Shown here piece after piece: positions 1 to 64,000 of a DNA stretch of 64,000 nucleotides. Source of the DNA: a phage; the sequence record OZ346201.1; one strand, 5' to 3'. Position numbers and translations under genes: made by a program. Each line of letters begins with the position of its first letter. Position 1 is the stretch's first letter. The notes below the pieces were generated by a model. It was not told the origin of the DNA, searched no databases, and was given only the letters and a program-made list of their open reading frames with translations.

Positions 1-2
1 AG

Positions 3-1718
3 CAGACTGAAAGTACCTGTATTGTTGCAGATAACAACTGTTGTATTAACCGTTTAGTGTCAAGAACATATGGAGGTATGGCTGGGTGCATTTGGGAAAC
101 AGTTGACAAGTATGACCATTTCGGTATTGGGTTTGATGATCACTATGAGATGAGAAACACCAAGCTTTGGTTCAGAATGTCAATAACCAACGCCAGCAAC
201 TTCTCCACTCCTGAAAAGATGATTATGACTGTAGACCTTGTTGATGGCACAATCATCTATGTTCCTTTAGCTCAATATGCTGTCAGCATCTCAGAGGATA
301 AAAATGTTGCAGAAATTCATATTGATTTTGAGGACTGCGTCGGGATGGACCAGAACAACAACATGATGGGTGTTGATCCTCGGCAGGTGAGAAGGATTTT
401 AATACCACTTATGCCTAAAGACTGGGTAAGTAATAGCACAGATCCAAGAACGGAAAATGTAGAGTGTGAGTTGCGCCTAGATCTGCTTCAGCCAGACACA
501 GGCTGGAAAATGATGCAACTTAATAATATCCAGGTGAGAGAGCACGACGTTGGGATCTGCACCGCATATGACGATATGTGGAACGTGTCCCCTTTAAGGG
601 TGTTGAACAATATCAAGCGTCTGGGCTATACCGGAACCATAAACCATTATGTTGGTATGAGTCATTATTATGACTACACATGGTCAGGAACCCAATGGTC
701 TATAAACAGAACAGGAGCGCTAAACGCTGCAGCTTATAAATGGCATGATGATTTTATGTACAATGCCAAACGACATAACTTCGACGTTATGCAATCTGTA
801 AGTTTTGAGCTTTTCAGCGATGCCTGCCCGTTGGAATGGACCCAAAGAGACTGGAACGATAACTACGCTAAAACAGGGTATACACCTTGTAGCTACCTCC
901 TGTCTCCAACCATTGAAGAGGGTATGAATTTCCTTACTGCAGTATTTAAGAATTTTGCATCAGCCGCTATGAGAAACAACCTGCCAGTGATTATGCAGGT
1001 TGGTGAACCGTGGTGGTGGTACAATACCGATACTCGTAGACCTTGTATTTATGATTACCCTACAAAACAGGCGTTTTATGATGAGACAGGCGAGTATGCA
1101 TTAGATATTGGGACTATTGACGATCCTAAAACTGGCGGTGTTTACGATAAGTATGTAGCATTTTGTCGTGGTAAGCTTGGCGCTCGTATTGCGGCTATTT
1201 CAAAGGCAATAAAGGCACACGCTGCATCAGCTCAGATGACAGCTCTGCTGTTTTTCCCAACCATTATGGAAACCGAGCTTACGCAAAAGCTTAACCTTGC
1301 TGACCAATATAAAAAGGAAGCAGGTGCTCTTGATTTCTTCTGCACCGAGTGCTACGATTGGGTGATGCAGGGAGGTATTGAAAAGGCAAAAGAGTCTGTA
1401 AACATACCTATCGTTAAGTTAGGTTGGCAACCGTCTGAAATACAATACCTTGCAGGGTTCGTTCCTAGTAAAGAGCTTGCTCCGGTATATGGTTACGACC
1501 CAACCAGGAATTACCAAGAATTTTTATGGAGATGTATTTGCGGAAACATGGCAACTATAGAGTATAGATATCCTGAGGTAAAACAGTATGTGTGGGCATA
1601 CCCGCAAGTAATGTCTGACAGCATCACTGTTACCGCTAGAGATTCTACCGTGCTTCATATGGGGCAGGTTGCTCTGAAAGGGTATGTAGAAGATGTTGTC
1701 CCGCCAGACTTCTCATAA
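3..1718 (+). CDS. hypothetical virion-associated protein (5' end cut by window edge)
   Basis: Frame is open back to position 3 with no upstream stop; lies directly upstream of tail-fibre genes; no catalytic motif recognised. Confidence 0.55.
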   Translation, partial: QTESTCIVADNNCCINRLVSRTYGGMAGCIWETVDKYDHFGIGFDDHYEMRNTKLWFRMSITNASNFSTPEKMIMTVDLVDGTIIYVPLAQYAVSISEDKNVAEIHIDFEDCVGMDQNNNMMGVDPRQVRRILIPLMPKDWVSNSTDPRTENVECELRLDLLQPDTGWKMMQLNNIQVREHDVGICTAYDDMWNVSPLRVLNNIKRLGYTGTINHYVGMSHYYDYTWSGTQWSINRTGALNAAAYKWHDDFMYNAKRHNFDVMQSVSFELFSDACPLEWTQRDWNDNYAKTGYTPCSYLLSPTIEEGMNFLTAVFKNFASAAMRNNLPVIMQVGEPWWWYNTDTRRPCIYDYPTKQAFYDETGEYALDIGTIDDPKTGGVYDKYVAFCRGKLGARIAAISKAIKAHAASAQMTALLFFPTIMETELTQKLNLADQYKKEAGALDFFCTECYDWVMQGGIEKAKESVNIPIVKLGWQPSEIQYLAGFVPSKELAPVYGYDPTRNYQEFLWRCICGNMATIEYRYPEVKQYVWAYPQVMSDSITVTARDSTVLHMGQVALKGYVEDVVPPDFS

Positions 1719-1730
1719 TCAGGAGATAAA

Positions 1731-2771
1731 ATGTCAAAACCTAGTTTTCCATTAGAGATTTGGGCAGAGGAGGATCAGGTTCTGCCTAACACCCACAGAC
1801 AGAACAGGCTACGCCCGATTGATGATTTGTGGAGAAAAGGTTGGGATCTTGGTCAAAAGCCCTCATGTGAAGAACTTAACTATATTTTCAATATGCTCGG
1901 GACTTGGGCAAAATACATCGCTGACGAGCAGATCCCCGCTCAAGAAGGCCGTTATCTGGTACGTGATAATAACTTGAGTGATCTTTTGAACATTCCTGTT
2001 GCCCGTAGAAACCTTGGGATTATTACTAAGGAAGAGGCAGACGCCAGGTATGTAAAAGTTACAGGTGATACAATGACAGGCCCATTGGGTTTGCAACGTA
2101 TCAACTTTAAAGCTGCCGAGTCAGATAAGGCTTGGATAGAGACAACTATTGGCCCAGATAAGACAACTCTCGACTTTGGGTTAAGTGATAATACCGGGTC
2201 GTTTGATGATGGTGGTACATCTACAGTGGATGCGTTCCGTTGGAGATTCCAGCCAACTCAGCCGGATATTAATCCAGAGTTCACTTTGATGTACCTTAAC
2301 GCGATCACGGCTAACCGTGCGCTGTTGAAAGTGGTAGGCAATGTTGAAGTTGTCGATAACATGAGGTGCAATAACCTTACTATCAGCAATACAGCGACAT
2401 TCACCAACTGTAATGTGGCTAGTCAGTTGACGGCTGGGTCAGTGTATGTTAATGGTGGTGCAAGTTGTGACAGTATGGTTGTAAGAAGCCAGCACTGTGT
2501 TGTCGGTAACAGAAATGTGGTTCGCTCTGTGAACGGAGTGACGGCTAACGGTAACGGTGATGTAACGATCACTATCCCGCAGACAGGTGTGCAAGACATC
2601 AGAATCGGTGCAAGACTTGTGGACGGAGTTTCTGAATCTCCAATCCGCAACGGCTACGTTGTCACAGGCTGGCATTTCGGTGACAAAAAAGAGATGCGTG
2701 GTTCAACCTACTGGGCAGGACCTTTACAAAAACTTGTAAATGGTCAATGGATCACTGTTAATTATGCATAG
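1731..2771 (+). CDS. tail fibre protein, paralog 1
   Basis: SD AGGAGA upstream of ATG; shares N-terminus (P-x-[ED]-IWA..QD-VL-NT), central RWRFQP / NAITANRA and C-terminal QKLVNGQWIT-x-YA with the ORF at 3786..4829; central region divergent. Confidence 0.75.
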   Translation: MSKPSFPLEIWAEEDQVLPNTHRQNRLRPIDDLWRKGWDLGQKPSCEELNYIFNMLGTWAKYIADEQIPAQEGRYLVRDNNLSDLLNIPVARRNLGIITKEEADARYVKVTGDTMTGPLGLQRINFKAAESDKAWIETTIGPDKTTLDFGLSDNTGSFDDGGTSTVDAFRWRFQPTQPDINPEFTLMYLNAITANRALLKVVGNVEVVDNMRCNNLTISNTATFTNCNVASQLTAGSVYVNGGASCDSMVVRSQHCVVGNRNVVRSVNGVTANGNGDVTITIPQTGVQDIRIGARLVDGVSESPIRNGYVVTGWHFGDKKEMRGSTYWAGPLQKLVNGQWITVNYA

Positions 2772-2785
2772 ATCGGAGGACTAGC

Positions 2786-3370
2786 ATGAAAATACTTCAA
2801 GAGTTTAAACTTTACCAACCGGGATCTGGCGAATACCGCACCAACAAGGAAACCAAGGAGCTGACCCCTCAAGAGGTTGAGGATTACACAGCATACACTG
2901 GGTATTTTTTACGTAATGATGATGGCGATTGGTATGTGCAGTCACGAACATTACGACAAGAAAATCCGGGGTGTATCTTCCTACTTGTTGACGAGAAGGG
3001 AATTCTTAAGACATCTACAGAAGAACCTGATGCCTTATGGCCTGCTCCAGGTCTTCGTGTGGTTATCGCCAAAAAAGAAGAGGTACCAGAAAACATTATG
3101 CTTCACCACGACGCTTTGCGTTTAGTTGGTGATGAATTTGTCACAGACAATGAATTCTTTGTTCAACAGGCAGAGGGTGTCATAGAGACAGAACTTGCTT
3201 GGGCTACTGCTAGAATTGGTGCCTATCAAGACATGATTGACCTTGAATATGATCTTACTGATGACCAGAAACGTAACATCAGAGATTTGAAAATGTACAG
3301 GGTAAAACTTCTTGAAATAGATACATCTAAAGCCCCTGACATTTTCTTCCCGGAGCGACCTACCCTCTAA
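2786..3370 (+). CDS. hypothetical protein (tail-fibre associated)
   Basis: SD GGAGGA 6 nt before ATG; sits between the two fibre paralogs. Confidence 0.55.
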   Translation: MKILQEFKLYQPGSGEYRTNKETKELTPQEVEDYTAYTGYFLRNDDGDWYVQSRTLRQENPGCIFLLVDEKGILKTSTEEPDALWPAPGLRVVIAKKEEVPENIMLHHDALRLVGDEFVTDNEFFVQQAEGVIETELAWATARIGAYQDMIDLEYDLTDDQKRNIRDLKMYRVKLLEIDTSKAPDIFFPERPTL

Positions 3371-3381
3371 GAGGAGGTGTT

Positions 3382-3696
3382 GTGGAGTTGGATTTGGCGG
3401 CATTGTACGGTATCTGCATGGGTACCGTTGTCCCGATCTGTGTATGGGCTTTCAACCAGTGGCACACCAAATGGAAAGGCATTTCCAAGAGGTTGGATGA
3501 ACTGGAGAAAGACCTCATCTTAGTGAAAAACAGTATGGTTACAAAAGATAAACTTGATTCCGTTATCGAGACCCGGTTAAGTAAGCTAGAGGCCGATATT
3601 AACGACCTTAAGCAGGATGTCAGGACAGATGTCTCCGGTATCCGAGCTGATGTACAAAAGATTTTGCACATGCTCGTAGAGCATAGTAAAAGGTAA
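3382..3696 (+). CDS. membrane-anchored coiled-coil protein
   Basis: GTG start preceded by GAGGAGG; hydrophobic N-terminal segment followed by heptad-like charged region. Confidence 0.5.
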   Translation: MELDLAALYGICMGTVVPICVWAFNQWHTKWKGISKRLDELEKDLILVKNSMVTKDKLDSVIETRLSKLEADINDLKQDVRTDVSGIRADVQKILHMLVEHSKR

Positions 3697-3785
3697 ACAA
3701 AGGTCAGAACGGAAAGGACTCTGTTCTTGCATTTTGTTCCCTAAAGTGTTAAAATAGTCCTAAGGAATTTTCTCAGGAGAACGTG

Positions 3786-4829
3786 ATGACTAAACCAGTT
3801 ATCCCTCTTGATATTTGGGCCAATCAGGATGTTGTGCTTGAAAATACGGGAGAGTTGAATAAGTCTCAACCAAAAAAAGAAGAGAGATTGAAAGGTTGGG
3901 ATATGACACAAAGAGTGGCATGTGAAGTTGTTAACTTTGAACTTCACATGCTTTCTGCGTGGTTGAAGCATTTAACAGAAGATGTTGTCCCAGGATGGGA
4001 TAATAGATTCTTAAGGGTCACTAATAATCTAGCAGACGTTCCAGACAAAGCTGCTGCACGTCAAGTTCTCAATGTATACTCACCTGAAGAAATGGACGAT
4101 CTATATGTTGACAAGTCTGGAGACATAATGACTCAGACTCAAACTTTAGGTCTTCAAAGAATCGAGTTTGCATCTGCGTCAACAGACAGTGCGGCAATAT
4201 ATACCACCATAACTCCAGACAAGACGACGATGGATTTCTGGATTATGGACAACATCGGTGGTGCTGACGGCACAGACCTTGATGATCCTTCTCACCAAAT
4301 AGATGGGTTCCGTTGGAGATTTCAACCTTCTGGTGGGCAGCCTGTGTTTTCAGCTATGAAGCTCAATGCTATAACTGCCAACCGTGCAAGACTGGCTATC
4401 CAAGGAAATCTTGAATGCAACGATGCAAAAAGTTCCTCTGCAAATGCCAATGCGGTCACGATACCAAGAGCCACTGTTAATGGACAACAATCCTGCGGAA
4501 GCGCTCAAATAGGTGGAAGAGTTGATTGTAACGATGAAACCGTCAGGGGCCAATATGCAACAGTTGGTGGAAGAAACGTGGTCCGCAGGGTAAATGGTAA
4601 CGGCGCAGACAGTAGTGGTAACCTTACTATTCCTATGCCTAGCAGAGGGGTTGATGATGTAAGGATAGCAAACCGTTTCAAAACCACCTACAGAGAGTCA
4701 AGAGTCTACCCTGGACATGTGATGTGCTCTGGTAACTACGCTTATAAACACCCTTATCAAGGTGATTACTGGACAGGTGCTATCCAAAAACTTGTAAATG
4801 GTCAATGGATCACTATATCTTATGCTTAA
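3786..4829 (+). CDS. tail fibre protein, paralog 2
   Basis: SD AGGAGA; conserved N- and C-terminal ends shared with 1731..2771, different central domain; ATG at 3786 preferred over GTG at 3783. Confidence 0.75.
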   Translation: MTKPVIPLDIWANQDVVLENTGELNKSQPKKEERLKGWDMTQRVACEVVNFELHMLSAWLKHLTEDVVPGWDNRFLRVTNNLADVPDKAAARQVLNVYSPEEMDDLYVDKSGDIMTQTQTLGLQRIEFASASTDSAAIYTTITPDKTTMDFWIMDNIGGADGTDLDDPSHQIDGFRWRFQPSGGQPVFSAMKLNAITANRARLAIQGNLECNDAKSSSANANAVTIPRATVNGQQSCGSAQIGGRVDCNDETVRGQYATVGGRNVVRRVNGNGADSSGNLTIPMPSRGVDDVRIANRFKTTYRESRVYPGHVMCSGNYAYKHPYQGDYWTGAIQKLVNGQWITISYA

Positions 4830-4840
4830 AAAGAGGGTAA

Positions 4841-5107
4841 ATGAAACTAACTCAGTTTTTATGGGGACTGGTTGCGGCATCTGATGACCCTACGAAAGTA
4901 TCCCAAACTAAGCTATGGTCGAACATAGGCATGGCGGTGATGACTGGGGTGTTTATTCATATGGGGTATAATGATACGCTTCCTGAATGGTATGCGTGGA
5001 TATACGCGCCTTCAGTAGCTTGCCCCCAGCTTATTAGCAAATTCATCTCGCTCCGGTGGGGTTGCCAGCACCCTGACCACGTTAAAAACGAAGAGCAAAA
5101 AGCTTAA
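4841..5107 (+). CDS. small membrane protein (holin-like candidate, unproven)
   Basis: 88 aa with hydrophobic segments, SD GAGGG; embedded in fibre module. Confidence 0.45.
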   Translation: MKLTQFLWGLVAASDDPTKVSQTKLWSNIGMAVMTGVFIHMGYNDTLPEWYAWIYAPSVACPQLISKFISLRWGCQHPDHVKNEEQKA

Positions 5108-5116
5108 GGAGAAATC

Positions 5117-6862
5117 ATGGCGCAAGACATGACAAGCTTTGAGCAGGCGGTAGATCAAGTAATTGTTGATTCTGAACGTTTGCACCTGATTGTCAACGGT
5201 AACGCTGTGGATGAAGTTGTCGTAGAGGATGGGACCACCATCCCTACGGTACGAAAAGCCATGCTTGACACCCTTTATTTTAAAACGCCACCGATCCCTT
5301 GGGCGTATGGTGCATCCACAACAGTTTTTAACCAGCTGTACGAGTTTAAAGGGGACACAGGCCCTCAGTGGTGGTACGCTCCCGCAGCATCAAAATCTAA
5401 CCCGGTTAGAATGCCAGCAGATCCTTCACAATCTCCAAACTGGAGATTATATACCGATTCTGCAGTAATGGCAAAATACTACGCAAAACTTAACAGTCCG
5501 AGGTTCGAAGGTGACCCGCGAGTACCTACGCCTCCAATGGACGACAAATCCGAGTCTATAGCAAACACAGAGTTTGTTGTTGACTATGTGGATAGCATAT
5601 TTGAAGCCATGGAGGGAATGAAAGTTACTGTAGGGTCTTTGGTGGTAAAAGGTCTTACAGAACTTGCTAACACTATAGTTGGTGGCACACTCACCTTACA
5701 TGGGCCTGTTAATGGAGCAGATTCTACTGCACGCTTCAGGAACCTAATCCTCACGGCAAATACTTCTACACTTACTTTTGCGTGGAGTGATCCTAAGCAT
5801 GCAGACTGGAGAAGCACAGAGCTGCAACCTCATGAAGTGTCCACCCACAGGGTTATAGCTGACACTATAACTTCTGGGAAACCAGTGGCTAATAATAACG
5901 ATGTGCATTTTGATGGTCTAGGTAATAACTTTTTTGACTACGTGTACATTCGTGGTAATGCCATGAAGGCAGCAACCGAACCGACATTGCAGGTAGATGG
6001 AACCACCAGGGTTAAGAACCTTGAGGTGACAGGCACTGTTACAGGGATAACATACTCTGTCGATGGCACCATGATCTACCCTAGCTATATTGAAAGCACG
6101 GGTGATGCATTGATAAATGGCGATTTGGAGGTTGGCGGGTCTGTAGTTATTCGAGGTACAGCCTCTATCCAAAATATAGCTCTGAATACTCTAAGAGTCA
6201 ATGAGCGTGCAACTTTTGAAGGAGAAGGGCTTACAGCCAATAAAGGTACAATTACCGAGCTGACCACCACCACTTTAACTGCAACAACTGCAAACTCTGA
6301 AAACTGCAACATTACCAGAAACTTGCAGGTAAATGGAGATGTTAGTTTAAACGCCGCAGGGACTGGCACCACCTACCTTCACAATCTTGAAATATCCGGC
6401 ACAGTGACCGGATGGCTGCCAGACTTCTCTAATGTCAACTTTGTCTGTAATGGCATTAACTCCAGTGGTAAGATAACCACCTCTCAAGAAATTGAGGCTG
6501 GTAAAACCATCACTGCCCCTACTTTCCACGCAGGAAAGGTAGATTTTGACTTAGAGGAGGTTGACGCGTCCAGTGGGACATGGACACCTAACGGGCAGGC
6601 CAGTATGTATGTTGTCCACGCTAAAGGGGATTTTACAATAGGTCAGTGGCCTGGGACATCAGCGGAAGATAAACCTTATCCATTCACTGCAGTTATCTAT
6701 GTCATTCAGGATGCTGTAGGTCACAACGTGACTTTGCACGATAAGTATGCTATCCTGTCGGCAACACCTGTTATTAACAACAGGGCTAACAGTGTTACCT
6801 TGCTGCAATTAACGTATTGTGGTGTTGGTGATATTGTAGACGTAGTAATTGCACAACGTTAA
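5117..6862 (+). CDS. tail fibre / tail spike-like protein
   Basis: 581 aa, Thr/Gly/Asn-rich repetitive beta-type segments, SD AAGGAGA; followed by terminator. Confidence 0.65.
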   Translation: MAQDMTSFEQAVDQVIVDSERLHLIVNGNAVDEVVVEDGTTIPTVRKAMLDTLYFKTPPIPWAYGASTTVFNQLYEFKGDTGPQWWYAPAASKSNPVRMPADPSQSPNWRLYTDSAVMAKYYAKLNSPRFEGDPRVPTPPMDDKSESIANTEFVVDYVDSIFEAMEGMKVTVGSLVVKGLTELANTIVGGTLTLHGPVNGADSTARFRNLILTANTSTLTFAWSDPKHADWRSTELQPHEVSTHRVIADTITSGKPVANNNDVHFDGLGNNFFDYVYIRGNAMKAATEPTLQVDGTTRVKNLEVTGTVTGITYSVDGTMIYPSYIESTGDALINGDLEVGGSVVIRGTASIQNIALNTLRVNERATFEGEGLTANKGTITELTTTTLTATTANSENCNITRNLQVNGDVSLNAAGTGTTYLHNLEISGTVTGWLPDFSNVNFVCNGINSSGKITTSQEIEAGKTITAPTFHAGKVDFDLEEVDASSGTWTPNGQASMYVVHAKGDFTIGQWPGTSAEDKPYPFTAVIYVIQDAVGHNVTLHDKYAILSATPVINNRANSVTLLQLTYCGVGDIVDVVIAQR

Positions 6863-6871
6863 TATATCTAA

Positions 6872-6896
6872 CCGCTCCTGACGGGGCGGTTTTCTT
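6872..6896 (+). terminator. rho-independent terminator
   Basis: CCGCTCC..GGGGCGG hairpin followed by TTTTCTT. Confidence 0.6.
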
Positions 6897-6910
6897 ATCT
6901 GGAGAACACA

Positions 6911-9900
6911 ATGCTTCCAATCCCTTTGCTAAAACTTGGTCGTCATTTCCTCGATAAGAGGGGTGGAATTAAGGAACTTGCTGTTCTGTCATACCCAATA
7001 GACAACAGTGATGGTACAAGCAACACAGTATCCTATGTAAATAGCTTGGCTATACTTTTTGATGATGGTCAGCTTAATATTACGGGCTATAACAAGTTCG
7101 GGGAGTGTCGCACTGGGGATCGTAACCCTATAAACTACCCAAGCGAAACAGCCTGGAATGTTGATCATGTGTGGAGAGCAGACCGTGCGTTTGTGATCCG
7201 GACTTTTGATAACCAGTTTTTCTACATCGGCTGCACTGCAGGTCTTATCGGATCCACTGCGGCAGGCGGTAATGATGTTTGCGTAAACGAGTGGACACCT
7301 CTTCCGGAACAGATTGTTAAAGGGTTGCACCTTGACACCCACCCAGAGCGCCTTATTGAGGTGATGGGTGGTATTAACAACACTGTCTGGGTTATTGCAG
7401 AGGCAGAAGGCACTGGCATACTTAAACTATATGGATCTGGTAACAACACCTACGGATCTTTGCATGTAGATAAAAATCAGCATGCAACCCCTGTAAAGAT
7501 TGGTGAGACATCGGAAAATCCGGAAACAGGTCCTTGGAAAAACCCAAGCATCAACTGCGAGGTGCATGACAACTCTGTTATTTTCGGTGGTCCTAGAGGC
7601 TTCTGGATTGCTGGATACGACTTTCTAAGAAATAACAGTAGAAACGACCTTGTTTGGCCTCCTGTGCAGATTACTCGTAACGATTTGAGGGGCATTCCTG
7701 CAGATGAAGAGTGGAAAGGGTTTATGTGCGGTCCTAACGGGGCAATAATTGCCACACAGAGGATGCACAAACCAAATGACCAGCAGCTTGTTAACGTATT
7801 CTACGGGCAAGACGTTTGGGGAGATGACACGTGGCGTTCCTTAAATATCACCTACACCCATGAGGTGATAATGGCTCGTGGATACGGCACAAGTGGCATT
7901 TTCTTCAATAATGGCACTAAACAGTATCGTGGATTCTCTCGCAACTTGTGTAATGATATTGGTGCACAATCTGCAAACAATAGCCCTAGGGCTAATTTTA
8001 TCCACTATCAGGCTCTTGCTACAGCTAAATATGTTGAGCAACGCCTGCCAGTTAGCTGGACAGAGAGTGTTTATTTCCAAGGCATCCACAGGGAAGGTTT
8101 CTTAGGAACCTTTACTGTTGTTAATGGCAAACTTTGGTGGTCAGGCATCCCAAGGGGGAGTTTTGCAGGATCTAACAACCTCTTTGGCGGCAGACTTAAC
8201 AGCCAAGGGTTCACAGAGATTCCGGAGAATTGGTATAAAAATGTCCCGGTAGATAGCTGGGGTATCGAAGACATCTTTGATGTCAATGGTGTGAGCAATG
8301 TTAGCAACATTTACATCGGAGATACTGTCAAGATGAAATTGAAACCTCAGCCGGAGGGTGCTACGTTCATTATTGACAAGATTGAGTTGGTAAATGCTGC
8401 AGGCACTGTTGTTACAGATGCAAACTATCAGTTCTCCACTAACTGGAACCATGGTGGTGCTAACGAAGTTGTGGTCACCCAGTATAACCGTAACATCAAC
8501 AGACGTGGTTTGTATTCTATCAAGATCACCTACCATGACAAGCATGGCACTGGAAGAACCTATACGACAAGAACTTTGAACTGGAACACTATAGTTCCTG
8601 CGTATCCGTCCAACGGCAAGTGGCATACCGTTGGTAGAAACAAGCAGTTCCATGTTAACGATACTGTATACTTTGGGCTGAATGGGACCCAGCCTGCAGT
8701 AGAAGGGGATACATCGTATATGGTCAGACTCCACAGAATGGATGCTGGATCAGTCACTTATGATGTGACCCAAGAGATCTACGATCAAAGACGTGCCACG
8801 TATGACAATATTGTAAAAACACAAGCCTTGTGGGAGTTCAATCCTAATGGCAAGGGTGGTAAAATGTTGCAGGTTAATGAGCAGAACGGAACGTCGTTGA
8901 CTGTTCACGAACACCCAGACCCTTGGCCTGATCCTGGAAAACCTCGCCCGGGAGCTCGTACACTGAAAATTGTCAGCCATGATGCAGGATATTTCGGAAT
9001 ACGCTGGGAAGCTACAGTAAGATATGTCGACGGGACAACAAACAACATAGGGATTACACTTGGCGGCACTAGTGAAGATAACTCGCTGAAAATTGCCTAC
9101 ACGCCCAGAGGTATCTCTATTGATAGTATGGATGTTGTTCGCAATGGCTACGGCGATGTGAATGTCAAAGTTACTCTTGGCGAACATCTTGGTGGGGAAA
9201 GGATCATCATGTATACCTTTGATCATGATCCACGCACCAATGGAACTTATGCAAATCAGGCATGGAGTTACCTGATAAATGCACCTGAGCCGAATACTAA
9301 AGAGTTCTACTATGGTATGAAGCGAGATGTGTGCAAGAAAACAGGAACACATGACTGGATTGCTATCTGCGTTAAAGATGAGCGCACAGCTTGGGATGAG
9401 CCTGTTAACAGATGGTTCATAGGTATTCCTACCAGAAGTGATAAGTATGTCGCAGAATATATTGTATGCATGGGCGGTACCAACCTAAACATGTGTTGGA
9501 ACGAAGATGTAAACAAATACTCTGATTATGACTATATGAGGGATTACTCTTGTAATTTGTGGTTTAACCAAACTACAGGTTACCCTCCAAGACAGGCGAG
9601 AGTAAACCCTGCAATCTTCACAGACACGCAGGTTTTCTTGACAAAACAGGCCAACGAGGTTCAGACCTTCAAGAATAAATACGCTCCTAACAAGTGGTTC
9701 TACAACTGTTACGGCGCATTTTTCTGGGGACCTGGTGAGTTACCTGGTGGGGGATCTTGCTTGAATGAGGCAACTTACGCAAGTGACTACATCATGGGGC
9801 AGGTCAAGAAGTATAAGATAATCCCCGGTCCTGAGACTTTGGGCAATGCCGTTGACCCTTATATCATCATGACTGCACTGAGATCAAACATGGATGGGAC

Positions 9901-12547
9901 ATCCATGTCCATGCAAATTCCGGTAACAAACGGATACAAACGTGTTGTGATGATCATTAAGTGCGACCTGATAGGTAAACAAGTTCTTGCAGAAAACGGG
10001 ACATCCACACATCCTTTTGAGATCGCTCTGCACTATCAGTTTGCTGACTCACCTTTTGCAGGGGATAAGAGAATATCTGATACAGACGCACAGCGTTGTA
10101 AGAAAGTATTGTTGGGTGCAGGTTGGTGGTGGTATGAGTTTGATTTAACAGACAAATTCACCGACACGTCTAAAGTTGTAACAGGACTTCGTCTAGACCT
10201 TGGCGAGAACATGCACAAAGCTGTTTGTGATGGCACCTATGGTGACCCTACAATATACCTAAAATATGTTTCTTTTGAGCATCCGGAAGATGTTGTCTAC
10301 GGTCCAAAACTGAGATTGTTTGGCAGCTGGATTGCAAAAGATAGGGTAGGCATGGGTAAGAAGGTAAGAGGGCTCTTGGTTGATGCAGGAACAGAAGACA
10401 TGCTGGTTAATGCAGTGTGGCCTGAATTACCTGGGACTCAGTGGGACAACTCAGCCAAATCTATAAACTGGTTTAACATTCATAGGGCCATGTGGACCAC
10501 TAACTGCTACTTGTGGAGAGAGCTTAACGATCAGGCCTTTGGATTCAGCGATGGTAGAAGGATGGCGATCATTTGCTGGACAACACTGCAAAGATGTTAT
10601 GACCATGACTATGAGATTGGGGGCAGGGCATGGAAAAATATCAGGGATAGAATCATAACCAATTTTGCAGACGACAACGGTGGTGGAGCACATAACTTTG
10701 GCACAAGCCGACTCATCCATTTGAACGGATCCTCAGCCTACAAGAAAGAAGGTTACTCTGGGTCTATGATCGAGTGGGGTCTGGTGAAAGATGCTCGCGT
10801 ATTGATGGGCCAGCAACTTGCTGCCGCAATAGGTCCCAGCGCAGTGCAGTCGGTTAAACCAGCGTGGTTCGATATTCCATTGTGGTCACCCGGAACACCG
10901 GGAACTGCTGCAATCAACCCTACCACTGGGGATCTAGAAATCTCCTGGGAGGACTTGAAGCAGGTCGGTGGTTGGGACAAAACAGGGTACCAGGTTCAGT
11001 GGTGGAGAGCTGATGGATCTTTAGCTGCTGATGAGTTTGTTAAGGACAATTTCTACACTATGTCCTCTGCAAAAGCACAGCAATTATTTGGTCAGGCAAC
11101 TCCGTCAACGATCACCATGTCTATGTGCTGTAAAGACAACAGGACTGGAGCTTTGGGGCCAAGGGTTGCTAAAGTTTTCTCAGGTATTAAATGGAATCTA
11201 CCTGTCCAAAGTATTTCATGGAAGCAAATAGGTGATAACAAGCTGCTGGTTACCCCTGCCTGTCAGTTCAACGCAACTCTTAACGTTGATCCTGCTGTTG
11301 CGGCAAACTCAGCTAAAGCTTCTGACTTCTCTGTGTCTAACACTGCTATGGCAGATGTGAGGAAGATTGACACGCTGAACGCCAGAATTACCTGTAAAAA
11401 CACTTATGGCACATTCCAGATCATCAACAACTTCACAGATGCTGATTCTAAGGTAGTGAGGACAGCAAGCCAGACTTTGAGTTTAGGAACTCTGGCCTAT
11501 GCGGCCCTAATCACTGAACAGTCGGCAACACTCCAAGGAGGTGGTGTAGGCAAGTCCATTACAACACCTGTGTGGAAGCCAAATGAGTGGGTTGTGTTTG
11601 ATTTGACTGTGGACTTCTCCAGCGATAATAACTGGACATGGGTAAGGAATTGTTTGTCACAGTTGATGGGCGGTCCAAGCTCCGTTAGTGATAGTCACGA
11701 CTCTACTGACCCGAGTGTGTTCCAGGTAGGTAAAACTCACCCAGAGACTGGAGAAACGTTGCCTGACAGGAAGTATGCTTTGGTTTGCATCTCTTACGGG
11801 AAGGCAGATGTCACCTTCTCAGGGACACACACTTATAACGGAACCTACAACTTCTCAAGGAAGTATAGTCTCAAAGCAGGGAACATTATAGACGAGGTTG
11901 GTGTGCTGTATAATCCGGGCAACGGCATAGGGATTGTTGGTGGTAAACTGCAGATGCAGGAACCTTCTATTACCCCTTCCAACGTATCCGGGATTAGAAA
12001 GACTTGGGAAAGTAGTAATACCAACATTGCAACAGTGGATGCCACCACAGGACTGGTAACATTTAAAGCTACTGGGAATGTCACCATAAAGTTTGTAGTT
12101 ACAGATGATGCAGGGCGCAAAACGTCTTCAACATCTTTTACTGTCAAACAGATGGCACCACAGTGGAGAATGTGGATAGGTACAGCAACAAACGGGGCAT
12201 ACCCTAATCCGGCAGGTACTTCTGGTATGAAGACTTTCTCTACAAGCAAACCGATGGAGTACGGCAGCGGTCCTAAGGTAGGGCAGATGGTGTACTTTGG
12301 TGCGTATATTCCTGAAATTATAGGGCTTCCGAGAAGTCAGCTTCAGTTGCTGTTTGGGGCTGGTGTTGACGATCTTGCCACTTTCGGGTATAGCGACAAC
12401 ATCGAGGCTGCAAGGAGTTCAGGATGGGTAGGGTTCAGAATGGAGTCTGGAAAGGAAGGCAGGATTCTAGGGACAGCCTCTATAGGTGTTATGTTCCCTG
12501 GTGACCAGCAGTATCGTCTAGAAGCCTACGCAACCTTTTCTCGTTAA
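6911..12547 (+). CDS. large tail fibre / receptor-binding structural protein with Ig-like domain
   Basis: 1878-aa ORF; C-terminal region has a bacterial Ig-like (Big_2-type) stretch (..IATVDATTGLVTFKATGNVTIKFVVTDDAGR..); no polymerase motifs. Confidence 0.7.
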   Translation: MLPIPLLKLGRHFLDKRGGIKELAVLSYPIDNSDGTSNTVSYVNSLAILFDDGQLNITGYNKFGECRTGDRNPINYPSETAWNVDHVWRADRAFVIRTFDNQFFYIGCTAGLIGSTAAGGNDVCVNEWTPLPEQIVKGLHLDTHPERLIEVMGGINNTVWVIAEAEGTGILKLYGSGNNTYGSLHVDKNQHATPVKIGETSENPETGPWKNPSINCEVHDNSVIFGGPRGFWIAGYDFLRNNSRNDLVWPPVQITRNDLRGIPADEEWKGFMCGPNGAIIATQRMHKPNDQQLVNVFYGQDVWGDDTWRSLNITYTHEVIMARGYGTSGIFFNNGTKQYRGFSRNLCNDIGAQSANNSPRANFIHYQALATAKYVEQRLPVSWTESVYFQGIHREGFLGTFTVVNGKLWWSGIPRGSFAGSNNLFGGRLNSQGFTEIPENWYKNVPVDSWGIEDIFDVNGVSNVSNIYIGDTVKMKLKPQPEGATFIIDKIELVNAAGTVVTDANYQFSTNWNHGGANEVVVTQYNRNINRRGLYSIKITYHDKHGTGRTYTTRTLNWNTIVPAYPSNGKWHTVGRNKQFHVNDTVYFGLNGTQPAVEGDTSYMVRLHRMDAGSVTYDVTQEIYDQRRATYDNIVKTQALWEFNPNGKGGKMLQVNEQNGTSLTVHEHPDPWPDPGKPRPGARTLKIVSHDAGYFGIRWEATVRYVDGTTNNIGITLGGTSEDNSLKIAYTPRGISIDSMDVVRNGYGDVNVKVTLGEHLGGERIIMYTFDHDPRTNGTYANQAWSYLINAPEPNTKEFYYGMKRDVCKKTGTHDWIAICVKDERTAWDEPVNRWFIGIPTRSDKYVAEYIVCMGGTNLNMCWNEDVNKYSDYDYMRDYSCNLWFNQTTGYPPRQARVNPAIFTDTQVFLTKQANEVQTFKNKYAPNKWFYNCYGAFFWGPGELPGGGSCLNEATYASDYIMGQVKKYKIIPGPETLGNAVDPYIIMTALRSNMDGTSMSMQIPVTNGYKRVVMIIKCDLIGKQVLAENGTSTHPFEIALHYQFADSPFAGDKRISDTDAQRCKKVLLGAGWWWYEFDLTDKFTDTSKVVTGLRLDLGENMHKAVCDGTYGDPTIYLKYVSFEHPEDVVYGPKLRLFGSWIAKDRVGMGKKVRGLLVDAGTEDMLVNAVWPELPGTQWDNSAKSINWFNIHRAMWTTNCYLWRELNDQAFGFSDGRRMAIICWTTLQRCYDHDYEIGGRAWKNIRDRIITNFADDNGGGAHNFGTSRLIHLNGSSAYKKEGYSGSMIEWGLVKDARVLMGQQLAAAIGPSAVQSVKPAWFDIPLWSPGTPGTAAINPTTGDLEISWEDLKQVGGWDKTGYQVQWWRADGSLAADEFVKDNFYTMSSAKAQQLFGQATPSTITMSMCCKDNRTGALGPRVAKVFSGIKWNLPVQSISWKQIGDNKLLVTPACQFNATLNVDPAVAANSAKASDFSVSNTAMADVRKIDTLNARITCKNTYGTFQIINNFTDADSKVVRTASQTLSLGTLAYAALITEQSATLQGGGVGKSITTPVWKPNEWVVFDLTVDFSSDNNWTWVRNCLSQLMGGPSSVSDSHDSTDPSVFQVGKTHPETGETLPDRKYALVCISYGKADVTFSGTHTYNGTYNFSRKYSLKAGNIIDEVGVLYNPGNGIGIVGGKLQMQEPSITPSNVSGIRKTWESSNTNIATVDATTGLVTFKATGNVTIKFVVTDDAGRKTSSTSFTVKQMAPQWRMWIGTATNGAYPNPAGTSGMKTFSTSKPMEYGSGPKVGQMVYFGAYIPEIIGLPRSQLQLLFGAGVDDLATFGYSDNIEAARSSGWVGFRMESGKEGRILGTASIGVMFPGDQQYRLEAYATFSR

Positions 12548-12560
12548 CAAGGGGGTAAAT

Positions 12561-12590
12561 AAAAAGGGGCCAAACGGCCCCTTTCTTTTT
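12561..12590. terminator. bidirectional rho-independent terminator between convergent genes
   Basis: AGGGGCC-AAAC-GGCCCCT hairpin flanked by A-run and TTTCTTTTT. Confidence 0.85.
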
Positions 12591-12594
12591 ATAG

Positions 12595-12795
12595 TTAGTA
12601 ATACTCCCAACATGCCCCATCTTCAGACGGCTTGACGCGCTTACCTTTATGGTCAACATAGGTATAGCCACAACCTTCACAAATAACAGGTGCTGCATAG
12701 CCTTCCTTCCACTGATCCTCAGTGATCAATCCTTTCAGATCTCCGCAGTCACGACCAAACAACTCTTCAGAACAGTCTTTACAAAAATCAGCCAT
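12595..12795 (-). CDS. small Cys-rich zinc-ribbon-like protein
   Basis: 66 aa with CxxC ... CxxC pairs. Confidence 0.55.
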   Translation of the reverse strand: MADFCKDCSEELFGRDCGDLKGLITEDQWKEGYAAPVICEGCGYTYVDHKGKRVKPSEDGACWEYY

Positions 12796-12864
12796 CTCTA
12801 TCAGTCTCCATATTTAACCAATCTATATTACATATTGCCGAAGAAACAGTATTTCATTTCATCA

Positions 12865-13083
12865 TCACAGATCTCCAACAACTTCCCAAATACCCCAGTG
12901 AGCATCTATATCCTTGATAAAGTATCTTTCTCCACGGTTTGTCCACACACCTATCCCAACTTTACCATCTATCCCATTGTATACATCTGCCTCATACTCT
13001 TTGCCCGGTGTAAAGTGTACACCCATCATAAGGGCTGTTATTCCATTAGGATTTTTAAATTTAACAAATTTTACTTTGCTCAT
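12865..13083 (-). CDS. hypothetical protein
   Basis: 72-aa ORF in leftward block, tight spacing to neighbours. Confidence 0.5.
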   Translation of the reverse strand: MSKVKFVKFKNPNGITALMMGVHFTPGKEYEADVYNGIDGKVGIGVWTNRGERYFIKDIDAHWGIWEVVGDL

Positions 13084-13084
13084 A

Positions 13085-13414
13085 TTACTTAATCCTTGCA
13101 GTTACAGTAGCGCTATACCCCATGTAGTTATGAGACATAAAGAATGTAAGCCCTTTAAGTTCAGGATTCTTTCTAAGAAATCGTTTCAATTTTCGAATGC
13201 AATTAACACCATGATCATAGTTTGAGAAATTAAATTTAATACCCTGCTCCATCATAGTGCACACTTCTCCATGGGTATGCCATTGTCTATCGTGGTCACA
13301 AAACCAGTAACCAATACCTTCTTTTTCTTGGATATGCAATCCCCAAAATACTTTATGCATTGGATATTTTGGTTTTCTACCATGATAATGTAGTTTAATA
13401 TTCACATGTGCCAT
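13085..13414 (-). CDS. hypothetical His/Cys-rich protein
   Basis: 109-aa ORF; multiple His and Cys residues. Confidence 0.5.
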   Translation of the reverse strand: MAHVNIKLHYHGRKPKYPMHKVFWGLHIQEKEGIGYWFCDHDRQWHTHGEVCTMMEQGIKFNFSNYDHGVNCIRKLKRFLRKNPELKGLTFFMSHNYMGYSATVTARIK

Positions 13415-13583
13415 TTTTTTGTTACTCCGTTCTGTATCTGTGATAATGAGAATAGCAAACTGGGGTGTGTGCTGTCAACAACATTTTTAAGCGTTTTGGG
13501 GAAGTTTTTTGAAAGGTGGGTGTAATCACAAGAGAGGGTGGAGTTATTGAAGGCACAGGCCTCTTTTGAGGCCTTAAAATCGA

Positions 13584-13964
13584 TTATGACACTTTGACGT
13601 AGCGCTCTGACAGAGCTGGAAAGCCAAAAGCAGTACCTATACTACCGTATGCTACCCACCATTGAAGTTCATCGTGACACCATTTTCCGATCAGGAAGGT
13701 GCTGGAGTAGCGGGTCAGTATTTTGGCATAAGCTTTAGGGTCTGCATCTTCTGGGATAATGATACTTGGAACATCTTTGTTATGGCCACAGCAGCAGTTT
13801 AGAGTTTTCAATCCTGCCGCCCATAGACTCATGATAGGCTTAGCCATGCACTTATCAAGGCACACACGTTTTTTGCCGTCACGGAGCTTTTTAGGCACAT
13901 CAACGATAACATTTTGATGCTTGGCACCTTTCACTTTCCAATTATAGGATTTACACTTGCACAT
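13584..13964 (-). CDS. hypothetical Cys-rich protein
   Basis: 126 aa; CKCK...CxxxC...CCCGH cysteine clusters. Confidence 0.5.
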   Translation of the reverse strand: MCKCKSYNWKVKGAKHQNVIVDVPKKLRDGKKRVCLDKCMAKPIMSLWAAGLKTLNCCCGHNKDVPSIIIPEDADPKAYAKILTRYSSTFLIGKWCHDELQWWVAYGSIGTAFGFPALSERYVKVS

Positions 13965-13994
13965 TTAATCAGTCTCCATCTAGAAAGCAATACT

Positions 13995-14165
13995 TTACTT
14001 AAAATCTTTGTCACCTATTACGATTGCACGAATCCACTCATTGTGATGTTCAATGGCGGTAAGGTGTAACATAATGCAGTGATTGTCATTACCAAACACG
14101 GTGCGGTAAGCTTTAGCAGCACCATGATATAACTTCCACATCAGGTAATGATATCTTCGCCTCAT
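13995..14165 (-). CDS. small hypothetical protein (56 aa)
   Basis: ATG overlaps stop of upstream gene (ATGA); below the ORF-track length cut-off. Confidence 0.3.
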   Translation of the reverse strand: MRRRYHYLMWKLYHGAAKAYRTVFGNDNHCIMLHLTAIEHHNEWIRAIVIGDKDFK

Positions 14166-14641
14166 GGCTCTTTCTCCGGTTCAGGATCTGGGTAATCTTC
14201 AATAATAAAGGGCCATCCGTTCCGCTTAGCCTCAGACTTGTACTCAATCTCCTTCATTGCAAACTCTAACTGATTTTTAGCCGGAATACATGCCGGAGAA
14301 TCATCAACCCAGATATCTGGGTAGATATCAAACTGCGCCAGGTAGGATGCCTTCTGAACACCGCCAGTATAAAACACACCAACATCGAGCTCCTTGCGCC
14401 AATACTCAATGTCCACATTGTCTTGAGTAATGAATCGGAAAGTCACAAGGTATACTGTCCACCCCTCCTTCTTCAGGTCCCTGATCAGGCGGGAGAAGAT
14501 GAACGGACTCGCATTGAACGTTCCATCAAAGTCAATGGCAATGATGTGTGTGCCGTGGCGAGTCTCATATGGATTGCTTGTGGTAAGATTGCTGTAGTTA
14601 AAAGGAACTTCTTCCCCGCAGTAGCTGTAGTCCATATTCAC
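14162..14641 (-). CDS. HAD-superfamily phosphatase (nucleotidase-like)
   Basis: Motif I IAIDFDGTF (DxDGT) and C-terminal acidic WVDDSP motif. Confidence 0.7.
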   Translation of the reverse strand: MNMDYSYCGEEVPFNYSNLTTSNPYETRHGTHIIAIDFDGTFNASPFIFSRLIRDLKKEGWTVYLVTFRFITQDNVDIEYWRKELDVGVFYTGGVQKASYLAQFDIYPDIWVDDSPACIPAKNQLEFAMKEIEYKSEAKRNGWPFIIEDYPDPEPEKEP

Positions 14642-14913
14642 ACCTTCTCGTTGATAAATTTACGGGCGGTTTGGTGAGTTGTTTCTGCTGTCTTCAGAAT
14701 GATATTAATTTTATTGTCAAGATCATTCATCTCTGCAGTTAATTCAGGAATCTCTCCGGCATGCATAGTGAAATCATACATAGACATGCCCAGAATCTCA
14801 TTGATGCGGCGGTTGCATTCTGCAGCACGCTGGTTCATTTTCCAAGCTAACACCAAAGCCTCCTGCGTAGCCTCTAGTGCAAAATCTAATACATCGGCCT
14901 CTTCTTTCGTCAT
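14638..14913 (-). CDS. hypothetical protein
   Basis: 91-aa ORF, stop/start overlap with neighbour. Confidence 0.5.
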   Translation of the reverse strand: MTKEEADVLDFALEATQEALVLAWKMNQRAAECNRRINEILGMSMYDFTMHAGEIPELTAEMNDLDNKINIILKTAETTHQTARKFINEKV

Positions 14914-14968
14914 CTCAGTCTCTCCTGTTGTATTGTTGGTAGGTGCATGAACACCTTATATCTCACTT

Positions 14969-15535
14969 TTATTCAAACTGCAATAGTAAGTCCACCACCG
15001 CGCTAGGTCTGTCAACAAATTCCCCAGGTCCACATGCCCACAGAGGGTATCCGTCTACATACCGCCAAATCCAACCTGCAGTGTGGAGTTCGAGCAGGGC
15101 AGTACCGTCCTTACTGTCAACCACTCTTTCCCACAGTGTTGGGCAGCGAAGCTTGAGAATCGGATCACCTCCCTTATACCCGTCCATGTAGATACCCATT
15201 GCAAAGTTCAGCATCATCTTTTTGTGCACTGATCTCTTACTGAGGGTGCTCATCACTTCCTCTTTGTGAATGTTTGTAAGCTTCTCTTTGGCTACCCGCA
15301 GATCGTTGCAACCATTGTTCAGCAGATCTTCCAGACACTTGATCCGGAGGTCGTGAATGTCTTTGTCGTGTACCGTTGGCACAGGGTCGTAGCGGTATAG
15401 CACTGTTGATACAAGGTTGCTCGGGTGTGGGTCTGACAGCAACCCATAACCCCAATACTCTTCTGTATCTGAAAGGACAAGACACCCAATGTCTCTGTCA
15501 AGCTTTCCTGTGTTGTAAGCCACATTGACCGCCAT
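14969..15535 (-). CDS. hypothetical protein
   Basis: 188-aa ORF. Confidence 0.55.
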   Translation of the reverse strand: MAVNVAYNTGKLDRDIGCLVLSDTEEYWGYGLLSDPHPSNLVSTVLYRYDPVPTVHDKDIHDLRIKCLEDLLNNGCNDLRVAKEKLTNIHKEEVMSTLSKRSVHKKMMLNFAMGIYMDGYKGGDPILKLRCPTLWERVVDSKDGTALLELHTAGWIWRYVDGYPLWACGPGEFVDRPSAVVDLLLQFE

Positions 15536-15537
15536 GA

Positions 15538-15783
15538 CTATAGCTCCACTAGCAAAGTGCTTTCAAAGTGCCGTTCATGCAGACCGTTGTAAGGGACCAC
15601 TTCCACAACACCATCACGGACATACGGGGCCATCATAGTGGTATAATCTCCAAACGGGTTGGTATTGTCACTAACCACAACCACCTTCTGCCCTTCCTTG
15701 GCAGAGTGCCAAATAGATCTACACTTCATCAGGTGTTCGAGAGCTCCAGGTAAAATTTTGTTACGTTCTTTACGGGTCTTCAT
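15538..15783 (-). CDS. hypothetical protein
   Basis: 81-aa ORF, overlapping stop/start with next gene. Confidence 0.5.
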   Translation of the reverse strand: MKTRKERNKILPGALEHLMKCRSIWHSAKEGQKVVVVSDNTNPFGDYTTMMAPYVRDGVVEVVPYNGLHERHFESTLLVEL

Positions 15784-16229
15784 AACAGATATAGCTCCTT
15801 ATGAAAGTGGTCTTTTAATTTCTCACTGAGAAACTTCTTGATACCTTCCTCTAAAGTGTTTTCGATGTAGTCCAGCTTAACTGCTTCGATGGACATATCA
15901 TAGATTGCCAGCTCTAAGCTGTCAAGTCCCATCATAGCATGAACCATAAGATTTTCATCTTCAGATACATTCAGGGGACTTCCTATAACATCTGGAGGCA
16001 GAATAGTTTCCCAATTATTCTGGGTGGTAGTTCTCCCGCCATCTACTTTACGGCGCAGTTCGAATGTGTTCTTAGTGTAGAACACTTCATAAGAAACGAT
16101 ACGACTGTCACTCTCATAATAAACGAAGTTCAGGTAGGAGCCTAGCCGCAGTCGGCAAACTTCCACCCCAAACCATTGTTTCTTATAAGAATTCAGGCTA
16201 ATGCTGTCGCATTCACGTTTGCTCAACAC
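15780..16229 (-). CDS. hypothetical protein
   Basis: 149-aa ORF with GTG start. Confidence 0.5.
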   Translation of the reverse strand: MLSKRECDSISLNSYKKQWFGVEVCRLRLGSYLNFVYYESDSRIVSYEVFYTKNTFELRRKVDGGRTTTQNNWETILPPDVIGSPLNVSEDENLMVHAMMGLDSLELAIYDMSIEAVKLDYIENTLEEGIKKFLSEKLKDHFHKELYLL

Positions 16230-16245
16230 GGCTATCTCCTTTTTG

Positions 16246-16480
16246 TTAATCTTCGTAAATCAGGATTTCTGCTTTAGGTTTTCGTGCTTTCAGGTCCAGC
16301 TCTATCCAGTGCACCATAGCTGTTTCAAGAAAAACAGCTTGGATGCATCCGTCCTCAGCGTGCCCCCACCAACATAACGAGATCTTCACCTTCGTCATCT
16401 GCATCACGAACATAAAGAATCTCTCCAGATTCGAAGTCTTTCACAACCTGATTGCTAGATAATTTTCGAATTTTTGCCAT
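16246..16480 (-). pseudogene. fourth member of the 87-aa tandem paralog family, split by a frameshift
   Basis: ATG at 16480 gives MAKIRKLSSNQVVKDFESGEILYVRDADDEGEDLVMLVGAR*; the next frame continues ..AEDGCIQAVFLETAMVHWIELDLKARKPKAEILIYED*, matching the family C-terminus (TE-[LM]-D..I.ILGE); break is at a C5/G5 run near 16363-16367. Confidence 0.45.
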
Positions 16481-16481
16481 A

Positions 16482-16745
16482 TCAGAAACCCTCTAAAAAG
16501 CTCTTGTAGAAAACAATCTCAGTATCCACACCAGTCACAATCTTGTCGTTCCTGATTTCATCGGTAAGATAGGTGTCAAAACGCAGAACCTGTGTGGTGT
16601 TGTCACACATCCACTCAGCTGTGACCATTGCGAAAATCTTAGCATCTTCATTATCTGGTGTGAATGTTACCACCTCACCGCACTTAAACTTTTCGATAGG
16701 CTGAGTGTTAGCTTTCGGTTCTGCGATAGTGATTTTTGTGGTCAT
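16482..16745 (-). CDS. small protein, tandem paralog family member
   Basis: 87 aa; same length and pattern as the two following ORFs; 1-nt stop/start overlap. Confidence 0.6.
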   Translation of the reverse strand: MTTKITIAEPKANTQPIEKFKCGEVVTFTPDNEDAKIFAMVTAEWMCDNTTQVLRFDTYLTDEIRNDKIVTGVDTEIVFYKSFLEGF

Positions 16746-17008
16746 TATTCTCCTCCTTCTTTTGAATAGCTTGTCTCTCCAAGGATGGTAATTTTGGTGT
16801 CAAGCTCTGTAACTTTCATGTTTGGCGGCAGATCGTACAACTCATTATTTTCTAAATCGAACCCCCACACACAATGTTCTCCTGTTTTGACAATCATAAC
16901 TATGTTTTGAATGCCGTCTCCGTCGCAACTTACCACGGTCCCACACGGAAAACTGTCTGCACGCTTTTTGTTCTTCACCTTAGAATTGAATACAATGCTG
17001 GTAGCCAT
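16745..17008 (-). CDS. small protein, tandem paralog family member
   Basis: 87 aa; MAT.. N-terminus, G-T-VV core, TELD..ITILGE C-terminal motif. Confidence 0.6.
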   Translation of the reverse strand: MATSIVFNSKVKNKKRADSFPCGTVVSCDGDGIQNIVMIVKTGEHCVWGFDLENNELYDLPPNMKVTELDTKITILGETSYSKEGGE

Positions 17009-17271
17009 TATTGTTCCTCCACCATAACTTCGCCAAGAATTTCTATGCAGGCATCCATTTCTGTAACAACCAAACTGTGAGGTAGTTCTACAAACACCTT
17101 TCTGAACAGGTCAAATACCCCAACATATATGTTTGCAGGATGTGATTTTACAACAAGTGCTGTATTCACATCCCCAAGTTCATCAACAAACATCACCACA
17201 GTGCCCGGAGCTACTGAGGACAGATACTTCTTAGTTTTACGGTTTGATGCAAATTTTAACTCTGTTGCCAT
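17008..17271 (-). CDS. small protein, tandem paralog family member
   Basis: 87 aa; MATELKF.., ..TEMDACIEILGE..; head-to-tail with 16745..17008. Confidence 0.6.
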   Translation of the reverse strand: MATELKFASNRKTKKYLSSVAPGTVVMFVDELGDVNTALVVKSHPANIYVGVFDLFRKVFVELPHSLVVTEMDACIEILGEVMVEEQ

Positions 17272-17286
17272 AAATAACCTCCTCTC

Positions 17287-18768
17287 TTACTTAGCGTACT
17301 CGATTAATTCCACAGTTTTCCCAAAGCTCGGGATATAATTTTTATTATACCCCTCAGTGAGGACCCATAGAGTATCGTACTTTTTCCACTTGTTGTCAAC
17401 AACCTTTTGTTCAAAGTTATGCTCAAAGTATAGGTCGGTCAGGACGATGACATCTTTTGCATTAGGTATGTTGGCATCCAGATACTCGAACACGCAAGCA
17501 GCTGTTGTGCCCCATGTTGAGTGGACCTCATAGTTGATCATCTCGTCTATGTTGCCGCGAGTGTATACTTTAACCTCTCCAACCTCAGTTGACCAACAGA
17601 ACATTGTAACCTTAAACTCTTTATACAGATTGCACAATCCGGTGATTTCATTGAACATTTTCTTTAAAGTTCTTTGAGAGATCGAGCCAGAAACGTCTAA
17701 AGCCACCACAATATCTATAGTGTTTTCCGGATTACGACCAGGAACAATAACGTGCTGGTTCTTGTTTATAGCCCCAACTTTTCGCATTGTGCTGGTCAAA
17801 GACCCAGATCGGCGACCAGGTTTTCTGTAGGTCAGTTCGGCCTTTCTTTTAGACAACATACGTTGCTTAATGATGTCTATATAGTTGATTACAGGCTTAC
17901 CTCTGTTCTTGACAAACTCACGCACCGCCTCAGGGCAACGGCCTCCGGACGCTTGCATTGCTGCCTCCAGCATATCACCAGAGTCCTGCATGGCCTGATC
18001 TTTATCAGATTGGCTGATTACAGGTTGTGGCTGATCATACCCCATAGCCTTTCCAAGATTATCACTGGTGCCACCGTTCCCACTCATGTGATCATCGGTT
18101 TGTCGCTTATCACTTTGAGAGTTCTCACCTTTACCGTTCTTACTTTTACCGTTATTCTGATCTCTTTGCTTATCAAGAACTGCATAAACGTTCTCAGCAA
18201 TCCATCCATGAAACTTCATGTCGCAGTAGCAGCTGGCTAAGAAGCCAAAAGGCTTACCTTTCATGAACGTAGTGCTTTTCCCCTTCGGGAAGAAAACACA
18301 AGGAGGTTTGCTAAAGTCAACCACAAGGCCTGTGTTGATAACGTGATCACAAGCAATATTGAACAGTTCCGGCTCAAAGCTTTTACCACGGACTAGGTGA
18401 TCACAGATAATATGCCCCACCTCATGTGACAGAAGGAAGGCCACCTCTTTCACAGATTTTGGGGAATAGAAAACTTCAGCCATCTCAAACTGCTCGTCAG
18501 TTAGAGAAGCCTTAAGAATAGCCTTGCGTTCATCAGCCAATCCCATAATGAACTCAGGACTGTAATAGATGCGTTTATGGTCGGTTGCCATGGTGGAGCA
18601 CCATGTGTGGTTTTCTACGAACTGCAACCCTGACAGTAGTGTGCCATAAAACGGCAGCTTTTCAAGGAGATACATACGTGCAGCCTGCAACATTCTCAGG
18701 GCATCATCTTTCTGCGAGGCAATGATTTCTGAACTTCTGCTATCCATTAAAACTCCAGAAGGGGCCAT
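17287..18768 (-). CDS. vWA-domain protein with N-terminal HExxH metallopeptidase-like domain
   Basis: HEVGH motif (..AFLLSHEVGHIICDH..) in N-terminal half; MIDAS-like VVALDVSGSI (DxSxS) in C-terminal half. Confidence 0.75.
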   Translation of the reverse strand: MAPSGVLMDSRSSEIIASQKDDALRMLQAARMYLLEKLPFYGTLLSGLQFVENHTWCSTMATDHKRIYYSPEFIMGLADERKAILKASLTDEQFEMAEVFYSPKSVKEVAFLLSHEVGHIICDHLVRGKSFEPELFNIACDHVINTGLVVDFSKPPCVFFPKGKSTTFMKGKPFGFLASCYCDMKFHGWIAENVYAVLDKQRDQNNGKSKNGKGENSQSDKRQTDDHMSGNGGTSDNLGKAMGYDQPQPVISQSDKDQAMQDSGDMLEAAMQASGGRCPEAVREFVKNRGKPVINYIDIIKQRMLSKRKAELTYRKPGRRSGSLTSTMRKVGAINKNQHVIVPGRNPENTIDIVVALDVSGSISQRTLKKMFNEITGLCNLYKEFKVTMFCWSTEVGEVKVYTRGNIDEMINYEVHSTWGTTAACVFEYLDANIPNAKDVIVLTDLYFEHNFEQKVVDNKWKKYDTLWVLTEGYNKNYIPSFGKTVELIEYAK

Positions 18769-18780
18769 TGGCCCCTGTCA

Positions 18781-19575
18781 TTATTTAACGTGTTTGAAAA
18801 TACCTGCCAACTCGGTCATTGTCATGCGGGTGGTCTTCATAAGATCTGTCATAGCTTTCTCCATAATTGGAGATACTACCATAAAGTTTCCTTTAGTGAA
18901 ACCTTTATTCCAGTCGGTCACCAACAGGGGTTTAAGTCCAGCTCCAAGACGTTCACCAGTTAAAGCACAGCATTTGCGAATATACGAACTCTTAAATTGG
19001 CTGAACGACAGATCAACTTTCATACCTACATCGTAGAACGTTTGACAATAGAAAGTGTAAGCTTTGGCAATCTCAACATCATCAGGTAGTGCAGGAACCT
19101 CTTCTGTAAGCTCCTCTTCGACCTCCTGAGTCTCTTTTTCCTCTTCATGCACCTGTTGCGTCATTTCTTCAATCTCTTCTGTGATAGGCTCGTTTACAAT
19201 GTCGGAAATGTGCTTCTTGGGTGCACGATAAGTAACTTTAGACATCGGTAGCATATCTTCCTCCTCTTCTTCGTCAAAGAGTGCTAGTTTATCCTCTTCC
19301 GTTCCATATTGCAAGATGAAATCTTCAAAAGTATAATCACCTTTCAATTTCTCCATACGCTCTTCGCTCAGGTGGAGCATCATCTGCTGGACAATTTTTC
19401 GATCAGTTTCGTCTTTAATCAAGACTGCAGTCTTTTTATCTACCAGACAGTCCTTTAGAGAGTTGCATCTCAATCCCACCACACAACAGTTATCAACCGC
19501 ATAAGGACCTTCATCATCTATCCGCTCCAGAGATGGGTAGAAAGGATTCCCCAGCCCGTTTTCATCTGTGTGCAT
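18781..19575 (-). CDS. hypothetical acidic protein
   Basis: 264 aa with Glu-rich centre; first 23 codons lie inside the left arm of the 254-bp palindrome; has an internal LPMSKVTYRAP segment duplicated at the start of the ORF at 20791. Confidence 0.5.
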   Translation of the reverse strand: MHTDENGLGNPFYPSLERIDDEGPYAVDNCCVVGLRCNSLKDCLVDKKTAVLIKDETDRKIVQQMMLHLSEERMEKLKGDYTFEDFILQYGTEEDKLALFDEEEEEDMLPMSKVTYRAPKKHISDIVNEPITEEIEEMTQQVHEEEKETQEVEEELTEEVPALPDDVEIAKAYTFYCQTFYDVGMKVDLSFSQFKSSYIRKCCALTGERLGAGLKPLLVTDWNKGFTKGNFMVVSPIMEKAMTDLMKTTRMTMTELAGIFKHVK

Positions 19576-19760
19576 GTCAAAAGGTATAAGGGTATAGTCG
19601 CATACTCCATCTCCTAAAAGTTTTTTACCAAATATTTGGTAAAAAACTTTTAGGAGATGGAGTATGCGACTATACCCTTATACCTTTTGACATGCACACA
19701 GATGAAAACGGGCTGGGGAATCCTTTCTACCCATCTCTGGAGCGGATAGATGATGAAGGT
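19507..19760. repeat. perfect 254-bp palindrome (two 127-bp inverted arms, no spacer)
   Basis: Right arm 19634-19760 is the exact reverse complement of left arm 19507-19633, checked block by block; centre ACCAAAT|ATTTGGT. Confidence 0.9.
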
Positions 19761-20502
19761 TATTGAGCGTAGATTGGTATCTGGGTCTGATAAGTGGACA
19801 TATTTAGATAATGAAGGACACACCTATTCCAATGGGTATGTCGATATAAAAGTAGAATACGCGGTATCATACCGCCGGAGCGGTTCTGTAACTTTCAACT
19901 TCTCTGGAGGTTTTCGATCTCTGGCTACCTCACCTTTTGTTTCCTCAGAGGAGAAGTATGAGCTGCCATTTCTTTGGATGATGGCTAACGCGACAGGAAA
20001 AACCCCCGTTAGCATCCGAGTAAAATACAACTACAACGGATCTAGTAAGATCTATGCCGAAAGTGTCTCAGCAAGTTTTTATTTTGTGATGGGGGATGGA
20101 ATCCTCAAACATATAAAGATGTGCGATATGCATGATGTTATAAATGAAGTGACTGATAAGAATGTTCTAGTGAAAGACCTCAACAATTTTTATACACCCG
20201 GAGACTATTACGTCAGCCGTCCACTGTGCATCTTTAATGCCGCACACCCTCTAGGTGAGTATTTGATCGCCAATAGCGATATTGCCAATAACCGCTTCGA
20301 GGTAGCAAGAGTTCAGAATGAGGTATTGACATCTTGCAAGAGCGGTGATAAGTTTACCGAAGAAGAGATGGGTGTTTTAGAAATGATGGGATATAAGTGT
20401 AGCCTTTGGGTAGATGAGGTGTTCAATGATTGCATCTATGGACAGGATATTTACCCATTAAAGAAGTATACTGATTCCAGTTTAATTTACGCGGAGATTT
20501 GA
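19750..20502 (+). CDS. hypothetical protein
   Basis: 250-aa ORF; start codon lies in the last 11 nt of the palindrome right arm. Confidence 0.55.
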   Translation: MMKVIERRLVSGSDKWTYLDNEGHTYSNGYVDIKVEYAVSYRRSGSVTFNFSGGFRSLATSPFVSSEEKYELPFLWMMANATGKTPVSIRVKYNYNGSSKIYAESVSASFYFVMGDGILKHIKMCDMHDVINEVTDKNVLVKDLNNFYTPGDYYVSRPLCIFNAAHPLGEYLIANSDIANNRFEVARVQNEVLTSCKSGDKFTEEEMGVLEMMGYKCSLWVDEVFNDCIYGQDIYPLKKYTDSSLIYAEI

Positions 20503-20777
20503 CTATGATGAAGTCATGTGGTAGTGTATATTATGTTGGTGAGAATGTTCAGGCAGATAGTGTGTGGAAATCCATTAAGTCCACCACCGATGATGCCTTT
20601 CTGAGCGGGTTATGTTTTCCCAGCCCAGGGGACACTCTCCCTTACCCTGGAGATTTTGTTGTCAACAAGATGGACGGTTATACCGTGTGCCTGATGGTTG
20701 AAAAAATCTTTTTAGACACTAGACACAATCACCGTCTTGTGTTAAAATTTCAAGAATGTAAAATGACAATTGCCTAA
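20499..20777 (+). CDS. hypothetical protein
   Basis: 92-aa ORF overlapping stop of upstream gene. Confidence 0.5.
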   Translation: MTMMKSCGSVYYVGENVQADSVWKSIKSTTDDAFLSGLCFPSPGDTLPYPGDFVVNKMDGYTVCLMVEKIFLDTRHNHRLVLKFQECKMTIA

Positions 20778-20790
20778 GGAGACCTTGCCG

Positions 20791-21147
20791 ATGTCTAAAG
20801 TTACTTATCGTGCAGCTATTTACTGCAATGAACACCCAATCAATAATGATGGTCACTGCCTTTTTAAAGAAAATCAATTGGGCTGTATTGTCCTCCCTGA
20901 TGAAGGGGAAGGTTATCTGATTGCGTTGACAGGGTTTGAACCTGAAGCTCTGGAAGCCAATCTTGACTACCTGGTAGAGGAGGGTGCTGCAGACCTGGTT
21001 GCCAATGGCCTCTCCATAAGCCTTGACGAAGTGGAGCGCTTCATGGGCAATTACCGTGTAGTGCGTGAGTTTACTATCGAGGTGGAAACTCCCGAGTGGG
21101 GTAGCCATGAAACTAATGCCGAAGAAAAAGAAGAGGAGGTAGAATAA
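20791..21147 (+). CDS. hypothetical acidic protein
   Basis: ATG at 20791 with AAGGAGA 8 nt upstream preferred over track start 20770; N-terminus MSKVTYRA is encoded by a 27-bp segment also present inverted at 19222-19248. Confidence 0.5.
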   Translation: MSKVTYRAAIYCNEHPINNDGHCLFKENQLGCIVLPDEGEGYLIALTGFEPEALEANLDYLVEEGAADLVANGLSISLDEVERFMGNYRVVREFTIEVETPEWGSHETNAEEKEEEVE

Positions 21148-21404
21148 TGAAAGTGCAGATCTTGACTAATGCCGAGAAGATGTTTATTGAAGATACACCT
21201 TTTGAAGCTGGTGAGCTACAGTTCGTTTATTTTGTTGACTTAGATAAGGTGTTTCCTGCACTGAATCTAGGTTTGGATGAAGTTCCTCATAAGGTTTTGT
21301 GCCAAGTTGTTCGTGCCTTAGCGGCAGAGGGGGAGTTCCACACCCTTCAAGATATCCAGACCTACGGGTATCTTGAACTACAACGAGAAGAAGAGGTGGA
21401 CTGA
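21147..21404 (+). CDS. hypothetical protein
   Basis: 85-aa ORF, ATGA-type overlap with upstream gene. Confidence 0.5.
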   Translation: MKVQILTNAEKMFIEDTPFEAGELQFVYFVDLDKVFPALNLGLDEVPHKVLCQVVRALAAEGEFHTLQDIQTYGYLELQREEEVD

Positions 21405-21406
21405 TA

Positions 21407-21787
21407 ATGGCTCAGTGGAAGACAACAGTTGACCTTCATGATCAGTGGTTAGGACGCATCACTGAAGACGGGAAGCTAGTGGAGTGGGACAATAAGCATG
21501 TTAGCGAGTTGGCAAGTATTGTGGCTGGCAAGTTACGCTCCAAGTTCCCTGAACAACTGGATCCTGATAGTTCAAAGTTCGATCCTGAGTTAGAGGATGT
21601 TGTATACTACTTCGACACCGTTGATGACTACGACGCGTGGTTTGCAGCACGGGAGCTTTACCCACAAGGCTCTGCTATGCGCCAGATGGAAGAAGATTAT
21701 CCTCCGTGTGAGCAATTCAATAGTGCAATGACTTGCCTCTATGATTGGGCAGATAAGAACCTTGTCTGGATTCGGACTGCATTTTAG
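21407..21787 (+). CDS. hypothetical protein
   Basis: 126-aa ORF. Confidence 0.5.
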   Translation: MAQWKTTVDLHDQWLGRITEDGKLVEWDNKHVSELASIVAGKLRSKFPEQLDPDSSKFDPELEDVVYYFDTVDDYDAWFAARELYPQGSAMRQMEEDYPPCEQFNSAMTCLYDWADKNLVWIRTAF

Positions 21788-21831
21788 TGGGCAGGAATGG
21801 CGGCAAGGATGCTGCTTAAGGAGTAGTAGAG

Positions 21832-22101
21832 ATGTTATACCAGCAATATGAACTTCGTGCAGAAAAAGAGTTAAATTTTGACAAAGATATTCACAGATAT
21901 TATTATGGGAAAGTTAGAGGGCAAGCAAGAAAGTGTACTCCAACACTCTTTTATGCCAGCAGACGACTAGCGCCAGAAGAGGCAACAGCAGAAAGGGTTG
22001 CGTACAACTGGAGAGTCACGTATGATATTGACAGATTCGATGTGATATCTGTTTTGGAAAACTTTGAAAACACTTACACACAAGTAGAGGACTTTTACTA
22101 A
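21832..22101 (+). CDS. hypothetical protein
   Basis: 89-aa ORF. Confidence 0.5.
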   Translation: MLYQQYELRAEKELNFDKDIHRYYYGKVRGQARKCTPTLFYASRRLAPEEATAERVAYNWRVTYDIDRFDVISVLENFENTYTQVEDFY

Positions 22102-23285
22102 TGTCAAGAAACGTATTCGAAAGTGGTCAAATCACTGTCCGTGAGTTGCCAGCTATTATTCAGTTTGCCCAACGTCATAGCCGATCTGTCCTAATTTTGG
22201 GACCAATGGGTGTGGGTAAAAGCCAGGTGATGAAGCAGATCGCTGATAATATGTTCGGTGAGCGAGATGACAACCTTGTTGACGTGCGACTGTCAGATAA
22301 AGATCCTGCCGACTTATCTGGGCTACCTATCCCTGTAGAAGCGGATGGAACTACACGTACAGTGTTTGCAATTCCAGAATTTTGGCCTGCGGATCCTGAC
22401 TGGAGCGGAATTATCTTTCTGGATGAGCTCACTCATGCAGATAACTACCTGCAAAAGGTTGCAATGCAAATTATGCTTGACCACAAGTGCGGCACCTATG
22501 CATTCCCTAAGGGTTCTGTTTTTGTGGCTGCGGGTAACCGTTCTACAGATGGTGCGGTTCTTTCGGCGCTCGAAGCCCCTCTGGCTAACCGTTTTATCAT
22601 TGTAGAGGTTACAAGCAATGCAGAGGTGTTTATTGAGGACTACGCATTCCTCAACGGGGTTCACTCCTCTGTAATTGGGTATCTGAAAAGAGTTCCATCA
22701 GCTATTGATAATTATGAGGCTATGGCTGAGATTAATTGTCCATCTTTTGCCACACCACGATCTTGGGTTGCTGCATCTGACATCTTGCACGATTTTGACA
22801 GCGGTATTATTTCTGACGCTATGGCCCGTGTTCTTCTACAAGGTGCTATTGGTCACACTGCAGCGGTAGAGATCTGGACTTACCACACCAAGAAACGTAA
22901 TTTACCGGAAATCGGTCGGATTATGGCAGGTGGCTGCAAAGAATACGTAGGTCCTAAGCAGCCAGACATTTTGTGGATTCTTGGATCTGAAGGTTGTATC
23001 GCTATTCGCAATATGATGGAAAATGCAAGTATCTCCGACGAAGATCTTGTTAGCTGTGTGGCAAACTTCCTCGATTTCCTTTGGGAAAATTTCAAGGACG
23101 AGAACCGAGATTTTGTATTCTCAGTCTTTATGGCGATGATGAAACCTAACGCCTTAGGAAATGCCTTGCTTATCGGTAAAGGGCGTGACAAGATTGTTGC
23201 TCAGTTGATCAAAGCATATCCAAACCTGATGAAGATTGTAAAAGAGTTTGGTGAAGAGTTTAGCGCCATTTTGGCTAAAGCTTAA
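22101..23285 (+). CDS. MoxR/CobS-like AAA+ ATPase
   Basis: Walker A GPMGVGKSQ, Walker B IIFLDELTHAD, MoxR-type PLANRF segment. Confidence 0.8.
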   Translation: MSRNVFESGQITVRELPAIIQFAQRHSRSVLILGPMGVGKSQVMKQIADNMFGERDDNLVDVRLSDKDPADLSGLPIPVEADGTTRTVFAIPEFWPADPDWSGIIFLDELTHADNYLQKVAMQIMLDHKCGTYAFPKGSVFVAAGNRSTDGAVLSALEAPLANRFIIVEVTSNAEVFIEDYAFLNGVHSSVIGYLKRVPSAIDNYEAMAEINCPSFATPRSWVAASDILHDFDSGIISDAMARVLLQGAIGHTAAVEIWTYHTKKRNLPEIGRIMAGGCKEYVGPKQPDILWILGSEGCIAIRNMMENASISDEDLVSCVANFLDFLWENFKDENRDFVFSVFMAMMKPNALGNALLIGKGRDKIVAQLIKAYPNLMKIVKEFGEEFSAILAKA

Positions 23286-23294
23286 GGGGGTTGT

Positions 23295-23675
23295 ATGGCT
23301 AAAGTAGGTAAGCGGGGAAACTACCTGGTGGTATTGACCGAGGAGCCGGAGAAGGAGTACGAGTGCAGCTCCACTTGCGTGATCGATATCCGAGAAAAGG
23401 ATGTGGATGAAATCTGGTTTGAAATATTAGACGCTTGCGACAGCAGTGATTATTTCTTCATCTATGTCAACGATAAGGCTGGATTCTTCCATGACGACGG
23501 AGAGTTGCCGTATGAAATCTATGAACTTGTAGAGGCTTGCCATCGTGGAGATGCGGAGTTGTTTGGCCTACGGCTGAAAAGCGGTAAATTCTTCTATCAA
23601 GATGAGTGCATGAATCTTCATAACTTTGTAGAGGGAACTTGCAACGATGGAGAGATTTTGGCACACTACGATTAA
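23295..23675 (+). CDS. hypothetical protein
   Basis: 126-aa acidic ORF, SD GGGGG; followed by terminator. Confidence 0.5.
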   Translation: MAKVGKRGNYLVVLTEEPEKEYECSSTCVIDIREKDVDEIWFEILDACDSSDYFFIYVNDKAGFFHDDGELPYEIYELVEACHRGDAELFGLRLKSGKFFYQDECMNLHNFVEGTCNDGEILAHYD

Positions 23676-23688
23676 TTTCTAAGACCTC

Positions 23689-23712
23689 CCCCGCTTCGGC
23701 GGGGATTTTCTA
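23689..23712 (+). terminator. rho-independent terminator
   Basis: CCCCGC-TTCG-GCGGGG hairpin followed by ATTTTCTATTT. Confidence 0.75.
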
Positions 23713-23724
23713 TTTGGAGTCATT

Positions 23725-24225
23725 GTGAAAATTAAGATCTTTGCTATTATTTTGAGCGCACTTTTATCGCTGCCTGTTGTTGCAGCACCAAAACAAAAAG
23801 TATATCATACTTGCAAGCCATCAGATACTAAGGAAAACATTCTGGCATGCAATATCTACAGGGAAGCTAGAGGAGATGGCACGATGGGTATGCTGGCATC
23901 TGGGTTTGCCACACTAAACAGGAAATCCCACCCTAAATACCCAGACACTATAAGAAAGATTGTCTACCAACCTAACCAGTTTTCGTGGACAAACCACGGC
24001 AAAACTTTTAAGGTGACAGAAAAAGATTCATGGGATCACGCTAAAAGTCTTGCAAAGATGCTTCTAAAGGTCTATAATAACAACCATGTTGCATACATGG
24101 CTATGGACATAACAGGTGGAGCAACACACTACCATACAACCAAAGTACGACCGAAATGGGCAAAAAAGATGCAGAGGACAGCTCAATTCGGGAGCCATAT
24201 CTACTACAAGGAGCGCAATAAATGA
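23725..24225 (+). CDS. secreted SleB-like cell-wall hydrolase (lysis-enzyme candidate)
   Basis: GTG start; N-terminal signal peptide MKIKIFAIILSALLSLPVVAAP; ..CNIYREARGDG..YQPNQFSWT.. resembles the SleB / hydrolase_2 family. Confidence 0.65.
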   Translation: MKIKIFAIILSALLSLPVVAAPKQKVYHTCKPSDTKENILACNIYREARGDGTMGMLASGFATLNRKSHPKYPDTIRKIVYQPNQFSWTNHGKTFKVTEKDSWDHAKSLAKMLLKVYNNNHVAYMAMDITGGATHYHTTKVRPKWAKKMQRTAQFGSHIYYKERNK

Positions 24226-26204
24226 TCGTAAACAGTAATGAAACTAAAGCGGTACTAACCGGGAATATGGAGGTCACCAGGGGCTCAATTTCTCTGAACA
24301 AAGAGACTTTTGGGCTAATCATTAAAGGGATTTACGAAGATAAGGTGCTGGCAAGCTGCCGTGAACCAATCTTCAATGCCGTGGACTCCCATGTTGAGTC
24401 TGGACGGGGTGATGTACCGATCATTATTCACTCTCCTACAGACCTTGAACCATACTTCTTTGTGCAGGACGTTGGATTGGGCATGTCAGAAGAGATGGTC
24501 CGCAACACTTTCATGAACCTCGGGGAGTCAACCAAGCGCAACAGCAACGCTCTGGTAGGTAATAAAGGTGTTGGTTCAAAGGCTCCGTTCAGCATGGTGG
24601 ACACTTTCGATGTTATCAGTGTGCACAATGGTGTTGAAAGCACATATCTATTGTTCTTGGATCAGGGTATCCCAAACGTTACCAAGATCCGTGAGCGGAA
24701 GACTGAAGAGCACAACGGGGTAAAAGTTCAGTTCCATGTTAAGAAAGAGCATGTCCTGAAATATCGCACTGCTATTGCATCGTGCTTACGCTATGCGAAG
24801 TTTCCGTTCATCGTCACCGATCCTATGACCAGTAAGATGTTAGAAGGTGACAAGGTTGAGGCACAGTATCATTACGAGAAGGATGGCTGGAAAATGACCA
24901 TCCTGAAAGGTTATACCAGTTCTGATGAGAGCCGTGTTGTGATGGGTCACCAACCTTACCGCTCCAAGTTCCTGGAGACATTGACCGATTACCCTGCAAT
25001 CTGCGTGGAAATTCCTATTGGGGATTGCAATATTAACCCTGGGCGTGAATGGACCATAGAGGGCCATGACGACGGTGGATTCCAGGATCGCCTGGAGGCC
25101 TTTGTCAAAGAAGGTATACGTCTTCGCGGGGCAGAAGTTGTTGCAGAACTGGAGACGGCAAAAACCTCCGCAGAAGCACGTGAAATGATGAAGAATAGTG
25201 GAGTGTTCGGACACATCTTCGGCAAAAACTTTATGTGGAACCGTTGGGAAGAAACAGGGCTTGGCGACTTAGGCGATTGTGAAATTTTCGCTGGCGGCTT
25301 AAATAAAGGCCGCATAGGCTATGCTCGTTACGGAAAGTCGGAGTTCTTACGAGGTGTATACCTTGTATTTAACGACGGAGACGGCAAATATAACCGGAAT
25401 AAGTGTAACTACTTAAGCGAGATCACCGGACGCAACGTTTTCTATTGCCGGAACACGGATCTGGTGAAAGAGTTTAAAGAGGCGGCACACCATCCGTTCT
25501 TTGCAGATACGGTCAAATTGTTATCGGAGCTTCCACGCCGACCTGCGAAGAAAGGTGAAACCAAAACTCGATACGAGCCAGGCTACTGGGTTAAGAAGCT
25601 TAGAGAGGATGGCTACTTCCATCGTGAGCGCCTCACGAAGGCAGAGTTCAAGAAGATTAAGCATTGCATCCCTTATGAGGGGGATATCCAACGGGGAAGC
25701 TGCTGGCTGGGCCAGATGAGTAACATCTACCAGCAAAATTATGACCGTGTGCGTGCGGCACTCCAGATTCCTGAAGGGGAAGACCTGTACCTGGTATCAG
25801 AATCCCGTCTGCTTTGGACTGATCCTGATTGCCAGTATGTTACAGAGAAAAATGTGGAACATTTGTTGAAAGAGGACGCCTGGAAATTCTTACTGACTCG
25901 CGCAGCAAATGAAACTTCATATGACAACCTGTATAGACAATTAGGGAAAATTATCCCCATGCAGGATTTTGGAAATTATCGGCCACATTTCCACAAGTGG
26001 GAAGGTAACACCGCGTGGAAGCACAGTGAGCTAAATCATCGTGCCAAAATCTTAATCGCCAACCGGGTTAAGTGCGGGAAGGCCTATATTGCAAGATTGG
26101 AAAAGAAATATCCACTTTTGAAGCATGTGGGCTTGAAATATTGGGACACTTCTGCTATGATTGAATACCGTGAACTGATCGATACAAAGAATAACATCAA
26201 ATAA
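24222..26204 (+). CDS. rIIA: rIIA-like protein (GHKL ATPase fold)
   Basis: N-terminal region aligns with T4 rIIA: ..VQDVGLGMSEEM.. and GVGSKAPFSMVDTFDVISVH versus T4 [20 protein letters not shown]. Confidence 0.8.
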   Translation: MIVNSNETKAVLTGNMEVTRGSISLNKETFGLIIKGIYEDKVLASCREPIFNAVDSHVESGRGDVPIIIHSPTDLEPYFFVQDVGLGMSEEMVRNTFMNLGESTKRNSNALVGNKGVGSKAPFSMVDTFDVISVHNGVESTYLLFLDQGIPNVTKIRERKTEEHNGVKVQFHVKKEHVLKYRTAIASCLRYAKFPFIVTDPMTSKMLEGDKVEAQYHYEKDGWKMTILKGYTSSDESRVVMGHQPYRSKFLETLTDYPAICVEIPIGDCNINPGREWTIEGHDDGGFQDRLEAFVKEGIRLRGAEVVAELETAKTSAEAREMMKNSGVFGHIFGKNFMWNRWEETGLGDLGDCEIFAGGLNKGRIGYARYGKSEFLRGVYLVFNDGDGKYNRNKCNYLSEITGRNVFYCRNTDLVKEFKEAAHHPFFADTVKLLSELPRRPAKKGETKTRYEPGYWVKKLREDGYFHRERLTKAEFKKIKHCIPYEGDIQRGSCWLGQMSNIYQQNYDRVRAALQIPEGEDLYLVSESRLLWTDPDCQYVTEKNVEHLLKEDAWKFLLTRAANETSYDNLYRQLGKIIPMQDFGNYRPHFHKWEGNTAWKHSELNHRAKILIANRVKCGKAYIARLEKKYPLLKHVGLKYWDTSAMIEYRELIDTKNNIK

Positions 26205-26214
26205 GGAGACCAAG

Positions 26215-27420
26215 ATGATTTTCATCTACGAACATTTCAAAACCCGTAAAGAAGCACGAGACCGCCGTGCAGAACTTGAGAAGAAGGGTTTCACATGTGC
26301 CATTGAGAAAGGCGACACAACCTGGACACTGGCAGTGGGTGCCCCAGAGTTGTTCGATCCTGACCGTGACAGCGTCTGCTACACCCGTGAGGATTTTGAA
26401 ACCCGCGAAGAGGCCCGTTTATCCCGCTATGGATTGGAAGATAATGGTAAGTACGCCATGATCTTAGACTTAGGCGAAGGTTCCGTTAAACGTTGGGGCG
26501 TGGTATACCCACTGTGTGTTGTTCACGGTGTGGGGTTCACTGGGGTGGCAATCAAGTCAGAAGAACCTTTAGTAGAAGTTAAAGATCCGGTGCTGGAGGT
26601 GGTGAGCAGTGTGTCTCAGCAACAAACTCGAAGCATCGAGCCTTTGGTAGTTATTTGTGGGGAACTCCTCCAGATCACCTGCAACGAAGGCATTTTTGAA
26701 ATTCGCCGCAGCGAAAGTGAGGAAGTTTACCAGAAAGTCTTCGACCATATCTCTGTTCAGGAATATGACGAGGCAATTGGTGAAATCCTTGTCTGGCTGG
26801 AACGCAAGAATGAGTTCACCACACTTGCAGACAACCTGATCATGAAAGATGGTAAGCTCTACTACTACGGTGTAGAGATGCGATCCACCATTGCAAAGAA
26901 AATTGAGAAAGATTATGCAGACGGAACGCTGGATGACCGCTATGTGAAATTCCTCGTTCGCCTGCTACGCAATCCTTCTGCAAAATCTGTAAACATGCTC
27001 TACGATTTTATGCAGGCCAATGATATTCAGATTGCAGAAGATGGTCGAATCATTTGCTACAAAGGGGTTCAGTTTAACGGTAGCAAGTGGGTGGATTGGC
27101 ACAGTGGTAAAGTCCCACAATACCAAGGTGCTTTTGTATCCATGCCTCGTAACTTTGTAGAGGATGATCCTGAAGCTGCGTGCTCCTATGGCTTACACTG
27201 CGCCAGCAAAGAGTATGCGAAGAGCTACGGCACTGTAATGCCTGTCATGGTTGACCCTGCAGATGTGGTTAGTGTGCCATACCAACACAATAGCGCTAAG
27301 TGCCGTGCATGCCGCTATGAGATTGTGGTAGCTCCGGAAGCACGCAAGGACGGAGACCCGATTGAATACGTGGTTGACCGAGACGGTAACACTATCGACA
27401 TTCTTTACGAGGAGGCGTAA
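26215..27420 (+). CDS. rIIB: rIIB-like protein
   Basis: C-terminal block SYGLHCASKEY..ADVVSVPYQHNSAKCRACRYEIV matches T4 rIIB SYGLHVCSKSY..RDVVSIPIDYNDAKMRTCQYEVV; directly downstream of rIIA. Confidence 0.8.
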   Translation: MIFIYEHFKTRKEARDRRAELEKKGFTCAIEKGDTTWTLAVGAPELFDPDRDSVCYTREDFETREEARLSRYGLEDNGKYAMILDLGEGSVKRWGVVYPLCVVHGVGFTGVAIKSEEPLVEVKDPVLEVVSSVSQQQTRSIEPLVVICGELLQITCNEGIFEIRRSESEEVYQKVFDHISVQEYDEAIGEILVWLERKNEFTTLADNLIMKDGKLYYYGVEMRSTIAKKIEKDYADGTLDDRYVKFLVRLLRNPSAKSVNMLYDFMQANDIQIAEDGRIICYKGVQFNGSKWVDWHSGKVPQYQGAFVSMPRNFVEDDPEAACSYGLHCASKEYAKSYGTVMPVMVDPADVVSVPYQHNSAKCRACRYEIVVAPEARKDGDPIEYVVDRDGNTIDILYEEA

Positions 27421-28790
27421 TGGAAAAAGGGCAGTATGATGTAGGCACAGATGCTGCCCTCGTTGCAATCATGAGCGGTGAGAATGTCTTCGTTTCAGGA
27501 CCAGCAGGTTGTGGGAAGACGTACCTCATCAACATGATCCAGTCAATGTATGGAGACTCTTGCATAACGGTTGCCCCGACAGGGGTAGCCGCTTTAAACG
27601 TTAATGGAGCAACAGCACACCGAACCTTCGATCTTGCAGCAGGTGTGAGCATGGAGTCAGACTGGACCGCAATAAGGGCAAAAACAGCAAAGCCTTTGAA
27701 AAGCAAGGCATTTACCATCCTGATTATCGATGAAATCTCTATGATCCGTGCTGATAAGTTTATAGAGATGGATAGGAAACTTCGCTTCCTTCGAAAAAAT
27801 GACAAACCTTTCGGAGGCATACAGGTCATATTGTTTGGCGATTTTTACCAGGCACCTCCTGTTGTCTCTTCTATGGAGAAGGAAGCCTACTTCAACTTCT
27901 ACCATACAGACCTGTGTTGCTATACCGAATCTTGGAAAGAGCTTGACCTCCACAACATAGCCCTAATAGATCAGTTCCGACAGGAGTCTATTCGATTTGC
28001 CACAATGCTCAACTGTGTTCGTGAGGGTCGTCGCATAAAAGAGGTTGTAGCAGAACTTAATGCTCGCTGTTACAAAGGCGGTGTACCAACAGACGCTCTC
28101 ACAATTTGCGCCACCAACAAACAAGCAGAGGAAGTGAACAGAAGGTTCTATGATGCCATCAACGCCCCGGAGAAGGTATACACTGGGGAAATGAAGGGTA
28201 AGTTTCCCTCCACCCTGCCAGTTGAGCAGGAGATGAAGTTGAAAATTGGCATGAAAGTTATGATAACCGCCAACGATGTTGACCCGACGCACAAAGTACC
28301 TTATTATGTTAACGGAACACGTGCCACAATTGTTAAATTTAAGAACAAGGCGGTGGTGGTAGAGCTTGAAGATGGAACACAGGTTGACATAGAGCAGAGG
28401 TTGTGGGAGAATAACGAGTATAAGCCATCTCAGAGATACAACATTGCAGAAAGGAAGATGGAGAAGTTTATAGAGAGGGTAGTGATTGGGTCATACAAGC
28501 AACTTCCTCTGAAATCTGGGTACGCCGTAACATCTCATAAAAGTCAAGGACTTACGCTAGATTGTTACAACCTAGACCTTGGAAAGAACGGAGCTTTCTC
28601 TCCTGGGATGACGTATGTCGCTTTGAGCAGAGTTAAGACAATACAAGGAATAAACTTGTTGCGTCCACTAAGAGAAGTTGACATTATTGTTGACCCGCGA
28701 GTCGTAGAGTTTTACAATACAACATTCCCTGACTTAGACAAAATTGTCAGGAAAGATTTTGAAACCAGAGCCGAAGAGGGGGGCGTATGA
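27420..28790 (+). CDS. dda: Dda-like SF1 DNA helicase
   Basis: Walker A GPAGCGKT, Walker B IIDEISM, C-terminal VTSHKSQGLTLD and MTYVALSRVKT motifs as in T4 Dda. Confidence 0.75.
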   Translation: MEKGQYDVGTDAALVAIMSGENVFVSGPAGCGKTYLINMIQSMYGDSCITVAPTGVAALNVNGATAHRTFDLAAGVSMESDWTAIRAKTAKPLKSKAFTILIIDEISMIRADKFIEMDRKLRFLRKNDKPFGGIQVILFGDFYQAPPVVSSMEKEAYFNFYHTDLCCYTESWKELDLHNIALIDQFRQESIRFATMLNCVREGRRIKEVVAELNARCYKGGVPTDALTICATNKQAEEVNRRFYDAINAPEKVYTGEMKGKFPSTLPVEQEMKLKIGMKVMITANDVDPTHKVPYYVNGTRATIVKFKNKAVVVELEDGTQVDIEQRLWENNEYKPSQRYNIAERKMEKFIERVVIGSYKQLPLKSGYAVTSHKSQGLTLDCYNLDLGKNGAFSPGMTYVALSRVKTIQGINLLRPLREVDIIVDPRVVEFYNTTFPDLDKIVRKDFETRAEEGGV

Positions 28791-29128
28791 GTTTGTGGAG
28801 AAATATCGTTAACTACGTGTGTGGCAATCCAACTCCTGAAGAGAAGGATGTTGTGATTCACGATTTTACTAAAAGATCTCGTGAAAAAGATCTACTGCTA
28901 ACAAAGGTGACTGATAAAGATCCTGCAGTAGGGGACTGGGCAGGTTTTGCATTCACATCGGACAAATACACCTTTAACAAAGGTGACTACCTTGTTGTGG
29001 ATTTTAACGAAGACATCGAGGGTGCTGAACCTTACTATCAGACCCTTATTGTTGCAGGGTGTGTTGATCTCTCTGCAGGCATGCACAGTTTGATTCTTTT
29101 TGAGCTTGACTCTGAAGACCTTGAGTAG
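28787..29128 (+). CDS. hypothetical protein
   Basis: 113-aa ORF overlapping helicase stop. Confidence 0.5.
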   Translation: MSLWRNIVNYVCGNPTPEEKDVVIHDFTKRSREKDLLLTKVTDKDPAVGDWAGFAFTSDKYTFNKGDYLVVDFNEDIEGAEPYYQTLIVAGCVDLSAGMHSLILFELDSEDLE

Positions 29129-29189
29129 TAAGATGTGAGTATAAAGGGGAGGCCTCCTCCCCACAAAAAACTAAGGAGAGCACCAAACG

Positions 29190-30518
29190 ATGAGCAAAAC
29201 CAAATTAGAACTTACCTGGATAGGTAAAAACGAGCGCAAAAAATTAGAGCCACACATTTTGTTAGAAGACCCGAGCAAGTCTTATCACGCCAGCCAAAAA
29301 GTGACCGAAAACGATATTTTTGATAATAAACTGATTTTTGGCGATAACTTATTAGCATTGAAGGCGCTAGAGCAAGAATATGCAGGCAAAGTGAAGTGTG
29401 TTTACATAGACCCACCATTCAACACCGGGAGGGCTTTTGAGCACTACGATGATAGTCTGGAGCATTCCATTTGGCTGGGCTTAATGAGGGATAGGTTAGA
29501 AATAATTCGTAATCTTCTAAGTGATGACGGGGTAATATTCGTTCACTTAGATGATTGCGAAATGGCGTATTTAAAAGTTTTGATGGACGAGATTTTTGGT
29601 CGTGCAAATCAGTTAAATACCATATCGATGACCACAAATTCCCCTTCGGGATTTAAGGCAACAGGAGCCACAGTTTTCTCCACAGCAAACTTTTTGCTTG
29701 TATATGCAAAAGATCGCACCCAGAAACCGCTTAACAAAATCTATATACCTAAAGGGTATGATACCGGATATAACAAATACCTATTAAACCCGGATGATCA
29801 TTATAAAAATTGGACGTGGTGCGGTATTGCCGATGCGTTTGCAAAGGCCAATGGCTATAAAGATGCAAAAGAAGCCAAGAAAAAACTGCCTGACACATTC
29901 GATGATGAATTAGCACAATTTGCAATTGATAATGCAGAACGTGTATTTCAATCTGTTGCAATTGGTGGTGGTGCTAAAATAAAGAGAAAAGAAACTATAG
30001 AGAAGTCAAAGAAAGATAGGGATAAGGTTTATGTACATCCAAATGAGGATGTTGAAGGATTTTATATCGCAAATGGTAGGCAAATGGTCTTTTACTCCAA
30101 CAGGCTTTTGGAAATTGACGGTGATATGCAACCTGCGGAACTAATAACTGATGTTTGGACAGACATTAGTTGGAATGGAATAGCAAATGAAGGCGGCGTT
30201 AGTTTCAAAAATGGGAAAAAACCAGAAGCGCTTTTGAAGCGGATTTTCGAAATGTGTACGCGAGAAGGTGATTTGGTATTGGATTCATTCGGTGGTTCGG
30301 GAACTACTGCCGCTGTAGCTCACAAGATGAAAAGACGTTGGATCTCCATCGAGATTGGTGATCATTGCCATACCCATATTATTCCGCGCTTGGAAAAAGT
30401 GATCGATGGGGAAGATCAAGGTGGTATTTCTAAGTCTGTAAACTGGCAAGGTGGTGGTGGCTTCCGTTATTACAAACTTGCCCCGACCTTAATTGCGAAA
30501 GATAAGTCTGATCAATAA
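29190..30518 (+). CDS. DNA methyltransferase, beta-class amino-MTase (N6-adenine or N4-cytosine)
   Basis: Catalytic DPPF (..VYIDPPFNTG..) precedes AdoMet motif FGGSGTT; SD AAGGAGA. Confidence 0.8.
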   Translation: MSKTKLELTWIGKNERKKLEPHILLEDPSKSYHASQKVTENDIFDNKLIFGDNLLALKALEQEYAGKVKCVYIDPPFNTGRAFEHYDDSLEHSIWLGLMRDRLEIIRNLLSDDGVIFVHLDDCEMAYLKVLMDEIFGRANQLNTISMTTNSPSGFKATGATVFSTANFLLVYAKDRTQKPLNKIYIPKGYDTGYNKYLLNPDDHYKNWTWCGIADAFAKANGYKDAKEAKKKLPDTFDDELAQFAIDNAERVFQSVAIGGGAKIKRKETIEKSKKDRDKVYVHPNEDVEGFYIANGRQMVFYSNRLLEIDGDMQPAELITDVWTDISWNGIANEGGVSFKNGKKPEALLKRIFEMCTREGDLVLDSFGGSGTTAAVAHKMKRRWISIEIGDHCHTHIIPRLEKVIDGEDQGGISKSVNWQGGGGFRYYKLAPTLIAKDKSDQ

Positions 30519-30531
30519 AGAGTACAATCAA

Positions 30532-30837
30532 ATGATGAAACGTTATAAACCATACACTTTTGAAATCGATTTCGAACTTGACGATATGTTCACTGTAGAA
30601 GCTCAGGCAGTTGTCCAGTTGCCAGACCCGGAGTGCCGTGATTCTGATGTTGACTATTACGGATTTAGACAGATCACTGATGTGCATGTTTACCACAACG
30701 GTGAAGAGGTGGACTTCCACCAACTGCCAAACGATATTCGCCACTCAATTTACAAACGTGCAGCCCGTGAACTAGAGTCCTATCTGGATGCAGCGACGAC
30801 AGCAGCTGCATTTGCCGAAGAAGTGGGAGGTTTCTGA
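30532..30837 (+). CDS. hypothetical protein
   Basis: ATG at 30532 after the MTase stop preferred to track start 30493. Confidence 0.5.
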   Translation: MMKRYKPYTFEIDFELDDMFTVEAQAVVQLPDPECRDSDVDYYGFRQITDVHVYHNGEEVDFHQLPNDIRHSIYKRAARELESYLDAATTAAAFAEEVGGF

Positions 30838-31235
30838 TGATTACAGGTGTGAAGATTCTCCAATACCACTTAACCAAATTGGAAGATGCTGAAAAAGAGC
30901 TTGCAGAAGTTCTGAATAGTGGATATACTTTGCTATCATGCGCCTGCTCAGACACCTACGTTGTGTGGACACTTATCCGGAAGGAAGAGCCTGCAGGGAT
31001 CTTGGTGCCAAACCCTAAGATTATTAGTGAGGTGGATGACTATTCCCAGGACGGCCTGCCAGAAGGCTGGGAAGTATGGGAAGGTGGTGAAAACCCTGCA
31101 CCAGGTAAGTGGGTAAAATATAAACTACGTAGTGGTGCACAGTACGCTGACTACTCTGATGACCTAGACTGGAGTCATTCTTCACCAGGATCGTCTGCAA
31201 GTTCATATGATATCGTTGCTTTTCAGGAAGAATAA
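30837..31235 (+). CDS. hypothetical protein
   Basis: 132-aa ORF, ATGA overlap. Confidence 0.5.
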   Translation: MITGVKILQYHLTKLEDAEKELAEVLNSGYTLLSCACSDTYVVWTLIRKEEPAGILVPNPKIISEVDDYSQDGLPEGWEVWEGGENPAPGKWVKYKLRSGAQYADYSDDLDWSHSSPGSSASSYDIVAFQEE

Positions 31236-31247
31236 GGAGATAGTGTT

Positions 31248-31730
31248 ATGTCAGCTTTTATGTGGAAAGTAGGTTACGCAGCTCCTGAAATGTGTGAGGC
31301 TTGCTTTGTGAAAATAGGCCGCGAGGATATCGACAAAGTGATCCTTAAGTTTCGTGATGTGGCTGTGATCGGCAACCGAGTGCTTAAGCACTTAAAGAAT
31401 TTGAAGCTCACCAAAAAGAAATTCTTCGGGCTTTTCGAAGAGAAAGTTGATGCTTGGACCCATTGCATTCAGGAAGCTAAATCTCACTACAGCGCTATCG
31501 TTACCCCAGAACGGGTAGCCAAGATGGAAGGATTCATCAACAGCACAGAGTTTGAGTGCCTGAAAGCTGCACTTGATAGTTATCCGAAATGCCTCAAGCA
31601 CTTGGACAAGTATGTAGAAAAGGATGGGGAAATGTACCTAACCCTGGACGCATATTATGAGATGCAAGAAATTTTAAATTTAGATTTGACATTGGTATCC
31701 ACCGAGTATACAATAGGTATCCGGGTTTAA
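31248..31730 (+). CDS. hypothetical protein
   Basis: 160-aa ORF, SD AAGGAGA. Confidence 0.55.
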   Translation: MSAFMWKVGYAAPEMCEACFVKIGREDIDKVILKFRDVAVIGNRVLKHLKNLKLTKKKFFGLFEEKVDAWTHCIQEAKSHYSAIVTPERVAKMEGFINSTEFECLKAALDSYPKCLKHLDKYVEKDGEMYLTLDAYYEMQEILNLDLTLVSTEYTIGIRV

Positions 31731-31736
31731 CACTAG

Positions 31737-31763
31737 GCCCTGCCCGAAAGGGTGGGGCTTTTT
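31737..31763 (+). terminator. rho-independent terminator (same sequence family as 42127-42155)
   Basis: GCCCTGCCC-GAAA-GGGTGGGGC hairpin followed by TTTTT. Confidence 0.8.
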
Positions 31764-31781
31764 GCATTAGGAGACAGCAAA

Positions 31782-32546
31782 TTGAAATTTATCTACAAAG
31801 AACACTACCACAAAGGTGTTGTGTGGAGCCTGTTTGACGGATCTGGTGGTGCAGTCATTGACTGGGCAAAAGCTGGGTATCTGTGCCTGTGCTTTAATGC
31901 AGAAGGTGCTGATCACGGCAGTTATGCAGAGGTGATAACCGATCATCCCAACATTCACTATGTGGATTATTGGATTGACCCATGGTTCCCTCAGGAAACT
32001 TTTTGCATGTACCCAGCTCCAGACTTTATTCTTGCATTTCCTCCGTGCACGCATTTAGCGGTATCAGGTGCTGCACATTTTAAGAAAAAGCTGGCTAAGG
32101 ATCCTTTGATCCAAATTAATGCTGTAAAGGATGCTCGGGTTGCGGAAGAGTTGGGAGAGATTTACGATTGCCCGTGGCATGTAGAGAATCCTGTAGGGGT
32201 TATGTCCACACTGTGGCGAAAACCTGATTACCGTTTTCATCCTTCGGATTATGGTGGGTATTTACCGGAGGATGATGTAAACCCCTGGTTTCCTGAATTT
32301 ATAGCTCCACGTGATGCCTATCCAAAAATAACTTGCGGCTGGATAGGCAATGGATTTATAATCCCGGCCACAAAACCTGTCCCGCAAATAGTTGACGCGG
32401 TTAGCGGGTATTCCATGCAACACGCCAAGCTGGGTGGAAAGAGTGCAAGAACGAAGATGATCCGAAGCCTCACGCCACGTGGCTGGGCAAAAGCCGTATT
32501 CTTAGCAAACGAGCCTGTAGTAAGGAGCAGAATTAATGGGAAGTAA
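31782..32546 (+). CDS. short DNA cytosine-C5 methyltransferase-like protein
   Basis: Motif I-like LFDGSGG, motif IV-like FPPC (catalytic Cys), motif VI-like HVENPVG; TTG start at 31782 with AGGAGA 7 nt upstream preferred over track GTG at 31752, which lies inside the terminator hairpin. Confidence 0.6.
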   Translation: MKFIYKEHYHKGVVWSLFDGSGGAVIDWAKAGYLCLCFNAEGADHGSYAEVITDHPNIHYVDYWIDPWFPQETFCMYPAPDFILAFPPCTHLAVSGAAHFKKKLAKDPLIQINAVKDARVAEELGEIYDCPWHVENPVGVMSTLWRKPDYRFHPSDYGGYLPEDDVNPWFPEFIAPRDAYPKITCGWIGNGFIIPATKPVPQIVDAVSGYSMQHAKLGGKSARTKMIRSLTPRGWAKAVFLANEPVVRSRINGK

Positions 32547-34614
32547 ATTTATGGCATCTGCATACAACCGTTTCGGTGAGCCAAACCCGAAAGCAACTAA
32601 GTATAAAAGTGGGGGAAGTGTGAAACGAGACTATCGTGATGAAAAAGAGGTTGAAACTGTAGAGACTGTTTTAGAAAATACTAAAATCGTCCCTGTCCCA
32701 CAACAAAATATCGGTCTGATGGCTGCACAATATTTTGGTGTGCGATCAGCATTATCCCAAGAAGATGGTGTGACAGTCACTGCAACATATTTCCCATATT
32801 ACGACCGCTACGGAAATCTGTCCGGTTTCAAAAAGCGTGACTGGACGATTCCTAAAGAGCAAAGAGGCCATTTCTCCGTTGTTGGCATAGTAAAGGCTAA
32901 CTCTCAGATGTTTGGTCAAAAGCTGTGTGCATCTTCCAACAACCGTAAGCAGATTAACGTTTGTGAGGGAGAAGGTGATGTTATTGCAGCATGGCAGGCT
33001 GCATATCAGATACAAGTAAAAGGGATTCTCACCAACGCTAAAGCCCCGGCAAAGGTGAAACAGTGGGCTAAAGAGGTCCAGGACGGGATCGATGCAGTTA
33101 TCAACGGTGGCGATCTGGCAGGAAAACCATGCCTGCCTTTTGTTGGAATTAACTGTGGATGTGCAAACGCAGTAGATACTTTTGCAAACAATGAGAAGTT
33201 TATCCGTAGCTATGGAACAGTTGTGCTGGCAATGGATAACGATGCAGCTAACGAGGTAGAGAAGCAAAAACACGTCATTAAAGGTGTTGAGGCCACGCAC
33301 AATATCGCAGCATTTTTGATGGCTGATAACGTTTACCACGTAGAATACCCTGGTGAAGTAAATGACCCTGACGGGGTAAAAGATATCCGTGACATGCTGA
33401 AGGCTAAAAAGCTGGAAGATATTGTCAACATGTTCCGGCACCCTGTTAAATATGTGCCTGATGCTGTGTCGGATTTAGAAGACTTCTCTATCGAGTCTTT
33501 GCGGAAAAAGACTTCCAACGGGGTAGATATCAGCGCAGAGTTCCCAAAACTGCAAAAAATGCTAAAAGGCTTGCACAAAGGGACACTCGTAATGCTTACA
33601 GGGCCATCAGGGGGCGGTAAAACAACTGTAGCTAAAAAACTGGAACATTGTATTGCAAGATACCTAATGGACCCGACATGCCCGAAGGCTGATGACTATG
33701 AAGAGGATGATCGTCTATGTATGATCCATCTTGAGGAGGACCCGGAGGAAGCAATTAACTCCTTGTATGCAAACCAGTTAGGGTTTGATGTTAAAGAGTT
33801 TGTTGAAGATCCTAGCCAGTTTTTAACTGATCAAGAACACGCAGAGATTCACCAATCATGGGCAAAAGCTGGAAAAATCAAAGTGTTCAAACATTTCGGA
33901 TCTATTCCGGTGGACGAGTTGATTACCAAGCTTAAGCAAATGGTTTGCCTGTACCATTGCCGTTATATTGTGCTGGATCACCTGTCCATGGTAATTTCAG
34001 GGCTTAATGTTAAGGATGAGCGAAAAGAACTGGACATGGCTATGACTCAGCTGGCTGCGTTTTGTAAGCAGTTTAACGTGTTTATCTTAGTGATCGCTCA
34101 CCTCAAACGTACAGAGATTGTGCCTCCTAAGGACAAGGATGGTAACCCGTTACCTTTCTGGTATCCTGTGCGAAAAGAGAATTTGCGAGGATCGGCGGGG
34201 CTTGAACAGTTGAGTTGGGTAGTCATAGGTGTCGAGGCCGAAGAAATGGTGGATCGTTCTCGTGGACGTGTCCGTCTGGTAGGTCTTAAAAACCGTCCAG
34301 CAAAAACTTTAGGTATTGCTGACACTTTGGTTATGGACCCGCACACAGGTAAGTTCCATGATGCCAGTAATTGGTACTGGGACAAAGAAATGCAAATGTT
34401 TACAGACGGAGAAGGTGGGGAGGTTGTTTGGAGACCTCAGGCTATGTTTGAGGATCAGGAGCATGCAGTTGTAGAAACACCTATGGGCAAGGTTGTGGCT
34501 GATAAGGTTGTAACTCCTACTGTTAAGCCTGTTGACACGCAGGAAGACCTCCAGTACGATGATCCATCCTCTGACCCGGTCCCTGGTTTTGAGGATGATG
34601 AAACGCCTTTTTAA
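32536..34614 (+). CDS. bifunctional primase-helicase (T7 gp4-like: TOPRIM plus DnaB-type helicase)
   Basis: TOPRIM acidic motif VVLAMDNDAANE; helicase Walker A LTGPSGGGKTT and DnaB-like C-terminal motifs. Confidence 0.8.
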   Translation: MGSKFMASAYNRFGEPNPKATKYKSGGSVKRDYRDEKEVETVETVLENTKIVPVPQQNIGLMAAQYFGVRSALSQEDGVTVTATYFPYYDRYGNLSGFKKRDWTIPKEQRGHFSVVGIVKANSQMFGQKLCASSNNRKQINVCEGEGDVIAAWQAAYQIQVKGILTNAKAPAKVKQWAKEVQDGIDAVINGGDLAGKPCLPFVGINCGCANAVDTFANNEKFIRSYGTVVLAMDNDAANEVEKQKHVIKGVEATHNIAAFLMADNVYHVEYPGEVNDPDGVKDIRDMLKAKKLEDIVNMFRHPVKYVPDAVSDLEDFSIESLRKKTSNGVDISAEFPKLQKMLKGLHKGTLVMLTGPSGGGKTTVAKKLEHCIARYLMDPTCPKADDYEEDDRLCMIHLEEDPEEAINSLYANQLGFDVKEFVEDPSQFLTDQEHAEIHQSWAKAGKIKVFKHFGSIPVDELITKLKQMVCLYHCRYIVLDHLSMVISGLNVKDERKELDMAMTQLAAFCKQFNVFILVIAHLKRTEIVPPKDKDGNPLPFWYPVRKENLRGSAGLEQLSWVVIGVEAEEMVDRSRGRVRLVGLKNRPAKTLGIADTLVMDPHTGKFHDASNWYWDKEMQMFTDGEGGEVVWRPQAMFEDQEHAVVETPMGKVVADKVVTPTVKPVDTQEDLQYDDPSSDPVPGFEDDETPF

Positions 34615-34672
34615 TGTTTAACAAAGAGTGGGAGGGGTAGTACAACCGCCTCCCCTTTAAGGAGAACTGTAT

Positions 34673-37012
34673 ATGAGTATGTGGTCTTTCGATTTTGAGT
34701 CATCCGGTTTGCTGGAAGACCCAGATCTTTATTATCACTGCGGTCTGTTTAAAGAGCTGAATAAGAACCGTTTTATGCTGTTCCTTCCTCTAAATGACCG
34801 CACACACTACTCCGAGGAGGATATAGAAAAGGCTAAGAACTTCATTCTGTCAAAGAAAACTCTTTATAAAGATTTTGAAGTTCGCATAGCAGATTTTTCG
34901 GAGTTGGAAGGTTGGCTTACAGGCAATTCTGACTGGTCACCAACAGCTTTGAACTGCCATAACTGCTACAGTTATGACTTTATGCTAATGGAAAGATTAT
35001 CCGGTATTCATTTTGATATGTTCCGTGATCCTAAATGCATGGGGACTATCAACGACCACCAGGTTAACCTGTTTGATACGTTGGCTATGAGCCGAATCTT
35101 GTGGCCTGATCGCCCTTTACCAAAAGGTTGTCCGGACGCTGTATTCAACCCGGTTACTAAGAAAATGCAACCTGTTGGTCCTCACGGCCTTATGGCATGG
35201 GGCTACGCCCTTGGTAACCAGAAAGTTCAAATTGATGACTGGCGCGATCTTCCGTTGTGGAAGTATGTGGATCGTGTATTCGAGGACGTTATCATCCAGG
35301 AGCTGCTCTGGAAAGAGCTGGTAGCGGAATCAAAAGGTGTATTCTACGGCAAATCTGACATGCAGAACTTTATGTACGATCCAGCCAAAGAGAAGCCGAA
35401 AGGGTTCAAGAAGATCACCTGGAAGAACGCATTACGTCGAGGCATGCTGCAGCACTTCCTGATGGAGCTGCAGGCCCGTCAGGGTGTATACTTCGACATA
35501 GATGGAGCTATTGCTTTACGTGACCGTTGCGATGCGTGGATGAAAGAAATCGCTGATCGTGTTGAACCACAACTACCTTTAAAAGAGCTGTCAATGTCTC
35601 AGCGGCCCAAGTTCCCTGAAAAGCCGTTTAACCAAGACGGGACAATCTCTAATAATGGTTGGAAATGGTTAAAAGATAAGCTTGGCTATCCTGTAGACAT
35701 GAGTGCTTTAGAGTTCAAAGCCCCGCCTAAGCGAGCATTTACCTCTACAGGAGATGTCAGCAAGATGGGGATAAAATGGTGTGAAGAGATGGGCTGCAAA
35801 GACCCCGATAAGATGGCTGATTTCTTGAGAGGCTATATTAAGGGCACCTCCACACCACAACCCTTACCTAAAGAGCTGATGGATCAGGCAATAAGTGATC
35901 TGCAGCAGAAGCGAATGCCTGACTGCAAGATACCTATGAAAATCAGCAATCAGGACGACATCAAGCGATACCTAATCAGTGCTGGTTGGCTCCCAACAAT
36001 GTGGAGAACTAAAGATGTAACTAAAGACAGCAAGAAGAAAGCTTTACCTGATGCAGATGTTGATGCACGAGTATATGCATATATGGACGAGCTTTTGGAG
36101 TCAGAGTATTGTGACCTAATTATCAACTTCTGGAACAAAACTGATGCTAAGTTCCAGACAACCGTGCACAAGTTCCGAAGCTTTCCTAACTCCGAAAGGA
36201 TTAAAAAGGAAGTATTCGGGAAAATACGTAGAAAAGCCAGGGCACTTATTACTTCTCCGCAACTGAAAGATACGTTTGGACACCTATGCCCAAATCTTGA
36301 AAAATTGAACGGAGAGATGGCTAAAGATATCGTCTTGTGGTTATCATTGCGAAACCGCAGATCGGTCCTTGATCCAATCAAGGAGGATAAGGTTGATACT
36401 GGTCTTCTTAATCACCCACGTTTGAAGATTGACCATAAGCTTCCTGCTAAAAGCTCTGGATTAACAAACACTTCCAGACAGAAACACAGTATTTGTGCAA
36501 ACATGCCTAAACCATCTCCTAAAGTGGTTATGGGTAAAGAGATGCGTAGTCTGTGGGGTGTTCCTCCGGGATACTTTGAGATTGGTATTGACGGGTCCAA
36601 CTTAGAACAGCTTATCGGGGCTTGGGGTGCCTTTGAGTTCGACAACGGCCTGTATTATGATGTTGTAAGTAACGGAGACGCACACCAAAACAATGCTGAG
36701 GCATATACAAAAGTGGCAGGCAGAGAGGTGTCCCGTAACGACGGTAAACCTATCACGTATGGGGTTATGTACGGGGCACAAAAAGATAAAGTTGCAGATA
36801 TGTTGGACATCTCCCCAGAGTTACAGGTGTTTGATGGACTCTGGGATGCCAACCCAGGTCTTAAGGGGCGCAAAGAGGATCTGGAGAAATTCTGGAAGCA
36901 ACAGGTAAGAAGTTTATCTACTCTTTTGATGGTCATGCTATCTGGACCCGATCTAAACACTCTTTACTTAATGCATACCAACAAAATGGCGGTGCATCGT
37001 TGTGTGACTTAG
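34673..37012 (+). CDS. DNA polymerase, family A, with 3'-5' exonuclease (reading frame breaks near 36900)
   Basis: Exo I FDFESSGL; Pol A motif A DGSNLEQ and motif B REVSRNDGKPITYGVMYGAQ; polymerase similarity continues in another frame from about 36901 to the stop at 37093-37095 (..FDGHAIW..NAYQQNGGASLCD..WYDEGV..). Confidence 0.75.
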   Translation: MSMWSFDFESSGLLEDPDLYYHCGLFKELNKNRFMLFLPLNDRTHYSEEDIEKAKNFILSKKTLYKDFEVRIADFSELEGWLTGNSDWSPTALNCHNCYSYDFMLMERLSGIHFDMFRDPKCMGTINDHQVNLFDTLAMSRILWPDRPLPKGCPDAVFNPVTKKMQPVGPHGLMAWGYALGNQKVQIDDWRDLPLWKYVDRVFEDVIIQELLWKELVAESKGVFYGKSDMQNFMYDPAKEKPKGFKKITWKNALRRGMLQHFLMELQARQGVYFDIDGAIALRDRCDAWMKEIADRVEPQLPLKELSMSQRPKFPEKPFNQDGTISNNGWKWLKDKLGYPVDMSALEFKAPPKRAFTSTGDVSKMGIKWCEEMGCKDPDKMADFLRGYIKGTSTPQPLPKELMDQAISDLQQKRMPDCKIPMKISNQDDIKRYLISAGWLPTMWRTKDVTKDSKKKALPDADVDARVYAYMDELLESEYCDLIINFWNKTDAKFQTTVHKFRSFPNSERIKKEVFGKIRRKARALITSPQLKDTFGHLCPNLEKLNGEMAKDIVLWLSLRNRRSVLDPIKEDKVDTGLLNHPRLKIDHKLPAKSSGLTNTSRQKHSICANMPKPSPKVVMGKEMRSLWGVPPGYFEIGIDGSNLEQLIGAWGAFEFDNGLYYDVVSNGDAHQNNAEAYTKVAGREVSRNDGKPITYGVMYGAQKDKVADMLDISPELQVFDGLWDANPGLKGRKEDLEKFWKQQVRSLSTLLMVMLSGPDLNTLYLMHTNKMAVHRCVT

Positions 37013-37095
37013 TTGGAATACTCATGCACCACCAGATGGTGAAGCGTGGGTGGTACGATGAAGGTGTTCGTCGTATTATTTATTACCATAAATAA

Positions 37096-37361
37096 CATTG
37101 TGGCTTCATAGAGTAATCTATGTCGAATAACCTCTTTAACTGCGGGAAGCCTAAACCTTATGGCAAGGTAATCCGCAACGAAGCGCTCAAAAGAGCGAAC
37201 GCTCAGAGGCCATTCCGAAAGGAAGTAGACCAGCAAGTGCGGTCGAAATGGGAGGATTCCTGTGGTTGCTTATCATAGGAATATGAGATGGTCCGATCCT
37301 ACGTGAAAACGTATGGCTATGCACGTAATGGTGCGGGTAGCTTAACGACCTACCTGAACTA
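37096..37361 (+). other. intervening segment inside the split DNA polymerase gene (intron or insertion candidate)
   Basis: Lies between the polymerase body and the ORF carrying the Pol A C-terminus; stops in the relevant frames; contains a ~52-codon ORF (MSNNLFNCGKPKPYG..). Confidence 0.4.
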
Positions 37362-37718
37362 TTGGATGAGTACCAACTTCAAGTGCCTGACACACCGAAG
37401 TATAAGACTGTGTACACCTTCGACACAATTGAAGAACTGGAAGCATTTAAGGCAGAGCAGGAAGCCAAACTTCATGTGTTCGACGGTCATAAGTACAAAA
37501 AGGCACGCAAGGATGAGGACGGAAACGAAGTGGTTGACAGAGACGGAAACACGGTGTACGATCCTATCCTGAACGATGACGGAAAGCTTGAACTTATCTG
37601 GAGCCCTGTGGGTGAAATGGTGGTACATTGCTTCTGGCAAGCTTCTAAAATGATGGGAGTCCCGTTCCAGATCACAGGTGAATACTTGTGTGGTCGTAAT
37701 TGGGGTGATTGTCACTAA
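37362..37718 (+). CDS. ORF carrying the DNA polymerase A C-terminal segment
   Basis: Ends ..MMGVPFQITGEYLCGRNWGDCH, matching the Pol I family C-terminus (..VEVGSGENWDQAH); third reading frame relative to the polymerase body. Confidence 0.55.
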   Translation: MDEYQLQVPDTPKYKTVYTFDTIEELEAFKAEQEAKLHVFDGHKYKKARKDEDGNEVVDRDGNTVYDPILNDDGKLELIWSPVGEMVVHCFWQASKMMGVPFQITGEYLCGRNWGDCH

Positions 37719-37767
37719 TGTAAACTATCAACACATGGAAGTGTTGTTGAGCAAAGAGGAGACTTTT

Positions 37768-38052
37768 ATGGTAGTAGAACCAACAAAAACATTTACATCC
37801 ATGACTATCCCTGTTATTATGCAGGTGGAGTGTGTTCAGGTATCTCAAGTGTGGCCTGGCACCAAAATCCCAACAGGGCCTGATTTCTTTCAGGTTGGGA
37901 AAGTGTACAATGTCTGGAAGGCACCAGATTGTTACCCTTTCATTAAAGATGACCGTGGGATGCTGTGGTATCTTGGAAATGACTTGACACTGCACCTTGG
38001 GAATGCTATTATTGCAGTATTCAGACTTAACAAGAAGGAGACCGATCAATGA
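37768..38052 (+). CDS. small protein, paralog family B
   Basis: ATG at 37768 with AAAGAGGAG upstream; shares F..GK.Y.V...D..G..WY motif with the next two ORFs. Confidence 0.55.
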   Translation: MVVEPTKTFTSMTIPVIMQVECVQVSQVWPGTKIPTGPDFFQVGKVYNVWKAPDCYPFIKDDRGMLWYLGNDLTLHLGNAIIAVFRLNKKETDQ

Positions 38053-38276
38053 CGACTTTGGTTAAAGCCACCTTTGTAGAAGAAAAGATGACAGACATGT
38101 CATTCTTTAAAGAAGGAAAGACCTACGAGGTTTATTACGATAAAGCTCGTGCAAACAAAATGATTAAAGACGAGGAAGGGGTTGACTGGTATATCTCTCA
38201 CCTGGCAAACGGTGAGTATCATATCTACGGAACCACTTTGCTTGCCAAGTTTGTAGTTGTTGAAGAGGACCTATGA
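38049..38276 (+). CDS. small protein, paralog family B
   Basis: 75 aa; ..FFKEGKTYEVYYDKA..DEEGVDWYISHLANGEYHIYG.. Confidence 0.55.
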   Translation: MTTLVKATFVEEKMTDMSFFKEGKTYEVYYDKARANKMIKDEEGVDWYISHLANGEYHIYGTTLLAKFVVVEEDL

Positions 38277-38467
38277 AAGTAAAGTATCTTGCTGAAGGTA
38301 TGAATAGGTATTTTACCCTTGGTGAAGAATATTGGCCCTTTACAAACAACGGCGATGTCTACGTGAAAGATAATTTCGGCACGCCGTGGTTTCTGCACTC
38401 TAATGGGCTGGGATACTCCATTTACTGCGGTGCAGTGAACAACACAACTCTTGCAGAGTTCGTTTAG
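38273..38467 (+). CDS. small protein, paralog family B
   Basis: 64 aa; ..FTLGEEYWPF..DNFGTPWFLHSNGLGYSIY.. Confidence 0.55.
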   Translation: MKVKYLAEGMNRYFTLGEEYWPFTNNGDVYVKDNFGTPWFLHSNGLGYSIYCGAVNNTTLAEFV

Positions 38468-38477
38468 AGGAGGTAGG

Positions 38478-38849
38478 ATGTTAGTAAAAGGTACCCACAC
38501 AGTCAAACAACGTATTGAAGTTGAGATTGATGATTGTGAGCTGAAGCATATTTTACGGTCATGCTCCAACGTTTTGCTCCTTAGTATTCTTCAGGAGCGA
38601 GCGGAGAACGAGTTCTTAAATGCATTGGCAGGCCGTCCCGGTGACTTCTGTGTGCGTAAGCGTGGTGACAACAAGTCGTGGTTGTGGGAGATCGATGCCG
38701 ACTGGGATTACCACAAAAATGAGGGTATAGATGAGCCTATTCGTGAACTGACGGACAAAGAGATTCAGATGTACAATGAAGTTTGTCATTGGGCAACACG
38801 CCAACAAATTTACCTAGACCCTGTGTGGCTGATTGAAAATAGTCGTTGA
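38478..38849 (+). CDS. hypothetical protein
   Basis: ATG 38478 after GAGGAGG; stop codon lies inside the -35 of the next promoter. Confidence 0.5.
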   Translation: MLVKGTHTVKQRIEVEIDDCELKHILRSCSNVLLLSILQERAENEFLNALAGRPGDFCVRKRGDNKSWLWEIDADWDYHKNEGIDEPIRELTDKEIQMYNEVCHWATRQQIYLDPVWLIENSR

Positions 38850-38874
38850 CAAGAAGTAAGGTTAGATGTAAGAT
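38846..38874 (+). promoter_or_regulatory. sigma70-type promoter
   Basis: TTGACA-N17-TAAGAT with upstream AAAATAGTCG. Confidence 0.6.
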
Positions 38875-38925
38875 ACTCCTCACAAACAGAGTATTGATTG
38901 TTAAATAATTAAGGAGACCTCTAAG

Positions 38926-39180
38926 ATGAAAATCATGTTGAAACCAGAATGCGTTGCAAACGACCGAGCTTTTAAAGATTGCACACTTGGCGCTACTTAT
39001 GAAGCAGAGTTTTGTGAGAACCCTTTGGTAAAAGCCCTTTTGGAAGAAGGGGCCCCTCTATCACAAGAAGAGCTTGATGAGCTGGAAAACTCAGCACAGT
39101 GCCTTACCTTTAAAGATGATGAAGGAGACTCTGTCTGGTGCACTGTTAACGAAGTAGTTTTTGTAAAAACTGAACATTAA
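38926..39180 (+). CDS. small protein, paralog family C
   Basis: 84 aa; SD AAGGAGA; shares K..D.AF.DCT...Y..DD.GD.V.CT..E pattern with 39244..39504. Confidence 0.55.
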   Translation: MKIMLKPECVANDRAFKDCTLGATYEAEFCENPLVKALLEEGAPLSQEELDELENSAQCLTFKDDEGDSVWCTVNEVVFVKTEH

Positions 39181-39183
39181 TAC

Positions 39184-39212
39184 TTGACAACAGCGATAGG
39201 ACCTAATACAAT
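39184..39212 (+). promoter_or_regulatory. sigma70-type promoter
   Basis: TTGACA-N17-TACAAT. Confidence 0.65.
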
Positions 39213-39243
39213 GGTCCTATCAAAACGAAAGGGGACCACAGCA

Positions 39244-39504
39244 ATGACCAAACAATATCAACGAATTAAAGCCAAGGTTAAGCCAGACTATCTAGAGAAG
39301 GACTCTGCTTTTCGGGACTGCACAGCTGACAAAGTTTACACAGGGGCCGTCCTGTTGAACGATAAACTTGAAGTAGATGTGCTGGGTAAAGAGGCCGTTA
39401 TCGAGGATGACAACGGTGACTGTGTTTTCTGCACCACACGAGAGCTAGAAGTCTTAGAATATTTCGGTGAAATCTTCAACTCCTTAGACGACGAGGAAGC
39501 GTGA
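39244..39504 (+). CDS. small protein, paralog family C
   Basis: ATG 39244 downstream of promoter; track start 39184 would overlap the promoter. Confidence 0.55.
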   Translation: MTKQYQRIKAKVKPDYLEKDSAFRDCTADKVYTGAVLLNDKLEVDVLGKEAVIEDDNGDCVFCTTRELEVLEYFGEIFNSLDDEEA

Positions 39505-39893
39505 TGAAAAATATTTGGGATATCGATATCTTTGAAGCCTCTAAGCTTGACGGTGCTGATGGAGTGATTATGGTGTCTGATGGCAAGGCAACACTAACTT
39601 CCGGAGATATCATCTATGCCTTGGACGAGCTGGCGCTTCTGAAATCTACCGGTAACACTTTGGAGGAGCGTCTTCAAGGATTCGCTTTCAAAGAAGGTAC
39701 AAATACAGCCATGATGTGCACCACACGGACAGTCCAGGTTGGTAACGGTGTCTATATGATTATTGCTGTGTGTCCTAAATTCAGCAACGTCAACAAAGAT
39801 GATGCTGACGCGGTCAACGATGTGGTTGTTCTCTTCGTGGGTGACGCTATGGCAGATCTGATGAATGCAGGAGAAGCAGCAAATGAAGACTGA
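39501..39893 (+). CDS. hypothetical protein
   Basis: 130-aa ORF. Confidence 0.5.
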   Translation: MMKNIWDIDIFEASKLDGADGVIMVSDGKATLTSGDIIYALDELALLKSTGNTLEERLQGFAFKEGTNTAMMCTTRTVQVGNGVYMIIAVCPKFSNVNKDDADAVNDVVVLFVGDAMADLMNAGEAANED

Positions 39894-40185
39894 AAACATC
39901 ACCCCAGCAGGGTTCTTAAAAGTATACCGTGAACTGCTATATACTACAGAGGACAGTGTTCTAGAGTATCCAGAATATCTTTTGCTGTATAAGTATCTGC
40001 AGGAGGCTGGTGAAAATCTGCCAGTTAGTGCAGAAGGTGGTCCAAACTGGATATACAGCGCATGGAGAAAGGTTGACATTCTCCCAAACCCAGGTAAAGA
40101 TATGGTAGTTTGGCAGCTTATCAACAACATCGGGATTCCAATCTTTGATGAAGCTGTTAAAATCTATTTTGAACTTGACGATTAA
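39883..40185 (+). CDS. hypothetical protein
   Basis: ATG 39883 with AGGAGA 9 nt upstream preferred over track start 39865. Confidence 0.5.
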   Translation: MKTENITPAGFLKVYRELLYTTEDSVLEYPEYLLLYKYLQEAGENLPVSAEGGPNWIYSAWRKVDILPNPGKDMVVWQLINNIGIPIFDEAVKIYFELDD

Positions 40186-40202
40186 TATCAGGAGACCTTA
40201 AG

Positions 40203-40448
40203 ATGACTGAAGCAGTTGCTCGCGCAGGACAGAAAGTACGTTGTGTTGAAGTAGGTTTTGGTGGCAAAGGGTGTCAAAACTTGACTCAAGGCAAGGAATA
40301 TGCTGTTATCTCTGGTGGTGGCGACGAAAGTATTGTGTTCGAGGGTCACATCCTGGATGCTGAAAACTTTGAAATCTTTGACGACGATGGGGATCCGATC
40401 ACCTGCCTGCTGGACGGGAATTGGGGAACTTTCGAAGTGATTGGCTAA
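40203..40448 (+). CDS. hypothetical small protein
   Basis: 81 aa, SD CAGGAGA. Confidence 0.5.
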   Translation: MTEAVARAGQKVRCVEVGFGGKGCQNLTQGKEYAVISGGGDESIVFEGHILDAENFEIFDDDGDPITCLLDGNWGTFEVIG

Positions 40449-40531
40449 CAAATACCTATTGTAATTTACAGAAGGGGATGCTAAAATAGTGTCTCCTTCT
40501 ATGTTGTTCAAATAAAATCGGAGATTCCATA

Positions 40532-40900
40532 ATGGAACAAATGAACGATCAAGAGTCGGTTGCGATGAACGAGCAAGAACAACCTCAAGAATTTTTCTTA
40601 GGGTTAAGTAAAGATCAAGTGTCTCTTTTGCTAGTGCTTTCTTCTTTCATGGGAAGACTTCAGGAGCTCACACAACAACCGGAGGCTGAACAATTATTTC
40701 AGGCTCTGCGTGAAGAAGAAAAATATCGTCGTTTGGACTATGCCTTAGGTTGGGTAGCTCAACAACGAGATATGCTGATGGCCCTCTCTGGGACCACAAG
40801 TTTTGCAATGGGCCTGTTGGCTCAAGTTCAGGACAAATTAATTCAAGCAGGGTTTGCACACACGGCAAACACTAACGAAGAACAAGGAGACAAAGAATGA
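40532..40900 (+). CDS. hypothetical protein
   Basis: 122-aa ORF, SD GGAGA, immediately upstream of SSB gene. Confidence 0.5.
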   Translation: MEQMNDQESVAMNEQEQPQEFFLGLSKDQVSLLLVLSSFMGRLQELTQQPEAEQLFQALREEEKYRRLDYALGWVAQQRDMLMALSGTTSFAMGLLAQVQDKLIQAGFAHTANTNEEQGDKE

Positions 40901-42111
40901 GCGTTATTCAACAATTCGCTAACCCGATGAATCCGCGTGAAACTGTTTTACTGGCTCACGGCATGATTAAACGCGTCAGCATCAAGCCTATCAAAGGTGC
41001 TGATCCTACAACAGGTATTAAAACCACTGTGTGGCAAGGTAAGAAAATTGAATCCAGCCACACCATCTCTTTACTGATTTCTGAACTGGATTCCTCTGAT
41101 AACCTACTTCAAGGTGGTGAAGAAGTTTGGATCAGTATGGGCGATAAGCTGCTTAAACCGGGTCATCAAGACTCTGTCTCTGTTAAAATTGATGACAAGT
41201 GGGAAACCGTAACGCCAGGATGGATCGTAAATATTCCTTTGAAGGCAAACGAGCATAACGGTAAGACCTATTACAAAGGCTCACTGGCTAAGATGGTTAA
41301 GCTGGGTGTAGGAGAGGCTCCAGCAGCGACTCAGCAGCAAAAACAGCAACAAGGTGTACAATCACAAGGCCAGAAGCAGAATGCCAATCAGGACGTTTTA
41401 CGCATCTATGGCGATGTGACTCAGATTGTTGGCAACGTGGTTACTGTCAATGACCACAAGATTGGCGAAGGTGCTATGGTTGTCACCGATGAGCAGCTTA
41501 AAGATCTGGTGGTAGGTGGTCGTGTTGCAGCCATTGTTGACAAAGACACCGGAAACATTATCAGTGGTTTCAAAGCCTACCCCCCTAAGGCAGAGAACGG
41601 CACTCAAGGCTCCGGTGGCAAGCGTAAATCCTCTTACGACCCTATCGGTGTGGAAACGGGGCATAGCATCAATGCGTTGCAGATCATCCTGGATCGCGGG
41701 TTTAAGGTAGACGACCCACTGGGCGTGGCTAAAACACTGCACGTAGTCACCATTGAGCTTAAGAAAGAGTATGCTCAGGCCACCAACCGAACTGAAGATG
41801 AAGTAGGTGCCAGTGTCGGTAATGCGGTGTTGAACGCTTGTCGCCGTATTGACAAGAAAACGAAAGTTGATGATTTTGCAGCGGCAATTACTGCAGAAGC
41901 AAAAGATGTCTTGACTAATCTGGCTGAGCCGTTGTACGATTGGATCAAGAACGGTGCTGGGTCAACTGACCATCAAGAACCTCAGGCTACCAAACAGGAA
42001 GCAGCTCCACAGCAAAACACTGTAGACGCTCCTCCTGTAAATGATGAGGAAGATGACCCAATGGATCAGAATCCAGCACAGTACTCCTTTGATGATGACA
42101 TCCCTTTTTAA
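40897..42111 (+). CDS. ssb: single-stranded DNA-binding protein with host-SSB-like acidic tail
   Basis: C-terminus ..YSFDDDIPF* matches the E. coli SSB tail DDDIPF; Gln/Gly-rich linker before it. Confidence 0.7.
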   Translation: MSVIQQFANPMNPRETVLLAHGMIKRVSIKPIKGADPTTGIKTTVWQGKKIESSHTISLLISELDSSDNLLQGGEEVWISMGDKLLKPGHQDSVSVKIDDKWETVTPGWIVNIPLKANEHNGKTYYKGSLAKMVKLGVGEAPAATQQQKQQQGVQSQGQKQNANQDVLRIYGDVTQIVGNVVTVNDHKIGEGAMVVTDEQLKDLVVGGRVAAIVDKDTGNIISGFKAYPPKAENGTQGSGGKRKSSYDPIGVETGHSINALQIILDRGFKVDDPLGVAKTLHVVTIELKKEYAQATNRTEDEVGASVGNAVLNACRRIDKKTKVDDFAAAITAEAKDVLTNLAEPLYDWIKNGAGSTDHQEPQATKQEAAPQQNTVDAPPVNDEEDDPMDQNPAQYSFDDDIPF

Positions 42112-42126
42112 CAATTAGTTAACATA

Positions 42127-42155
42127 GCCCTGCCCGAAAGGGTGGGGCATTTTTA
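42127..42155 (+). terminator. rho-independent terminator (near-identical to 31737-31763)
   Basis: GCCCTGCCC-GAAA-GGGTGGGGC followed by ATTTTTAT. Confidence 0.8.
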
Positions 42156-42173
42156 TATAAGGAGATCTGAAAA

Positions 42174-42590
42174 ATGACATTAGAAGATATCATTGTTAAA
42201 CCTGAGAACTATGACCAATACAACCTGTCAACTCAATCTGTAGACCTTGGATGCGCCACGGTCAGTGCGTGGCCGGTTAACGGAAAAGAGCTAGATAAAT
42301 GCTTAGAAGCTCACATGTCTATTAACAAGTTTCTGGATGAAAATACTCACTGGCTTGAGGGTGCAGGAGTATATGCTTCATGGTTGGAGAGTATGGGATT
42401 CGACTACCAATCTGAAGAAGGGTGGTGGAGCTATTTAGCTATCTGTCCAGAGACGCTACAATGCTTCATGAAATACTCTGAAGATTTAGAGTACCGGGCG
42501 GTGGTTGATAGTGCTATTGCCCGTTATAGCCGTAAACCTTTTTCCCACGACATTAAAACTGTGGAAGAGTTTGTTGAAGTTTTCTGTTGA
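42174..42590 (+). CDS. hypothetical protein
   Basis: 138-aa ORF, SD AAGGAGA. Confidence 0.55.
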   Translation: MTLEDIIVKPENYDQYNLSTQSVDLGCATVSAWPVNGKELDKCLEAHMSINKFLDENTHWLEGAGVYASWLESMGFDYQSEEGWWSYLAICPETLQCFMKYSEDLEYRAVVDSAIARYSRKPFSHDIKTVEEFVEVFC

Positions 42591-42686
42591 CACAGGTTGA
42601 AAGGTGTGCAATTATAACTTCATATGACTGGAGGACGTGATGAACGAAGAAAACTGGGATGTATAACTAACAGGAGGCCACTGCCC

Positions 42687-42884
42687 ATGATTTATCGAAT
42701 CCGTGTAAGAGAAGATGCACCAGGCTGTTACTTTGACTGGCGTGGGTGGTGGTTTCTCCACCCAATGGATGGACTCACAGATAGAATGCTGGATGCTGCC
42801 CTTTATACAGATACCGACATAGAGTATAATCTCTATCTGAAGGACGGTATAGATAACGGCCTGTTTGAAGCAATTCCTGTGTAA
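42687..42884 (+). CDS. hypothetical small protein
   Basis: ATG 42687 with CAGGAGG upstream preferred over track start 42624. Confidence 0.5.
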   Translation: MIYRIRVREDAPGCYFDWRGWWFLHPMDGLTDRMLDAALYTDTDIEYNLYLKDGIDNGLFEAIPV

Positions 42885-42952
42885 GAGACTGTGATAGCTA
42901 TGTTTTATGATCTTCCTGTAGCGCCACCACCTGTTGAACCCGGAGAACTAAG

Positions 42953-43378
42953 ATGATCTATGAAATGCCAAAACTGATTCGTGACGATGCCCAAAACGCT
43001 CACACCATTATTATGGGCAAACGCATGGATATTATTTGTCATAAAGATTTCTGGGAAGGAAGTTACTTCACAGAGTATTTTGGTAAACTGGATAATGGTC
43101 TGCTGATCCAGTTCTACACCGATGCGGAAAACAACATTCCCTGGGAGTTCGAAACTGAAGATATTCATAAACTTTTCACCTTCCTCGATATTAAGGTTAA
43201 GGCCAAGTTTGAAGAGGGTGAGTGCGACGATTGTGGATTTTATGAGGTAACAGATTTCTATCTTCCAAGTGGTAAGAACCTTTACTATGAAAGCCACTTC
43301 GGTAACTCAAATATGCCACAGTGCTGGACTGAGTTTTTTGAAATTGTGGAAGAGGAGCTGGCATATCGTGATTATTGA
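42953..43378 (+). CDS. hypothetical protein
   Basis: 141-aa ORF, SD GGAGAA. Confidence 0.55.
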   Translation: MIYEMPKLIRDDAQNAHTIIMGKRMDIICHKDFWEGSYFTEYFGKLDNGLLIQFYTDAENNIPWEFETEDIHKLFTFLDIKVKAKFEEGECDDCGFYEVTDFYLPSGKNLYYESHFGNSNMPQCWTEFFEIVEEELAYRDY

Positions 43379-43826
43379 TACTGTAGAGGGAGATTTAATC
43401 TCCCTTTTTAAGAGCGGTGCTGGTCACCTGATCCACGGTTGTAACTGCTTCCACACAATGGGTAAGGGTGTAGCAAAACAGATTGCCCGTGAGTTCCCTC
43501 AAGCATTGGAAGCTGATAAAATGACTATGCACGGTTGCCTAAGTAAACTGGGCGCGTTCTCCCGCTGGGAGCACTTATCTCCGAGAGGTATTGTCTACGG
43601 AATAAATCTGTATACTCAGTTCTACCCAGGGCCTAATGCTGAATATTTCTCAATACTGAAAGGCTTTGAGCGAGTCAATGAAGTATTTGAGGGGTCGATT
43701 TTACCATTCTACATCCCTAAGATCGGGTGCGGCATAGGTGGTTTGAAGTGGGAACATGTAGAGGACATTATTAACCTTGCCACTTTTGATATAGATATTA
43801 TCGTGGTGGAGTACAAAGAGTGTTGA
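43368..43826 (+). CDS. macro-domain protein (ADP-ribose binding / hydrolase candidate)
   Basis: ..IHGCNCFHTMGKGVAKQIAREFP.. matches the macro-domain nucleotide-binding motif (N-x-V-N..G-x-MGKG-[LV]-A..FP); GTG start at 43368 with GAGGAG upstream. Confidence 0.6.
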   Translation: MIIDTVEGDLISLFKSGAGHLIHGCNCFHTMGKGVAKQIAREFPQALEADKMTMHGCLSKLGAFSRWEHLSPRGIVYGINLYTQFYPGPNAEYFSILKGFERVNEVFEGSILPFYIPKIGCGIGGLKWEHVEDIINLATFDIDIIVVEYKEC

Positions 43827-43851
43827 CAGCTATATTTTAAGATGGTATAGT
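43823..43851 (+). promoter_or_regulatory. sigma70-type promoter
   Basis: TTGACA-N17-TATAGT; stop codon of the macro gene lies inside the -35. Confidence 0.65.
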
Positions 43852-43880
43852 CGCCACAACGATTAAGACAGAGGAGCACT

Positions 43881-44075
43881 ATGGAGACTAAAATCTTAAT
43901 TCTAGCTGTGATAGATACAACAGAAGGAGCCATGTTTGAATCTGCAGGAGGGTATTTCTACCTGCCCTATGGAAAAAGAACTTCCGAGCCGAGTAAAGAT
44001 TCAATCCTTAAAGTGTTCCCGTGTGCTTTCTGGCTGGAGATCTTGGTAGAAGATTGCAGAGGACTAGGGAGATAA
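43881..44075 (+). CDS. hypothetical small protein
   Basis: 64 aa, SD AGAGGAG. Confidence 0.5.
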   Translation: METKILILAVIDTTEGAMFESAGGYFYLPYGKRTSEPSKDSILKVFPCAFWLEILVEDCRGLGR

Positions 44076-44077
44076 TT

Positions 44078-44272
44078 ATGAGAAACAAGAAAGAGCTTTA
44101 CTCTGGTGAGTGGATAAACGATCAACAGGTAGGAGAGGTAACCTGCTTCCGGTGCTTTACTAGGTACAATCTTAAAACTGCACCAAAAAGTGTTCCAAAG
44201 ACTGACGGTTATTACATAAAAGAACCTCATTGCCCAAAATGCAAATGCCGATTATACTGGAGTAACCTGTAA
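44078..44272 (+). CDS. small zinc-ribbon protein
   Basis: CFRC ... CPKCKC pairs; ATG 44078 preferred to track start 44021. Confidence 0.5.
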   Translation: MRNKKELYSGEWINDQQVGEVTCFRCFTRYNLKTAPKSVPKTDGYYIKEPHCPKCKCRLYWSNL

Positions 44273-44276
44273 AAGA

Positions 44277-44304
44277 TTGACATCTGAAAACTGCGGTGTA
44301 TAAT
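44277..44304 (+). promoter_or_regulatory. sigma70-type promoter, consensus hexamers
   Basis: TTGACA-N16-TATAAT. Confidence 0.75.
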
Positions 44305-44335
44305 ATAAACATAAACTAGCAGAGAGTGATATATT

Positions 44336-44527
44336 ATGGTAATTTTTAATCGAGACGGTATCATAGTTAGACAGCACCCATTCCTTGAATACTATCAAAT
44401 TGAGCAATGGTGCTACGGGGATTGCAGTCACTCCTATGGGCAAAGTTGGGGATATCGCACAGTTTTTGAATCAACAGATCTTGATAAGGTAAGACAGAAA
44501 GTTTTAGAACTTATTAACAACAAGTGA
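44336..44527 (+). CDS. hypothetical small protein
   Basis: 63-aa ORF downstream of consensus promoter. Confidence 0.5.
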   Translation: MVIFNRDGIIVRQHPFLEYYQIEQWCYGDCSHSYGQSWGYRTVFESTDLDKVRQKVLELINNK

Positions 44528-44534
44528 GTATGAT

Positions 44535-44870
44535 ATGGTAACATTAGAAAGACGTAAAGCTATCGCCGCCACACTGGCAGACATCTTTTGGGAGTGCAAT
44601 TTAAAAGATACCCGATATTGTGGCGCATCTGTAGATGCATTATTCCCACGGCCCACTATTGTTGCAATGGGAAACCTGTCAAACGTGGTGTATGGAGCAT
44701 GGGACAAAGAAGGTGGATTTTATATCTGGCAACCTGACTACGGGACCTGGAAAGAGGTAAGGGGTGCGGATGACTTTGGGCCTGCAGTTGCCAAAACGAT
44801 GGATGGCTGGAAAATCTATGTCGGTAACGACATGAAGCTGAAAGGCGAGATTGTTTACTGGTTACCTTAA
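44535..44870 (+). CDS. hypothetical protein
   Basis: 111-aa ORF. Confidence 0.5.
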   Translation: MVTLERRKAIAATLADIFWECNLKDTRYCGASVDALFPRPTIVAMGNLSNVVYGAWDKEGGFYIWQPDYGTWKEVRGADDFGPAVAKTMDGWKIYVGNDMKLKGEIVYWLP

Positions 44871-44891
44871 TAAAACGCAGGAGATAAAGTT

Positions 44892-45137
44892 ATGAACAAA
44901 GGGTGGACATTTGTAGACGGCGTTAAAAACATGCCTCTAGGAAAGTATATTGTAGCCATGGCAGATGAGAATGGCAAGGTGGATTTCGGAGTTTGCGAGG
45001 TTGTTCTTGCAGGATCTGGTGACTATGCTCACAAAACTGGGATAATTAACGGTCATTTCTACTTTGATTACAACCCTGTTGTGGCGTATATGGCTATGCC
45101 AGAGTTCGAGCTCCCAAAGGAGGGTGCGGATGTTTAA
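44892..45137 (+). CDS. hypothetical small protein
   Basis: 81 aa, SD CAGGAGA. Confidence 0.5.
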   Translation: MNKGWTFVDGVKNMPLGKYIVAMADENGKVDFGVCEVVLAGSGDYAHKTGIINGHFYFDYNPVVAYMAMPEFELPKEGADV

Positions 45138-45327
45138 GCTTAAATCTGCATGGAACATCGCTGTGGGGGACGAGATCCGCATCCCAGGTGGAAAGACCAT
45201 TATGAAGATATCTCGTATCGAGTACGAAGGTGATCGTGTATTTCATATCTTTGCAGAAGATGGTCGAGAAATTTATATACAGGCAGGCTCTCACATCTAT
45301 ATTCGTAAGAAAGGGGACGACAAATGA
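45130..45327 (+). CDS. hypothetical small protein
   Basis: ATG 45130 with AAGGAGGG upstream. Confidence 0.45.
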   Translation: MFKLKSAWNIAVGDEIRIPGGKTIMKISRIEYEGDRVFHIFAEDGREIYIQAGSHIYIRKKGDDK

Positions 45328-45653
45328 CAGAGATCATCATTTCAACTGCAGGGTATGTGTTCCTGACAATCATTGCACTGACCATTCTGGTGGTGGTATA
45401 TGGAATTGTTATTCTCCCTATTCTTGAGACAATTAGTTTGTGTCGGTGTTGGAGAAAGGCTTACGGTCCACAGCCGTGGAAGGACTGGCCCCACCTGGTG
45501 CACATAGCGTTCTCTTATGCTTATGATCACGCCAGCAGTGCATGCATAACCGGGTATCACGCCCACAACTGGAGCTGGGAAGGGTTGAGGAAATGGAATG
45601 TTACAAAGACCATACCTCTGCGCATGTACAAACCTAAAAACAAAGACAGCTGA
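45324..45653 (+). CDS. membrane protein
   Basis: N-terminal hydrophobic helix TAGYVFLTIIALTILVVVYGIVILPIL. Confidence 0.5.
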   Translation: MTEIIISTAGYVFLTIIALTILVVVYGIVILPILETISLCRCWRKAYGPQPWKDWPHLVHIAFSYAYDHASSACITGYHAHNWSWEGLRKWNVTKTIPLRMYKPKNKDS

Positions 45654-45966
45654 TACTTGAAAATCCCTGGCATATCAAGTGTAAGGAGGATTTCTAAAAT
45701 GGATTTCCTCCTTTTGATATTTCACCGGGCCAGATATTTTAAAATTCTTAGAAAATCAGAAAATGGATCGAAAACTAAAATGGATTTTTCAAGACAGGCA
45801 CGATAAGATGTGCTGCTCATTCTATCGTTCGCACCGTACTTTAAGTCACTATTCCAGATTTTTCCGCACATACTCTCACCCTTCTACCAGAACTTTCCCA
45901 GCTTACCTCTGACCTTTTATAACAATAAGTCCATTATTATCAGAAAGTTTCGGCACATCTCTTTCG

Positions 45967-46140
45967 GTACTCGATCTGTTTTTCATTTCAAAGACCTGAT
46001 TTTCTGAAAATTTTTCTCGATAAATTTCTTAGTACTCGATCTGTTTTTCATTTCAAAGACCTGATTTTCTGAAAATTTTTCTCGATAAATTTCTTAGTAC
46101 TCGATCTGTTTTTCGTTTTCTGAATCGGATTTTCTGGAAA
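45967..46140. repeat. tandem 65-bp direct repeats (two exact copies plus degenerate copies), iteron-like
   Basis: Unit GTACTCGATCTGTTTTTCATTTCAAAGACCTGATTTTCTGAAAATTTTTCTCGATAAATTTCTTA at 45967-46031 and 46032-46096, then diverged copies with GATTTTCTGG / AAATGGATTTT submotifs. Confidence 0.85.
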
Positions 46141-46321
46141 TCGTTCCAGCTCTCGACCTGAAATTTTTGGGGACGAAATCGATTTTTCGTTTTCAGAAAT
46201 GGATTTTTAAAATTTCTATATGGGAATATTTTATGGGATACTGTTTTATAGGAAATTGTTACGGAGGGTAATTAGCATGCTAATTAAATTTATTAAATGC
46301 GAGGAGTTCTCATTTAGAATT

Positions 46322-46535
46322 TTGAATGATAATCATTCTCGTTTGCAGAATAACGGGCAGGCCCGGTGATTGTCTCCCGGCCCCTACTGCCCCGGCTTGT
46401 TATTATAGTATCACACAGGACAAAGAAAGCAAGGATTTTTTGCATAAATTTTTAAATGATAATGATAACCGTTCTCATTTTATGCAGCGCCCATCCCCGG
46501 TGGTTGTCTCCCCCGTCACCGGTGCCTGCCGTCCT
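46322..46535 (+). other. two copies of a conserved GC-rich structured element (candidate RNA structure or protein-binding site)
   Basis: AATGATAAT..GCAG..GGGCAGGCCCGGTGATTGTCTCCCGGCCCC at 46322-46395 and a diverged copy at 46452-46535; nested hairpin GGGCAG..CCGG-loop-CCGG..CTGCCC; third copy inverted at 56134-56162. Confidence 0.45.
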
Positions 46536-46735
46536 TTCGATAGGTATATCGTGCCACCTGGCGGGGCCGCTGTCAACACTTTTCAAAAAATTTTTCTAAC
46601 CTGATGCGCTAACCGCTGCAACCTGGCGGGGTCAGCCTGGCAGGACCTAACTGACCGGGTAGGAGAGAATGAAGGCTTGTAAACCTGGTGGGCCTATGCT
46701 ACAGGATAGGTAACAATTGAAGAGGAGGTACAAAA

Positions 46736-46903
46736 ATGAAAGGTAATATGATCCCCCTAGAAAATGTAGCTATTAATGACGCTGAGGCTATCGCCCTGGT
46801 TGAAAAGGCTATGGCGGGAGCGTTGGAACATAAAGAAGAGTACGAAAAATGGTGGTTAACCTGGCGGGGGCGGCAGGTGGATTCTATCATAAAAATAATT
46901 TAA
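46736..46903 (+). CDS. hypothetical small protein (55 aa)
   Basis: ATG preceded by GAAGAGGAGG; below track length cut-off. Confidence 0.4.
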   Translation: MKGNMIPLENVAINDAEAIALVEKAMAGALEHKEEYEKWWLTWRGRQVDSIIKII

Positions 46904-46911
46904 AATAGTCG

Positions 46912-46939
46912 TTGACAACAAGGTTAATCATGGTATTAT
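46912..46939 (+). promoter_or_regulatory. sigma70-type promoter
   Basis: AAAATAGTCG-TTGACA-N16-TATTAT. Confidence 0.6.
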
Positions 46940-46989
46940 TACCCTACAAGGTGAACAACACCGCACTAACCAGTAAAGAGGATAAATTT

Positions 46990-47187
46990 ATGAACGCATA
47001 CGGGATCAAAGTACGTCGCAACACTCGCCAGGTGGTCACCAATCAAGTGATTTGCCGGGTGGATGTAACCATCAACAACGGGCAAGGCCTTTATAAATTT
47101 CGTCGCGGTCATAGCTATACCCTGCAACAGCTTAATCGTTGCGCCCTGACAAAAGGTCAGATCAACCATTGGTTTAATAAAAAATAA
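46990..47187 (+). CDS. hypothetical small basic protein
   Basis: ATG 46990 with AAGAGGA upstream; track start 46912 would overlap the promoter. Confidence 0.5.
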   Translation: MNAYGIKVRRNTRQVVTNQVICRVDVTINNGQGLYKFRRGHSYTLQQLNRCALTKGQINHWFNKK

Positions 47188-47190
47188 GTA

Positions 47191-47219
47191 TTGACATACA
47201 GTCCGACACCAAATACACT
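47191..47219 (+). promoter_or_regulatory. sigma70-type promoter
   Basis: TTGACA-N17-TACACT. Confidence 0.55.
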
Positions 47220-47251
47220 AAAAGCACAAAAGACACTAAGAGGATAAAATC

Positions 47252-47650
47252 ATGAAAACCACTACCTTTAATTTTGATAATGCAGACTTTTCTTTTTCTG
47301 ATGTCAAGAACTGCCGCCGTGATCGTGGATTTTACAAGGCTTATAATCTGGTGGGCCTGGACGATGACAATAATTTGCACGAAGTAGCTGAGATCCGGTA
47401 TTATGCCGCCGCCAGCGGTAACACTAACTACTGCGTTTTTTGGATACACGACAACAAGAACAATAAGTACGGTTATACTGGTGGCAAGGCGAGCGGTCAC
47501 GGTTACGATAAAGCTAATGCAGCACTTGAGAGCGCATTAAATGCTATGGGGATCACTGCCAACGGCTGGATCTATGAAGAAGAGTTTTTGTCGGCACTTG
47601 CTGACCACCTGGGCTATAAAAAGCACATTGTAACATGCGCCCACGAATAA
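47252..47650 (+). CDS. hypothetical protein
   Basis: 132-aa ORF, SD AAGAGGA. Confidence 0.55.
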   Translation: MKTTTFNFDNADFSFSDVKNCRRDRGFYKAYNLVGLDDDNNLHEVAEIRYYAAASGNTNYCVFWIHDNKNNKYGYTGGKASGHGYDKANAALESALNAMGITANGWIYEEEFLSALADHLGYKKHIVTCAHE

Positions 47651-47656
47651 AAATTG

Positions 47657-47684
47657 TTGACACGCTGCAAAATTCAAGTAAACT
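47657..47684 (+). promoter_or_regulatory. sigma70-type promoter
   Basis: TTGACA-N16-TAAACT. Confidence 0.55.
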
Positions 47685-47732
47685 AGTCACAAAAGGCGGG
47701 AATGTTTCCCGCCAACACAAAGGAAAAAGATC

Positions 47733-48137
47733 ATGAATAAGAACGTACGCCGCATCATGAACGAACTGGCAAACGATGAAAAAATTATTGACATGCATTT
47801 GATCAACATTTGCCGCCGTTGTGTAACATACAACAACCGCGCCGCAAAAGCGCGTGAGATGAACGCAAAAGGCACCTTAAAGCCATTCCAGGTGGTGGTA
47901 AAGGCCATTAAAGATGTAACTAATACGGCAAACCAGGTACAGGGGAACACCAACGAGAGTACCAATATTGATCCGGCTTACATCATGAAACGGATCCGGA
48001 CCTGCAAGAACAAAGAGCAAGTGTATAATGTCATAGACTGGTTGGATTCTATGGGCGATGTGGTGTACAATAGATTCTCGGCAGCTATTGAGATCCAGCT
48101 TGACAGGTTAGACGGTAAAGTACTTAAAACTTACTAA
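47733..48137 (+). CDS. hypothetical protein
   Basis: 134-aa ORF, SD AAGGAAA. Confidence 0.55.
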   Translation: MNKNVRRIMNELANDEKIIDMHLINICRRCVTYNNRAAKAREMNAKGTLKPFQVVVKAIKDVTNTANQVQGNTNESTNIDPAYIMKRIRTCKNKEQVYNVIDWLDSMGDVVYNRFSAAIEIQLDRLDGKVLKTY

Positions 48138-48138
48138 A

Positions 48139-48185
48139 TTTATTTTTAGATGGCCTTGACTCCAGGGCCATCAATAAAGTAAATT
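48139..48185 (+). repeat. repeated intergenic element, copy 1 (promoter-like hairpin)
   Basis: TTATTTTTAGATGGCCTTGACTCCAGGGCCATCAATAAAGTAAATT; stem ATGGCC/GGCCAT with TTGACT in loop. Confidence 0.8.
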
Positions 48186-48217
48186 AATCTCAGCTAAGCG
48201 AAAAAGGGGGCTTTAAG

Positions 48218-48337
48218 ATGAGCACTACACGCCAATACACAAAGGTAACTATTATCGCCTGCGTTGTCGGTTACATCCTGGCGCAAATGTTAATGAGTAG
48301 CGCTAACAGTTTTGCAAAATTTTTCTTAAATTTTTAA
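48218..48337 (+). CDS. small hydrophobic peptide (39 aa)
   Basis: ATG after AAAAGGGGG; single predicted TM segment. Confidence 0.35.
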   Translation: MSTTRQYTKVTIIACVVGYILAQMLMSSANSFAKFFLNF

Positions 48338-48365
48338 TTGACAAGCTAACTTAGATTGATATACT
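48338..48365 (+). promoter_or_regulatory. sigma70-type promoter
   Basis: TTGACA-N16-TATACT. Confidence 0.65.
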
Positions 48366-48416
48366 TAAACACGTAAACGGGAAAACTTCCCAGAACACAC
48401 AAAAGGAGAAAACACC

Positions 48417-48758
48417 ATGACTACTATGGCCGCCGCAGAAAAAGCTATTCAGATCGCCGCACTGAAAAAACAGATCGCAGACCTTGAGAACAAGATCGAT
48501 AACTTTGAAATCGACGAGGACAAGTACGACGAAAACTATGATGAATGGTTAGACGAGATCTACGGCGAAATTATGATCGGAAACATTTCTTTTCTTCCGT
48601 CGCGTATCCTCAAGGAGCTAGATCCTATCGCTTACCGCTGCGGATTTAGCGACTACATCGACAGCCTGGATATTGAGGACGATGAAGAATACCAGGAATT
48701 ACAGACAGAGTTAGAAGAAGCAAAAGAAGAGCTTGCAGAACTGGAAGAAAACGAGTAA
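48417..48758 (+). CDS. highly acidic coiled-coil protein (DNA-mimic candidate)
   Basis: 113 aa with dense Asp/Glu runs (..DIEDDEEYQELQTELEEAKEELAELEENE*). Confidence 0.55.
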   Translation: MTTMAAAEKAIQIAALKKQIADLENKIDNFEIDEDKYDENYDEWLDEIYGEIMIGNISFLPSRILKELDPIAYRCGFSDYIDSLDIEDDEEYQELQTELEEAKEELAELEENE

Positions 48759-48760
48759 GA

Positions 48761-48805
48761 TTATTTTTAGATGGCCTTGACTCCAGGGCCATCAATAAAG
48801 TAAAC
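48761..48805 (+). repeat. repeated intergenic element, copy 2
   Basis: Identical core to copy 1: TTATTTTTAGATGGCCTTGACTCCAGGGCCATCAATAAAGTAAA. Confidence 0.8.
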
Positions 48806-48847
48806 TTTATACTGTTAACACTGAACTAATGCATAGGAGTTAAAACC

Positions 48848-49093
48848 ATGGCAGCACTAATCACCAAATATTATGCCCCTACCAACACCAAAAGCGCCCG
48901 TATCATGGTAAAAGGCTTCGGACGTAAAAAGGTGTACACCTGGGATTATGCCTTAGACACGGAAGACAACTACACCAACGCGATGACCGATTTTATTAAT
49001 GATCTGAACACGCGGATCTTGACAAATTATAAAATTACCGATATTGCCTATATAGGGGAAGGCGGGATCTGTTTTGTCGGTATCGTCAAATAA
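48848..49093 (+). CDS. hypothetical small protein
   Basis: 81-aa ORF. Confidence 0.5.
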   Translation: MAALITKYYAPTNTKSARIMVKGFGRKKVYTWDYALDTEDNYTNAMTDFINDLNTRILTNYKITDIAYIGEGGICFVGIVK

Positions 49094-49140
49094 GCTGTTT
49101 TTTCGGTGGTCCTGGTAGCAGGGCCATCTATAAAGATAGT
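49094..49140 (+). repeat. repeated intergenic element, diverged copy
   Basis: ..GGTGGTCCTGGTAGCAGGGCCATCTATAAAGATAGTTTA.. keeps CAGGGCCATC-ATAAAG core. Confidence 0.5.
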
Positions 49141-49168
49141 TTATCAATACAATGAAAGGAGAAAGTAC

Positions 49169-49522
49169 ATGATCAGCGGGGCAAGTTTTATTATTGGCGC
49201 TATTGCTACGGCTTTAATTGTAAACAAGATCCAATCTAAAAACGAAAAAGATAGCAACGCCCTTACAGAATACCCGTTTTGGGTATTCAACGACAATGAA
49301 GACTATATTATCAAGTACAAGAATGAGAAGGGCGACCAGGTAACACCGCGACCGATCCCGGCTTACAAGATGCAAGAAACACTATACCGCCTAAAGGCTG
49401 GAGGCGCAAAAATCGTAGACTTTTGGGGATACGATCACACAGATCAGGAAGTTATAAAGCGCCGTATCCGGGCTATTCAGGCCAATATTGAAGTTAGCAA
49501 GGGGGGAATATATGAAGATTAA
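49169..49522 (+). CDS. membrane-anchored protein
   Basis: ATG 49169 with AAAGGAGAAAG upstream; N-terminal TM helix. Confidence 0.5.
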   Translation: MISGASFIIGAIATALIVNKIQSKNEKDSNALTEYPFWVFNDNEDYIIKYKNEKGDQVTPRPIPAYKMQETLYRLKAGGAKIVDFWGYDHTDQEVIKRRIRAIQANIEVSKGGIYED

Positions 49523-49709
49523 TTTTGAGAAGATTGTAAAGCGATCTCATGCTTCCGAAGAGCTGCCGGAACGCCGCCAGCGCAACAATAAACTGAATAA
49601 GCCAAAAAGATTTGGGAAGATCTGGCGGAATCATTATGATCGCAAATTACCGGGCCTGCTTTTGGAACGTGAACGACAGGCGGAACGATACCGCCACAAA
49701 GGCAAATAA
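49512..49709 (+). CDS. small basic protein
   Basis: 65 aa, Arg/Lys-rich; ATG 49512. Confidence 0.45.
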   Translation: MKINFEKIVKRSHASEELPERRQRNNKLNKPKRFGKIWRNHYDRKLPGLLLERERQAERYRHKGK

Positions 49710-49717
49710 CAACCAAC

Positions 49718-49745
49718 GCCCCGCCATTGTGCGGGGCTTTTTATT
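49718..49745 (+). terminator. rho-independent terminator
   Basis: GCCCCGC-CATTGT-GCGGGGC hairpin followed by TTTTTATTT. Confidence 0.85.
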
Positions 49746-49890
49746 TCTATCCTACGAATAGCGCCCCTGGTTGGCCCTGTAAGCGCCAAAAAGGCCCCAC
49801 CTATGCAATCGCCCACCTTTAACCTGAAAACATCGCTTAGGGCCGTTTTATGGCGTTAAAAATATCATTGACAGTGATTTTATTTAAAGC

Positions 49891-49918
49891 TTGACATCTT
49901 AAACAGGTTAGCTATACT
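49891..49918 (+). promoter_or_regulatory. sigma70-type promoter
   Basis: TTGACA-N16-TATACT; second TTGACA 23 nt upstream. Confidence 0.65.
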
Positions 49919-49952
49919 AACCACATCAAAGAGAGAGAAAGGAGTAAACGCC

Positions 49953-50213
49953 ATGCGTAAATTAAAAAATTTTGATAAAGTTGATGTTGTCCTGAATAAT
50001 TTTTACTACTGCAACAACAAGGCCATTTGGTGGCGTGATAGTTCCACCGATAAAGTCAAGGCGCGCTTTCTCCAGGGGCACTGGCAAGGCCGCCCAGTGA
50101 TTAAAATCATGGGGCAATTGGTAGCGTTTAAAAATTGCCGCCGTGTTGATGACGTTGAAGAGATCTTGAATATTTTACGCCACAATAATTTAAAAAATAG
50201 TGTTGACAAGTAA
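49953..50213 (+). CDS. hypothetical small protein
   Basis: 86 aa, SD AAAGGAG. Confidence 0.5.
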   Translation: MRKLKNFDKVDVVLNNFYYCNNKAIWWRDSSTDKVKARFLQGHWQGRPVIKIMGQLVAFKNCRRVDDVEEILNILRHNNLKNSVDK

Positions 50214-50230
50214 ATCTCAATAAGTATACT
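50203..50230 (+). promoter_or_regulatory. sigma70-type promoter
   Basis: AAAATAGTG-TTGACA-N16-TATACT; overlaps stop of upstream gene. Confidence 0.65.
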
Positions 50231-50287
50231 TAAGCACACAGGCGGGAAGTTTTCCCGCCACTAACAAAGAAAATAGGAGAAAATATC

Positions 50288-50911
50288 ATGACCACCGTTA
50301 ACATTACCACAGGTTGCAATTTATCTTTCGACGTGCTGACCGACGAACAAAAAGAAAAAGCTGTTGAAATGGTCCGCGAAAGAGAAGAACACAGCGGGGA
50401 TAACTTTTTTGCAGAAAGTGTAATTGAATACTATAAAGAATATGTTTTTCCAGAGTACGGGCTTGAAGATACCAAGGTACAGTGGTCCGGCTTTTGGTGT
50501 CAAGGCGACGGCGCATCAATTAGCGCTGAAAATGTAAACTTAGAAAAATTCTTGCGTAAGGTTAAAGCGCTTACAAAATTTCGCTCAATTAGACACTTGT
50601 TCGGCACAATGCACGATGGCGAACTATCAGCCAGCGTTGAACGTATCCCGTTTAGCCATTATCATCACGAAAACACAATAGGCGGGTGCATCGATACCAA
50701 CTGGCTAGACCTGACCACCAAGCAAGAGGATAAAATTGAAGAGCTGGAAGAGCTGATCACCGAGACGGTACGGGAGCTATCCCGCAAGGTTTACGTAGAC
50801 CTGGAGCAGGCCTATCTTGAACAATTCACTACCGAAAACCTGATCGGCCTTATCGAGGCCAATGATTGGCGGTTTGATGTGGATGAGTATGGCGAGATGA
50901 CTTTTTCATAA
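50288..50911 (+). CDS. acidic hypothetical protein
   Basis: 207 aa, Glu/Asp-rich, SD AGGAGA. Confidence 0.55.
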   Translation: MTTVNITTGCNLSFDVLTDEQKEKAVEMVREREEHSGDNFFAESVIEYYKEYVFPEYGLEDTKVQWSGFWCQGDGASISAENVNLEKFLRKVKALTKFRSIRHLFGTMHDGELSASVERIPFSHYHHENTIGGCIDTNWLDLTTKQEDKIEELEELITETVRELSRKVYVDLEQAYLEQFTTENLIGLIEANDWRFDVDEYGEMTFS

Positions 50912-50918
50912 ATAAAGT

Positions 50919-50946
50919 GTTGCAATAACCTAAAAACCTGCTATAT
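50919..50946 (+). promoter_or_regulatory. sigma70-type promoter (weaker -35)
   Basis: TTGCAA-N16-TATATT. Confidence 0.45.
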
Positions 50947-51000
50947 TAAAACTCAAGGGGCAAGACGTTTGCCCCCACACAAAACAAAGAGGAAAACATC

Positions 51001-51381
51001 ATGAAAAACACTACTAAAGCTATTGACACCGTTATGTTTAACCTGGTTACCTTTCGCGAGGATATGAAAGATCTTCCACGTGAAACAGTGTGCGATCACA
51101 TTGAAAACTATCGCAAACTAATCAAAGAGTTGCCTTTAAAACGTGACCAGTATGCGGCTAACGCCATGCTTAATGCCATGATCAAAAAGATGATTCAGTG
51201 TGATTTAACTCTGGCCTATGACTATGCGGGTGGTCGTTTTGCAGTATACAATCAGCCCGTGCCCGGTATGGGCACCACCGAAGAATTGCACGCGCTCAAT
51301 CTAAAACAAGACGTATGGGATAACATGCCCCGCGTGGTGGTGTGGGCAGAAAGCGGAAAGATTTACGGCGATAATTTTTAA
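51001..51381 (+). CDS. hypothetical protein
   Basis: 126-aa ORF, SD AAGAGGA. Confidence 0.55.
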   Translation: MKNTTKAIDTVMFNLVTFREDMKDLPRETVCDHIENYRKLIKELPLKRDQYAANAMLNAMIKKMIQCDLTLAYDYAGGRFAVYNQPVPGMGTTEELHALNLKQDVWDNMPRVVVWAESGKIYGDNF

Positions 51382-51390
51382 TCAGGTAAC

Positions 51391-51417
51391 AGGCGGCATA
51401 TTTGCCGCCTTATTGTT
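51391..51417 (+). terminator. hairpin terminator
   Basis: AGGCGGCA-TATT-TGCCGCCT followed by TATTGTT. Confidence 0.55.
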
Positions 51418-51445
51418 AAACAGAGTTGCAAAAGAGGTACATAGA

Positions 51446-51817
51446 ATGGAATTTATTATTTTGGCTGTAGTAGTTGCCTTGTTCAACGCCTGGATCGCTG
51501 GCAAGATGGGTAGATCCGCCTTTTTATGGTTTATTATATCTATTTTCCTGGGGGTGGTTGCAACTATTGTACTTGTTATCCTTGCAATTGTTGACAAGGG
51601 GAATAATAGAAAGGGTAAAGTATTTTCAGACCTGTACGACGCTCAAACGTTTGTCAACGCCTATTATAGTGATCTTCCAGTCTCCCTACGCTGCAGCCTG
51701 GCACAACAAGTTTTCGATGAGGCTAAAACCAGAGATCAAGCCCATGAGATATGTTTAACTGAGGCGGATCGCCTATTTGAGAGGAATAGAAAATATGTGG
51801 GCCAACCGTTTAAATAA
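51446..51817 (+). CDS. membrane protein (two predicted TM helices)
   Basis: MEFIILAVVVALFNAWIAG.. and FLWFIISIFLGVVATIVLVILAIV; ATG 51446 with AAGAGG upstream. Confidence 0.5.
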   Translation: MEFIILAVVVALFNAWIAGKMGRSAFLWFIISIFLGVVATIVLVILAIVDKGNNRKGKVFSDLYDAQTFVNAYYSDLPVSLRCSLAQQVFDEAKTRDQAHEICLTEADRLFERNRKYVGQPFK

Positions 51818-52040
51818 TGCCACGTTAATTAATCCCTTTAGTGAAGATTTGAAGCCAGCCGCCTGGCGTGATGGATTCAATAACGAACGCTTTATTTTCA
51901 AGCCTGATCTTGAGGAATTTTATAACAATGGATCGAACAACAGCGGAGATAATTTTTCTTGGGATGTGCGTGGTGATGGTACTCCTGGGGGCCATTGTAA
52001 ACCACGTCACTACTACCAGGAGGAAAGAGGGAGACGATGA
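51795..52040 (+). CDS. hypothetical small protein
   Basis: ATG 51795 with GAGAGGAA upstream; overlaps end of previous ORF. Confidence 0.4.
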   Translation: MWANRLNNATLINPFSEDLKPAAWRDGFNNERFIFKPDLEEFYNNGSNNSGDNFSWDVRGDGTPGGHCKPRHYYQEERGRR

Positions 52041-52156
52041 CAACCAAGGATAAGCCCCGTACCGATAAGGCGCGCCGGGTTATGGTATGGCTTGAGATCA
52101 TCGCCCTTGAAATATTGCTAGGCGTAGGGATGTACTTTATCGCTGTAAGTAACTAA
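52037..52156 (+). CDS. small hydrophobic peptide (39 aa)
   Basis: ATGA overlap with upstream ORF; C-terminal TM segment; followed by terminator. Confidence 0.35.
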   Translation: MTTKDKPRTDKARRVMVWLEIIALEILLGVGMYFIAVSN

Positions 52157-52160
52157 GAGC

Positions 52161-52188
52161 GGCCCCCGATCATGGGGGCCTATCTTTT
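52161..52188 (+). terminator. rho-independent terminator
   Basis: GGCCCCC-GATCAT-GGGGGCC followed by TATCTTTT. Confidence 0.75.
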
Positions 52189-52209
52189 AAAAAATTTTTC
52201 TTCCGGGGT

Positions 52210-52238
52210 GTTGCAATCCGGTCCGGAATGTGGATAAT
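52210..52238 (+). promoter_or_regulatory. sigma70-type promoter (weaker -35)
   Basis: TTGCAA-N16/17-GATAAT. Confidence 0.45.
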
Positions 52239-52294
52239 AACAATCAACGGGGAGCTAATCCCCACCACCACAAAAACCAGAAAGGAGAAACAAA

Positions 52295-52495
52295 ATGAGC
52301 AACAATATCCGCGTTATTAACTTCAAAAAAGAAGAAAAAATTGCCGTGCTGATTGACGGTCAAGAAATCTTCAAGGGCGACTATGAAGATCATCAAACGG
52401 CGATTAGTATCACTCGCGTGATTGGTTATCATAATTTCTACCCCCAAGGCGCTGAGGCAGCAGTTAAACGAATCAAAGAGATTGTAGGCCTGTAA
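52295..52495 (+). CDS. hypothetical small protein
   Basis: 66 aa, SD AAAGGAGAAA. Confidence 0.5.
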   Translation: MSNNIRVINFKKEEKIAVLIDGQEIFKGDYEDHQTAISITRVIGYHNFYPQGAEAAVKRIKEIVGL

Positions 52496-52548
52496 AATTT
52501 ATTTTTAGATGGCCTTGACTTCAGGGCCATCGATAAAGTAAATTTAAA
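52496..52548 (+). repeat. repeated intergenic element, copy 3
   Basis: AATTTATTTTTAGATGGCCTTGACTTCAGGGCCATCGATAAAGTAAATTT; two substitutions relative to copies 1 and 2. Confidence 0.8.
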
Positions 52549-52588
52549 CCCTGTTAAAATACCACGCAGTTAACAAGGAGTGATAGAC

Positions 52589-52888
52589 ATGTTTATCCAG
52601 GCTAATAATCTTTATTTCTTTGATGGTCAGATCGTAGATGGTGTGGAAGTGGAGATCACCGGGTGCCCTGGCGGTCAGGCTATGACTTTTCGGAATAATG
52701 CCTTTGATGATTCTCATATCGTTATGAGAATGGAAGTTACGAAGCTGGACGACAAGAAAACACTTATTGACTATTCTGTGAAAGATCATCCAGACTACCG
52801 CATGATCCATGGTGATTTGTGCATTGTTGACCGTGACAAGGTGGGCGGCATTGTGATCGCTATTGTGAACGATGTTTTCTCAAACTAA
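52589..52888 (+). CDS. hypothetical protein
   Basis: ATG 52589 with AAGGAG upstream. Confidence 0.5.
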   Translation: MFIQANNLYFFDGQIVDGVEVEITGCPGGQAMTFRNNAFDDSHIVMRMEVTKLDDKKTLIDYSVKDHPDYRMIHGDLCIVDRDKVGGIVIAIVNDVFSN

Positions 52889-52905
52889 TTTCAGCAGGCG
52901 ATTTT

Positions 52906-53256
52906 ATGAAAGTCAAACTATATTACCTTAATGAGCTTAACCCCCTTGCCCAGGTCCGCGCCCTAGCTAATACCTTGATTTGTGAGAAATCTGTATATTG
53001 TGTTGAGCTTAACGCCATGCGTGAACGTCTCAAAGGTGGTTACTTTGACATCCATGCTGCAATCAACGGCCTGAATATGGAATTTATACGCTTACGTAAC
53101 AGCCGCCGGAATCTGGCAAGAATGGAACAAGATCCGGCCCACCTTCGTAAGCTGGTTATTGAAAATCATCTGATGTTTAATGCCGAGGGTGATTATTACC
53201 ATTTTCACCGCAAACGCTGGTACCGTGGCGGCAATACAGGCAAGAATGCAAAATAA
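52906..53256 (+). CDS. hypothetical protein
   Basis: 116-aa ORF; followed by AGGCCC..GGGCCT hairpin and a strong terminator. Confidence 0.5.
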   Translation: MKVKLYYLNELNPLAQVRALANTLICEKSVYCVELNAMRERLKGGYFDIHAAINGLNMEFIRLRNSRRNLARMEQDPAHLRKLVIENHLMFNAEGDYYHFHRKRWYRGGNTGKNAK

Positions 53257-53291
53257 GGCCCCTAGCAGGGCCTGCAGCAATATAATCACAT

Positions 53292-53326
53292 AAAGGCCAT
53301 GCGGTTGCATGGCCTTTATTATTTTG
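53292..53326 (+). terminator. rho-independent terminator
   Basis: AAAGGCCATGC-GGTT-GCATGGCCTTT hairpin followed by ATTATTTT. Confidence 0.85.
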
Positions 53327-53373
53327 GCGTTACAACGGCATACGGGGCGCTTAAAAAATTTTTAAAGAAGTAC

Positions 53374-53401
53374 TTGCATCATTCCCGACAATATGGATAA
53401 T
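53374..53401 (+). promoter_or_regulatory. sigma70-type promoter (weaker)
   Basis: TTGCAT-N16-GATAAT. Confidence 0.4.
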
Positions 53402-53458
53402 AAGAGTTGTCGAGGGGGAGGCCCCCAATCGTTGACCAGATAGATAGGAGTTAAAATC

Positions 53459-53743
53459 ATGGCTATTGTTACCGCTGGCGATGTAGTAGAAATGGAAGCA
53501 AAATACTTAAAAGCGGGTATGCACATCCTACGGAATGATCAAGAGCTATTATTAACGATGGTTGACTATAATCACGGCCAGGATTATCCAAGCATCGACT
53601 ACTTTTTTGAGTATGTTGATGAAGAGTTGAAAGAGGATGAGGCCTATTGCGGTGAGTTCTGCAACTTCTTTTGTCCTGATGAGGTTGTAAAGGTTATTTA
53701 TCAACCTGGCGTAGCTTTCCCGCTGCACGCTATCAATAAATAA
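53459..53743 (+). CDS. hypothetical acidic small protein
   Basis: 94 aa; followed by ACCTGGCGGGGCC-GAAAA-GGCCCC hairpin. Confidence 0.5.
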   Translation: MAIVTAGDVVEMEAKYLKAGMHILRNDQELLLTMVDYNHGQDYPSIDYFFEYVDEELKEDEAYCGEFCNFFCPDEVVKVIYQPGVAFPLHAINK

Positions 53744-53798
53744 ACCTGGCGGGGCCGAAAAGGCCCCCAATTATGAAAATAAAGAGAGGCAAATCATC

Positions 53799-54032
53799 AT
53801 GATGGAACAAATTAAACGCGCCGAGGCTATTAATGGCAACGTGATCTATTTTGTCAGCAAAAACGAAAAAGGCGTACCATATGCGGCAGTAATAGTACAA
53901 CCTGACGGCGATTATTGGTTTACTGTGTACGGCGCTTATTCTTTTGGGCGTCCAGTGCATGATAAAATTTTGAAAGTAGCGAACCCTACCGGGAAGAATA
54001 TCACAGCAGAAAAATTTTTTGAAAATAGTTGA
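53799..54032 (+). CDS. hypothetical small protein
   Basis: 77 aa; stop codon TGA embedded in the -35 TTGACA of the next promoter. Confidence 0.5.
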   Translation: MMEQIKRAEAINGNVIYFVSKNEKGVPYAAVIVQPDGDYWFTVYGAYSFGRPVHDKILKVANPTGKNITAEKFFENS

Positions 54033-54056
54033 CATGACCATATAAGACTGTAATAT
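54029..54056 (+). promoter_or_regulatory. sigma70-type promoter
   Basis: AAAATAGT-TGACA-N16-TAATAT. Confidence 0.6.
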
Positions 54057-54107
54057 ATAAATCAAAGGGGGCAACGAACCCCACCAACTACAAAGAGGAT
54101 AAAAATC

Positions 54108-54287
54108 ATGGCTATTATTGCAAAGACTGAGATCATAGGCTTAGATTCTATTCTCCTCGCATATGAGGAAGCTATAGAAATGTATGTGGTTTCCTATGGT
54201 GAGTATATCCGTGAATATAAATCTATTGATCTGGCTTTTGAATGTTATATCCGCCAGGTTAATAAAGCGTACGATGATTATCGTTAA
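54108..54287 (+). CDS. hypothetical small protein (59 aa)
   Basis: ATG after AAAGAGGATAAAAATC; just below track cut-off. Confidence 0.45.
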   Translation: MAIIAKTEIIGLDSILLAYEEAIEMYVVSYGEYIREYKSIDLAFECYIRQVNKAYDDYR

Positions 54288-54294
54288 AATAGTT

Positions 54295-54323
54295 TGACAA
54301 CAGCCATCTTACAAAGCATAATA
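54295..54323 (+). promoter_or_regulatory. sigma70-type promoter
   Basis: AAAATAGT-TTGACA-N17-CATAAT. Confidence 0.6.
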
Positions 54324-54374
54324 CATAAGGCGGTGGAATGGTCCGCCACCTGGAACAAAGAAGAGGTAAACACC

Positions 54375-54620
54375 ATGAAAAGCAATAAAGGTTATAACGG
54401 TTACAAAAACAAAACTCATTGGAATGTAAGCCTTTGGATTAATAACGATGAGTCATTGTACCGGTTGGCCCAAGGCTTTATTAACGCCAATGCTAATCGT
54501 AATGATGCGGCGCGGGATATGATGCTTTTTCTGGAGCTAACCGGACAAGATAAGACCCTGGACGGCTTCAAGTACAGCACTACGGCGATCCGTGCCGCGA
54601 TGGTTGGAATGAAACACTAA
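54375..54620 (+). CDS. hypothetical small protein
   Basis: ATG 54375 with AAGAGGTAAA upstream; track start 54294 would overlap the promoter. Confidence 0.5.
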   Translation: MKSNKGYNGYKNKTHWNVSLWINNDESLYRLAQGFINANANRNDAARDMMLFLELTGQDKTLDGFKYSTTAIRAAMVGMKH

Positions 54621-54697
54621 AAGCACATAGCTGCCTTACCCTGGGGCTGTGGTAGCGGCCCCATGAATAAGGTTACTAACAGAAGAGAATAAACACC

Positions 54698-54802
54698 ATG
54701 AAACAGAAATTAATCGATGCAGTGATCTTGGTTATTGCCCTGGGTATTGGCCTGATTGCAACCATGTCTAATATGATCTTGTCTTCCAACGGTATCGGGT
54801 GA
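54698..54802 (+). CDS. small hydrophobic peptide (34 aa)
   Basis: Single TM-like segment; weak SD. Confidence 0.3.
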   Translation: MKQKLIDAVILVIALGIGLIATMSNMILSSNGIG

Positions 54803-54811
54803 GGTTGGCAA

Positions 54812-55027
54812 ATGATCACTAACAAAACAGGCAAAACGGAATTTTTACGCAACTTACAGATCGGCAAGCCTGAGATCTGGTACTGCACTAAAACACCGCG
54901 TGACGAAATGAAAGACTTCACCGCCACGCTGCAACGGGTAAAGATATCTATCACGCAGAAAAAGGCCTTACTAGTGGTGGAAGGGGAGATCCCCCAAACC
55001 GTTGTTATAGTTGATCGTACAGCATAG
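54812..55027 (+). CDS. hypothetical small protein
   Basis: 71-aa ORF. Confidence 0.45.
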   Translation: MITNKTGKTEFLRNLQIGKPEIWYCTKTPRDEMKDFTATLQRVKISITQKKALLVVEGEIPQTVVIVDRTA

Positions 55028-55118
55028 TTTAATTTATACAGATACCTGAAAATTAACCAACAAAGCATAAACAGGCGGTTACCGCCGCCTTAAACGTAGC
55101 AGAAAGAGGATAGGCACA

Positions 55119-55403
55119 ATGAAAAAGATGATCGCAGTGGTTACCCTGGTTGTTGGACTTAATGCGCCTGTAATGGCTAAAGAGCTGGCAAAAGAGGTTA
55201 ATCTAACGGATATTCATGCCGTCAATCAAATCGGGGTTACTTATCGCTTATGCCTTGCCGCTAAAACTTTTAAGGACGGCACAACAGAGTACTACGGATT
55301 CGAGGGTATCCGGTGCGGTGAGCTTGCTCGCGACCTTAAGGAAGATCCAGACCTGGAGGATCTGCCCATAACCGTGAACGGGAAAACTTACGTGAACCGT
55401 TAA
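55119..55403 (+). CDS. secreted small protein (signal peptide)
   Basis: N-terminus MKKMIAVVTLVVGLNAPVMA followed by polar mature region; SD AAAGAGGA. Confidence 0.55.
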   Translation: MKKMIAVVTLVVGLNAPVMAKELAKEVNLTDIHAVNQIGVTYRLCLAAKTFKDGTTEYYGFEGIRCGELARDLKEDPDLEDLPITVNGKTYVNR

Positions 55404-55405
55404 CC

Positions 55406-55540
55406 ATGAGAAAGATAATTATTACCATGGGGATCGTGGCGGCAATGTTGGCGATCTTTCCCTTTATGGTTAGGTATGTGCTGATTAATGTTGTCCTGGT
55501 AGTCAGCGATCTGGTGTTATATATTAACTCATTGTTTTAG
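55406..55540 (+). CDS. small hydrophobic peptide (44 aa)
   Basis: Overlaps stop of upstream gene; two hydrophobic stretches; no clear SD. Confidence 0.3.
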   Translation: MRKIIITMGIVAAMLAIFPFMVRYVLINVVLVVSDLVLYINSLF

Positions 55541-55548
55541 GCGCGATA

Positions 55549-55740
55549 ATGACAGCGGAAGAAGTTAAAAAAGTACTGGCGGTACTGCGTTATCATAATC
55601 ATTGCAAGGTGAAGAATGATCCTGATTATCTTGATTCATCCCTTGAAGAGGATACACTACAAGCCATAAGCAACATGCAAGAATTGCTTAAGCGTATGAC
55701 AGAGAAAAACCGACCGGACTACATAGGGGGTAAAATATGA
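55549..55740 (+). CDS. hypothetical small protein
   Basis: 63-aa ORF. Confidence 0.45.
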   Translation: MTAEEVKKVLAVLRYHNHCKVKNDPDYLDSSLEEDTLQAISNMQELLKRMTEKNRPDYIGGKI

Positions 55741-56048
55741 TCGCTATTACGCCAACCGTTTTAGATTGGTATCGGCAACGCATAGCGCCTCCGCTGGCTA
55801 TCTTCAAAGATGCGGAAGCAAAACAACGCCGGATCTCAATACATGAGATCATCAACCTTAACGCTGGAGGCACACCATACCGCCCAGGACCTGGCCGTGA
55901 GATGGACAATACATTGGCGATCCTGAAGATACGCCGTAAACGGTCCTCCCTTACGCTGGATTCATTACACACAATGCAGTCTCCGTTCCAGGTGACTGGG
56001 AAACGGATCGCCAGGTCCTGGACAAAGGCCAATGACCGGACCGTATAA
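55737..56048 (+). CDS. hypothetical protein
   Basis: 103-aa ORF, ATGA overlap. Confidence 0.5.
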   Translation: MIAITPTVLDWYRQRIAPPLAIFKDAEAKQRRISIHEIINLNAGGTPYRPGPGREMDNTLAILKIRRKRSSLTLDSLHTMQSPFQVTGKRIARSWTKANDRTV

Positions 56049-56183
56049 ATAAAAAGTGTTTTGGTACTGATTTTGGGGTTGACTTGTTCGGCCCCTTTTG
56101 CTATTCTTATTAAACGGGCGGCACTTGGGAACAGGGGGAGACAATCACCAGGCCTGCCTGTCATATAAGAACTATAAAAACCG

Positions 56184-56212
56184 TTGACATCTGCCAGGGG
56201 GTGGGGTAACAT
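56184..56212 (+). promoter_or_regulatory. sigma70-type promoter
   Basis: TTGACA-N17-TAACAT. Confidence 0.5.
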
Positions 56213-56266
56213 TTATCTTGAAGGGGCAAAGGTGCCCACACAACAACCAGAAGAGAGGAAAACACT

Positions 56267-56539
56267 ATGTCAAGCTGGATTAATCAAGAAGTCGAATCAC
56301 GTTTTAATGCTATTTGGGATCTCATCGAAAAAGAAGACGGCACATCAAGCCCCTACCTCAACAATTTGGAATTCCATTTTGTGGAAGCGATGAACGCAGA
56401 ACATGATCACGAAGGTGGTGCGGACGAGTTCGCTAAAGGGTATGGCTTCAACAATGCCAACGAAATGATCGAGGCGGTTGTACTCCAGGCTGAGGAAGAT
56501 TATCAATTAAAAACGCTTGAATTCTGCCGCCGCAAGTAA
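56267..56539 (+). CDS. hypothetical acidic small protein
   Basis: 90 aa, SD AGAGAGGAAAA. Confidence 0.5.
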   Translation: MSSWINQEVESRFNAIWDLIEKEDGTSSPYLNNLEFHFVEAMNAEHDHEGGADEFAKGYGFNNANEMIEAVVLQAEEDYQLKTLEFCRRK

Positions 56540-56599
56540 TAAGATAATGACACGGGCCGGGAGGCCCACTAATCAGAACCACACAAAGAGGTAAACATC

Positions 56600-56863
56600 A
56601 TGAAACGTCTTGATCAGCTTAAACTAGTTCAGTACATGGCCTACAAAGTTCTTGAAGTCCAAAAAGGTAGCAAAAAAGAGGTTTGCGAGAAAGCGTACAA
56701 GATCTTTACCCGTAAAAAAGATGATTGGATGTTACGCCAGACCAAAAAAGCCGATATCTTGGGGTACCTGGAAGAAGAGATCCGACTTGAAGAGCAAGAA
56801 GAGATCCGCCGCAGTGAGGCAGATTATCAGGCAGCCTGGGAAAACTGGATGAGCAACAAATAA
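56600..56863 (+). CDS. hypothetical small protein
   Basis: 87 aa, SD AAAGAGG. Confidence 0.5.
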   Translation: MKRLDQLKLVQYMAYKVLEVQKGSKKEVCEKAYKIFTRKKDDWMLRQTKKADILGYLEEEIRLEEQEEIRRSEADYQAAWENWMSNK

Positions 56864-56930
56864 TACAACAAGTTGCACGATCAGGGGGCAATAAAGCCCC
56901 TTGATCACATAAAAATTATGCTATCCTTGG

Positions 56931-56959
56931 TTGACAAGGATCGGCAGTTTTGCTATATT
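56931..56959 (+). promoter_or_regulatory. sigma70-type promoter
   Basis: TTGACA-N17-TATATT. Confidence 0.65.
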
Positions 56960-57007
56960 CTTTTTGAAGGGAAGTTGTAAGAAAATTAACTAAGAGGTAA
57001 AAACACC

Positions 57008-57427
57008 ATGAACATTAAATCTAATAATCCGGCATATAGCTTTGATAACGCTTTTTGTCACGGTCCGGCGGCGAAAGGATTCGAAATCGATGGTAAACTA
57101 ATTATTGTCAATGTTGACGGGGAAGAGGTTGCAGTATATCCGGTGGCAGACGTAAAAAGCCGTTTACAATGCCGCATGGATGTTACCGCCTATCAGCTTG
57201 ATCCGGTCCGCATAGTTGCCCTGGTCCTGGAAGAAGAAATTAAAGCCATGCACCATAGCAACAGATTTATTGGTGACGCGCAGGATAATATGAAAGTATG
57301 CCGCCATAAAGTTAATGAAGTGCTTAAAGAGTACGGCTATAAAGATCTTATGATCAAACGTGAGGAAAAATTCCGCTACCGTAACGACCTGGCAAATCGG
57401 ATTTTTGAAATATACGAATCATTATAA
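57008..57427 (+). CDS. hypothetical protein
   Basis: 139 aa, SD AAGAGG; last rightward gene before the 2.4-kb non-coding region. Confidence 0.55.
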   Translation: MNIKSNNPAYSFDNAFCHGPAAKGFEIDGKLIIVNVDGEEVAVYPVADVKSRLQCRMDVTAYQLDPVRIVALVLEEEIKAMHHSNRFIGDAQDNMKVCRHKVNEVLKEYGYKDLMIKREEKFRYRNDLANRIFEIYESL

Positions 57428-57446
57428 TTTTTTAACTGAATTATCA

Positions 57447-57470
57447 AGGGGCTTAGGCCCCTTTCTTTTT
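57447..57470 (+). terminator. rho-independent terminator
   Basis: AGGGGC-TTAG-GCCCCT followed by TTCTTTTT. Confidence 0.85.
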
Positions 57471-57479
57471 GTCTGCTCT

Positions 57480-59880
57480 TCCCCCTACCATAAACGGCCC
57501 TACCTGGCAAGTGGAATAATTGACGAGCCATCAATCCCACACACTGTACAAATATACATGTAAAATAACTATTGCATAACCTTTCATTGTGTGGTAGCGG
57601 TGCTATTTTTTACCTGTTTTCCTTCCAAAATTGCACGTAATGCAGCTATTGCACAAAATTTAACCTGATGCACATCTCCAATATCCTGTCAACAACTAAA
57701 AATCTTTATAAGTCATACACTTACACAGCATCGAAAGCGTGTTCTACGCGAAAAATCGAGTATAACTATAGCCGCCAGATCTCAGAATTCACGTACGCAC
57801 GCCATTCTATAGCCTGCAAAGTATTTATTCCAACCACAGAATAACGGAATAGTCAATACCTGAATAAAATAATTATTCGTTTAAACTGCATAACATAAAT
57901 CAGCTCAGGTGTCAACATTTTTCGTAAACAGTCTGAAATTGTCACTGTGAGTTATCATAAACAGAGAAATCTTTAGTCGTATAATGTTTACTGTACGTTA
58001 CTATACTGACTGGAATCATTAGATGACTAATAGAAAGATAAGAAATAATTAACAATACAATTATTTTACCTGTAACAATAAGACAACTATGCAAACGAAT
58101 GGCATGGCGCGACGGAGTCGCGACATAATATAAAAGCAGTAACCATCACCCCCGTGATGGTTTGTCTGCAATCTATTAATCAGATCATAGTTGCCTTGTA
58201 TTCAGTTAATCATGACATAATAAGCAAGGCAACTATAGATCTGCTAATAGTTGCCCTGCTTTTATATTATGTCATATATTATTAACTTGTTAATTGTTAA
58301 CTTGCTAATTGTTTTCATGCAAACGAATGTCATGGCTTATCCTATCTGTGTAAACAGTTAAGGTGTAAACTATCCAGGCGTAAACAGTCTATGCGGGAAC
58401 AATCTATACGTGAACAGTGAAACATGAAATAATAACAGTCGTTATTGTGTCGAAAGTGTATAAGGTGTCAGACAAGTTTTTCTCCTCTTTGTCAAGTGCT
58501 GCATGAAAAATTTACAAGCTTGTATGGTAGCATTTTTGCGGCCCTGTTTACATTCAGCGATGTATGTATAATCCTTGTTGTGTGGGCGTTTAGACGTCTA
58601 GACGGTCAGAAGTCTGCAGGTTAATACCTAATCTATCGGCTGCTAACTATATCCCACACAAATAGTAAGAAATATAATTGTTATGTGCGTAAACAGTAAC
58701 TCATGTTATCAATCCCTGTATGTATCGCCAGTGGTGCGCATAATGGGTATTATGTTAAATTGCCCGTAATGATAACTATTCTCACAATGATAGGTATTCT
58801 CATTCACTCCCACAAGATAGGTTGCAAATGTTGTGCCACTGTGTGAACGGCCTAACCTATTAATTTGCCTCACTGCCTCGATATTTGAGAATTGTTATAA
58901 GAATGAGAAGTATTCCCATTTCGTCCGCCTGGCAGCACTCCAGTCGCTACCGCTCATGACAGGGCAGAACTAGACCCTCTTCAGATATTTCTGGCTGACT
59001 CTTCAGGTCTGTGTGGGAAAAGCCAACCTCTCCGGCGGCGGGGAGGGGGTCAATTAAAAAAAATTACGTGGTGCATGAAGCGCTCTTCAGGTAAGGCATG
59101 TGTTATGGGATGAAACCCTCTTCAGGCAATGATATTTGTGGGTGTGATATTTGCTGGAAAGCCAGATATGACGGGACTCCTGGCGGGGCAGGGGTAGTAC
59201 AGACAGGGAAAATATGGGGGATGTAGTTGGGGAAATTGATCAGACAGGTAGAGTATGGAATATGTTACAAGTATGTTAAATAGGGAGGATGAATATCTGC
59301 AGGATTTGTGTGTAAAATCAAAGACTTAAGTGGTGTTGTGGTATTTTCTATAAATAATTCAAGTTTAATAGGTAATATTTGTCTCTATCCACTTTGTGTG
59401 GTAAACAGATTCAGATGAAATTGGTTTACAAGTGTATACATAATATACAAATTAAAGATACAAGAAACCCCCCTCCCCCTTCGGCTACCATTCACCTTTT
59501 CCTCTGACTGGTACTTAAACACTTATTCAGACTCTTCAGGTTATCACCCATATATCATATGGCAGTGACTGGTGTCCTCCGGCCCCTCTTTCGTCACCCG
59601 TCCGCTTCGCCATGCTAATGCCATAGCCAATGGTTCGGTTGTTCACTCTGTTCACTCAGGTGTATCTCCATACCCCTTCAAACCGAAGAGACAAAATCCT
59701 AATTACTCGGTAAAAGAAAAGAGAAGAACTTAATTTTATCAGGATAGGCAAGAATGTCAAGGCATGACTGCTCACTAAACAAGCAAACAGTCATGTGTGG
59801 AAGGTAAGTGATTGTGGTGGTGGGAAATTTAGTTGAAAGATGTGTTATAGGTGCGCTTCCAGCACTTTGGCCGGGCAGCT
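57480..59880. other. 2.4-kb ORF-free, repeat-rich region between convergent gene blocks (candidate origin / packaging / control region)
   Basis: No ORF of 60 aa or more on either strand; six CTCTTCAG(G) copies (58.97-60.18 kb); about nine GTAAACAG-like copies (57.9-59.4 kb); inverted TAGTTGCC and GACATAATA motifs at 58.1-58.3 kb. Confidence 0.6.
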
Positions 59881-59889
59881 AATTGTGTG

Positions 59890-60105
59890 TCAGTCCAGCG
59901 GTTCATCCTCTACTTCACTGAAATCAATGTTCATGGTCTCCTCCCAACCATCGATCTCAGCACAAGAGTGGAGTTCTTTAGGGTTTACTCCCAAAGCCTC
60001 AGCAACAGAGTCTATATTTAACACCTCTGGCAGGTATGATTCATCGAATTCAAGGTAAATCAGGCCACGAGTGTTGTCAGCTCCACCAAATATCTCTATC
60101 TTCAT
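59890..60105 (-). CDS. hypothetical acidic small protein
   Basis: 71 aa, SD GAGGAG upstream on minus strand. Confidence 0.5.
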   Translation of the reverse strand: MKIEIFGGADNTRGLIYLEFDESYLPEVLNIDSVAEALGVNPKELHSCAEIDGWEETMNIDFSEVEDEPLD

Positions 60106-60224
60106 GAAATCTCCTCTGGAAATGAGAGTGTGAACAGGGTTTTATACGTTCTAATGCACAGGAATTATACACGTTTGCCTCTTCAGGCCATGCTTTAGCA
60201 TGAGGAACTTGTGGGCTCGGTGCT

Positions 60225-60437
60225 TCATAGTCTACCACCTCTGAACTCTTCGTGCTCAGGCATAATAGAGAACCAGATATCTACGATGTCCTCCCACGTC
60301 AGGTCATCAGCCTCAGGATCTGTCTGGGACGAAGATGAAGAGTCCTCAGAATCTAAGTTTTCCTCTTTAACTGGCTCATCCAAGGGACATATGGTCACTC
60401 CTTCGGATGTCTCTTCAGATGCATGTGTGTTGATCAT
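60225..60437 (-). CDS. highly acidic small protein
   Basis: 70 aa, Asp/Glu/Ser-rich. Confidence 0.45.
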   Translation of the reverse strand: MINTHASEETSEGVTICPLDEPVKEENLDSEDSSSSSQTDPEADDLTWEDIVDIWFSIMPEHEEFRGGRL

Positions 60438-60744
60438 GTTCCCCCCGTGAGTATTCCGGCAACAGCCGCTATGGAAGTAATGATCATCAGGATCACCACT
60501 AAAACTTCAGACAATGTTCTCATTGTGTATTCCATATTCTCCAAACTGTGTGTGGATACTATCACGGGAGCGGTAATGTGTCAACAGCAACGCCGCGAGG
60601 GTTTGGTTAAAATCCGAGCGTATGGTGATTTGGGTCAAAACGGACGTGCGTTCTCGCTACGCTCGAAAGAGAGACTTGTTTGTAGAAAGCTCTTAAACGC
60701 TCTGTAACGAGATTATCTGTCCAAGGTATGCAATCGTGCACCAG

Positions 60745-60773
60745 ATAAAGAAAAGGACGCCACAGAGCGTCCT
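60745..60773 (-). terminator. minus-strand hairpin terminator
   Basis: AGGACGC-CACAGAG-GCGTCCT stem with T-rich tract on the minus strand. Confidence 0.5.
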
Positions 60774-60797
60774 AGGTGTCTTAAATTTGATATTTTG

Positions 60798-61109
60798 CTA
60801 TACCCATGAGGGCTTATCAAGGTTGGAGTAGCTGAAAGGTGTCAAAAGGTGACTGTCAAAATCCCTCAAACTATCCAAATCTTTTTCCTCGTCCTGACAC
60901 CATCTGTGCCTACATTTATTGTTGTAGTGCATAGAATGCATAGCGTTCTGCAACTTAACAGGTACAAGTGATTCAGGAGTAGATAGTATTGTTGGGTATG
61001 CCAGAATCACCTCAAACAGTGGAAACACATCGAAACTAAAGTCTATCTCTGCAGAGGTTGATGGCATATAGGAGTATTTAGCCGCCTTTGTAGACATAAT
61101 CCACCTCAC
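60798..61109 (-). CDS. hypothetical protein
   Basis: 103-aa ORF. Confidence 0.5.
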   Translation of the reverse strand: MRWIMSTKAAKYSYMPSTSAEIDFSFDVFPLFEVILAYPTILSTPESLVPVKLQNAMHSMHYNNKCRHRWCQDEEKDLDSLRDFDSHLLTPFSYSNLDKPSWV

Positions 61110-61432
61110 ACAGGTTTGATAATACCTTTACCGAATAATTCTTCGTATCTAATCTTATCCGGATCCCACTCTTGGATAATTTCGAAGACAATATCCAACC
61201 CAGGGATAATCACTTCTCCAGTGTCAAGTTTGGCAAGAACAAAACCAGAAGGCTGAATGGTTTCCCAGTTGCGCCGATTGGAATAGAAGACCTCGAAAAT
61301 ATCGCCGACCTTTATCTGTTGATCAAGATGTTCAAGATTCTCTTTCATATAGACGCAGCGGATTTTTCGTGCAGGCCAGAGACCACCTGCATCACGTTCA
61401 TTTAGCTCTTTTACAGTAATCGGTATACCCAT
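61106..61432 (-). CDS. hypothetical protein
   Basis: 108-aa ORF, overlapping stop/start. Confidence 0.5.
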   Translation of the reverse strand: MGIPITVKELNERDAGGLWPARKIRCVYMKENLEHLDQQIKVGDIFEVFYSNRRNWETIQPSGFVLAKLDTGEVIIPGLDIVFEIIQEWDPDKIRYEELFGKGIIKPV

Positions 61433-61454
61433 CTCAAATCTCCTTCATAGATAG

Positions 61455-61480
61455 AAAAAAGAGGGGCCCAAGCCCCCTCT
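61455..61480 (-). terminator. minus-strand rho-independent terminator
   Basis: GAGGGG..CCCCTC hairpin with A6 on plus strand (T6 on minus) downstream of 61487..61792. Confidence 0.7.
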
Positions 61481-61486
61481 TTGTCA

Positions 61487-61792
61487 TTATTCTACAGAGC
61501 GTTTGAACAGAATGTCTGCCTCAGACATGTGCTCAACCTCTTCTTCGATTTTAGCGCGACGTTTTTCAGCCTCATAGCGAATATCGAACTCGGTAGCCAC
61601 CAGAGATTTGATGAATTTAGGAGAATACAGGTGATCCTGCTTCTCAACGAGAATGATATCCTTAATGGCATCTTTCAGATCTTTAATCTGAAGTTGGAGT
61701 TCTACCAGTTCTTCGATTGTTTTGCGAAGGCGATCACGCTCTGCAGTGTCAGAAGGAAGAGAGGTGAACAGTTCAACTTTAGATTTAGCCAT
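61487..61792 (-). CDS. hypothetical coiled-coil protein
   Basis: 101 aa, charged heptad-like sequence. Confidence 0.5.
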   Translation of the reverse strand: MAKSKVELFTSLPSDTAERDRLRKTIEELVELQLQIKDLKDAIKDIILVEKQDHLYSPKFIKSLVATEFDIRYEAEKRRAKIEEEVEHMSEADILFKRSVE

Positions 61793-61820
61793 AGTAAGAG
61801 TCTCCTTATGTTGTTTTAAA

Positions 61821-62072
61821 TTAACGTTCTACAAAAATACCGTTCAGTTCAATAACCAGGAATTTCTGGTCTTCACTATCGTCTCGTGCCAGCACCTCAC
61901 AGACGTATCGGTCATCCCCATCATCATCGCAGTCAAATACAAGACTGAGGACTTTATCATGGTAAACCTTCGCCACTACCGCCTCGTAAGTATTGCCGAT
62001 TGTGAATCCAAGATAATCTCCGATGCATTTGACAACAACATGGTCTCCAGCATTTAAGTCAATCTTCGTCAT
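61821..62072 (-). CDS. hypothetical small protein
   Basis: ATG at 62072 with AAGGAG 7 nt upstream preferred over longer track ORF (to 62138). Confidence 0.45.
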   Translation of the reverse strand: MTKIDLNAGDHVVVKCIGDYLGFTIGNTYEAVVAKVYHDKVLSLVFDCDDDGDDRYVCEVLARDDSEDQKFLVIELNGIFVER

Positions 62073-62199
62073 TACTGCGCTCCTTGGGTAATAATACTGT
62101 ATGTAAAACTTTAACCAGAGATGTGAATAACGCCCCAAAACACACCGATAGCGCTAAAACAGACAAGGCCATCATTAAAGCTTCAGTAAAATCAGTCAT
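62059..62199 (-). CDS. small hydrophobic peptide (46 aa)
   Basis: GAGGTGAGGA before ATG; one TM-like segment. Confidence 0.35.
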   Translation of the reverse strand: MTDFTEALMMALSVLALSVCFGALFTSLVKVLHTVLLPKERSNDED

Positions 62200-62227
62200 T
62201 CCTCACCTCTTGTTAGTCACTGTACTA

Positions 62228-62491
62228 TCATTTATCCTTGTCGTCAAGAACTTTTTTAAATCTTTCAGGGATATCTCCCGTTCTTAGATAGTTCATGACC
62301 TCGCAAGGTTCCCACTTGAATTTCTTACAGAGCAGGGCGGCTGAGATTGTTTCATTGCGAAAAGAAAGGATATTAATATCCCACTCTGAGAACCCCAACT
62401 TCCGAAGGGTAGCTACAGAAATCCTCACCGCAACCCAGCAGCAAAAACATGCAACAAACGCCACTGCTACAACCCACATCAGGATGTTCAT
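62228..62491 (-). CDS. membrane-anchored small protein
   Basis: 87 aa; N-terminal hydrophobic helix; SD AAGGTG. Confidence 0.5.
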   Translation of the reverse strand: MNILMWVVAVAFVACFCCWVAVRISVATLRKLGFSEWDINILSFRNETISAALLCKKFKWEPCEVMNYLRTGDIPERFKKVLDDKDK

Positions 62492-62580
62492 ATAAGCACC
62501 TTACTGAAATACAAGACACAGTGTTAAGGTTACTGACCAGCAAATAATTAACAGTGCCGTTGCAACCTTTGCAAGATTTA

Positions 62581-62868
62581 TCATAGTGCCTCTAAGATTT
62601 CATATCCTTCGGGTCGGAATACAAGCCACTCCGTGGCTCCGTTTGGTCGATACGCTTTATACAGAACAACCTGGTCTCGGCACATGCACATGGCTACATA
62701 GTTTTCATCCACACCTGCAGCCTGCATTGCATCTTCTTCTCCGGCAACTGCTTTGCTTACAACTTCCTTGGTAGGCAGGTGTGCGATCAGCTCGTCACCA
62801 TCATTAATTCCAAAATGGCTGAGTTCGCCGTTGGTATCTTTAATCTTAATCTTAACCAGATCTTTCAT
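62581..62868 (-). CDS. hypothetical small protein
   Basis: 95-aa ORF. Confidence 0.5.
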   Translation of the reverse strand: MKDLVKIKIKDTNGELSHFGINDGDELIAHLPTKEVVSKAVAGEEDAMQAAGVDENYVAMCMCRDQVVLYKAYRPNGATEWLVFRPEGYEILEAL

Positions 62869-63197
62869 TAGTCTTCCCCCAGGTTCAAAGGTCCTAAGAT
62901 TTCATATGCCAGATTAGAAGTTACAAGAGGGTCTTCTGCGTCTTTAGTATTATACCACCCGTGAATAACCAGAGTCCCACTTTGTTTCATGTCCAACTGG
63001 AACTCTTCTGCCGTTTCCTCATCCAGCTCCAAGATTTCCATAAGGTATTTGATGTTAGGGAGGTATGCAGCTGTTACAGTCCCCTCTACCAGACCTTCAG
63101 GCCAACCTACATCTGGATGACAAGTAGGAACCAGGTTGGTCAGCTTAATGGTGTACGCTTTTTCTGCACGAGCCTTCAGTAACGGGTCAATCTTCAT
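62868..63197 (-). CDS. hypothetical protein
   Basis: 109-aa ORF, 1-nt stop/start overlap. Confidence 0.5.
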   Translation of the reverse strand: MKIDPLLKARAEKAYTIKLTNLVPTCHPDVGWPEGLVEGTVTAAYLPNIKYLMEILELDEETAEEFQLDMKQSGTLVIHGWYNTKDAEDPLVTSNLAYEILGPLNLGED

Positions 63198-63547
63198 TAT
63201 TCGTCCTCCTCTTCGGTACCTGCTTCCAGTAATAAGTTAAGAATATCTTCTGCACAAGGTTCATAGAACTCTTGGCCTTCATTATCGATGATTTTGTAGT
63301 CATCTCCACGAATAATCAGGGGATCACTATCAAAATTATCGAGACCTTTAACAACGACAACACGATCGATTGCCATCATTGTAAGAACTTTATCGACATC
63401 TTCCTCTGCTACACCATACTGCAGCAGAATGTCTTTGGTAGGAGGAACAGCATCCACCACAACGCCGTTACCAAAACCTTCTGGAAGTTTAGCTAAAATA
63501 TCTTCCGGAACCACATTCACATCAAAACCGGTAATTTCTACTTTCAT
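63197..63547 (-). CDS. small acidic protein, paralog family D
   Basis: 116 aa; shares ..EED[VI]...L.M[ML]..D..V.V.G.. pattern with 63548..63808. Confidence 0.5.
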   Translation of the reverse strand: MKVEITGFDVNVVPEDILAKLPEGFGNGVVVDAVPPTKDILLQYGVAEEDVDKVLTMMAIDRVVVVKGLDNFDSDPLIIRGDDYKIIDNEGQEFYEPCAEDILNLLLEAGTEEEDE

Positions 63548-63808
63548 TTACAGCACCTCTTCGTCAACTACTTCATAAAAATGGCCTGGGATTGCAATAG
63601 CGTTCTCACCTTCACCTACAAACACAGTTCCGTCAAGAATCAACATCATAAGAATTTCTGTAATATCCTCTTCCGGAACGTTGCCAAAACCTTTAATCAG
63701 CTCGTAGGTTGGAATATTTACCTCTAAGATGTCACCATCTTTAGAACGGAAATCAACACCGTCCTGAATCTCTGCCGTTTCAAGGTTTTTCAATTTAATC
63801 TTCATCAA
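63548..63808 (-). CDS. small acidic protein, paralog family D
   Basis: 86 aa; tandem with 63197..63547. Confidence 0.5.
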   Translation of the reverse strand: MMKIKLKNLETAEIQDGVDFRSKDGDILEVNIPTYELIKGFGNVPEEDITEILMMLILDGTVFVGEGENAIAIPGHFYEVVDEEVL

Positions 63809-63837
63809 TCGGTCCCCTGTCTTGTTAAGATGAAGGT

Positions 63838-63866
63838 ATTATTTCACACAGGGTTGGCGTTGTCAA
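63838..63866 (-). promoter_or_regulatory. minus-strand sigma70-type promoter
   Basis: Minus strand reads TTGACA-N17-AATAAT upstream of the gene at 63548..63808. Confidence 0.5.
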
Positions 63867-64000
63867 CACCTGTGTGCAAGAAAATTACTGAAACAGTGCG
63901 GATAAATTACCTTCTGGTGGGAACTTATCTGCCAAAAACGGTGTTAGCACAGTAGCCTTCTGAAGATCTGGGGTCCACTCGTTGTTCAGAACATCCCAGT

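Follow-up and report, generated by a model that had tools for sequence, protein, structure and literature searches.

Repeated protein-binding motifs beside the site of terminase cleavage are known from several phages, as in the R-sites of lambda cosB with IHF, pacL/pacR of SPP1 and the pac hexamers of P1. For phages with short terminal repeats, the recognition, cutting and copying of genome ends is understood chiefly from T7-like podoviruses. Dunn and Studier are said to have described, in 1983, the 160-bp T7 repeat as flanked on both sides by arrays of short repeats. On T7 concatemers, PacB is the site recognized by the small terminase, and cleavage by the large subunit takes place at PacC (PMC9860248). 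Duplication of the T7 repeat is necessary, and a hairpin form of DNA that includes it was seen during infection (PMC4281155, citing Chung and Hinkle 1990). For the Klebsiella phage KPP-1 (Mydovirus, Vequintavirinae), a direct terminal repeat (DTR) of 514 bp was reported on the basis of twofold coverage and PhageTerm (PMC9862379).

Here we analyze positions 57480 to 59880 of a 64,000-nucleotide stretch of DNA (the window; record OZ346201.1) from an rV5-like coliphage (Vequintavirus); 122 phage records match at 88 to 95% identity, all of them rV5-like. The region is likely the genome-end or concatemer-junction region of Vequintavirus, i.e., a packaging region like that of T7, in a phage with a short DTR. 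As in T7, both genome ends carry a short exact direct repeat, the cut sites are fixed, and the repeat would need copying during maturation. Arrays of short repeats flank it on both sides, with GTRAACAGT and GTGTC units on the left and CTCC units and CTCTTCAGG on the right, whose part in recognition is putative. Several short repeated motifs beside a cut site, here with putative binding, also recall lambda, SPP1 and P1, although those phages make cohesive ends or headful-packaged DNA. In contrast to T7, the phage is a 137-kb myovirus without a phage RNA polymerase, its repeat is 459 bp rather than 160 bp long and has about 1 kb of non-coding DNA on each side, and the neighboring genes point toward the ends, whereas the early genes of T7 read inward from the left end. 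A distant blastn search of the region returned Vequintavirus only, with no nucleotide similarity to T7, and the resemblance to the T7 junction, drawn by analogy, appears to lie in how it works, not in descent.

Non-coding DNA between converging gene blocks

On the 2013 map of rV5, the region is a box labeled 'non-coding', with no ORFs (Kropinski et al., PMC3606486). Two large transcription units converge on it, as seen from the layout of ORFs and skew in the window and from the same rV5 study. Its authors expected bidirectional terminators between genes 163 and 164, and none was found (PMC3606486). The intrinsic terminator that an earlier note on this DNA had placed at 57447-57470 is present, with a stem at 57446-57463 plus a T-run (Table 1), and a terminator at 57446-57470 is also annotated in Murica, EdH4 and Gotham. 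Gene 59890-60105 on the minus strand is genuine (phrog_12108, E = 2e-52; variable sites by codon position 8/5/27). It had been taken for the first leftward gene, i.e., for one of a divergent pair; because the region sits where two gene blocks converge, it is actually the last gene of the leftward unit. No terminase gene was found among the ORFs of the window, and Pfam scans of the large ORFs gave replication genes only.

The region is the most ORF-poor 2.4-kb stretch of the window. In agreement with the claim that no ORF of 60 aa or more lies here, the longest one wholly inside 57480-59880 has 59 aa; one 67-aa ORF with a GTG start (57360-57563) begins within the upstream gene and merely overlaps the left edge. 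ORF poverty alone is weak evidence, since an ORF of at least 60 aa is also absent in 8% of mononucleotide shuffles. A set of 27 ORFs of at least 25 aa was checked in 16 genomes for preservation and codon-position bias, and none looks coding. The internal ORFs show no excess of variable sites at the third codon position (e.g., 6/11/9 and 3/2/5), whereas six flanking genes used as a control do (e.g., 1/3/23, 5/3/29 and 11/5/45); this test has little power within the invariant block 59466-59850. A plus-frame ORF at 59572-59733 was rejected as a gene, as it has no ribosome-binding site, a GTG start and non-synonymous changes at 59628-59632. The 3-nt deletion and two would-be synonymous changes that it carries in this window were judged too little. 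In a PHROG search the flanking genes all matched and no internal ORF did. Rfam 15 gave no match in 57480-59880, either at E values up to 1 (search of 55-64 kb) or at the gathering score (search of the whole window), and a tRNA scan found none. The stretch is truly non-coding. Its GC content is 0.38-0.39, compared with 0.42-0.47 elsewhere (about 0.44).

A length of approximately 2.3-2.6 kb is retained in all 16 aligned genomes, which are otherwise tightly packed, and at least 80% of the region is covered at one place in 102 of the 122 matching records. IMG/VR yielded one matching contig only. Host origin or a mobile element was considered and rejected: there was no match in 5,426 E. coli genomes, and the palindrome module described below is single-copy and confined to Vequintavirus.

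Table 1. Features of the non-coding region and its borders, in positions of the window; a slash within a motif marks a cut.
Feature	Position	Strand	Remarks
Intrinsic terminator	57446-57470	+	Stem of AAGGGGC and GCCCCTT, then T-run; closes the rightward block of early and replication genes
Left non-coding stretch	57471-58088		Adjoins right end of virion DNA; nearly indel-free, moderately conserved
Palindrome module	58089-58336		Bounded by 20-nt direct repeats, 58089-58108 and 58317-58336
Branched palindrome, 152 nt	58122-58273		18-bp perfect outer stem and two inner hairpins
GTRAACAGT iteron array	58348-58418	+	Period 15 bp
Short (T/G)GTGTC(A) repeats	58436-58470	+	Reach left cut site; number varies among genomes
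Direct terminal repeat of virion chromosome	58471-58929		459 bp; two copies in relatives' records
Three operator-like sites ATGAKAA-N3-TTCTCAY inside DTR	58769-58785, 58787-58803, 58903-58919		Repeat family
Right cut-site flank	58930-58975	+	GCC/TGGC, a 7-bp palindrome at the boundary, then 1-2 CTCC-containing units
Three conserved CTCTTCAGG sites	58999, 59083, 59118 (58999-59126)	+	Present in 15, 14 and all of the 16 genomes
Nearly invariant block, 385 bp	59466-59850		CTCTTCAGG at 59532; tandem TGTTCACYC at 59640-59657
Strong sigma-70-like promoter in the 385-bp block	59760-59733	-	TTGACA-N16-TAAAAT, TG ahead; faces DTR
CCTGAAGAG (complement of CTCTTCAGG) just upstream of TGTATAAT, outside the region	60151-60187	-	Ahead of gene 59890-60105

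A direct repeat with fixed boundaries

Five GenBank relatives carry a repeat of 458-459 bp at both ends of their records. In YN3 (458 bp) and EdH4 (459 bp) it is found at both record ends with 0 mismatches, and HdK5, Gotham and ECP2309 likewise have two copies, annotated in Gotham as a repeat_region at 1-459 and 136567-137025. Terminal redundancies of 458 bp had been reported for EdH4 and HdK5 by Korf et al. in 2019 (PMC6563267). Single-copy records from other laboratories open at the same borders, exactly at 58471 (Pr121LW and Aya) or exactly at 58929 (bov10K2 and bov22_2). Comparison of the records thus identifies 58471-58929 as the short direct repeat at both ends of the packaged linear DNA, with the ends placed from the relatives' records plus one sentence in PMC6563267. 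Boundaries 58471 and 58929 agree to the base across records from several laboratories, which, as far as the records go, shows both of them to be fixed across isolates.

The alignment of 16 genomes is consistent with this placement. The DTR is 458-460 bp long in all of them and nearly indel-free, and indel hot spots adjoin both boundaries. The bases at both cut sites are invariant in the 16 genomes and lie within short palindromes. In the operator-like sites inside the repeat, the half-sites are kept and the central three bases differ among genomes; the last of these sites ends 10 bp short of the right genome end. Phage I29 has what looks like a tandem copy of the repeat. It duplicates part of the region (58713-59257), with an inverted joint of 60 bp, and was not used as evidence because it is probably a misassembly. 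Contrary to a DTR, two papers call Vequintavirus genomes circularly permuted or, by PhageTerm, headful-packaged (PMC8407724, PMC13211470). Revised records from the first of these (PMC8407724) nonetheless start exactly at the DTR boundary.

The repeat itself is already published, and its surroundings had not been dissected. In the literature searched, the papers on the non-coding box (Kropinski 2013) and on the 458-bp redundancy (Korf 2019) never put the repeat within the box, and the flanking arrays, the palindrome and the invariant block appear in neither of them. Most of the approximately 120 GenBank records open at an arbitrary position, and descriptions of some of them speak of circular permutation. 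Some later submitters may simply have turned their records to the orientation of earlier ones. Phages of the rV5 type are in wide use, both in cocktails against E. coli and in phage collections. True ends inside the 'non-coding' box would give them a common, biologically correct start point for annotation. The placement also matters for genome rebooting or engineering, in which ends and packaging signals must be kept.

Arrays, palindrome and invariant block beside the repeat

The earlier note had singled out motifs in the region, and recounting confirmed that they occur there and are strongly enriched. CTCTTCAG(G), said to occur six times, has copies at 58977 (as CTCTTCAGA), 58999, 59083, 59118, 59532 and 60179, all on the plus strand; exact CTCTTCAGG is found six times in 64 kb, with five of these in the region. 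Allowing up to one mismatch, CTCTTCAGG occurs 34 times, as against 13.8 +/- 3.5 in shuffles, and none of 100 shuffles reached 34. For the GTAAACAG-like motif, put at about nine copies, 9 of the 25 one-mismatch matches to GTAAACAGT fall in 57924-59791, and the exact 8-mer GTAAACAG is present six times in the region versus once in the other 61.6 kb (both strands). The clustering of GTAAACAGT in the region stands out, whereas its number in the whole window does not differ significantly from shuffles (25 versus 17.3 +/- 4.2). The inverted TAGTTGCC and GACATAATA motifs were confirmed, and with them an 18-nt perfect inverted repeat (58122-58139 and 58256-58273) and nested repeats of 12-15 nt. The densest GTAAACAG array ends about 50 bp to the left of the DTR, and the CTCTTCAGG group starts about 70 bp to its right, or about 48 bp if the non-conserved copy at 58977 is counted.

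In the left non-coding stretch 29% of columns are variable among 16 genomes. It contains isolated GTAAACAG-type sites at 57924, 57957 and 57983 (minus strand); the first is kept in 12 and the last in all of the 16 genomes. The palindrome module was found by blastn in 118 Vequintavirus records and nowhere else, and FV3 lacks exactly 228 bp of it, from one 20-nt repeat to the other. The 152-nt palindrome, which sits 200 bp left of the DTR, is predicted to fold with -78.8 and -82.6 kcal/mol (z = -11.1 and -12.2), and none of 200 shuffles was as stable. In 15 of 16 genomes neither arm varies. The tail CTGCTTTTATATT comes after each inner hairpin, on that hairpin's own strand, so the pair looks like back-to-back terminators. 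A minus-strand terminator was called at 58162-58141, and the annotation of Murica has a plus-strand terminator at the palindrome. Between the palindrome and the DTR, the 16 genomes have anywhere from 1 to 11 iterons, despite 90-95% identity otherwise. The GTGTC repeats that follow end in the invariant TGTCA/GACAAG, which forms the 9-bp palindrome TGTC-A-GACA, and TGTCAGACAAGTTTTTCTCC is invariant at this left cut site in 16 of 16 genomes.

To the right, a spacer of 68-136 bp with one or two CTCC units, as counted by pattern, separates the end of the DTR from the first conserved CTCTTCAGG; JEP1, read by eye, has a 3-copy CTCC form. The CTCTTCAGG-type copy at 58977 is present in only 2 of 16 genomes. 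Between the sites of 58999-59126 there are also an A8 run, an insertion hot spot and, at 59027-59049, a hairpin rich in GC. Farther right, 7.8% of the columns of the 385-bp block vary (2.1% in at least two genomes), compared with 17% of those in the DTR and about 9-19% of those in flanking genes, and the block is 95-99% identical in 113 of 119 records. The promoter within it, with the TG and 11 of 12 consensus positions, is unchanged across 14 of 16 genomes. A structured RNA in this block was considered and rejected, as both strands fold no better than shuffles (z = 0.37 and -0.09).

A putative packaging junction and competing readings

The earlier note had given an unranked list of what such an architecture may stand for. 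Terminal-repeat boundaries and a packaging site, both on that list, agree with the 459-bp DTR at 58471-58929 and with the motif groups, which fit it. A cluster of phage-polymerase promoters did not hold up: the four internal CTCTTCAGG sites have no consistent downstream element, and sigma-70-type promoters are described for rV5 (PMC3606486). A replication origin and non-coding RNAs, the remaining entries, may or may not be present. As terminal-repeat boundaries were one among several options, that interpretation is partly supported.

A packaging junction may work as follows. Replication would join genomes head to tail, with a single repeat copy shared between neighbors. The short-repeat arrays flanking the junction would allow terminase, perhaps assisted by an accessory DNA-binding protein, to recognize it, and cuts at TGTCA/GACAAG and CGTCCGCC/TGGCAG would generate the left and the right end, respectively. 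The repeat would have to be duplicated so that every packaged genome gets two, as accepted for T7. The 152-nt palindrome might stop convergent transcription both ways, serve as a hairpin or cruciform intermediate for copying of the repeat, or do both. The 385-bp block with its outward-facing promoter might be a further cis-element, for example one at which packaging initiates, an origin, or the point from which a junction-crossing transcript starts. The arrays and the palindrome thus probably guide DNA cutting and packaging, and we infer that the motifs are terminase sites. As the iterons vary from 1 to 11 and FV3 is without the module, neither iterons nor palindrome module can be strictly required in full form. 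More speculatively, and in our view improbably, rV5-group myoviruses would mature their short repeats via a dedicated, undescribed junction apparatus, in which the branched palindrome, conserved in structure, would be the hairpin or cruciform copying intermediate and the 385-bp cis-element would couple transcription to end formation, its outward promoter driving a junction-crossing transcript. The two cut sites, the palindrome, the invariant block and the two flanking arrays are concrete, testable cis-elements with which end recognition, cutting and copying can be studied in a large short-repeat myovirus.

The strongest competitor, which we regard as possible but clearly less probable than a packaging junction, is a mainly transcriptional region. 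CTCTTCAGG/CCTGAAGAG and GTRAACAG would be boxes, of operator or activator type, for a regulator of the phage, the palindrome would be the missing bidirectional terminator, and the minus-strand promoter at 59760 would give rise to a non-coding RNA of approximately 1.6 kb ending at the palindrome. It is favored by the near-consensus promoter at 59760-59733 and by the palindrome, which on each strand has a terminator-like hairpin with a U-rich tail, but Rfam finds nothing in the region and the 385-bp block folds no better than shuffles. Outside the region, CCTGAAGAG overlaps the -35 element of sigma-70-like promoters, at 60187-60151 and in KPP-1 (L014 2533-2563, with the matching arrangement TTGACCTGAAGAG-N10-TATACT), and an GTGAACAG site (60130) lies between the 60151-60187 promoter and the ribosome-binding site of gene 59890-60105. 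Because the motif overlaps these ordinary promoter-like sites, CTCTTCAGG may be transcriptional rather than packaging-related. Inside the region, however, its four sites lack a consistently spaced -10 element on either strand, and it was rejected there as a promoter box. A promoter-like site on the plus strand (57958-57985) has TATAAT only in this window, most genomes having TCTAAT. At a distance of 1.6 kb, on the minus strand (61487-61792), lies the gene for a conserved 101-aa protein that falls in a 'transcriptional regulator' family of PHROGs and might bind such boxes; in Seunavirus and Certrevirus this gene is not beside a convergent junction. A transcriptional role leaves unexplained why genome ends lie here and why indel hot spots are found at both DTR boundaries. 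It is compatible with the packaging explanation and no replacement for it.

That the region is a replication origin, or also contains one, seems unlikely. On that view, the GTRAACAGT iterons would be the binding sites of a phage initiator, melting would take place in the AT-rich DNA, and loading or priming would use the palindrome. The iterons form a tandem array of regular 15-bp period, but this period puts successive sites on different helix faces, and their number is not fixed, with 1-11 among near-identical phages. Similarly, cumulative GC skew peaks near 59-61 kb, and the rV5 authors, who sought an origin, saw skew switches here, but the switches coincide with changes in transcription direction, as they noted themselves (PMC3606486). 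The drop in GC to 0.38-0.39 and the strongly structured palindrome would suit an origin, and T7 packaging substrates need origin plus junction, to judge from the title of a paper cited in PMC4281155. On the other hand, transcription converges here and does not diverge, the neighboring genes encode no initiator-like domain and no coding ORF lies inside the region. There is no exact DnaA box, the eight one-mismatch boxes in the region are a weak excess, and neither IHF sites nor DnaA boxes came out as enriched there. Control of DNA injection, as by the T5 injection stop signal, would have a repeat- and palindrome-rich stretch near the first-entering end pause DNA entry. The T5 signal is likewise a large untranslated stretch near a genome end, rich in repeats, inverted repeats and palindromes (bioRxiv 10.1101/866236), and Vequintaviruses are, like T5-like phages, highly sensitive to early-acting DNA intercalators (PMC13250531). 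However, the T5 signal lies inside a repeat of approximately 10 kb with pre-early genes and has eight ordered DnaA boxes (bioRxiv 10.1101/866236), whereas here the repeat has 459 bp, no genes and no exact DnaA box. Moreover, the genes beside both ends are transcribed toward the ends, so the first-entering segment would express nothing, and we consider this reading very improbable. Even less credit is due to the idea that the region has no function and is decaying or recombination-scarred DNA between gene blocks, with repeats arising from slippage. Array copy number does vary freely, FV3 tolerates a 228-bp loss, and 29-35% of columns are variable in the left and middle-right stretches, more than in flanking genes. 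This idea is already contradicted by the conservation pattern, as conservation equals or exceeds that of coding sequence (16-119 genomes) in the DTR, at both cut sites and three to four CTCTTCAGG sites, in the palindrome arms and in the 385-bp block, and the region keeps its length of approximately 2.3-2.6 kb in 16 of 16 genomes.

A packaging junction can also be compared with the ends of KPP-1, from the sister genus Mydovirus in the same subfamily, whose DTR likewise lies at a convergent, gene-poor junction. A branched palindrome with 21-nt arms (z = -9.6) is located about 310 bp from the KPP-1 repeat, CTCTTCAGG occurs inside the repeat, and ATGATAA-N3-TTATCAT sites, related to the operator-like sites in our DTR, lie beside it. 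In contrast to our phage, GTRAACAG is not arrayed in KPP-1 and has one copy near the DTR; no nucleotide similarity between the two was detected, and their small flanking genes are unrelated by comparison of the flanking proteins. A branched palindrome beside the repeat is present in two genera without detected sequence similarity.

Coding status of a convergent junction

A 3-kb stretch around the gene-poor region (57480-59880) matched 122 phage records at approximately 88-95% identity, all of them rV5-like coliphages of the genus Vequintavirus. Consistent with the rV5 early/replication block, the window's large ORFs encode a DnaB-like primase-helicase, a PIF1 helicase and a DNA methylase. In the rV5 reference, ORF 164 and ORF 163 flank the region's counterpart, over which the published map places a grey 'non-coding' box (PMC3606486). 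Since two transcription units converge at this point, the rV5 authors had expected bidirectional terminators between genes 163 and 164, but they found none (PMC3606486). Given this convergence, the gene at 59890, taken in the earlier note for the first leftward gene, is rather the last gene of the leftward unit. The ORF 164 homolog adjoining the region is missing from EdH4, Gotham, FV3 and VB-EcoM-WM, where the terminator directly follows an 87-aa gene. Among the matching GenBank records, 18-19 (MG0656xx) bear the name 'Campylobacter phage' at rV5-like identity; these are evidently coliphage sequences under the wrong host, and the one that we opened, C9, is flagged UNVERIFIED.

The longest ORF wholly within the region has 59 aa, the lowest maximum of any 2.4-kb stretch in the window, in keeping with the earlier claim that none reaches 60 aa. 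GC content drops to 0.38-0.39. We aligned the region from 16 genomes, namely this window, one IMG/VR contig and 14 relatives from GenBank; none of the 27 region ORFs of at least 25 aa displayed the third-position excess that marks real genes. Just one ORF (58703-58846) is intact throughout, and it has 6/11/9 variable sites by codon position; the six flanking genes have 1/3/23, 7/2/33, 5/3/29, 8/5/27, 6/2/22 and 11/5/45. The flanking genes match PHROG families and the internal ORFs do not; small-ORF calls differ from annotator to annotator, which gives them the look of chance ORFs. Rfam and tRNA scans of the region returned nothing. We conclude that the region is truly non-coding.

Features of the junction and of other loci in the window
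Feature	Position	Strand	Remarks
rV5 ORF 164 homolog	57008-57427	+	139 aa; phrog_12277
Direct repeats	58089 and 58317		20 nt; bound the palindrome module
Palindrome	58122-58273		18-nt perfect pair 58122-58139 / 58256-58273
Terminator	58162-58141	-	In path of the predicted promoter's transcript
Direct terminal repeat (DTR)	58471-58929
Invariant block	59466-59850
Predicted sigma-70-like promoter	59760-59733	-	11/12 consensus positions plus TG; faces DTR
101-aa protein	61487-61792	-	phrog_639 ('transcriptional regulator'); no Pfam match
Operator-like copy	46325-46343		GAATGATAATCATTCTCGT
Operator-like copy	46459-46478		ATGATAATGATAACCGTTCTCAT
92-aa ORF	46326-46604		phrog_14993
Group I intron	37080-37315	+	Rfam RF00028; 64.7 bits (gathering score 50), E 4e-14
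Weak sraA match	61449-61542	-	27.4 bits (gathering score 56), E 0.69

The terminal repeat and its boundaries

A terminal-repeat boundary was among the roles proposed earlier for the region, and the ends of related records bear this out. Several records from a distant search begin or end within the region. YN3 carries a 458-bp sequence at both record ends with 0 mismatches, and EdH4 an identical 459-bp sequence at both ends; each maps to the DTR interval. Two end copies are also present in HdK5, ECP2309 and Gotham, where they are annotated (repeat_region 1-459 and 136567-137025). Single-copy records agree to the base: the first position is exactly 58471 in Pr121LW and EcoIv14a_Aya, and exactly 58929 in bov10K2 and bov22_2, which run in the reverse orientation. 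DTR length is 458-460 bp in 16/16 genomes, almost without indels. KPP-1, of the sister genus Mydovirus, has a 514-bp DTR backed by twofold coverage and PhageTerm (PMC9862379); in its record this repeat also lies at a convergent junction, of ~1.8 kb with only two tiny annotated ORFs. Vequintavirus genomes were classed as circularly permuted or headful-packaged in two papers (PMC8407724, PMC13211470). In our judgment, base-exact boundary agreement across laboratories and record orientations outweighs these software calls. The record ends show a fixed 459-bp terminal repeat within the non-coding convergent junction and, on this sequence evidence, the region is a short-DTR junction region. The repeat itself is known from the literature, Korf et al. 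2019 having reported 458-bp terminal redundancies for EdH4 and HdK5 (PMC6563267), and a few records annotate it; we found no paper placing it within the rV5 'non-coding' box, or describing the flanking arrays, palindrome or invariant block. Annotation and engineering of rV5-like phages gain from this junction anatomy, which offers a handful of testable cis-elements. In phage I29 (ON286975.1), window 58713-59257 is partly duplicated, the joint being a 60-bp inverted piece; misassembly at the terminal repeat is the probable cause.

Both motif clusters reported earlier were recovered. CTCTTCAGG has 6 exact copies in 64 kb, 5 of them at 58999-60187 on the + strand, and with one mismatch 34 were observed vs 13.8 +/- 3.5 in shuffled sequence; GTAAACAG has 6 copies in the region, against a single one in the rest of the window. 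Indel hot spots adjoin both DTR boundaries in the 16 genomes. On the left, GTRAACAGT iterons of 15-bp period (1 to 11 copies) precede (T/G)GTGTC repeats ending at the invariant TGTCA/GACAAGTTTTTCTCC (slash, boundary); TGTC-A-GACA here is a 9-bp palindrome with the left cut at its centre. The right boundary, ...CGTCCGCC/TGGCAG, is likewise invariant, its cut falling beside the centre of GCC-T-GGC. To its right are CTCC-containing units, 1-2 by pattern count and 3 by eye in JEP1, with a right-side spacer of 68-136 bp. Three CTCTTCAGG sites beyond these units are kept in 14-16 of 16 genomes, and the copy at 58977 in just 2/16. Isolated GTAAACAG sites lie within the DTR (58543-, 58689) and farther out. 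With arrays on the left and CTCTTCAGG sites on the right, the two main motif groups of the earlier note therefore bracket the repeat. The alignment shows conserved bases at the predicted cut sites and conserved motifs, with variable arrays abutting both cuts.

In T7 concatemers, PacB is bound by the small terminase and PacC is cut by the large subunit (PMC9860248). By analogy, genomes would be joined through one repeat copy, terminase would recognise sites beside the repeat and cut both boundaries, and the repeat would then be copied. The region may also serve as a replication origin or in transcription, roles that could coexist with a terminal-repeat junction. A T5-like injection stop is unlikely, since the repeat is gene-free and the ordered DnaA boxes of the T5 injection stop are absent here.

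The palindrome module

The inverted repeats noticed earlier are real. Folding of the palindrome gives a branched hairpin whose outer stem spans 18 bp (free energy, -79 to -83 kcal/mol; z = -11 to -12; 0/200 shuffles as stable). FV3, a sequenced isolate, lacks exactly 228 bp, repeat to repeat, which indicates that recombination can remove the module. It was found in 118 records, of this genus only and always single-copy, and has no E. coli match. CTGCTTTTATATT trails each inner hairpin on that hairpin's own strand; the module is therefore readable as two back-to-back intrinsic terminators, and Murica annotates a terminator in it. Read in this way, it would be the bidirectional terminator that the rV5 authors expected but did not find.

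The KPP-1 counterpart (MT438396.1, 4639-4844) is branched, its perfect arms being 21 nt long (DNA fold z = -9.6), and lies ~310 bp from the 514-bp DTR. It holds ATGATAA-N3-TTATCAT at 4741 and 4799, a third copy at 4943 being just outside. No sequence similarity to the window's palindrome was detected, and the tails of the KPP-1 structure are not U-rich. Such an analogue by the DTR hints that the palindrome, next to the repeat, has a DNA-level role. T7 maturation requires duplication of the repeat, and a repeat-containing hairpin DNA form was observed (PMC4281155).

Invariant block and candidate binding sites

In the invariant block, 7.8% of alignment columns vary (2.1% in two or more genomes), compared with 17% in the DTR, 29-39% in other non-coding parts and roughly 9-19% in flanking genes. 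The block is 95-99% identical to the window in 113/119 records, contains one CTCTTCAGG site and showed no unusual RNA stability by fold test. Its predicted promoter is invariant in 14/16 genomes, and the transcript would run across the right arrays, DTR and iterons to the terminator at 58162-58141. The window's own block carries a few private changes; at 59690-59703, a 3-nt deletion and three substitutions occur in this window alone. A + frame ORF at 59572-59733, in which two of the window's substitutions would be synonymous, was rejected as a gene for too little evidence.

Beyond the region, a promoter-like site (60187-60151) has its -35 zone overlapped by the complement CCTGAAGAG, as is also the case in KPP-1 (TTGACCTGAAGAG-N10-TATACT), and a GTGAACAG site lies between the 60187-60151 promoter and its gene. 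From these placements, both motifs could therefore be sites of a phage DNA-binding protein also used in transcription. The repeated motifs may be bound by the 101-aa protein, a candidate that 115 of the matching phage records share at 99% identity or more; in Klebsiella, Salmonella and Cronobacter relatives its identity is 42-58%.

Three ATGAKAA-N3-TTCTCAY sites in the DTR keep their half-sites around a variable spacer, a pattern typical of sites bound by dimers; 10 bp separate the end of the last one from the right end of the genome. Two strong copies of this operator-like motif at 46 kb each head a ~135-bp GC-rich unit in the annotated 92-aa ORF. By hand count, each agrees with the Fur-box consensus of E. 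coli at 16/19 positions; possible binders here are host Fur or a phage regulator. Elsewhere in the window, the sraA match is most likely due to chance. The group I intron lies just downstream of a 779-aa ORF (34673-37012) that has no Pfam match, and its host gene is probably split.
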